Virus record (IMG/VR): IMGVR_UViG_3300033168_000007
Span: 1-30,466 of that record
Source of the DNA: a virus
Lineage: Duplodnaviria > Caudoviricetes
Length of the DNA: 30,466 nucleotides
Direction: 5' to 3' (one strand)
The position numbers were made by a program, and so were the translations under genes. This document shows, piece after piece, positions 1 to 30,466 of this stretch. Positions within the stretch are counted from its first letter, which is position 1. The number at the start of each line of letters is the position of its first letter. The notes under the pieces are model-generated. The model saw nothing but the letters and a program-made list of their open reading frames with translations, ran no database searches and was not told the origin of the DNA.

Positions 1-125
1 TCACCGCCATCGAAAACTTCATCGACGGCTGGAACACACGATGCACCCCGTTCATCTGGACCAAAACAGCCGACGACATCCTCGCCAAAGCCCACCGTAA
101 AACAACTTCAAACACGCGACACTAG
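1..125 (+). mobile_element. 3' end of an IS630-family insertion sequence (transposase C-terminus, truncated by the window edge)
   Basis: Frame from nt 3 reads TAIENFIDGWNTRCTPFIWTKTADDILAKAHRKTTSNTRH* (TAG 123-125). WN..C.PF.WTKTAD.IL is the typical IS630 transposase tail, and the element ends at CTAG (TA target). Confidence 0.85.
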
Positions 126-2077
126 TAGGCGAAACGGTTGCCGGCGTCGAGGCGCCCGTACACAGGGTCGTCGGGGATGAAGTAGGGGTTCTCGTCGGCG
201 GGCGAGAGCTGCACGGCGATGGTGAACACCCCGGAGGCGAAATCGATGGTGTAGGCCAGGTGCTCCACCCAGCACACCCGGCTGCTGATGACCCCCGCCC
301 CCGGGCGCCGGTTGATGGTCACCGCGGTGTTGAGCTCCAACCCCAGCAGCGGAGTCGGCGGCGAGCCCGACGCGGCGAGCATCGCGGCCATGTTCAGGAC
401 CAGCCCCGACACCCGGGGGTCTGCTTCGGAGTACACCTGCGCGAGGTAGGCGGCAGCGTCCACCGCCTGCTGCGCGTCGTACACGTCCAGGGTGAGGTTC
501 AGGGTGCGGGTGCCGTACTTGGCGACCGAGGCCGCCGTGGTGAACTTCGCGACGATCCCGTTGGCTTGGGTGACGGTGACCGTGTTGCCCAGGTGAGTGG
601 TGTCGTGGTCCAACGCCATGTTCTCGTACGGGTACTCCCCGTCGGCTTCCCCGAGGGTGAATCGGGGCGTCGGGTTGTACCGGTAATGGCGGTTCACCAG
701 AATGGGAAACCCATTCCTGCTGACGTACACGGTGCCCGATTCGGTGGTGCCGACGTCGATCATGGCCTGAGCCACCGTCTTGCCGTTCAGGTCGGCGAGG
801 CCCATCGCAGAGTTGCCGGTGTCGGTGTAGGTGGCCGGCCCGCTCGGCAGCGGCGAGTATTTGCGGATCGCCAGGAAGCGGTCCGTGGTGACGTGGCCGT
901 AGTCGGCGTTGCGGTAGGCGTCGCCGATGCCCCCGTACCCGCCGAGGGGGTTGTTCGGGTCGGCGATCAGGTCGGTGCCGAACACCAGGTAGTTGCTCAG
1001 CGTCCCCACAAAGTTGCTGACCGTCGTGGAATTCACCGAGTTGCGGAAGGCGCCGAGGAACACCCGCGAGTACGGCGAACCCGACACGGAGGGCAGGTAG
1101 ACGTTGTTGTCGGTGACAGTGCCGTCGATGCTGACCTTCAGGTGGTACCCGTCCGCCGCGCAGGACAGGGCGATCAGGTGGTCCTGTCCGTCGTCGGGCA
1201 TGGTCGCCATCAGGTAGTAATTGGCGTTATCGGCAACATCGAATACTGCGTAGATCCCGTTGCCCCCGTACCCCGGGCCGTAGTACAGGTGCACCAGCCG
1301 GTCGTGGAACTCCGAGCTGGCGGCCCACAAGCAGCCCCGCGCGGTATTCGCCCCGACGACGGCCTTCATGCCGATCACCACCGTCCACGGCGCCGCCAGC
1401 GGGTGCGCGGCAGTGCCGGGCAGGATCAGGCACGACAGGTTGGAGTACCCCTGAGCGAAGGTCGGCAGCGTGAACTGGGCTTGCGTCTTGCCCTTCACGC
1501 CGGGGGCAGTGGTGGCCACCCCGAGCACGAGGTTGCGGATACCGAAGTCGTAGTTGATGCCCATGTACAGCCCGGCGGCGCGCTCGCCCACCACGAGCTG
1601 CCCTGCGGACACCGAGCCCGGTGCATCGTCGAGTGGGTACCAGGCCAGTGGGTTGAGCAGCTTCACTTCCTCGTAGAAGATCGGCTCGAGGATTTGCTGG
1701 GCCAGCACGGCGAAGATGTCCACCGCCACCAGGTCGGTCCATTGGAAGTTGCCGCCCGGGCCCCACCGTTGCGGGTATCGCTCGACGTATCCCGTCCACA
1801 ACGTGAAAGACGACCCGCCGAGGGTCGCGACCAGTTGGATCCGCTTCCCGAGCTGCACGTTCGGCGCGTACGGGCTGCCTGTGCCGTCCGGGTCCAGGAA
1901 GCCGTTGGAGTTGTCGACGGTGATGGTCAGCGACCCGGCCTGCGGGGCCTGCAGCTCGTACTGACGCCCGCGGGTGGCCGACACCTTGGTCACCCCACCG
2001 ATCGTGGTCCAGGTGCCCGCGACGAACTCGATCTGCACCTGCGTGACCGGCCACGCGTAGCTCGGGGGTGCCACCAT
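122..2077 (-). CDS. Minor tail / baseplate-type protein with a central LamG (concanavalin A)-like beta domain
   Basis: 651 aa directly after the tape measure gene. N-term RGR..EL...QAG.LTITVDN..G.LDP; PLAWYPLDD and FVGTLSNYLVF bracket a LamG-like segment; C-term ASVAKYG.R motif. Confidence 0.8.
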   Translation of the reverse strand: MVAPPSYAWPVTQVQIEFVAGTWTTIGGVTKVSATRGRQYELQAPQAGSLTITVDNSNGFLDPDGTGSPYAPNVQLGKRIQLVATLGGSSFTLWTGYVERYPQRWGPGGNFQWTDLVAVDIFAVLAQQILEPIFYEEVKLLNPLAWYPLDDAPGSVSAGQLVVGERAAGLYMGINYDFGIRNLVLGVATTAPGVKGKTQAQFTLPTFAQGYSNLSCLILPGTAAHPLAAPWTVVIGMKAVVGANTARGCLWAASSEFHDRLVHLYYGPGYGGNGIYAVFDVADNANYYLMATMPDDGQDHLIALSCAADGYHLKVSIDGTVTDNNVYLPSVSGSPYSRVFLGAFRNSVNSTTVSNFVGTLSNYLVFGTDLIADPNNPLGGYGGIGDAYRNADYGHVTTDRFLAIRKYSPLPSGPATYTDTGNSAMGLADLNGKTVAQAMIDVGTTESGTVYVSRNGFPILVNRHYRYNPTPRFTLGEADGEYPYENMALDHDTTHLGNTVTVTQANGIVAKFTTAASVAKYGTRTLNLTLDVYDAQQAVDAAAYLAQVYSEADPRVSGLVLNMAAMLAASGSPPTPLLGLELNTAVTINRRPGAGVISSRVCWVEHLAYTIDFASGVFTIAVQLSPADENPYFIPDDPVYGRLDAGNRFAY

Positions 2078-5000
2078 CAGGAAGCCCTGAAACCGAGCGG
2101 GGTGCGCTGCTGCAGCTTCAGCAACTCGTCCCGGATGTCGGAGGCGGCCTGCGAAGCACCGCCGAACCCGTAGTAGTTGCCGGTGATGTTCACGATGATC
2201 GGCTGCTGCCCACCGCCAGCCATCGTGGCACCGAACGTGGCCCCCGGCCCGCCACCGGCGGAGAACTGGGGGCCGGTGATGGGTCCCGTGACGCTGGCGA
2301 GCGCGGAGGACAACACGCCGCTGTTCGCGAGGATGCCCTGGGCGATGCCCGCGGGGATGTGCACCCCGATCTCGTCGGCGAACACCTTCGAAGGGGAGCT
2401 GATACCCAGCAGGCCCTTGGCACCGTCCAGGGCGGAGCTGGCGACCCCCTTCACGGCGTTGACCATCTGCCCGGCCGCGCCCTTCACGCCGCGGATCATG
2501 CCCATGATCAGGTTGTTGCCGATCTGCTCGGCGGTGCCGAACATACCGACGATGTCATCCATTCCGGCGCGGATCGGCGACCAAATGGCCTGCCGCACAT
2601 TGACGAACTCCCCGGTGATCGCACCCAGCACCCGACCGACCGCGTTCGCCACGGCGCCCACGATGTCGTTCCAGACGCCGACCACATCGTTGTAGGCGGC
2701 GGTCCAGACCCCTCGGGCGATACCGACGATCTCGTTCCACTTGCCGGACAGCCAGCCGGTGGCGGCGCTCCACTTGTCCATGAGCCAGCCCACCGTGCTG
2801 TCCACAATGGCCATTATCGTGTCGTGGATGATGCGCCAGGACAGCTCGGCCGTGGCCTTGATCTGCGACCACTTGGTCTCCAGCCAACCGACCAGCGCGC
2901 CAATCTTGTCGTCCACCCATCGGGCGGCCTCGGTGATCGGGTTGACGATGTAGTCGCGGAGCAGGTTCCACGCCGACTGGGCGGTGCCCGTGATCCAATT
3001 CCAGGTGTCGGACAGGAAGGATTTGACACCATTCCAGACGCCGACGACCACAGCAGTGATCTGCTCATGGAAGTGGTTCCAGATTCCCAGCAGCAAGGCG
3101 ATGGGCGGGGCGAAGATCACCAGCAGCAGCGGCCACCATTTCTGGAAGAACGCCGTGATCCCGTTCCACACGGTAGACGTGATGTCCTCGACCCAATGCC
3201 AGGCGCCGACGACAGGGTCGACCACGGCGTGCCATCCGGTGGCGGTGGCGTGCGTCATGTCGTTCCAGGCGCCCACCAGATAGCCAGTCATGGCGCTCCA
3301 CGCGGAGACCGTCCAGTTCTGCACGTCGTGCCACGCGCCGACCACAGGATCGACCACTGCGTGCACCCCGGTCATCACCGCATGGGTCATGTCGTTCCAC
3401 GCGCCCACCAGGTAGGCGGTGACGGCGTGCCAGATGCTCACCGTCCAGTTCTTCACGTCGTTCCAGGCGCCGAGGATCTGCTGGTTGGCGGCCGTGACCT
3501 GGCCGGTGATCCAGCCCCAGATCTGGTGCCAGTGGGTCCAGAGCTCGTAGATGCCCGCAGACAGCAGCACCACCGCGGCGATGATGGCCTCGATGGTCAG
3601 GGTCACCGGGTTCGTGGCGATGGTCCACAAGGCCACGGACAGGGCGGCAAGCGCCACGATCAGCGCGCCACCGATCACTGCGGCCAGGGCGATCATCGCG
3701 GCCTTGTGCTCGGTCACCCAGGTGATCCCGGTCTTGAAACCCTCGGCCACCTTGGTGACGGTGGGCAGCAGCTCGATGCCGAGCTTGGTGACGAGGGAGC
3801 CGATAGTGTTGTGCAGATCGGTCATCGCCTTGTTGAAGTTGCGCTGCACCTCGTCCCAGCCCTTGATGTTGCCGTCCGCCTGCGCGCTGGACCCGGCGAT
3901 GTCCTTGATCGCGGCGTTCGTCCCAGCGGCGTTCTCGCCGGTGGTCTGCAGCATGACCGAGAGAGCTTCCTGTCCACCGGTCGCCTTTGCCAGCGCGGTG
4001 ACGTAGTTCTGCGAGTCGATGCTTCCGGACTTGATTGCCTGAGAGAATCCCACCGCCTTGTCGTGCAGGGCCGCCCACTGTGACACCTGGGTTCGCTGCT
4101 CCACGTCCAGCCCGGCGCCGGTCTTGCGAAAGTCTTTGTACGCGAGGGTATTGTCGCCGATTGCCTTGGCGACCTTCTGTGCGGCCGGGGGCAGGGCTTC
4201 GAACATCCGACCCGCGTCGTGACCCGCCTGGGTTGACTGGTTCATCGTGTCCAGCAGGACCGTTCCCGATGGTCCCATTTTGGTCAGAATTGCCGTCGAG
4301 ACCTGCTGCAAGGTGGCGGCCAGCCCTGTTTTGCCAGGTTCGTCGCCCAGATTGTTCACCAGGTCTTGCGCTGTAATGCCAACCGCAGCCAATTCCTTGA
4401 TCATGGGTTGCGTCAATCCGCCGCCGGAGAATCGTTGGATGGTGTGCCCCAGGTTTTGCCCGGCCTGGTCTGCACTCATGCCCGAGGCGGTCATCGAGGC
4501 CAGCACGCCGGATACATCGGCAAGGGACAGATGCGCCGCGGCGGCGATGGGGGTCACCGAGTGCATGGCCCCGGTCAGCTCGTCGAAGGTCGTCTTGCCG
4601 TGCGACACCGCGGTAATGAGCTGCGACGTGACGTTCGCGGCCTCGGATGCGGGCATGTGGTAGTCGTGCAGCGCGGTGGTCACCGCGTCGGTGACGTGCC
4701 CCAGGTTGGCCTGCTCCTCAGAAGCACCTTCCCCAGCCATCTTCATGACGTTCAGGGCGTCCGCCCCGTGGAACCCGGCGGATTCCACCGTGTACATGGC
4801 CTTCGCGAGGTCCTGGGCTGAAAACCCCACCTGCCCGGCCATGTTCAAGATGCCGTCGCCGACCATCTTCAGGTTGTCTTGCGACTCACCCGCAGTCGTC
4901 GCGAGCTTGGTCATCGACTGCTGGAAATCGCCTGCCATCTTCACGCCCTCGAAGGCCACCGCGCCGACAGCCGCCACAACGCCCACGGACAGAGCGGTGC

Positions 5001-5133
5001 CGAGCTTGCCGACACCGGCCATCGACGCCTCGGACTCGGCTTTGACGCCCTGCATCTTGGCCATCATCGAGCCGAGCCCGGCATCCAAACCCGCTGTGCC
5101 CGCCATGAACTCGACGAATACGGGGACGCTCAT
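2077..5133 (-). CDS. Tape measure protein (TP901-type core)
   Basis: 1018 aa, Ala-rich. Core with AMY.V.SAG and GKTTFDEL, hydrophobic stretch, Trp-periodic repeats, C-terminal LGISSPSKVF..EIG..IPAGIA.GI. Confidence 0.95.
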   Translation of the reverse strand: MSVPVFVEFMAGTAGLDAGLGSMMAKMQGVKAESEASMAGVGKLGTALSVGVVAAVGAVAFEGVKMAGDFQQSMTKLATTAGESQDNLKMVGDGILNMAGQVGFSAQDLAKAMYTVESAGFHGADALNVMKMAGEGASEEQANLGHVTDAVTTALHDYHMPASEAANVTSQLITAVSHGKTTFDELTGAMHSVTPIAAAAHLSLADVSGVLASMTASGMSADQAGQNLGHTIQRFSGGGLTQPMIKELAAVGITAQDLVNNLGDEPGKTGLAATLQQVSTAILTKMGPSGTVLLDTMNQSTQAGHDAGRMFEALPPAAQKVAKAIGDNTLAYKDFRKTGAGLDVEQRTQVSQWAALHDKAVGFSQAIKSGSIDSQNYVTALAKATGGQEALSVMLQTTGENAAGTNAAIKDIAGSSAQADGNIKGWDEVQRNFNKAMTDLHNTIGSLVTKLGIELLPTVTKVAEGFKTGITWVTEHKAAMIALAAVIGGALIVALAALSVALWTIATNPVTLTIEAIIAAVVLLSAGIYELWTHWHQIWGWITGQVTAANQQILGAWNDVKNWTVSIWHAVTAYLVGAWNDMTHAVMTGVHAVVDPVVGAWHDVQNWTVSAWSAMTGYLVGAWNDMTHATATGWHAVVDPVVGAWHWVEDITSTVWNGITAFFQKWWPLLLVIFAPPIALLLGIWNHFHEQITAVVVGVWNGVKSFLSDTWNWITGTAQSAWNLLRDYIVNPITEAARWVDDKIGALVGWLETKWSQIKATAELSWRIIHDTIMAIVDSTVGWLMDKWSAATGWLSGKWNEIVGIARGVWTAAYNDVVGVWNDIVGAVANAVGRVLGAITGEFVNVRQAIWSPIRAGMDDIVGMFGTAEQIGNNLIMGMIRGVKGAAGQMVNAVKGVASSALDGAKGLLGISSPSKVFADEIGVHIPAGIAQGILANSGVLSSALASVTGPITGPQFSAGGGPGATFGATMAGGGQQPIIVNITGNYYGFGGASQAASDIRDELLKLQQRTPLGFRAS
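3208..3471 (-). repeat. Tandem 132-bp (44-aa) duplication within the tape measure gene
   Basis: GAWNDVKNWTVSIWHAVTAYLVGAWNDMTHAVMTGVHAVVDPVV followed by GAWHDVQNWTVSAWSAMTGYLVGAWNDMTHATATGWHAVVDPVV. Confidence 0.9.
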
Positions 5134-5504
5134 AGCTTGCTGTACTTCGCCACGACGCGGTTCATCGCGGCCTCCTGAATGTCCTTGAACTTCGGGGCAA
5201 CCTGGTCATAGGCCTGCTGCGTGTGGTGATCGAGCGCCTCGATCTTGGCGGCGTAGGCGAAGGTGTGACCGCCCCGCGGGCCGACCGTGATGCGGTAGTT
5301 GCGGGGGCTGACCGTCTTCAGCTTCCCGGCACCGATGGAATCCCGCAGCGCGCCGCTGCGGACCCGCACGTTCCGGCGAGCAGCCCGTTTCGTCTGCCGC
5401 CCCGCTTCGCGCAACGCCCACATGCACGAGCGGTCGGACATGCGCCGCAGGTCCAGCATCGCCGCGTTGTAGGGCTCGGTAATCATGTGCACACCACCGA
5501 TCAC
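5130..5504 (-). CDS. HK97 gp10-like tail completion/neck protein
   Basis: Basic 124 aa with ARRNVRVRSGALRDSI (cf. A...PV.TG.LR.SI) and YAAKIE. Confidence 0.7.
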   Translation of the reverse strand: MIGGVHMITEPYNAAMLDLRRMSDRSCMWALREAGRQTKRAARRNVRVRSGALRDSIGAGKLKTVSPRNYRITVGPRGGHTFAYAAKIEALDHHTQQAYDQVAPKFKDIQEAAMNRVVAKYSKL

Positions 5505-5506
5505 AG

Positions 5507-5742
5507 CTACCCCCTCGAGGCTTCCTCGTTGCGCCGGTTCTCCTCGGCGATGTACACGGCATGGACGGTGAGCAGCTCGGACAGCTCGCGGGCGGGCAGT
5601 TCCGCCTGCTCCCTCAGGGACACCCCCAGCAGCAGCAGCGCGCGGCGGCGGACGCTGCGGTGCACCCAGTACGGCAGATCACGGGCGTCGATCTGGTGGC
5701 CCTCCAGGGACTGCCTCAGACGCTGGAGGGCACCGAAGGGGT
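5507..5742 (-). CDS. Frameshift extension of the tail assembly chaperone (gpGT, T part)
   Basis: The -1 frame reads DPFGALQRLRQSLEGHQIDARDLPYW...EEASRG*, has no evident start of its own and fills the gap to the next gene. Candidate slip site ACC CCT TC at 5735-5742. Confidence 0.7.
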
Positions 5743-6150
5743 CGCCATGTCCGGGGTCGGCTCGGTGTTCACCGTGGTCCCACCGGTGGCCTTGACGACC
5801 TCCCCGATCTTGTCGGAGATCGTCTTGGTGACGGGTGCGGGCACCTCGGCGAACGCTTCCCGGGTGGGCGGTTGGGGCACGCCCTCGTACTCCCACTCGG
5901 TGACGTAGGCGCACACCGTGACGTACATCAGCTCGCGGAACGCCTGGAAGCCCTCCACTCCCACGATTCGCATCTGCTGCACCGGGGGAAGCGCCTGGAA
6001 CTCCTCCGACTTCGATTCGTCGGTGAGGTGCTCGCCGGCCTTGGTGGCCATGAGGCTGATCTGCACGTCCTCGATGGACTCTGAGAGCCGCCCGGGCAGT
6101 TTGCGGGGGTCGCGAATGTTCGCCCACCCGCCGTCGAACTCGACGCGCAT
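5716..6150 (-). CDS. Tail assembly chaperone (gpG-like)
   Basis: 144-aa acidic ORF directly after the tail tube gene, followed by an overlapping -1 frame ORF. Confidence 0.8.
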   Translation of the reverse strand: MRVEFDGGWANIRDPRKLPGRLSESIEDVQISLMATKAGEHLTDESKSEEFQALPPVQQMRIVGVEGFQAFRELMYVTVCAYVTEWEYEGVPQPPTREAFAEVPAPVTKTISDKIGEVVKATGGTTVNTEPTPDMATPSVPSSV

Positions 6151-7109
6151 CAGACGTACGTCCCGGCTGCCTTGGCGTTGATCAGGGTGGCCTTGATGGG
6201 GGAGAACCCGGCGGACGCGCCGACGTCGGTGACGTTGGCCAGTGCCTCGAACGTGACCGAGACGGTGCCGTAGTCCTTGCCGCGGATCACGTCACCCTTG
6301 GTGAACGCGGCCTTCGACATGTGCAGGCGCAGCGAGGAAGTGCCCTGCGTCCAGACGAGATCCAGGGCTGGTTGCACGTTGGTGAGGTAGTCGGTCATCG
6401 CCGACTGGTCCTCATAGATCAAGTTCAGCTTCCCGGACACGGCCAGCAACCCCGACCACATCTTGTAGGGGTCCGGGTTGCCGTCCACGGTCTGGATGGC
6501 CTCGACGGTGCGCTTCAGGTCGATGGTGCCGTCGATGATGGCGGTGTTCGGTGCCCCGGCGATCTGGGCGACACCCACCCACGACGCGATCGGCTGCGCA
6601 GCGGAGAAGCTCGGTGCCAGGGCGGTGGCGTACACGGCCGGTGCCCAGCAGGTGGCCTTGCTGGTGTAGGACAGCAACCCGTCCGCGGTGAACTTGATCG
6701 ACAGGTCGGAGAACCGCGCTGCGGCGTACTGGTTGGCCTGCCCGCCGTCGTAGTCGGTGATGGTGTACCCACCCGGTTGCTGCTGGCCGGTATTCAGCAG
6801 CGACATGGCGTGTGTGAACGGCGCCGCAGCACCAGTAGTCACCACGTCGCCGAGCACTGATTGCAGCTGGTAGCCGATGAGGGCCGGGTCGACGTTGCCG
6901 TCGATGCTGATCTCGGCCTTGCGTTGCCCGAGCACCTCGCCGAACAGGGCCGTGGCGGATCCGCGCCACCCCTTGTCGGCCAGGTAGGTCTGCATGATGT
7001 TCGGCTTCGGGTCGGCGGTGACGGCGATGAAGTCCACCGGGGCGACCGGCACACCTTGGGTCACTTCCTTCGCGATGCCCACAAGGGTGCGGTACGTGGG
7101 TAGAGGCAT
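6150..7109 (-). CDS. Major tail (tube) protein
   Basis: 319 aa; N-term GIAKEVTQG.PVAP..F, beta-rich, at the expected position before the chaperone and tape measure genes. Confidence 0.9.
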   Translation of the reverse strand: MPLPTYRTLVGIAKEVTQGVPVAPVDFIAVTADPKPNIMQTYLADKGWRGSATALFGEVLGQRKAEISIDGNVDPALIGYQLQSVLGDVVTTGAAAPFTHAMSLLNTGQQQPGGYTITDYDGGQANQYAAARFSDLSIKFTADGLLSYTSKATCWAPAVYATALAPSFSAAQPIASWVGVAQIAGAPNTAIIDGTIDLKRTVEAIQTVDGNPDPYKMWSGLLAVSGKLNLIYEDQSAMTDYLTNVQPALDLVWTQGTSSLRLHMSKAAFTKGDVIRGKDYGTVSVTFEALANVTDVGASAGFSPIKATLINAKAAGTYV

Positions 7110-7110
7110 G

Positions 7111-7440
7111 TCAGGCTCCCATGGTTGCTGCGTCGGTGGTGGTCACTGGCTGATCGGCAGCAGCCGGTGCAGTAGAGGGCGCCGCGGGTTGCGCGGCAGG
7201 CTCAGCGGGCGCCTCAGCCGCAGCGGCGGGCTCCTGTGCGGGCGGCGGGCTGCTTCCGGCCGTCTGTGCGGGCTCGGCCGGGTCTGGCTTGTCGGGGGTG
7301 ATGGGCGTCGGGTCGGTGCCCACCGTGGCCCAGCGGCCGTCCAGGGGTGCCTCGTCGAGGTCGTAGTCCTGGCCTGGCACTGGCTCCAGGCCGAGGGTCG
7401 GGTACACCATGTCGGGCTCGCCGATGTAGGTGAGTTTCAC
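7111..7440 (-). CDS. Hypothetical virion-region protein with Pro/Ala-rich tail
   Basis: 109 aa, GGAG RBS, fits between the terminator-like and tube genes. Confidence 0.75.
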   Translation of the reverse strand: MKLTYIGEPDMVYPTLGLEPVPGQDYDLDEAPLDGRWATVGTDPTPITPDKPDPAEPAQTAGSSPPPAQEPAAAAEAPAEPAAQPAAPSTAPAAADQPVTTTDAATMGA

Positions 7441-7449
7441 TTGCGTCTC

Positions 7450-7920
7450 CTAGAAGTCGGACTCGATGGTGATGCCGAGGGTGATGTCCACCAACCGGCC
7501 CATTTGTTCGCTCTCTTCTTTCGGGTCGTCGCTGGAGTGCGCCGGGAAGGCCAGCGTCACCAGACCGCCCAGCGAAGGGTCGGCGCGGACCGCTGACTCG
7601 ATCTGCGTGGCCAGCAACCATGCGCGCTCGTAAACGTGCTGCGGCTGGTCGCCGCCGCGGTAGCAGGACACCACGACCTCGATGTCGTAGGTCTCCCACA
7701 TCGACCCGCGACCGGTCATCGACCCGCGCATCGTGTACGGCTTCGAGACCCGGTTGGCCATCTTCCCGACCACCACGATGTCGTCGAGGATGTCAGTGCC
7801 CGGGTCGTCGTAGAACACCTTCAGGCTCGTTCGGCCATCACCGGCCAGCTGCGCGCTGAGCAAGGTGAACAGGTAGGCCTTCGCTGCGGGCACGGTGGTC
7901 GTGCCGAGGGGGGCGGTCAT
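7450..7920 (-). CDS. Putative tail terminator / tail completion protein
   Basis: 156 aa; ETY.IEVVVS and AVRADPSLGGLV motif; position in the operon. Confidence 0.65.
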   Translation of the reverse strand: MTAPLGTTTVPAAKAYLFTLLSAQLAGDGRTSLKVFYDDPGTDILDDIVVVGKMANRVSKPYTMRGSMTGRGSMWETYDIEVVVSCYRGGDQPQHVYERAWLLATQIESAVRADPSLGGLVTLAFPAHSSDDPKEESEQMGRLVDITLGITIESDF

Positions 7921-8516
7921 CCGATGGACTGTGTGCGCACAGCCCGCTCCAGGATCGCCTGCACCCGCGGGAACAGGAGGATGGGCCCGGCCGAGAAGGA
8001 GTCCTCACCGCCGCCGCCGAAGCGCCGGCCACCGCCGCCCTGCTGCGACTGCTGGTATAGACCGCGGATGTCCTCCAGCGCGGCCAGGTAGATGTCAGGG
8101 GGGATCGACACCAACCCGGCGGTGTAGCCCACCACGACGGCGTTGCCCAGGAACGACATCTCGGTGCCCACCGACGACACCCGCCGTAGGACGCCCGTCT
8201 CGGGAAAGTCCATGACATAGCCGTAGTTGTTGCGCGTGGTACCGGGCGCCTGCGCAGTCAGCGCGTAGGCGGACAGCCCCAGGTACTCGACGACAGAGTC
8301 CACCGACAGCACTGGGGGTTGGCGCAGCACGATCCGCGAGGAACCCCAACAGCGATGCGTCTCGGTCACCGGCCGCGGCAGCACCGGCCCGGTGATGTAC
8401 TCGATCTGCGGTGTCGCTGCGGCGATGTACCGCTGTATCTCGGGGTCATGCGTGGTGTCGCCTTGGTCGAGGTTCAGGGCGTCCTTGACCGCCGCGAGGT
8501 CAACCAGGTCGGGCAT
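7917..8516 (-). CDS. Head-tail adaptor (gp6/gp15-like)
   Basis: LVDLAAVKDALNL...D.EIQRYIAAAT..IE.ITG and V.YTAG...IP.DI.LAAL. Confidence 0.85.
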   Translation of the reverse strand: MPDLVDLAAVKDALNLDQGDTTHDPEIQRYIAAATPQIEYITGPVLPRPVTETHRCWGSSRIVLRQPPVLSVDSVVEYLGLSAYALTAQAPGTTRNNYGYVMDFPETGVLRRVSSVGTEMSFLGNAVVVGYTAGLVSIPPDIYLAALEDIRGLYQQSQQGGGGRRFGGGGEDSFSAGPILLFPRVQAILERAVRTQSIG

Positions 8517-8543
8517 CAGGACTCCCTTTGTTCAGTTTGGGCG

Positions 8544-8583
8544 CAGCACAGGGGGGTGACCTCTCAACCACCCCCCTGTGCTG
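8544..8583. terminator. Perfect 15-bp hairpin between head and head-tail genes (terminator, attenuator or mRNA stabiliser)
   Basis: CAGCACAGGGGGGTG-N10-CACCCCCCTGTGCTG; no U-tract on the minus strand. Confidence 0.6.
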
Positions 8584-8587
8584 GCGA

Positions 8588-8956
8588 TCAGGACGCGCTC
8601 GGTGCGGTCGCCGCAGTGCCCGGGCGAGGTGCGTCTGCCGTCTGCGCCGGCTTCGCCGCTGCGGTTGTTTCCAGCACGCCCGGCACCTCGGCGCCACGGA
8701 GGTTCTCCGCGCCGTCCTCGTCGTCCACCAGGGCACGGTTCTCGGTGGGGTGCACACCCCGGTCCCGCCACGCCTGCGCGGACGCTTCGGCGCGTTCGAG
8801 GCCGTACTTCTCCTCGTGCGCCGGTCCGGTCAGCGTGCCGTCGCCACGTTCCGGCTCGGGGTCAGCCGACGCCAGGTGGTGCAGCTTGCGGGCATCCGCA
8901 GCGTCGCGGGCCAGACGGCCTTCGTGCTCGCCGCCTTTGAAGTGATCTTCAGCCAT
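8588..8956 (-). CDS. Hypothetical protein
   Basis: 122 aa with AAGGAG RBS, in the head operon. Confidence 0.75.
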   Translation of the reverse strand: MAEDHFKGGEHEGRLARDAADARKLHHLASADPEPERGDGTLTGPAHEEKYGLERAEASAQAWRDRGVHPTENRALVDDEDGAENLRGAEVPGVLETTAAAKPAQTADAPRPGTAATAPSAS

Positions 8957-8975
8957 GATCTTGTACTCCTTCGAG

Positions 8976-9371
8976 CTAGTTGATGCCGATGGTGACGATG
9001 ACGCCCGCGCCGACAGCGAGGCCGGTGCCGTTCTGGTGCAGAACGGCGTCGATGACGTCGTTGGTCTGCAGGTTCGGCGGTGCGGTGACCGGGACGGACA
9101 GCGGAGTTTCCGCGACCAGGTTGGTCCCCGCGTTCAGGGTGAGGGCGGCGAACGTGGCCACCACCGCGCCGCCGCGGAGTTGGCGAAGGTTGACGCTCGC
9201 GTTGTTCGTCGCGACACCCGTCACCGTGACGAACCCGGCCGGTGGGGTCACGACAATGTTGCCCACGCCCTGGCCCTGCCCGTCAGCGGGCTCGACCGTG
9301 GCGACGACCACGTTCGCGTCGGCGCCTGCCGCGGCCTGCGCCGGTAGTGCCGGAGAGTCGTATACAGCCAT
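8976..9371 (-). CDS. Putative capsid decoration / cement protein
   Basis: 131 aa, V/A/T/G-rich beta-type protein immediately after the major capsid gene; AAGGAG RBS. Confidence 0.6.
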   Translation of the reverse strand: MAVYDSPALPAQAAAGADANVVVATVEPADGQGQGVGNIVVTPPAGFVTVTGVATNNASVNLRQLRGGAVVATFAALTLNAGTNLVAETPLSVPVTAPPNLQTNDVIDAVLHQNGTGLAVGAGVIVTIGIN

Positions 9372-9450
9372 GAGGAAAGCTCCTTCTCTCGTGCAGTAGG
9401 GGTGGGGCAGTTTAGGAAGTCATGCCCCAGGACTCAGACGATCAGAACGA

Positions 9451-10908
9451 TCAGAACGCGGGCGCGGTCAGCCCGGTCAATGTCGCGATCGAGGCTGCCT
9501 GACGGTTCAACAGGGTGCCGAGGTAGCTGTAGATCCGGTAAAGAATTCCCATCGAATCGGCGTAGGGCTCCCGGAACATTTCGATGTGGAAGCTGGACTC
9601 GAACAGGAGTAGGTCGTCCTGCTTGAGCAGGTAGACCCGGTCTTCGTTGTTACCTGCACCGAAGGTCACACCCATGTTCGGGTCGATGTAGACGGGCAGC
9701 CCCAGGAAGGTCCCCACATTGCCGGCGACGGCGGCCGGGTCGTCGGTCTGGGCGATGGGGTTGTAGGCCACCGCGGTGGGCACCACCAAGGGTCGGTTGG
9801 TGGTGTCGGTCTGGTTCATCAGCCAGAACCAGCGCCGGGGGTGCATCAGCCAGCAGGTGGCGGGCAGGAAGCGGGTCGTCGCGAACCCGGCGAGCAAGCC
9901 GAGGCTCTTCGAGTAGAAGTTCAGCGCCGTCTGAGCGGTCACCGCGAGGGTGTTCGCCACTGTGGCGTTGTTCAGACCATTGACGACCCCGTTGTTGTTG
10001 GCGCCCACGCCTGCCCCGTTGAGCACCTGCGCACCGACCTGCTGTGCGTAGGCCGCGATCAGGTCACCGGTGATCACGTCGTCGAAGTTGATCGCCGACT
10101 GGTCCAAAAGCTGCTGGCTCACGACCTGCTTGCCGCCGACCGAGGTGAACCCCGTCGAGACGAACGTGGTGGTGAGGTCAGTCTGAGCCAGCGCCGAGTT
10201 CTGCATGGTCTGCGGGGCCACTGTGGTCCCGGTGGCGATCTTCGGGTAGTCCACGCTCGACACACCCGCGGGTACATCGACGTGCTTGAACAGGTCCGCG
10301 GCAACCCGACCCGGGCGGGCCAGCTTGATGTAGTCCTCGACCATCCACTTCGGCGGCGCGAACTCTCCACCAGAACCGCCGGTAGCGCCGGTGTTGCCCA
10401 ACGCGCGCTGCTCCGCGGCCATGGCCAACGAGTGCCGCTGCAGCCGATCCCGAGCCTCGAAGGCGTTCTCCTTGAACCTGACATCCGCGATGTCACGGAA
10501 GAACGAGGCCCCGTTGATGTCGCCCCGGCGGTAGACGGCCGGCTCGGTGACCTGCGCCCCACCCTCGGGAATGCCCGAGTTGGCGCGGGCGGCATTGTCG
10601 AGCTTCGTGCGGCGTTCCAGGTCGGCGATCTCGGTGAGTCGCTCCTGCAGGGGCGTGGTCTGCTCGCCGAGGGTGGCCAGGGTGGCGCTGTAGTCGGCGT
10701 GGGAGACCTTCTCCTCGTCGGTGAGGCCGCGCTTCTCACCGGCAGCAGCTTCGAGGAGGGCACCGCGGGCTTCCGCGGCGGCGGTGATCTGTGTGCGAAT
10801 CTCGGCGAGGCGGGCTTCGATGATCTCCTGCGGGGTGGGGGCGCCACCAGCGCACAGGTAGATCGGGGCGCCGCTACGGCGGTACCCGATCAGGTTTCGA
10901 GCGGTCAT
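9451..10908 (-). CDS. Major capsid protein (HK97 fold, N-terminal delta/scaffold domain)
   Basis: Start reassigned to ATG 10908 (AAGGAC RBS), 485 aa. Coiled-coil N-term, GGEFAPP, VSQQLLDQS, WLMHPR, GTFLGLPVYID. Confidence 0.95.
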   Translation of the reverse strand: MTARNLIGYRRSGAPIYLCAGGAPTPQEIIEARLAEIRTQITAAAEARGALLEAAAGEKRGLTDEEKVSHADYSATLATLGEQTTPLQERLTEIADLERRTKLDNAARANSGIPEGGAQVTEPAVYRRGDINGASFFRDIADVRFKENAFEARDRLQRHSLAMAAEQRALGNTGATGGSGGEFAPPKWMVEDYIKLARPGRVAADLFKHVDVPAGVSSVDYPKIATGTTVAPQTMQNSALAQTDLTTTFVSTGFTSVGGKQVVSQQLLDQSAINFDDVITGDLIAAYAQQVGAQVLNGAGVGANNNGVVNGLNNATVANTLAVTAQTALNFYSKSLGLLAGFATTRFLPATCWLMHPRRWFWLMNQTDTTNRPLVVPTAVAYNPIAQTDDPAAVAGNVGTFLGLPVYIDPNMGVTFGAGNNEDRVYLLKQDDLLLFESSFHIEMFREPYADSMGILYRIYSYLGTLLNRQAASIATLTGLTAPAF

Positions 10909-11064
10909 AGCGATGTCCTTTCGGGACGAAATGGTGCAAAGGGACATGCCGTGATGGCGTCTCAGGTGGTGACCCCGGGTGGAGGAGTTCCGGCGCAGGG
11001 TTCCGGCGTGCGAGCAGCACAGCGATCCGCGCAGCATCGGGCTGGGCGGAAGAATGGGGGTAGA

Positions 11065-11850
11065 TCAGGATGCGCGCGACTCCTGGTCGTGCTCGTGGAG
11101 CAGCCGCAACGTCTCGACGTAGGCGGCGGCCTGCAGCACCTCGGCTGCATCGTTCTCGGCCGGCTTCGGCGCCACGGAGCGGGCTTCCTCGTCCGTGGCG
11201 AGCGCTGCAACCATGCGGGACAAGGTCTCGAGAGTGGCCGTGTCCAGGGTGTTGCCCTCGCGAATGTCGATGGCCATGCGCTGCAGCTTCGCGGGCTTCA
11301 TCGAACGGAACGCGCGCACAGCACTGATGCTGGTCGACGGGTTCGCACCGAAGTTCACCGCCGACACATCGCCCCGGTCCAGGTTCAGCTCCAGTAAGGC
11401 GCGTTCCTCGTAGTCCGGCGACCACTCCTGGCGGACGACACGGAACCCGAAGCTCATCTGGTCCACGTCGCCGTCCTCGATGGCGGTCACCAGGTCGCGG
11501 ACATCGCTGCGGGCTGTGTTGACCGTGGCGACCGCCAACAGGCCGGTATCGTCCTCGTCCAGCTTCAGTGTTCCCGATGCGGTGCGGGCCATGGTGAGGC
11601 CCTCGTGATTGCTCAGGTATGCCACGTCGGACATACCGACCTGCGTCGTCCGAGCGAACGCGCCCTTGCGGACAACCTCCGAGTACTCGCCGAACATGTC
11701 GAACATTGGATAGGGCTGCTCGGTGGTGCTGGCGTAGCCGCGCAGCTCAACCTTGCTACCACCCGCGCTTCGCACCTCGAACTTAGCGGGGTACGACCGG
11801 GATTCCGGTGCCCCCGTGAGGGCACCTCGGCTCGCGATGTCAGAGGACAC
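11065..11850 (-). CDS. HK97-family prohead protease
   Basis: LRGYAS, EVVRKGAF, L.NH, GTLKL.ED.TGL, GDVDQMSFGF, DVSAVNFGANPST. Confidence 0.95.
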   Translation of the reverse strand: MSSDIASRGALTGAPESRSYPAKFEVRSAGGSKVELRGYASTTEQPYPMFDMFGEYSEVVRKGAFARTTQVGMSDVAYLSNHEGLTMARTASGTLKLDEDDTGLLAVATVNTARSDVRDLVTAIEDGDVDQMSFGFRVVRQEWSPDYEERALLELNLDRGDVSAVNFGANPSTSISAVRAFRSMKPAKLQRMAIDIREGNTLDTATLETLSRMVAALATDEEARSVAPKPAENDAAEVLQAAAYVETLRLLHEHDQESRAS

Positions 11851-13117
11851 TGGCGGGGGCTCCTTCGTTGTCGACAGGCTCAGCGGACGGCGGCGGCATC
11901 GGAGGCACCCCGTACGGCAGCTCTTTGAGGTTCGGCTCGGCCTTCGCGGCGCCCAGCGGGGTGATGGACAACGGGACCATGTTCGATTCCTTGCGCTGGT
12001 CCAGCGTCATCGGCGCCATGTTCCGCTTCGCCCTGGCCTCGGTCGGGGTGATCACCTTGCCCGCCAGGTATTGGACCGTGGTCTTGGCCGAGGTCTCCGC
12101 GTCGGTGCGCAGCAACGCTTCGGTGTCGAACTTGACGAACGCGGCCTGCGACATCAGCGGGAACATGGCATCTTCGATGCGCTTGAGCCACCACGCCAGC
12201 GAGAACGTCAAGAACTCGATCGAACGCATCTCCACGCTCGCGTAGGTCATCGACCCGCCAGCGGACCCACCTACCATCTCCGGCGGCACCCCGAAATACC
12301 GGGCGATTTGCGACACGTTCGCGCGCTGCGTCTCCAGGAACTGCGACTCGTTCGGAGTCACCCCCAGCGCGTGATAACCCAGACCCGCGCCGAGCACGAT
12401 CGGCTCCCGGTTGCGGGTGGCCGCGAGCAGGCGCTCCTTGATGGTGGTGGCCTGCGTCTGGTTGATCTCCTGGTCCGACGTCAGGACCGCCTTCGGGATA
12501 CCCCCGCCGTGGAAGAAGTCGCCGGCGAACTTCCTCGAACTGATGTCGATGTCGATGGTGGCCGCGGCGTAGGCGATGGGCGACAGCCCGACCTTTTTGC
12601 CCGGCAGGGTGAAGCCGCGCATGTGCCACATGTTCTGCGGCGGGATCACCCGCTGCTTCGCGCCGTACTTGTAGACCAGGTCGCCGGTGTTGGGGTCCGG
12701 GTCGGCGTTGACCGCGTCCGGGTTGAGGATGGTGGCCTGCGTGGCGTTGCCGTTGCCATCGCGGTCGGTGATCTCACCGAACACGTTGCCCCGCATGGTC
12801 GCCGAGACCATCAGCATGTGCAACCACTCAGACTGCGTCATGGTCGGGCTCGGTGTGGTGATCAGCTTCGGATCGGTGACCCGCATCGGAATGTCGCCCT
12901 GCATGCGGAACGTTTCCAACGGCAGCATCGACACGCTTCGGGCCAACAGGCTCACGCACGACCACACGGTGGACACCTGCAGGGCCTGGTCCGGGTTGCT
13001 CGCCACGTTCGTCGCACCGTTGACGTCGGTGCCGCGAATCGGGGAGATGATCGGCTCGCCGGTCCACCCACCTGCGGCGCGCTTCTCGCGAACACCACCA
13101 CCGAAGAGGATTCCCAC
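11840..13117 (-). CDS. Portal protein (HK97 family)
   Basis: ALQVSTVWSCV.LLA..VS.LP, GLSPI, SQFLETQR...IARYFGVPPEMVG. Confidence 0.96.
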   Translation of the reverse strand: MGILFGGGVREKRAAGGWTGEPIISPIRGTDVNGATNVASNPDQALQVSTVWSCVSLLARSVSMLPLETFRMQGDIPMRVTDPKLITTPSPTMTQSEWLHMLMVSATMRGNVFGEITDRDGNGNATQATILNPDAVNADPDPNTGDLVYKYGAKQRVIPPQNMWHMRGFTLPGKKVGLSPIAYAAATIDIDISSRKFAGDFFHGGGIPKAVLTSDQEINQTQATTIKERLLAATRNREPIVLGAGLGYHALGVTPNESQFLETQRANVSQIARYFGVPPEMVGGSAGGSMTYASVEMRSIEFLTFSLAWWLKRIEDAMFPLMSQAAFVKFDTEALLRTDAETSAKTTVQYLAGKVITPTEARAKRNMAPMTLDQRKESNMVPLSITPLGAAKAEPNLKELPYGVPPMPPPSAEPVDNEGAPASVL

Positions 13118-13121
13118 CGGG

Positions 13122-13289
13122 TTACCTCCTCGGGTCAGTCAGTCGGTCGGCGAGTAACAGGGCACCAGCGGTGATCAGGGCGGCCGGGATGGACCACAGC
13201 GCCACCCCGGCGGTGATCAGGCCGCACGCCACCACCGCGAGGGCGACCCGGCCGCGGAGGACGAAGAAAGCCAGGAACGCCACCAACAC
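13122..13289 (-). CDS. Small membrane protein between terL and portal
   Basis: About 55 aa and hydrophobic (ALAVVACGLITAGVALWSIPAALITAGALLL); GAGGGAG RBS before GTG 13289. Alternative start at 13319. Confidence 0.75.
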   Translation of the reverse strand: MLVAFLAFFVLRGRVALAVVACGLITAGVALWSIPAALITAGALLLADRLTDPRR

Positions 13290-13315
13290 CGTGACGGCTC
13301 CCTCTTTGACCCGCC

Positions 13316-14782
13316 TCACCACACGGACGCCGCAACGTCTTTGACCTCGGCCGCTTTCACCGAGTACCCCCACAGTGCGAGCGTCACCGAAACCAACGGG
13401 GTGATGTCCACTCCGCTGGTGTAATCCCACGCCCACGCACCGGCCATCGACTTGGTTGTCGCCCGGCCCACCGCAACAGTGAGAGGCTGCTGGTCGATGT
13501 GCCACAGCCTGTGGCCCATCACCGCGTCATAGAGGGCGCCGCAGCCCTGCACCACCGCCGTCGTCCCCGGTTGCATGGCTTCGATCCCCACCGCCGCGAG
13601 GTCCGGCAGCAACGATCCTGCGGGCGAGCCCGGGCGGATCACGATGCCCAGCGGGTTCCACGCCGCCTTCCGCTCCACCAGCCACGGGACCACCCACGAC
13701 GAGTCGGTGTTCGGCCGGTACTCGACGACCTCCACGTGATAGGCGCCGTCCTCGCGGAGCCCCGCCACCGAAATGGCTGTGGTCGAGCGGTCGCCCGTCA
13801 TGTCCACGGCGAACACCATGCGGCTGTGCAGACGGCTGTCCAGATCGCTCTGCGCGTTCCAGTCGTTGGCCGAAATTGCCACCTCGACCGTGGCGGGCGG
13901 GCGCCAGATCCCCAGACGCTCCCGGCGGAAGCGGTCCTCGGTCATGCCCGGGCGCTCTACGAGCTGGATGAAGTCCAGCCCCAGCCGGCCGCACTCGATC
14001 CCCGGGTTCGAGGCGAGCAGCACTGCCTCGTCGTCGCTGTCCGCGTCGTCCGGTGCCGACCACTCCCGGTACATCAGCCGCGGCTCATTGCCAGCGATGC
14101 CACGCTCTCGGATGGCGGCCAGCTGCTCGGAGGAGTCCATGCCGGCGGAAGACACATACCAAACCTGCGGGTTGCTCACCGCGCTCAGCGTGGGCAGCAG
14201 GTCGGCGATCATGTCCGGGTCGAGGTCGTACGCCTCGTCGAAGATCATGGTGTCCCCGGTGAAACCACGACCCGATCCACCGGAGCGCGCAAAGAAGTTC
14301 AGCCGCTCACCGGTGAGCAGCTCGATGCCGGTCTCCTCGTTGCTCTGCCGGTACAGACCGCCAACCGGCGTGCCCGAGGTGTCGTGCTTACCGCCGGTCA
14401 GCTTGTGGAGTTCGGGGGTCTGGCGCACCAACTGCTTGATGCGGCGAAACATCGTCTTGGAAGTCTTGAACTGGTGGGCCGAGTAGATCGACTGCGCATC
14501 CCTCGTCAAGAACAAGGACGTGAGCTGTCGGGCCTCAATGATGGCCCCCTTGCCGCACTGCCGCGGGACGACCAGCCCGACTTCCAGCGCCGCCCACTTG
14601 CCGCCGACCCGCCGGTTCAGCGAGTCCCGCAGGACGTCCGCTTGCCAAGGGTCCAGGTGCAGCCCTGCGTAGTCGGCAAGGTCGACGGCGTCACCGCCGA
14701 GGGAGCCGTCGAAGAACGGCGGGGTACTAGCGAGCCGAGGTGTCCGACTGCCGGTCGGCCTGGCGAGCAGCGAGCTTGTCAA
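13316..14782 (-). CDS. terL: Terminase large subunit
   Basis: Walker A VPRQCGKG, Walker B MIFDEA, SNP, FRRERLGIW, nuclease FAVDM, DITPLVS. Start reassigned to TTG 14782 (GGAGG RBS). Confidence 0.95.
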   Translation of the reverse strand: MTSSLLARPTGSRTPRLASTPPFFDGSLGGDAVDLADYAGLHLDPWQADVLRDSLNRRVGGKWAALEVGLVVPRQCGKGAIIEARQLTSLFLTRDAQSIYSAHQFKTSKTMFRRIKQLVRQTPELHKLTGGKHDTSGTPVGGLYRQSNEETGIELLTGERLNFFARSGGSGRGFTGDTMIFDEAYDLDPDMIADLLPTLSAVSNPQVWYVSSAGMDSSEQLAAIRERGIAGNEPRLMYREWSAPDDADSDDEAVLLASNPGIECGRLGLDFIQLVERPGMTEDRFRRERLGIWRPPATVEVAISANDWNAQSDLDSRLHSRMVFAVDMTGDRSTTAISVAGLREDGAYHVEVVEYRPNTDSSWVVPWLVERKAAWNPLGIVIRPGSPAGSLLPDLAAVGIEAMQPGTTAVVQGCGALYDAVMGHRLWHIDQQPLTVAVGRATTKSMAGAWAWDYTSGVDITPLVSVTLALWGYSVKAAEVKDVAASVW

Positions 14783-15137
14783 GGAAAGTGCCTCCGCCCT
14801 CTGCTGTGATGGTCGAGCCCAGTTTCGCGGTGCCCAGGTGGGCGAAGATGGTGCGCAGCGCCAGCGCCTGCTGCCGGGACTCCGACAGCGCACCGTCCAT
14901 CACGATCGACACGTCCTGGCCCTCGACCTGCTCGGCCAACTTCACCCACTCGGTACGCCGGCTGCGCAGGATCCCGTCGAGCTTCTCCAGCCGGTCCACG
15001 ATCCGACACGCTTCGGCGACAAGCACCGCGGTGGCGGGATCGAAGCTGCGGCCATCCGACAGCTCGGTCCACAACGCCTTACCGCGGGCGCTGAGACGAG
15101 CCGGTCTGAGCAGCGGTGAGGAAGTATGCACAACCAC
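14727..15137 (-). CDS. terS: Terminase small subunit
   Basis: LSARGKALW...LVAEACRIVDRLEKLD...ALSESRQQ..ALR; overlaps the terL start. Exact start uncertain. Confidence 0.85.
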   Translation of the reverse strand: MVVHTSSPLLRPARLSARGKALWTELSDGRSFDPATAVLVAEACRIVDRLEKLDGILRSRRTEWVKLAEQVEGQDVSIVMDGALSESRQQALALRTIFAHLGTAKLGSTITAEGGGTFLDKLAARQADRQSDTSAR

Positions 15138-15139
15138 CC

Positions 15140-15456
15140 CCGTTTTATGCAGTCTGACCTGCGGTTCTGCGCGTTCCAGGGCAGTCTTGGCCGGTTTGGA
15201 ATGTGCTGGGGAGAGAAACGAGGCTGCTGCGTGCGGTCACAGCGCCGTCGCGTACCAAAAAACCAAACCGATGGCCAGTCCGGTCAACTTGACCGCTGCT
15301 CTGGATATTTATGCATGGAACGCGATGGTCAAGTTGTCGGGTACCCGGCTGGCTGGCGGGTGCCGGTGGCAGGTGCCGGGTGGTTGGTCTGGTTGGTCGC
15401 CGTGCCTTGCCTACCTGCCTGTCGGTCAGCGCCCGTGTCTGTCCGACAGCGCGTGC
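15140..15456. other. Candidate packaging (cos-type) region between HNH and terS
   Basis: Intergenic region in the HNH-terS arrangement. Contains palindrome CGGTCAA-C-TTGACCG (15281-15295), an A-tract (15257-15267) and GGGGAGAGAAA. Confidence 0.5.
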
Positions 15457-15780
15457 CTACCACCGCCTGCTGGTGAGCAGGGGTGCCGCGGGTGTCCGCT
15501 TGGCTGCCCTGAGTGTGTGGCCGTAGGTGGCACCAGCGGAGCGGTTGCAGTGCCGGTGCTCCAGCGCGTCGGGCAGGGCATCACCACCGCGTGCCCGCTC
15601 CTGGCCGTCAGCGTGCCCACCGTCGAGGGTGGCAGCGTCCCACATGGGGTAGCCGCATCGTCGGCATGGTGTTCCTGGTAGGTGCCTGTCCTTGAGCTCG
15701 GCTACCCGCTGGCGGTGTGGCCAGCCGAGGCCACGCTGGGTGGTGGTGCGGGTGTAGGTGGTGCGGCGCCTGCCTGCCAT
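15457..15780 (-). CDS. Packaging-associated HNH endonuclease (HK97 gp74-like position)
   Basis: RGLGWPH..., CRRCG, LDGGH, LEHRHCNRSAGA; immediately upstream of terS. Confidence 0.85.
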   Translation of the reverse strand: MAGRRRTTYTRTTTQRGLGWPHRQRVAELKDRHLPGTPCRRCGYPMWDAATLDGGHADGQERARGGDALPDALEHRHCNRSAGATYGHTLRAAKRTPAAPLLTSRRW

Positions 15781-15920
15781 GGGGGTTTCCGCCTTGGTGG
15801 GTTCAGGGTTCGGCCTTGGTGGTTTGGCGGTTCTCGGGTTGGCTGGCTCGCGGGCTGGCTTCCAAGTGGCTTGGTGCCCGCTCAGTCCGCTAACCCCCCC
15901 GGGTGGTTGTCAGATTTGAG

Positions 15921-16250
15921 CTAGACCTCTGGTTGTGGGATGCCGTTGTGGTCGCGGATGCTGCGCCGGAACAGGTGCTGTTTCGCGTGCTCCACCGAGA
16001 CGGCCGCGTGCACGTCTTCGACCGCTGCCCTGTTGCGTTTCGTGGAGGCGCCGAGGATGGACAGCAGCACGAGCTGCAGGAATACCGTCGATCCCCACAG
16101 CGCGTACTTCTGAGCCGTGTCGGGCAGTAGGCCGGGGAATCCGCCCACGAACGCGAGGACGGCGAATACATACGCGGTGGTCATCGTTCCCACCGCGTCG
16201 GATACCTTCGCGGCTGCCCGCTCGTTGAAGCGGGTGTAGGCGTTGCTCAC
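15921..16250 (-). CDS. Membrane protein (recalls DUF1003-like proteins)
   Basis: FNERAA.KVSDAVGTM..AYVFAVLA and W.STVFLQLVLLSIL; two hydrophobic helices. Confidence 0.7.
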   Translation of the reverse strand: MSNAYTRFNERAAAKVSDAVGTMTTAYVFAVLAFVGGFPGLLPDTAQKYALWGSTVFLQLVLLSILGASTKRNRAAVEDVHAAVSVEHAKQHLFRRSIRDHNGIPQPEV

Positions 16251-16252
16251 CG

Positions 16253-16450
16253 CTAGTGCCCCTTGTGCCTGTGGTTGCCGTGATTACCGCCCCGACGGTG
16301 GTGCGGCGCGTGGTGCACATGAGCTCCGTGGCTGACGTGATGCACGTGGGCACCCTTGTGCGCGTGGTGCTTGCCGCGCCGTGCCGCGGACATGTGCTCG
16401 CGGGCCACAGCGGAGAACACGACCCCCTTGTGGCCCCCACCTCTAGGCAT
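16253..16450 (-). CDS. Small basic His-rich protein
   Basis: 65 aa, 18 His; coupled to the upstream gene by TAATG. Confidence 0.7.
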   Translation of the reverse strand: MPRGGGHKGVVFSAVAREHMSAARRGKHHAHKGAHVHHVSHGAHVHHAPHHRRGGNHGNHRHKGH

Positions 16451-16605
16451 TAGAGACCCCCTACGACGCTCATCAGTACGTACCCAAACGCAACCATCGC
16501 CGTAAGGATTCCTATTACCGCCGCTAGGAACATGAGGAGATGGACGCCAATGTCGCTATCCGATTCGTAGTCCAGCGGTGGCCAGTCGTCCGGTAGCGGC
16601 CGCAC
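16450..16605 (-). CDS. Small single-pass membrane protein (not in ORF track)
   Basis: MRPLPDDWPPLDYESDSDIGVHLLMFLAAVIGILTAMVAFGYVLMSVVGGL* (51 aa); its stop overlaps the next ATG. Confidence 0.65.
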   Translation of the reverse strand: MRPLPDDWPPLDYESDSDIGVHLLMFLAAVIGILTAMVAFGYVLMSVVGGL

Positions 16606-16620
16606 TGAGGGGTCAGCGCC

Positions 16621-17181
16621 TTACTGGGTAGCAGGTGGTGCCGATGGCACCTGCGGCGGTGCTGACTGCGACGGCGGGGTGGTTGCGCCACCGATGCCAC
16701 CGTTGACGGCCGGTGCTTGCTGTACCGGTGCGGGGGCCTCGCCTGATGCCGGTGGTTGCACCGGGGCGCCGTTGACGTCGGTGGCCACTGGTGTGGTCGC
16801 TGCGGCGCCGGGTTGCGCCGGGTTGGCCGCTGGTGCCTGTGCTGGCTGCGCGGGAGTACCGGCGGGCTGCTGCGCCGGTGCAGGCGGTGCAGCAACGGGA
16901 GGCGCTGCAGGAGCGGCAACGTCGCCCCGAACGCGGGAAACCACGGCGTCGAGTTTGCTCAGGTCGAGCTGCGCGGCGGCGGGCTGTGCTTTCAGTGCGG
17001 CCACTTCCGCTTCGATGGCCGACAGCCCATCGTTGATAGCTGAGGTGTCGGCGTTGATCTGGCCTTGCTCGTCCATGATTGCCTCCAGTATGAAGATGAT
17101 CGCGATCGCCCAGTCGGGCAGTTCTGTTGCTCGGTGCTCACGCCAGTCGATGACGGTGGCCCAGTGGTCGTCGAGGTCCAT
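16621..17181 (-). CDS. Coiled-coil protein with long Pro/Ala/Gln-rich tail
   Basis: Start reassigned to ATG 17181 (TGATG coupling, GGAG upstream); 186 aa. Confidence 0.75.
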   Translation of the reverse strand: MDLDDHWATVIDWREHRATELPDWAIAIIFILEAIMDEQGQINADTSAINDGLSAIEAEVAALKAQPAAAQLDLSKLDAVVSRVRGDVAAPAAPPVAAPPAPAQQPAGTPAQPAQAPAANPAQPGAAATTPVATDVNGAPVQPPASGEAPAPVQQAPAVNGGIGGATTPPSQSAPPQVPSAPPATQ

Positions 17182-17447
17182 CACACCCACTCCGCGTCGT
17201 AGCAGTCGCGCGATGGGTCGTAGCCGGTGATCCGGTAGACCCACACTCCGTTGTCGGCTTGCAGCCGAATCAGGTCGTCTGTGACCGTCAGGTAGTCGTA
17301 GAAGGCGGATTCGAGACACTCGCGGGCAAAGACGGCGCGTGGCGGCGCGTCCATGACTTCCAGCCGGTCGTATCCATCGCCGTTCCATCCAACGCTGCGC
17401 AACGTGACCGCTCCAGCGCAGTTGGTACCTCGCAGGCCAGCGCTCAC
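17181..17447 (-). CDS. Hypothetical phage protein
   Basis: 88 aa, coupled at both ends; ADNGVWVYRITGYD motif. Confidence 0.8.
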   Translation of the reverse strand: MSAGLRGTNCAGAVTLRSVGWNGDGYDRLEVMDAPPRAVFARECLESAFYDYLTVTDDLIRLQADNGVWVYRITGYDPSRDCYDAEWV

Positions 17448-17605
17448 GGTTGCTCCCTATCTGGAGGTGGGATTTCGGTGTCAGCCCCGAGGGCCGCCGA
17501 CTTCAGCACGGCCAGAGCGTCGGCGCCGCGCATCCCCGCCGACCTCACCTCGTACATCGCCTTCGCGAGGTCTTGTGCGGGCCCGCCGACCTGCCTGAGA
17601 TCCAT
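17444..17605 (-). CDS. 53-aa mini-protein homologous to tape measure residues 101-137 (not in ORF track)
   Basis: MDLRQVGGPAQDLAKAMYEVRSAGMRGADALAVLKSAALGADTEIPPPDREQP*; GAGGAG RBS; TGATG and GTGA coupling. Confidence 0.85.
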   Translation of the reverse strand: MDLRQVGGPAQDLAKAMYEVRSAGMRGADALAVLKSAALGADTEIPPPDREQP

Positions 17606-17772
17606 CACGCCTTCTCCTCGCGTAGTGCCCGCTGCGCGAGGAGTCGGTCGATCTTGTGGTCCTGCTCGTCGTAGGCGGTGAAGCTGCCCAGATCCAAGGC
17701 GATGGCGCGCTGCTCCACCGCCCGGGCGATCTCGATGTCGAGCTCAGGCAGTGTGAGTCTGCGGTCCAGCAT
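17605..17772 (-). CDS. Hypothetical helical protein
   Basis: MLDRRLTLPELDIEIA...KIDRLLAQRALREEKA, 55 aa, GGAGG RBS, coupled. Confidence 0.75.
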   Translation of the reverse strand: MLDRRLTLPELDIEIARAVEQRAIALDLGSFTAYDEQDHKIDRLLAQRALREEKA

Positions 17773-18053
17773 CACGGCCTCCCTCGGATCAGGTCGAGGA
17801 CGGCCTGCGCGTCGAACCACTCGCGGTGCCGCCGCTCGGCGTGCCACTGCTGATGACAGATGGCCCTCTCGGCTTCTTCCGTGGTCGGCAGGTGCACCAG
17901 GACATACCCGGCCGCGGCGAGGTCGGCGATCACGACAATCGCGTAGGAGTCGCCCGGGCGGAGCATCAGGGCTTGGGCAAGCGCATCGGCAGCGTCCATG
18001 GAGCGACCTCGATGAGGAGTGTGGAGGATCGCAGGCTCAGGAGGTTGGGTCAC
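17772..18053 (-). CDS. Hypothetical protein
   Basis: 93-aa ORF directly below the tandem TTGACA element; start uncertain (alternative ATG at MDAADA). Confidence 0.7.
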   Translation of the reverse strand: MTQPPEPAILHTPHRGRSMDAADALAQALMLRPGDSYAIVVIADLAAAGYVLVHLPTTEEAERAICHQQWHAERRHREWFDAQAVLDLIRGRP

Positions 18054-18061
18054 CTCAACCG

Positions 18062-18104
18062 ACCTACAAAGCGCAGCGTCTCACTTGTCAACTCTGCATG
18101 TCAA
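18062..18104 (-). promoter_or_regulatory. Candidate late promoter with two TTGACA hexamers
   Basis: TGTCAA on + at 18086-18091 and 18099-18104 in a 59-bp intergenic gap; no consensus -10. Confidence 0.5.
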
Positions 18105-18112
18105 GTCGAGGG

Positions 18113-18670
18113 CTACGGTCGGCGCGCCCGCCTGCGCGAGAGGGTGACGCCGTCGTCAGTCCATGGGTTGTTCATCGTGTACCTAATGTCGCGCTGGCCC
18201 AGGTCTTCGAGCGTGACCCTGATGACGGTCGTTGACACCACGTCGGGCAACTCTGGTTCCTCGCGAGTCTCCGCTTGCCAGTCGTGACTCGCTACCCACT
18301 GGTCCAGATGGAATCGCTCGAACTCCAGAGGGTCGCAATTCGATGCGAGAGACTCAGCAGCAAGCCGAGACCTTGCCAGAGACTCAGCAAGCCGAGACCA
18401 TGATTCAGCGAACTGCTGCGCCATCTGCCCGTCCGCCTGTGCGATAGCAGTGAATGCCTCGACGACGACAGTCGGCCGGAGCGGCCCCTCGGTATCCGAG
18501 CCAGGACAGACCAAGGTGGGCAGCCCGTGCCAGTTCAGCCCACAGCGGCACTCGGGGAAGTCGGGGTCATCGAAGTCGTAGCCGTTCCGGGGCTCGCCGG
18601 CGCGAATCTGCTCGTCGATCAGGGCGTCGATCTCGTCGATGACCCGCTGCGCAGTGCTCACTTTGGTCAT
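18113..18670 (-). CDS. Hypothetical phage protein (N-terminal Cys/His motif, internal repeat, terminase-like peptide)
   Basis: VIDEIDALIDEQ...CRCGLNWHGLP..CPGS; duplicated SRLAESLA / SRLAAESLA (18348-18399). Confidence 0.75.
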   Translation of the reverse strand: MTKVSTAQRVIDEIDALIDEQIRAGEPRNGYDFDDPDFPECRCGLNWHGLPTLVCPGSDTEGPLRPTVVVEAFTAIAQADGQMAQQFAESWSRLAESLARSRLAAESLASNCDPLEFERFHLDQWVASHDWQAETREEPELPDVVSTTVIRVTLEDLGQRDIRYTMNNPWTDDGVTLSRRRARRP

Positions 18671-18674
18671 CGTC

Positions 18675-19655
18675 TCACTTTCTCACTGATTGGCGGTAGA
18701 TGGTTCGATGCTTGGGCCGGGGTGCCTTGTCGAGCAGCGCGAGCACGTCGCCAAGACGGAACAGGGGCGGGTCATCGCGGTGCAGCCAGTGGTCGGTGAT
18801 CTGCTCGCCGTGTTGCCAGGCTCGGGGGGTGAGCTGGCCGCGTTGCCGCCAGGTGCGCCAGGTGCTGTCAGGGATGCGCTGGCCTTTGTAGGCGTGCACG
18901 GCACCCATGGCTTCCTCGCGGGTGCACAGCGCGTCGGAGGTTTGCTCCAGCAGCAACCTGCTCACATCTCGCGCGTCGTAGGTGGCGGAGCAGTACGAGC
19001 AGCGCAGTGTGTCCACCCCGCGGTCGATGTACAGGTCGTGCCCGCACGCCTTGCAGGGCCCGGCGTAGACGAGGTCTCGGCGGTCGACGGCCATGCGCGC
19101 TGAGGCGATGACGTCGGTGATGGTGTCGTATGCCTCGACCGCGGCCGGCAATGACCGTAGGGCTTGGGGTTGGCGCGAGAGCCACAGGGCGCACACCTCG
19201 GCGGAAGTGACGGGCAGCAGGGACAGCTCGGCAGGGTGGCGCAGCACGGTGACGGTTTCGCCGGTGATGATCTTGCCGTGCGAGATCCGGTCGGGTTGGG
19301 TGCGCTCGTACGTCTCGCCGCGCTCGTCGAGCACCAGGCGTTGCAGCACGCTGACGACGATGGCAATGTGCTCGTGCTCGGCGACCACGCGGGCCCAGGT
19401 GGTGAGCGTGTTACCGAGGGCGTCGAGGCGGCGGGTGATGTCGGTGCGCATCGGCAATGGTGCCTCGCTGCTGCGGCCGCCGTTGCGCCCGGAGCTCATC
19501 CGGTCGAGGCGGGCGGTGGCGACGGCCAGGTCGGCGACGACACCGGGCACGGCGCGCAGCTCCTTCACGAGCGTCGCGGTGCACGAGGTGCACAGGGGCA
19601 GGTTGTCGCCGCTGGGGTGGCCGCAGTCGGCTTGGTAGGTCAAGTGCTTAGCCAC
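18675..19655 (-). CDS. Zn-finger plus C-terminal HTH protein, putative late transcription regulator
   Basis: LC..C, GPC..CG.DLY, C..C, RTWRQRGQL, PLFRLGDVL; last large gene of the early operon. Confidence 0.7.
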   Translation of the reverse strand: MAKHLTYQADCGHPSGDNLPLCTSCTATLVKELRAVPGVVADLAVATARLDRMSSGRNGGRSSEAPLPMRTDITRRLDALGNTLTTWARVVAEHEHIAIVVSVLQRLVLDERGETYERTQPDRISHGKIITGETVTVLRHPAELSLLPVTSAEVCALWLSRQPQALRSLPAAVEAYDTITDVIASARMAVDRRDLVYAGPCKACGHDLYIDRGVDTLRCSYCSATYDARDVSRLLLEQTSDALCTREEAMGAVHAYKGQRIPDSTWRTWRQRGQLTPRAWQHGEQITDHWLHRDDPPLFRLGDVLALLDKAPRPKHRTIYRQSVRK

Positions 19656-19788
19656 CTGCGGAGACCTCTTGTGGCCACGGGGTCAGCGCCCGGACGCTTA
19701 CCGGCGCCCAGCGGATCAGCACGCCGGGTTGCTCGCCGATGGCGGCAGTGCGCTTGGCTGCGAGCAGCTCGGTCACAGTGCACATCAT
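19648..19788 (-). pseudogene. Displaced second copy of the rusA 3' end (46-aa ORF, not in ORF track)
   Basis: MMCTVTELLAAKRTAAIGEQPGVLIRWAPVSVRALTPWPQEVSAGG*; 17/23 identical to the RusA C-terminus. Confidence 0.85.
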
Positions 19789-20330
19789 GCCGACCATCGG
19801 CCCATGTGGTCACGCGCGCGAATCAGTGACCGATCCAGTCGGCGGTGGCATGGGCGACACCGGGGCGAGTAGTCCGCAGGATTGGCTGAATACGCGAGCG
19901 TTTCGCCCTTCCGGGTCGTCGTTGCCAACTCTTCCGAACTTGAGCCGTCGTATGACCACTCATCGGCCCGAGATCCGCAATCGGCGCAGATGTGCCCGAT
20001 CGCCCTTCCGCGTTCCCTTGATACGCGCTTGTGCGCCCCGTCGTATGACGGCCGCTCCAAGCGCTTGCGTCCGGGGTGTCGAGGACCAACAACATTCGGG
20101 TCGCCCGATTTCTTAACTCTTGCGGCGTGCATGGAGCACCAGCCCTGCGCGTGATGGGGCCTACCGCATTCATCGGCCCTGCAACCGATGTGCTGGGGAC
20201 GGCATTGCGGAGGCAATGGCGCAAGGTAGTTCGGATTACCATGCTTGCGCCAACGAAGCCAGTGCGTTGAGCACCAGCCGCGCCCAGCCGAGGGCTTCTC
20301 GCACCCGTTGATCGAGCAAGGCTTTCTCAT
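19785..20330 (-). CDS. HNH-like (His-Me) endonuclease with two N-terminal C-x4-C...WC-x2-H Zn fingers; probably mobile
   Basis: CSINGC...RGWCSTHW, CRADEC...QGWCSMH, SY.GAH.RV...RG.A..H.C.DCG...EWSYD, Y.PRC..CHRR.D; ATGA coupling to rusA. Confidence 0.8.
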   Translation of the reverse strand: MRKPCSINGCEKPSAGRGWCSTHWLRWRKHGNPNYLAPLPPQCRPQHIGCRADECGRPHHAQGWCSMHAARVKKSGDPNVVGPRHPGRKRLERPSYDGAHKRVSRERGRAIGHICADCGSRADEWSYDGSSSEELATTTRKGETLAYSANPADYSPRCRPCHRRLDRSLIRARDHMGRWSA

Positions 20331-20737
20331 GCGCTCCTCCATTTGACGGCGACCCCCGGCTGCTCACCAATCGCAGCCGTACGTTTCGAGGTAATCAGTT
20401 CAGTGACTTGGCTGTCGTCGGTGAATATCAATCCGGTAAGCGCGTCACACAGAGCGCGGGCGAGTTTATCCAGATCCGGCTTGCGGGTGTGCGCCGGCGT
20501 GATCCGCTTGGGCTCGGACTTGCGCCTCGGCATGACGAACCGCAGCTCGACAGCCACGGCGCCGGTAGGGTGCACGATCTGCGTTCCGATGGCTGAGCGG
20601 ACACCGGCGGCGACGTCGGCTCGCCACGGGTTCGTCTTGGGGTTCGCCCCGGTGACGATGGCACGCTTGCCGACGACGAAGGCCCGGGCGGAGCCCTGCG
20701 GGACCGGGACGCCTGGGACGAACACGCAGCCGGTCAC
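20327..20737 (-). CDS. rusA: RusA family Holliday junction resolvase
   Basis: VPG.PVPQGS, KPDLDKLARALCDALT, FTDDSQV. Confidence 0.95.
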   Translation of the reverse strand: MTGCVFVPGVPVPQGSARAFVVGKRAIVTGANPKTNPWRADVAAGVRSAIGTQIVHPTGAVAVELRFVMPRRKSEPKRITPAHTRKPDLDKLARALCDALTGLIFTDDSQVTELITSKRTAAIGEQPGVAVKWRSA

Positions 20738-20907
20738 TGGGCGGCCTCGACGTCGCCGATGCGGATGCGCCGCAGGTGCGCAGCTTGGTGTTCGATCACC
20801 TTGCCAGTACGTGGATCACGGCAGGGGTCGTCGGGGGCGGCGTGGCAGTAGGGGCACAGGACGCGCAGGGCTCGGGCTCGGGCCATTTCGAGCTGCAGGC
20901 TACTCAT
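20734..20907 (-). CDS. Small Zn-finger protein (not in ORF track)
   Basis: MSSLQLEMARARALRVLCPYCHAAPDDPCRDPRTGKVIEHQAAHLRRIRIGDVEAAQ* (57 aa), coupled at both ends. Confidence 0.8.
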   Translation of the reverse strand: MSSLQLEMARARALRVLCPYCHAAPDDPCRDPRTGKVIEHQAAHLRRIRIGDVEAAQ

Positions 20908-21665
20908 GATGCCACCGCCTCGGCGAGCTGCTGAGCAGGGTCGTGAACGTGGTCACACCGCACGACTCCGCGTTCGGTTTGCTCAGGCAGCCAGCCAGCG
21001 ATGTCGCACCAAGGGCACGCGTCGATCGCGGACTGGCGTCGTCGGGCCGCGTCGGCTCGGCCCTGCTTGGCGTCGACGACTTGGCGTTCGGCAAGCTCGC
21101 GGACCCGGCCGCAGGCGGCGCAGCTCGGGCCGCGCTCGGTCGCTCCGATGTGCCGGTGGTCGATGCACCGGGGGTTGCTCGGATCGATTTCTGGGGGTGG
21201 GGGTTTTTGGCTCGCGCCGCTGCTGTCTAGAGATTCCCCCCCAAGGTAACTATCACTAAGGAACGGGTCGGGTCGGGTCGGGGCAGCCGAAGTCACAGCG
21301 TTACTCACGCCGTTAGTCACGTCGCTGTCACGCCGTGACTCACGCTTACTGTCACGGGCTCGCTTCTGTCGCTCACGTGCTGCCATGCGGTCGGCCTCCA
21401 CCTGCTGCTTGCTGGGGTTTCTCTCGTCCCACTGGTGAAAGCGCCACCCGTCGCCGTCCTCTATCCACAAGCCAGCGGCAACCAGTTTCGCTGCCAATTT
21501 GATGCCAGACGGCCACCCGGCGACGTACCACCGAGGCACCCAACCTTCGGCCAAATACGCACCAGAATGTGAGCCAGATACAGCCCAAAGTCCCATCGCG
21601 GCGAGTCCAGCCTTGCGCGCCTTCTCGTGCGAGTGGAGGTTGTCGTCCACCTTGAACCAGGCCAC
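20904..21665 (-). CDS. Phage replication initiator / replisome organiser-like protein
   Basis: MAWFKVDD.LHSH.K...AG.AA.GLW, L..AGLW, W.FH.W...NP, linker with iterons and PTRPDP, C-terminal Cys motifs. Confidence 0.75.
   Translation of the reverse strand: MAWFKVDDNLHSHEKARKAGLAAMGLWAVSGSHSGAYLAEGWVPRWYVAGWPSGIKLAAKLVAAGLWIEDGDGWRFHQWDERNPSKQQVEADRMAARERQKRARDSKRESRRDSDVTNGVSNAVTSAAPTRPDPFLSDSYLGGESLDSSGASQKPPPPEIDPSNPRCIDHRHIGATERGPSCAACGRVRELAERQVVDAKQGRADAARRRQSAIDACPWCDIAGWLPEQTERGVVRCDHVHDPAQQLAEAVAS
21226..21360. repeat. Putative replication origin: six 11-12-bp (G/C)TCAC iterons, CGGGT repeats and an AT-richer flank
   Basis: 21292-21360: gtcacagcgtta / ctcacgccgtta / gtcacgtcgct / gtcacgccgtga / ctcacgcttact / gtcacgggct. 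Confidence 0.65.
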
Positions 21666-22259
21666 TCAGCTCCCCTCCTGGTCGCTGTCGATCAGTGCCC
21701 GGGCGGCTTGCTGGCGGTCCTCTAGGAGTCGCCATGTGACGCCGCAGAAGTAGCGCCACACGTGTTCCTCGTTGAGCCGAGCGTTGCTGGAAGCCTTGCG
21801 GAACGAGAACGTCAGATCGTCCAGATCGAGGCCGAGTTGCTGGAATTGGCGGACGGTGCGCCGCATCTCTTCGCCGTCCTCTAGGGCGAGGGCAGGGACG
21901 GCATGTCCCGGCATTCGAATGGTCTCGCAGATCATGTCGATGAACGCGTTGAAGAACTCGCAGTATTCCGCCCTTGACCGCCGCTCAATCTCGGCTGCCT
22001 GCGTCATCGCTGCTGCCCACCGAAGCGCGTCCTGCGCTACGTCGGCCACCAGTGGGGCATCGGGCTGGGTTGATGTCTTACCGCTGTTACACGGCCCGCA
22101 CGCAGTAACCAGATTGCTCGGATCGTCGGAGCCACCGAGCGCCACCGGCACTACGTGATCGACCGTGAGGGCAACGTCGGGTGCTTTCCCGCCGCAGTAT
22201 CGGCACGCGAAGTTGTCTCGGCGCAGCACCTCGTAGCGGACGCGCTTGCTTACGGCCAT
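21666..22259 (-). CDS. HNH endonuclease domain protein
   Basis: Start ATG 22259. RYEVLRRDNFACRYCG...LTVDHVVPVALGGSDDPSNLVTACGPCNSGK; C-term WRYFCGVTW. Confidence 0.92.
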   Translation of the reverse strand: MAVSKRVRYEVLRRDNFACRYCGGKAPDVALTVDHVVPVALGGSDDPSNLVTACGPCNSGKTSTQPDAPLVADVAQDALRWAAAMTQAAEIERRSRAEYCEFFNAFIDMICETIRMPGHAVPALALEDGEEMRRTVRQFQQLGLDLDDLTFSFRKASSNARLNEEHVWRYFCGVTWRLLEDRQQAARALIDSDQEGS

Positions 22260-22276
22260 TTCGTCTCCCTTTCCAC

Positions 22277-22492
22277 TCAGGCATCGAGCAGCTCCTCTCC
22301 GCCGACCACGAACCCGGCGCAGGGGCACGTCTGTCGCTTCTCGCTCCACACCTGCTGCCCCTCTGCGCCGGTCCAGCACGTGGCTGCGGCTCTACGTGGT
22401 GTGCCGTTCGGTACCCGGCCGTGGTGCTCGACGGGGTCCAGGCAGCGAGCGCACAGGGCCCCGGGGCGGATAGATCGCACGGTGTCAGCCAT
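22277..22492 (-). CDS. Small Cys/His-rich hypothetical protein
   Basis: C..C....HH...C...CPC.GF, 71 aa. Confidence 0.7.
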   Translation of the reverse strand: MADTVRSIRPGALCARCLDPVEHHGRVPNGTPRRAAATCWTGAEGQQVWSEKRQTCPCAGFVVGGEELLDA

Positions 22493-22498
22493 GAGTGC

Positions 22499-22603
22499 TC
22501 ACAGCGCTTCCTGCTCTTCCTCGTGGCACTTGGTGCACTCCAGGTAGGCGACACCGTCTGCTTCATCGATGGCCACCCAGTCGTGGTCACAGTCCTCGTT
22601 CAC
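22499..22603 (-). CDS. 34-aa Zn-ribbon-like peptide (not in ORF track)
   Basis: MNEDCDHDWVAIDEADGVAYLECTKCHEEEQEAL*; GTGA coupling. Confidence 0.65.
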   Translation of the reverse strand: MNEDCDHDWVAIDEADGVAYLECTKCHEEEQEAL

Positions 22604-23073
22604 TCGGCACCGGCCCACGGCGGCTGGTTCGAGTGATCCCCACCAAGCCAGTGCTCACGGGGCGTGGCGGTAGCGGCCCGCATCAGGACGAGGAGACGGG
22701 CCAGCTCGGCGTTGGCCTTGTCGCGCTCGGCTTCGGCTTTATCGCGCTCAGCGAGGCCGTGGCGCAGCACGCGCCAGCGCGCGTGCGCGGCTTCGCTGAG
22801 CTTCTCCGCCAACTCCTCAGACTCTTGAAGTGCGGCGAGGTACCTGCCCGCCGAGACGCGGGCACCATCCCGCTCGGCGCGAACCTTGACAAGCTCTGCG
22901 TTGGCCTCAGCCACAGCATTCTCTGCGCTCAGCCACGCGGCGTGCTCCGCGTCCACCGCTTCACGCAACGACTCCACCGTCTCGGGTGGATCAGGCGGGC
23001 ACAGCGTGTCGGCGTAACGGCGTAGCTCCCTCGCCGCCGCCTGCCGCGCATCCTCCACCGTCCAGTCGTTCAT
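22600..23073 (-). CDS. Coiled-coil hypothetical protein
   Basis: ATGA-coupled start at 23073; AERD repeats. Confidence 0.75.
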   Translation of the reverse strand: MNDWTVEDARQAAARELRRYADTLCPPDPPETVESLREAVDAEHAAWLSAENAVAEANAELVKVRAERDGARVSAGRYLAALQESEELAEKLSEAAHARWRVLRHGLAERDKAEAERDKANAELARLLVLMRAATATPREHWLGGDHSNQPPWAGAE

Positions 23074-23441
23074 CCCTTGCCACCGAACGGATCGGCCACA
23101 GACTTGAGCGGCAATGGCCCAGTGGTGTCGTGGCTGGTGTCGTCCTCGTCCCAGCTTCCGTCGTCGTCCTCGTCGAACAAGCCGGGCTCGGACTCGGCGG
23201 CCGGTTTCGGCCCGGTGCCTTCCCACAGTTCGTCGACCTGCATCTTGGCGACCAGGCGCATCTCGCCGTCCTTCATCCGCTCCCGGGTGATGGCGGTGCA
23301 GGTGGCCTGGACGGTGTAGGTGCGGGCTTCGTCGAGCTTCGGCGGATCTTCGAGGCTGTCGGAGGACATGCCGGCGAACTTGACGCGGCTGGCTTCAATG
23401 AGGGGCTCAGTGCCGGTGTAGGTGGCGGTGGCGGTGGGCAT
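23070..23441 (-). CDS. Hypothetical phage protein with acidic tail
   Basis: 123 aa, AAGGAG RBS. Confidence 0.8.
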   Translation of the reverse strand: MPTATATYTGTEPLIEASRVKFAGMSSDSLEDPPKLDEARTYTVQATCTAITRERMKDGEMRLVAKMQVDELWEGTGPKPAAESEPGLFDEDDDGSWDEDDTSHDTTGPLPLKSVADPFGGKG

Positions 23442-23442
23442 G

Positions 23443-23670
23443 TCAGGAGTTCTCCTTGGTGTTGGATTCGGGGTCGTCGGTTGCGGCGTGGGCGTCGACG
23501 AGCTCAGCCGCGGCCAACAGGTCGCGGGCTAGCTCGCGTGCGGCGTGGGCAGCCAGTGTCTGTTTGAGTTCAGACGGGCCGAAGATCGAGGAGTGGGCGC
23601 GAAGTTCGACAACGCCCGCGCCCGCGCCGATGGGTAGACGTGCGGTGACTTGGTAGGGCAGGTTCATCAC
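23443..23670 (-). CDS. Hypothetical protein
   Basis: 75 aa, follows recT; ARELARDLLAAAE motif. Confidence 0.75.
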   Translation of the reverse strand: MMNLPYQVTARLPIGAGAGVVELRAHSSIFGPSELKQTLAAHAARELARDLLAAAELVDAHAATDDPESNTKENS

Positions 23671-23671
23671 G

Positions 23672-24517
23672 TCAGCTCTCCTGCCGGTTGGCGGCGATGT
23701 CGTCGGGGTGCATCTCTACGAGCTCACCGTCGACGTAATCGGCGTCCACTTCTTCCAGGTGGCTCACGTCGGTGATCTGCGGTGCGCTCACCGCCTCGGC
23801 CTGCGCTGGCACGGGCTGCTCGTTCTGCACATCGCGGACGGCGCGCAGCTGCTCGCGGATGTACTCCGACGAGGTGGGCACGAACGGCTCCAGGCGGTGG
23901 ATCACGGTCTTCAGGACCATGGACTTGCGCCACTTCCGCCACGGCGAGTCGGCGCGACCCGAACTCTTGGACATAGCCATGGTGGCGTCAATGTCCGCCT
24001 TGCCGATGACGACCACCTTGGACGTACCGCCGGCCTTCATCTCGGCGAAGGCCCACGCGCCGATGATCTCGCCACGGTCGGTGAACCAAGACACTTTGTG
24101 GTGCGGGCGAGCATCCTCGGCGGGGTCGTACTCGAACGTGTCGTTGGCGCAGACCACCTCGGCCTTGACGCTACTGACGGCACCGGCGCGATACATGCGT
24201 TCCACGACTCCGCGATAACCCTCCCAACCCTCCACCTTGCCGCCCATGGGGACGAGATAGAAGGCCTCGGTGCCCGGTTCGTGACCGAGCCGAGCGGCCT
24301 CGCGTAGGGCGTAGATCAGGCTGCCGGGGTCGTTGTTCGCAGCCTTCAGGAGGTCCGGGCTCTTGCGCAGCGCGGCCTGAGCGAGACGGACGAAGGTAAC
24401 TGCCTTCACGTGGTCGGGCAGTACCTCGGAGAACTCTTCTCGGTACTGGGGGATCAGGTTCACCGTGGAACGCTCTTGTTCGGCGATGGCTTGGGTGGTG
24501 GTGGTCAACGGGATCAC
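23672..24517 (-). CDS. recT: RecT family single-strand annealing protein
   Basis: VLPDHV...FVR.A, SL..AL..AA.LG.EPG...FYLVP, GYRG..E.MYRAG, SPW.KW..SM.LKTV. Confidence 0.93.
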   Translation of the reverse strand: MIPLTTTTQAIAEQERSTVNLIPQYREEFSEVLPDHVKAVTFVRLAQAALRKSPDLLKAANNDPGSLIYALREAARLGHEPGTEAFYLVPMGGKVEGWEGYRGVVERMYRAGAVSSVKAEVVCANDTFEYDPAEDARPHHKVSWFTDRGEIIGAWAFAEMKAGGTSKVVVIGKADIDATMAMSKSSGRADSPWRKWRKSMVLKTVIHRLEPFVPTSSEYIREQLRAVRDVQNEQPVPAQAEAVSAPQITDVSHLEEVDADYVDGELVEMHPDDIAANRQES

Positions 24518-25611
24518 GCGGCTTTCTGGTTGGTGGTGGATTGCTTGGCTGCTCGAAGCGATGGCGGGTTGTCACCACGGCCGGGAACGCGGATGGCGAC
24601 CTTCTCGCCGTCTTGGGTGAGCGCTGTCTTGGCGGTGCCCATGGCGTCGAGCACAGCGGTGGTGGCGCCTTGGGCTCGCGCCTTGGCCGCTTTCTCGTCC
24701 GCTTTTGAGGCGAGGTACTCGATGGCGAGCTCGGCGGCGATCGGTGCGTCGGAACCGTCGATGTCGGGGTGCAACTCGCGCACCGCCTGATACGTCGCAG
24801 CATGGTCGTCGAGGCTCGGTCGGCGCGGTGCGGATCCGTTGGGTAGTGAGGCCATGAACTCGGCTGCCGCGGTGACGAGCTGCTCGGCTTCGGCTGGGTC
24901 GTAGGTGATGAGGTACTCGCGGAAGCTGAGGTAGGACAGCAGCACGGCGACGTGGCACTCCCGGGCGCCGGTGACCAGCATCTCCCACATGACCTGCGCG
25001 CGATATCCGGGCGGGATCTCCTCCGTCCCGGCCGGTCCCCAGGCGTCGACGTCGGCGTCGGTCTTGCATTGAAGCAATGTCGCGGTGCCGTCCTCGCGGG
25101 TGACCAGGCGGTCGGGATTGGCCGACTGCCACCCGGCGTCGGAGGCGATCCACGTGCCTGTCCGATCGACGCGCCACGTCGGGTACTGGTCGGCGAACCA
25201 TGCAGCGATGGCTGGCTCGAGGTAGTGGCCGCGGCGCATCTCGTCGGACTCATCGACGGGTGCGGTGAGGCCGGCCATGTGGTGCCAAAGGCTGAACCGC
25301 GACTCGTACGGGCTCAGCCCGACGACGGCCGCGATCTTGCTCGCCGACATCCTCGTGAGCCACTCCGACGATCCCGGCTCGACGACGTGATCGAGCAACA
25401 CCCCAGTAAGCCCGTCCGAACGTGCGCGGGTGCTTACCAGATGCTCCCCTGCCCATGACTCGACCGCGGTGCGGGGGAAGTGCAGGCGCCGGCCCATGCG
25501 GGTGCCGTGCGGCGCGCCTGGCCCGGCTGCGGTACGGCGGCGGTGCAACGTTCGCACTGAGCACCCCAAGTGCTCGGCGAGCTCGGGCAGAGTCAGCATG
25601 TCGGCGCTCAT
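24514..25611 (-). CDS. YqaJ/RecE-type viral exonuclease with N-terminal excisionase-like HTH
   Basis: Start ATG 25611 (ATGA coupling). PGS.EW, SASKIAAVVGLSPY, GHYLEP.IA, ANPDRL, LQCKT, P.YRAQV.W.M.VTG; N-term MLTLPELAEHLGCSVRTL. Confidence 0.9.
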   Translation of the reverse strand: MSADMLTLPELAEHLGCSVRTLHRRRTAAGPGAPHGTRMGRRLHFPRTAVESWAGEHLVSTRARSDGLTGVLLDHVVEPGSSEWLTRMSASKIAAVVGLSPYESRFSLWHHMAGLTAPVDESDEMRRGHYLEPAIAAWFADQYPTWRVDRTGTWIASDAGWQSANPDRLVTREDGTATLLQCKTDADVDAWGPAGTEEIPPGYRAQVMWEMLVTGARECHVAVLLSYLSFREYLITYDPAEAEQLVTAAAEFMASLPNGSAPRRPSLDDHAATYQAVRELHPDIDGSDAPIAAELAIEYLASKADEKAAKARAQGATTAVLDAMGTAKTALTQDGEKVAIRVPGRGDNPPSLRAAKQSTTNQKAA

Positions 25612-25907
25612 CGGAGACGCTGCCAGCAGATGCTTGTCGGGGTAATGGGTGCGGCGCAGTGCGCGCATTGGACACGGACGTAAGAGGTGAGGGAGGCCAT
25701 CATTTGCACTTTGTGCAGCTGGCACCACAGGAAGGGGTGCTGATGTGCACAAGGCGGTTCGAGTATCCGCATCACCCACACGGCGGACCGTTCGCATACT
25801 GGGTGAGGCCCGCCCCCCCGGCCTACATCACAAGGCGGCACGAAATCCAGGCACGCCAACGTCCAGCCGTCGACGTCGGGCTCGATCACAACTTCGGTGG
25901 TGGTCAC
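25608..25907 (-). CDS. Cys-rich hypothetical protein
   Basis: 99 aa, several Cys/His pairs, coupled. Confidence 0.7.
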   Translation of the reverse strand: MTTTEVVIEPDVDGWTLACLDFVPPCDVGRGGGPHPVCERSAVWVMRILEPPCAHQHPFLWCQLHKVQMMASLTSYVRVQCAHCAAPITPTSICWQRLR

Positions 25908-26110
25908 GACACTCGCCTCCGTTGCAGAAACTCAGCGGCAGCCCGGGATGCCGCGCGCCGTGAGGACGATCCGGCTGGCTTGCCCGCGGTGGCTTCGACG
26001 GCGCGTCGCAGCTCGGCGGGCAGCGTGGCCCGGCAGTCAGCGCAGGTGACGGTGCGGACGAGCGGCATGCGCCCGCAGCCACCGGGGCAGGGGTGACGGC
26101 GAGCAGTCAT
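25904..26110 (-). CDS. Small Zn-finger-like protein
   Basis: HPCPGGCGR...C.DC..LP.ELR; ATGA-coupled start at 26110. Confidence 0.75.
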   Translation of the reverse strand: MTARRHPCPGGCGRMPLVRTVTCADCRATLPAELRRAVEATAGKPAGSSSRRAASRAAAEFLQRRRVS

Positions 26111-26388
26111 ACGGCACCACCCAGCGACAGCAACTCGAGCAGGTCGGTCGGCTCGGCGTCGCAGTGGCAGTCGCACGAGCAGCGCCACACGTGCGACGGG
26201 CGCACCACCATCGGCAGCGACTGCGGCACACCGCCATTGAGGCCGATGCTCACGTAGCACTCCGGCCACCACGAGCCGTGTTGCTGGAGACCGCCGAGCC
26301 GGTGAGCGCACTGCCCGTGGTGCCCGGCACCGCAGTGCCCGGACACGCCACCCTCACAGGCTGGAGGAATCCCGAAGTCGGCGATCAT
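26107..26388 (-). CDS. Cys/His-rich hypothetical protein
   Basis: C.GG.SGHC..GHH.QC.H...WRCSCDCH; start 26388. Confidence 0.75.
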   Translation of the reverse strand: MIADFGIPPACEGGVSGHCGAGHHGQCAHRLGGLQQHGSWWPECYVSIGLNGGVPQSLPMVVRPSHVWRCSCDCHCDAEPTDLLELLSLGGAV

Positions 26389-26642
26389 GACGGCGTCCCG
26401 TCCACGAGCCTGTAGGTCCAGTCGAGCAGCTCGCGCGGGTTGGACTGGTCGGAGATCATCGCGGCCAGGGCGATGCACATGACGTGCAGCTCGGTACGGG
26501 AGAAGGTGTCCAGCCACCGCCACACTGAGGCAGGATCTTCGTCGCGCACCATGGTGACGGCTTCCAGGCCGCGCTGAGCGCTGTTCTCGCACAGCGCACC
26601 ACGCTCACGGCGGTCGGTCGGCAGCAGCGTCGGCGCGGCCAC
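26385..26642 (-). CDS. Hypothetical phage protein
   Basis: VRDEDP..VW..L...IALAAMI...LL.WT; GTG start near 26642. Confidence 0.7.
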   Translation of the reverse strand: MAAPTLLPTDRRERGALCENSAQRGLEAVTMVRDEDPASVWRWLDTFSRTELHVMCIALAAMISDQSNPRELLDWTYRLVDGTPS

Positions 26643-26644
26643 GA

Positions 26645-27124
26645 TCAACCCACCTCGTCTTTGGTGAGCAACTTGAGCGTGCCCAGATCGTCGGGGGTCT
26701 CGCAGTCTGCGAGGTCGCCGCCGTAGTAGCCGTTCGAGTCGTTGCGGAAGCTGAACACCGACGACACCTCGCCGAACATGGGATGCACAGTCGTGAAGCG
26801 GTAGCCGTAGCAAACGACCTGGTCGGCGCCGTAATCCCCGGCTCGGTTGTCCTTGTTATCCTCCGTGACATAGCCGGGGTCACCCGGGTCGAGGGCGACC
26901 GCTTCCCATGCGATGATCGGCCCGTTGTCGAGCAGGTGACTCACGCCGTAGAAGTCATAGAAGTAGCTGTGTGAGCAGCAATCTCCATAGACGGTGAACG
27001 CCACCGGCTCAGCATCGGTCACGAACACGATGGTTTCCTCGCCCATGTAGATACCTCGGATGGTGCGGCCCACCAGGGAGTCGAGTTGCTCGGTAGGGCC
27101 GTAGTGGTGATTGCCGGTGTGCAT
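26645..27124 (-). CDS. Conserved phage hypothetical protein (DCC / SNGYYG motifs)
   Basis: LVGRTI..I, GDCCSHS, FRNDSNGYYGG; TAATG coupling, GGAG RBS. Confidence 0.85.
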   Translation of the reverse strand: MHTGNHHYGPTEQLDSLVGRTIRGIYMGEETIVFVTDAEPVAFTVYGDCCSHSYFYDFYGVSHLLDNGPIIAWEAVALDPGDPGYVTEDNKDNRAGDYGADQVVCYGYRFTTVHPMFGEVSSVFSFRNDSNGYYGGDLADCETPDDLGTLKLLTKDEVG

Positions 27125-27450
27125 TACTGCTCTCCTTGATTCGGGGGGACTGCTTCCCGCTCGGCCCGGTGCACGGCGGCGGCGAGGTTGGCTGCGATCT
27201 CGTCGGCTCGTTCGCGGGGCAGGTAGGTGGTGTCCATGCGGTCGGCCACGCAACCCTCGTCCTCGCACCACCCGGCACGCACCCAGGTGGTGCGGTAGCG
27301 GTTGGCGCCCCTCAGTAGGAGCCCCAGCGCAGGCTCGAAGAGGCGCACGTAGCCGTGAAAGACGGCAGGCTCACCGCAGACGATGCAGTGGTCGAAGGTC
27401 CAGGCGTACCAGTCCTCGTCGATCTGGGCGAGCACCCGGGGCGCGGTCAC
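27124..27450 (-). CDS. Hypothetical protein
   Basis: 108 aa, CIVCG and AGWC, coupled. Confidence 0.75.
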   Translation of the reverse strand: MTAPRVLAQIDEDWYAWTFDHCIVCGEPAVFHGYVRLFEPALGLLLRGANRYRTTWVRAGWCEDEGCVADRMDTTYLPRERADEIAANLAAAVHRAEREAVPPNQGEQ

Positions 27451-27605
27451 TTGGAATCACCACCGGAAGCGGAGGAAATGATCTGCCCGACGATGATGAG
27501 TGCCTGCTGCTCGGTGAAGCCTTCGTTCGTCAATGCGATGTAGACCTGGCGAGTCACGGACGCCATCTGCCGTAGGTCAGCGCTCGGCTCGGTTGGACTC
27601 GTCAT
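27447..27605 (-). CDS. 52-aa helical protein (not in ORF track)
   Basis: MTSPTEPSADLRQMASVTRQVYIALTNEGFTEQQALIIVGQIISSASGGDSK*; GAGGAG RBS, coupled. Confidence 0.8.
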   Translation of the reverse strand: MTSPTEPSADLRQMASVTRQVYIALTNEGFTEQQALIIVGQIISSASGGDSK

Positions 27606-27898
27606 CGCTTGCTCCTCGATCGAATGGCGGCGCGCTGCGCCCGCTTGCGGTGGGCCTCAGCAGCACGGCAGGTAGCGAAGTGAGAGAGGTAGGTGTTTTG
27701 CCCATCCGCGCGAGCGCCGGCCGCCTGGCCGGGTGTGAGCACCCCGGCGTTCCAGTGCTTGCCGTCGTGCGCGAGGACGATGTTGCCGCTGGCAGACGGG
27801 CGCACCTCGACGGGCAGGTGCGTGCCCTTGGGGCCGGTGACGAACATGATCGGCTCGGAGCACGAACGGCAACGGGCGGCTCGGGGCAGAGGAGTCAT
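27602..27898 (-). CDS. Zn-binding hypothetical phage protein
   Basis: CRSC..PI.F...G..LPV...GNI...SHFATC; start 27898. Confidence 0.8.
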   Translation of the reverse strand: MTPLPRAARCRSCSEPIMFVTGPKGTHLPVEVRPSASGNIVLAHDGKHWNAGVLTPGQAAGARADGQNTYLSHFATCRAAEAHRKRAQRAAIRSRSKR

Positions 27899-28131
27899 GC
27901 CGTCACCTCGACGAGGGCGCCACGCTGCGCCAGCTCGGGTGACAGCGACTCGGTGACGGTCCCGCCGTGGTTGCAGTGCGTGACTGTGATGCGGCCGCCC
28001 CAGTACGTGCACACCGCGACGAGGCGCGTCGGCTCGGACCACTGCCCGTCCTCGCGCGGCAGGCGCACGATCCTCGAGAACAGGGCGTCGTCGAGGCGTC
28101 GAGTGGCCCACTGGACCTTCACCGCGCTCAC
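27895..28131 (-). CDS. Hypothetical protein
   Basis: 78 aa from GTGA-coupled start at 28131. Confidence 0.65.
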   Translation of the reverse strand: MSAVKVQWATRRLDDALFSRIVRLPREDGQWSEPTRLVAVCTYWGGRITVTHCNHGGTVTESLSPELAQRGALVEVTA

Positions 28132-28268
28132 CGGCCGAACGCAATGGCTGCGAAGAACAGGAAGATGAGCAGCCACAGACCGCCGACGCCGACGATCGTG
28201 GCCGCCGTTGGGTGTCGCCAAAGCCAGGCGTCGATGGCGGCCATCAGCTGTGCTTCGAGGGGGATCAC
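28128..28268 (-). CDS. Small membrane protein (not in ORF track)
   Basis: MIPLEAQLMAAIDAWLWRHPTAATIVGVGGLWLLIFLFFAAIAFGR* (46 aa), coupled at both ends. Confidence 0.7.
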   Translation of the reverse strand: MIPLEAQLMAAIDAWLWRHPTAATIVGVGGLWLLIFLFFAAIAFGR

Positions 28269-28567
28269 AGCACACCTAGTTTCAGATCAAGCCAGCTGTT
28301 GTAGGCCTCATCCGTCTCGGCCACCTCGTCGGCGTGCACCGCGCAGAGGTCGTTGCCTGGTAGCGCCTCGCGGTCGCAGTCGTCGCAGAGGGAGGACGGT
28401 CGGACCGCCTGTACGGTGATCTCGTCGTCGGTCAGCCAGTAGTCGTACGCGTCTTCGACGCCGGTGGCGAGCCAGTACGAACGCTCGGCGCTGGGCGGGT
28501 ACATGACCCGATCACGGCACAGGTCGGTGATCTCCAGGTCGCCGCCGACGTACGCCCGGGCGGTCAT
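28265..28567 (-). CDS. Hypothetical protein with C-terminal C..C...C..H
   Basis: 100 aa from ATGA-coupled start at 28567. Confidence 0.75.
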   Translation of the reverse strand: MTARAYVGGDLEITDLCRDRVMYPPSAERSYWLATGVEDAYDYWLTDDEITVQAVRPSSLCDDCDREALPGNDLCAVHADEVAETDEAYNSWLDLKLGVL

Positions 28568-28698
28568 ACCGCCGCCTCGCAGACAAGCGCCAGGTACTGG
28601 CCGATAGCTGCGCACTCCCGCGCTTTCGCCCAAGACAGGCGCACACCTTCACGGCGGCGGGTACGCCAGATGTGCCAGGTAACGCGGTACTCGGTCAT
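28564..28698 (-). CDS. Small hypothetical protein
   Basis: 44 aa MTEYRVTWHIWR..., coupled at both ends. Confidence 0.6.
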   Translation of the reverse strand: MTEYRVTWHIWRTRRREGVRLSWAKARECAAIGQYLALVCEAAV

Positions 28699-28943
28699 CG
28701 GTAGACCACCGCCAAGATGCCGAGGATGATCAGAGACTCGACCACCAGGCACACGGCCACGGTCGTGAGCACATTGGACCGACGCGCCGGACGCGGCGCA
28801 GGCGGTATCTCCACCTCATGGCCAAACTCGGCGAACCACTCGGCCCACGCTTCGAGCTCGTCGGCGTGGGTGAAGTCGGTGGAGCACGGCGTGGCTGGCC
28901 ACTGGGACGGGTGACGCCGTTGGGCGTCGCCGTAGGCGCTCAT
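28695..28943 (-). CDS. Membrane-anchored hypothetical protein
   Basis: 82 aa with a C-terminal hydrophobic helix. Confidence 0.7.
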   Translation of the reverse strand: MSAYGDAQRRHPSQWPATPCSTDFTHADELEAWAEWFAEFGHEVEIPPAPRPARRSNVLTTVAVCLVVESLIILGILAVVYR

Positions 28944-29296
28944 GCGGTGGCCTTCTTTCGCACGACTGGCCGGTTCACAGCAGGCTGCTGCTGGGCCTTG
29001 GGGATGTAGAAGGTTGGGCCGGCGGTTCGGCGCCTGACATGCCGGCGGTTGCGGCGGTTCGGCGCCTTGTGAACGACGAGCCAGATCACGCCGATCACTC
29101 GTGGCGTGTCGGGGGTTGACCGCGGAGGTGGGCGTACCGCCTGCTGCGCCTCGTGGCGATCACACAGGCCGGACGGGTTCCAGGTCATCGTGCGCGGCTC
29201 GACCCGGCGGCCGGTGACGCGCACACCGCAGTCGCGGCAGGCGCAGGCACGCTCACGAGGCTGGTGGACGGGTGGGTTATTCTCTGTGTTGATCAC
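28940..29296 (-). CDS. Basic hypothetical protein with Cys motif
   Basis: GTG 29296 preceded by AAGGGAG; alternative coupled ATG at 29389; CACRDC...LCDRH. Confidence 0.6.
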   Translation of the reverse strand: MINTENNPPVHQPRERACACRDCGVRVTGRRVEPRTMTWNPSGLCDRHEAQQAVRPPPRSTPDTPRVIGVIWLVVHKAPNRRNRRHVRRRTAGPTFYIPKAQQQPAVNRPVVRKKATA

Positions 29297-29320
29297 GGAG
29301 CTGCTCTCCCTTGTGGTCGT

Positions 29321-29352
29321 GCCCTCGGTGTTCATGCACCGGGGGCTTTTGT
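29321..29352 (+). terminator. Intrinsic terminator on the + strand (antisense to the early operon)
   Basis: GCCCTCGGTG-TTCATG-CACCGGGGGC-TTTTGT: 10-bp stem with one G:U pair, then a U tract. Confidence 0.75.
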
Positions 29353-29385
29353 GTGGGTCCGTGCGGATAGGGGGGTCGGCGGCCT

Positions 29386-29676
29386 TCATGAGGCCCGCTT
29401 GGCGCGCTGGGCATCCATCGCCGCCTCGCGGCACTGGGTGCACCGGCAACCCCAGTGCGTGTAGGCGCCCGTGGTGCCGTGCACAGCCAGCGGATGCACC
29501 AGCCGACCGGCGATCAGTTCCCGCCCGGCGAGGCGCCGCGCCTGTTCCCGCCGCTGTTTCGCGGTGCGTTCCGCCGCGCACTCGTCACAGCGGCAGCGGT
29601 GCTCGCTCAGCACGCTCTTCTCGGCGCTCATCGGGGCCATGTTCGGCGGAAGATCGAACGGCTGGTAGGCACTCAT
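29386..29676 (-). CDS. Zn-binding protein with HGT..AY..WGCRC..C motif
   Basis: 96 aa, ATGA-coupled to cro; two CRC..C motifs. Confidence 0.75.
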   Translation of the reverse strand: MSAYQPFDLPPNMAPMSAEKSVLSEHRCRCDECAAERTAKQRREQARRLAGRELIAGRLVHPLAVHGTTGAYTHWGCRCTQCREAAMDAQRAKRAS

Positions 29677-29900
29677 GCTGCGACCACTTCGGACGGCATG
29701 AGGTCCGACAGCGGCACGTTGAGGCGTTGGGCAATCGCTGTCAGTTCGTTGATGTTGAACGGCGTACGCCCACGAAGGCGCGCCGACACTGATGCTTGGT
29801 TGGTGCCGAGGTGTTCGGCCAACTGGGTCTGGCTGATGCCTGCGTACGCCAAGGCGGCGCGGACTTTCCTGCCGACCTCCGCGCTGGGTGTAGTAGTCAC
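29673..29900 (-). CDS. Cro-like XRE-family HTH protein
   Basis: 75 aa, ISQTQLAEHLGTNQASVSARLRG.TPF; divergent from the repressor. Confidence 0.9.
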   Translation of the reverse strand: MTTTPSAEVGRKVRAALAYAGISQTQLAEHLGTNQASVSARLRGRTPFNINELTAIAQRLNVPLSDLMPSEVVAA

Positions 29901-29906
29901 GACTCA

Positions 29907-29936
29907 GTTCTAGTGCATTGGCCGCTAGTGTGTCAA
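29907..29936 (-). promoter_or_regulatory. Early lytic promoter, probably leaderless
   Basis: TTGACA (29936-29931), 18 bp, TAGAAC, 6 bp, then the GTG of cro. Confidence 0.65.
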
Positions 29937-29977
29937 GCACTGAGAGCTAGTTAGGTAGCTGTCATTAGTGGCTCATG

Positions 29978-30006
29978 TTGTAATCGCTGCTGAGAGGCTC
30001 TAGCAT
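29978..30006 (+). promoter_or_regulatory. Repressor promoter, probably leaderless
   Basis: TTGTAA (29978-29983), 17 bp, TAGCAT (30001-30006), 6 bp, ATG 30013; no RBS. Confidence 0.75.
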
Positions 30007-30012
30007 CACCGC

Positions 30013-30396
30013 ATGACCGCTGTTATCGAGTTCCCGCGACGCACGCCGCTACGTACGGCCGTCGCCGCAGAAGTGCGCGCGCTGATGGGCCGCTACAACG
30101 TGAACCAGACGAAACTGGCCGACGTCCTCGGCGTCACGCAGACGCAAGTGAGCAAGCGTCTGCGTGGGCTGATTCCCTTCGACGTCGACGAGCTGGACGT
30201 CATGGCCGGTTACTTTCGCGTTTCTGTGACCGAGCTAGTAGGGGGGCCTGCAAACAGTCCTCGACCGGGAGGCCCGACCGAGGGTGTTGAGGACGCAGCG
30301 TCGAGCGCCGCCGAAGGTGGGCCCCGTCAGATTCGAACTGACGACCTGCGGATTAAAAGTCAGCGGAAAGACGTCACCGACGATGCTAAGGAGTAA
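30013..30396 (+). CDS. Immunity repressor (XRE HTH) with an att core in its 3' end
   Basis: VAAEVRALMGRYNVNQTKLADVLGVTQTQVSKRLRG.IPF; the C-terminal part is encoded by antisense tRNA sequence. Confidence 0.88.
   Translation: MTAVIEFPRRTPLRTAVAAEVRALMGRYNVNQTKLADVLGVTQTQVSKRLRGLIPFDVDELDVMAGYFRVSVTELVGGPANSPRPGGPTEGVEDAASSAAEGGPRQIRTDDLRIKSQRKDVTDDAKE
30316..30361 (-). other. 3' half of tRNA-Lys(UUU): phage attachment site core
   Basis: Minus strand reads GA CTTTTAA TCCGC AGGTC GTCAG TTCGAAT CTGAC GGGGCCC A CC (anticodon loop, variable loop, perfect T arm, acceptor 3' strand). No matching D arm or 5' acceptor strand. Confidence 0.9.
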
Positions 30397-30466
30397 CGCG
30401 GGATCCGGTCTGTGCTGGTAAGGGATGGTGCTCCGACTTTTCGGGTCCCTGTTCGTGACACAGTGT

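Follow-up and report, generated by a model that had tools for sequence, protein, structure and literature searches.

The question that this locus raises is why a phage should keep, 12.3 kb upstream of its tape measure protein (TMP) gene and among accessory genes, a small gene whose product resembles a piece of the TMP core. The stretch of DNA analysed (the window) is a virus record of 30,466 bp with a GC content of 66% and a CheckV completeness of 64%. It encodes an HK97-type head, a tail tube, the TMP, RecT/YqaJ, and a divergent HTH pair at its right end (29673-30396). The capsid matched mycobacteriophages only (61 records, best 35-38%) and because of this the host is presumably an actinobacterium; the phage looks temperate from the HTH pair and RecT/YqaJ. 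The features needed to compare the small gene, which we call the mini-gene, with the TMP are as follows.

2077..5133, minus strand: TMP gene, 1018 aa, with a TP901-type core (PF10145, TIGR01760).
4723..4833, minus strand: the homologous TMP segment (residues 101-137), with predicted helices 106-118 and 123-139, in the most conserved block of the core.
17444..17605, minus strand: the mini-gene, 53 aa plus TGA, with a 4-residue leader, a TMP-derived hairpin and a Pro-rich tail.
17483..17593, minus strand: the TMP-derived module, 37 codons, a predicted helix-turn-helix hairpin (H9-23/H27-38) with E19-V20-R21 fixed in the family.
17614..17619, minus strand: GAGGAG ribosome-binding site (RBS), within the upstream gene and 8 nt 5' of the ATG of the mini-gene.

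The preliminary description of this DNA took the mini-gene for a stand-alone copy of part of the phage's own TMP, and its alignment was reproduced: 17593-17483 aligns to 4833-4723 without gaps, 26 of the 37 residues are identical, and 13 of these 26 are encoded by different, synonymous codons. The RBS, the overlap with both neighbours, and the distance of about 12.7 kb from the TMP (12.76 kb from module to TMP segment) were likewise recovered from the sequence. The stop codon of the upstream gene overlaps the ATG of the mini-gene (TGATG) and the stop codon of the mini-gene overlaps the next GTG (GTGA), while the last codons of the Pro-rich tail contain an RBS-like sequence of that next gene. 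At the nucleotide level 75 of 111 positions are identical, with 9, 8, and 19 mismatches at codon positions 1, 2, and 3, respectively, and this similarity ends abruptly on both sides. In a tblastn search inside the window the match between mini-gene and TMP had an E value of 2e-12 and the runner-up 0.24. Positions 5-47 of PF10145 (PhageMin_Tail) match the mini-protein with E 6e-4, at 20.3 bits and thus below the curated cut-off of 33.2; the TMP family phrog_2723 matches it with E 1e-7, and the NCBIfam profiles gave no match. By cut-off and architecture the mini-protein is outside the TP901-type TMP family, and its homology to the conserved core holds. AlphaFold2 gave a hairpin (H9-23/H27-38) for the mini-protein with a pLDDT of about 90 and disordered ends, and for TMP residues 55-260 a compact domain of helices (pLDDT 92, pTM 0.85), where the copied unit consists of helices 106-118 and 123-139. 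From these models the predicted fold of the mini-protein is the hairpin that TMP residues 106-139 form.

The claim that the mini-gene is maintained and is not debris stood up well. All of the nine distinct DNA copies are in frame, with no frameshifted copy among them, and translational coupling is kept though the neighbours change. The codon-model omega was about 0.15 for the nine copies (CI 0.08-0.25) and 0.11 for the seven free copies, and omega=1 was rejected (2dL = 41), in tests made on 32 codons of closely related and recombining genomes. In the same phages omega was 0.11 for the small terminase, the HTH gene, and the TMP segment, 0.3 for HNH, and 0.03-0.25 for other mini-genes. When open frames were simulated under neutrality, each of 8 settings was run 1500 times and no run reached the observed pN/pS values (0.25, 0.20). 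Selection acting on another frame was considered and rejected: the +1 frame has 2-3 stops in all nine copies, the antisense frame that shares third positions is open in all nine but carries the weaker signal (2dL 17 vs 38), and the RBS, the coupling, and the gene order favour the called frame.

The mini-gene is not restricted to the window. A search of short proteins with the mini-protein returned nine candidates, all nine at 75-100% identity (26 sequences when cluster members are included), and a profile search, with 34 of 1093 candidates returned, uncovered a second architecture, in which an N-terminal hydrophobic anchor is followed by the same module and a short basic tail. Among 76 distinct short sequences that were fetched the module is present in 75, the remaining one being an unrelated cluster member; by regular expression 43 of these 75 homologues are anchored and 32 are not. 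A scan of 1.84 billion representatives gave 119 matches. Besides the free and the anchored form these include one distant protein of 55 aa (P0082), and the others are mostly whole TMPs or parts of them. The locus search for P0082 led to five loci, every one a TMP. In cultured phages 33 of 50,697 records match the mini-protein, all inside TMP genes and none stand-alone; with P0082 as the query these records gave no match and with P0146 they gave 8 weak matches. None of 496 candidate stretches from GTDB genomes came through in the mini-gene search, and with the anchored-form alignment one of three GTDB candidates encodes a relative. Since the matches in the full scan are otherwise mostly TMPs or parts of TMPs, the family is restricted to a narrow group of uncultured phages. 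There are leads to recurrence, though not proof of it, in the ESM Atlas, where viral clusters of 62-71 aa have a score of 0.97 and in one cluster 41% of the members carry PF10145, and in two PHROGs without an assigned function, both short like the mini-protein, phrog_12553 (60 aa) and phrog_33100 (109 aa), with weak matches to the mini-protein (E 2e-4) or to the same TMP segment (E 0.023 and 0.0015). These two may be independent mini-genes or split TMP genes. Short proteins that correspond to other regions of the TMP core were also looked for, in a search of low sensitivity, and none of 47 candidates was retained. In open-licence papers and preprints we found no description of a stand-alone TMP-fragment gene, and within that literature the mini-gene is a real, selected gene family that has not been described.

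Where the preliminary description went too far was in calling the mini-gene a copy of the phage's own TMP. After two sequences had been dropped for a truncation or an indel, we compared 49 short ones with 122 TMP segments, the window's own included. The short sequences form one clade with a support of 0.94 and one spurious intruder, and all 49 carry E-V-R at the positions equivalent to TMP 115-117 (74 of 76 over all short sequences). Position 117 is E in 107 of the 122 TMP segments and R in not a single one, and the net charge of the module has gone from -2 in the TMP to +1 in the mini-protein; most positions that are conserved in TMPs nevertheless stay conserved. The TMP nearest to the mini-protein is another phage's: over a 30-aa core, 10 of the 122 TMP segments match it at least as well as its own TMP does, and in the anchored-form phage G001 the module is identical to its own TMP at 14 of 30 positions and to other TMPs at 14-18 of 30. 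A recent duplication of the own TMP is ruled out by the 75/111 nucleotide identity, the single clade, and the equally good matches to other TMPs.

The window's TMP is a divergent allele over residues 27-470 (3720-5050, minus strand), with about 46-86% identity per block to three close relatives (L045-L047), whereas most C-half blocks are 80-100% identical in the same comparison. The N-half of the TMP, which holds the core sensed by defences, is thus exchanged between relatives as alleles while the mini-gene stays put and the mini-proteins remain alike, so that tracking of the cognate TMP, which the preliminary description put forward for testing, was not borne out. The mini-gene is a single old capture from a TP901-type TMP of the window's subfamily and not a running copy of the cognate TMP. 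Between the alleles the 101-137 segment has 26 of 37 identities against 17-32 in other N-half blocks, which is no local diversification. In a set of eight TMPs (the window's and seven found through the TMP C-half, the mini-gene never being used as query) blocks 100-145 have the highest conservation in the core, 0.64-0.65 against 0.43-0.60 elsewhere. Between the tail tube gene and the TMP gene, at 5507-6150 (minus strand), there is a 144-aa ORF (5716-6150) with an overlapping downstream frame, a pair that is consistent with a frameshifted tail assembly chaperone.

The mini-gene is dispensable, because two records (G002 and G009) lack the module although their TMP belongs to the same subfamily and the slot is there. 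When the tail of the anchored form was used as a motif, there were nine pattern matches, four of them unrelated, and in three of the five related records of the same scaffold gene the module was absent. The third module-less record (L031:2168-2365) has a 65-aa ORF with the anchored-form tail and, instead of the module, the C-terminal GGxLxPG motif of TMPs; this ORF is 50% identical to P0108 over 36 aa (E 2e-8) and matches 6 of 112 TMPs at E<1e-3. It is a second TMP piece captured at the same slot. Scaffold genes without the module at L066:2851-3018 and L070:1417-1578 have an in-frame junction at a short shared sequence and are either the pre-insertion state or the result of precise loss. Two related small ORFs (L030:10314-10505 and L013:5774-5950; 52% to each other over 42 aa) resemble the part of long TMPs that immediately precedes their C-terminal motif, and at E values of only 0.005-0.02 they were left out of the count of TMP pieces. 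We take the TMP stretch that they resemble to be the end of a transglycosylase-like domain.

When would the mini-protein be made? The features around it that bear on this are the following.

14727-15137 (small terminase) and 15457-15780 (HNH), minus strand: these genes open the morphogenesis module downstream of the mini-gene cluster.
17181..17447, minus strand: downstream coupled small gene, 88 aa, no family; relatives have other genes instead.
17605..17775, minus strand: small gene coupled on the upstream side, 56 aa, without a family; its omega is about 0.08, and 5 of the 7 free-form loci have it.
18086..18104, minus strand: tandem TTGACA motif, a candidate late-promoter element.
18675..19655, minus strand: DNA-binding protein with an HTH, 37% to gp65 of Rhodococcus phage Sleepyhead; by position a candidate late regulator.

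In all seven free-form loci (the window, L007, L008, L011, L013, L014, and L017) the mini-gene is in a cluster of coupled mini-genes 3' of the HTH DNA-binding gene, and where the contig extends that far HNH and terminase come after the cluster; neighbours are swapped between these loci and the packaging module of L013 differs. All seven free-form loci have a TTGACA/T motif upstream of the module, at a distance of 374-1424 bp, and in five of them it is in tandem. The two anchored-form records have no such motif within 2.6 kb, and a scan for the sigma-70 consensus over 15000-19000 of the window found no full promoter. Since the mini-gene is on the same strand as the genes from terminase to tail, lies upstream of them, and shares the TTGACA layout, it is likely part of a late operon and produced ahead of the TMP.

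Several other genes in this region deserve mention. The strongest constraint in the cluster is on a 65-aa His/Gly/Lys-rich ORF without a family (16253-16450, minus strand; omega about 0.03), which is near-identical in five phages and has analogous His-rich repeat ORFs in L013 and L030. Kept 3' of the mini-gene is a protein with a short coiled-coil and then a long Pro/Ala/Gln-rich tail (16621-17180, minus strand), the N-termini of which vary among relatives. Just past an HNH gene a 49-aa ORF (19648-19797, minus strand) duplicates the RusA C-terminus (56% over 34 aa) and is a probable relic of homing or recombination. A two-gene insert lies ahead of the terminase region at L027:11402-13191 and L070:2841-4507; by motifs judged by eye, one of its proteins is presumably phosphatidylserine-decarboxylase-like and the other amidinotransferase-like. 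The ORF at L027:833-2110 contains a long repeat of low complexity, and a frame that overlaps it gives Leu-Ser-Met-Pro repeats.

A possible explanation for a selected yet optional mini-gene, and the one that we favour at somewhat less than an even chance, is that its product is a counter-defence decoy which is recognised by TMP-sensing defences, for example an Avs18-like one, and does not activate them. SeAvs18 is reported to be triggered by the most conserved, helical segment of about 130 aa in the TMP, residues 62-196 of Mu being necessary and sufficient, and also by the TMP of P2 but not by those of lambda, T5, and T4 (PMC13581612). The TMP is also reported as the target of SNIPE (bioRxiv 10.1101/2025.11.03.685801), Tab (PMC10884400), Rta (PMC12987554), and gp45 of mycobacteriophage NBJ (bioRxiv 10.64898/2025.12.12.693979), and by analogy any of these or Avs18 would be a plausible target of a decoy. 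The mini-protein would be produced in the early part of the late phase, ahead of the TMP that is encoded 12.7 kb downstream, and it would bind either a host sensor (an Avs18-like STAND protein) or a prophage-encoded TMP blocker; with only part of the recognised surface, and with the fixed T115E/E117R swap, it might bind without activating, and the membrane-anchored forms would act in the same way at the membrane. A precedent for the timing is the anti-Tab gene of Pseudomonas phage JBD26, a small counter-defence gene among the terminase genes of the late operon whose placement is reported to serve timing (PMC10884400).

Does the module lie in the part of the TMP that is sensed? The core of the window's TMP is homologous to that of P2 (hhalign 94.5%), which shares the PF10145 core. 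When Pfam TMP_3 was used as a bridge, Mu residues 105-192 corresponded to profile positions 21-112 and window residues 66-218 to positions 6-143, which puts the module at about 26-77 and inside the Mu epitope (up to 112), at a score of 27.3 that is below the cut-off of 41; direct alignment to the Mu epitope with hhalign was not significant and in another register (probability 1.2%). The module thus probably overlaps the Avs18 epitope, on a mapping that is weak. The decoy reading also draws on an omega like that of the small terminase with none of the 1500 neutral runs matching it, on a hairpin that corresponds to two helices of the most conserved TMP block, and on the different TMP piece in the same slot of L031. 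Against it, the module has 37 aa and the epitope, which Avs sensors reportedly envelop, about 135, so that it is too short for a trigger of about 130 residues. The evidence on Avs18 concerns a Salmonella sensor and, in the parts of that report drawn on here, enterobacteria only, the reported Tab determinant is the TMP C-terminus and not the TMP core (PMC10884400), and the TMP segment lacks local diversification between alleles. The change to R at a position that is E in most TMPs could equally mean that mimicry was lost.

This last point leads to the reading that the hairpin was captured once and now serves a function unrelated to the TMP, for example binding of a host protein through its E-V-R face, which we consider unlikely. 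The fixed E-V-R (74 of 76 short sequences, with R at this site in 0 of 122 TMPs) and the reversal of charge are what such a co-option would leave, the locus is a mosaic of shuffled mini-genes, and neighbouring small genes without a link to the TMP are equally selected (omega 0.03-0.3). The retention of most TMP-conserved positions does not fit with it, and a second TMP piece in the same slot is less well explained by chance capture. About as improbable is that the hairpin, expressed from a prophage or during co-infection, binds the TMP core or the tail assembly chaperone of competing phages and as a dominant-negative poisons their tail assembly or DNA entry. A temperate phage, the classing of G001 as a provirus, mini-proteins that are no nearer to their own TMP than to those of other phages, the membrane anchor in about 43 of 75 homologues, and the reported targeting of the TMP in phage-phage conflict by Tab, Rta, and gp45 all suit this interference. 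However, the slot ahead of the terminase implies co-expression with the phage's own tail proteins with no evident immunity partner, self-poisoning would be expected with the phage's own TMP subfamily ranking among the best matches, and the sigma-70 scan of 15000-19000 found no lysogen promoter. We think it very unlikely that the mini-protein helps or regulates tail assembly in its own phage by buffering the chaperone or shielding the nascent TMP: the late-operon position upstream of the tail genes and the shared predicted fold agree with it, but the mini-protein does not track the cognate TMP allele, G002 and G009 do without the module, and the cultured-phage records that match, 33 in all, contain it nowhere but in the TMP gene. 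Recombination debris kept open as a mere translational-coupling spacer, as the partial RusA duplication in the same genome, the three of five scaffold genes without the module, and two disruptive-looking changes in the G003 copy might suggest, is largely refuted by the neutral simulations (0/1500), the rejection of omega=1 (2dL = 41), and the stops or weaker signal in other frames, and we give it hardly any credence.

The decoy reading can be carried a step further, into a possibility that we hold doubtful: that trigger-derived decoys are a general device in which the charge-swapped TMP hairpin blocks an Avs18-like sensor and a swappable late-operon slot fields different TMP pieces, the core hairpin or the C-terminal motif, free or anchored, against different TMP-recognising defences. 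The TMP has lately been recognised, according to the reports on Avs18, SNIPE, Tab, Rta, and gp45, as the target of several defences, and its conserved core leaves phages little mutational room. If true, making decoys from the trigger would be a simple and general route of counter-defence that is predictable from sequence, by looking for pieces of core virion proteins that stand alone and are under selection. If instead the poisoning of rival tails is true, the mini-gene would serve phages that compete with one another as a minimal weapon of the dominant-negative kind. On either reading, 37 codons of an essential structural gene have given rise to a new gene.

Among known systems the nearest by homology is the TP901-type TMP core, with which the mini-protein shares profile positions 5-47 and the predicted helical hairpin. 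It differs in having 37 of about 200 core positions, in being free-standing outside the tail module, and in the fixed T115E/E117R, and it cannot serve as a tail ruler. Avs18 is a host sensor and not a gene like the mini-gene, the module of which probably lies inside the equivalent epitope region; the passages of that report considered here name no Avs18 inhibitor (PMC13581612). Tab and anti-Tab, Rta, NBJ gp45, and SNIPE, compared by their descriptions, all act on the TMP, and in the portions of those reports used here none is described as a TMP fragment. The closest in proposed logic is DSAD1, which is reported to inhibit DSR2 by occupying the site for the tail tube protein (PMC11087589). Like a DSAD1-type inhibitor the mini-gene is a small, non-essential phage gene under selection, and by analogy its product would likewise sit at a sensor's site for a tail protein without activating the sensor. 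DSAD1, however, is not described in the cited part of that report as a copy of the tail tube trigger (PMC11087589), whereas the candidate mini-protein descends from the trigger itself.
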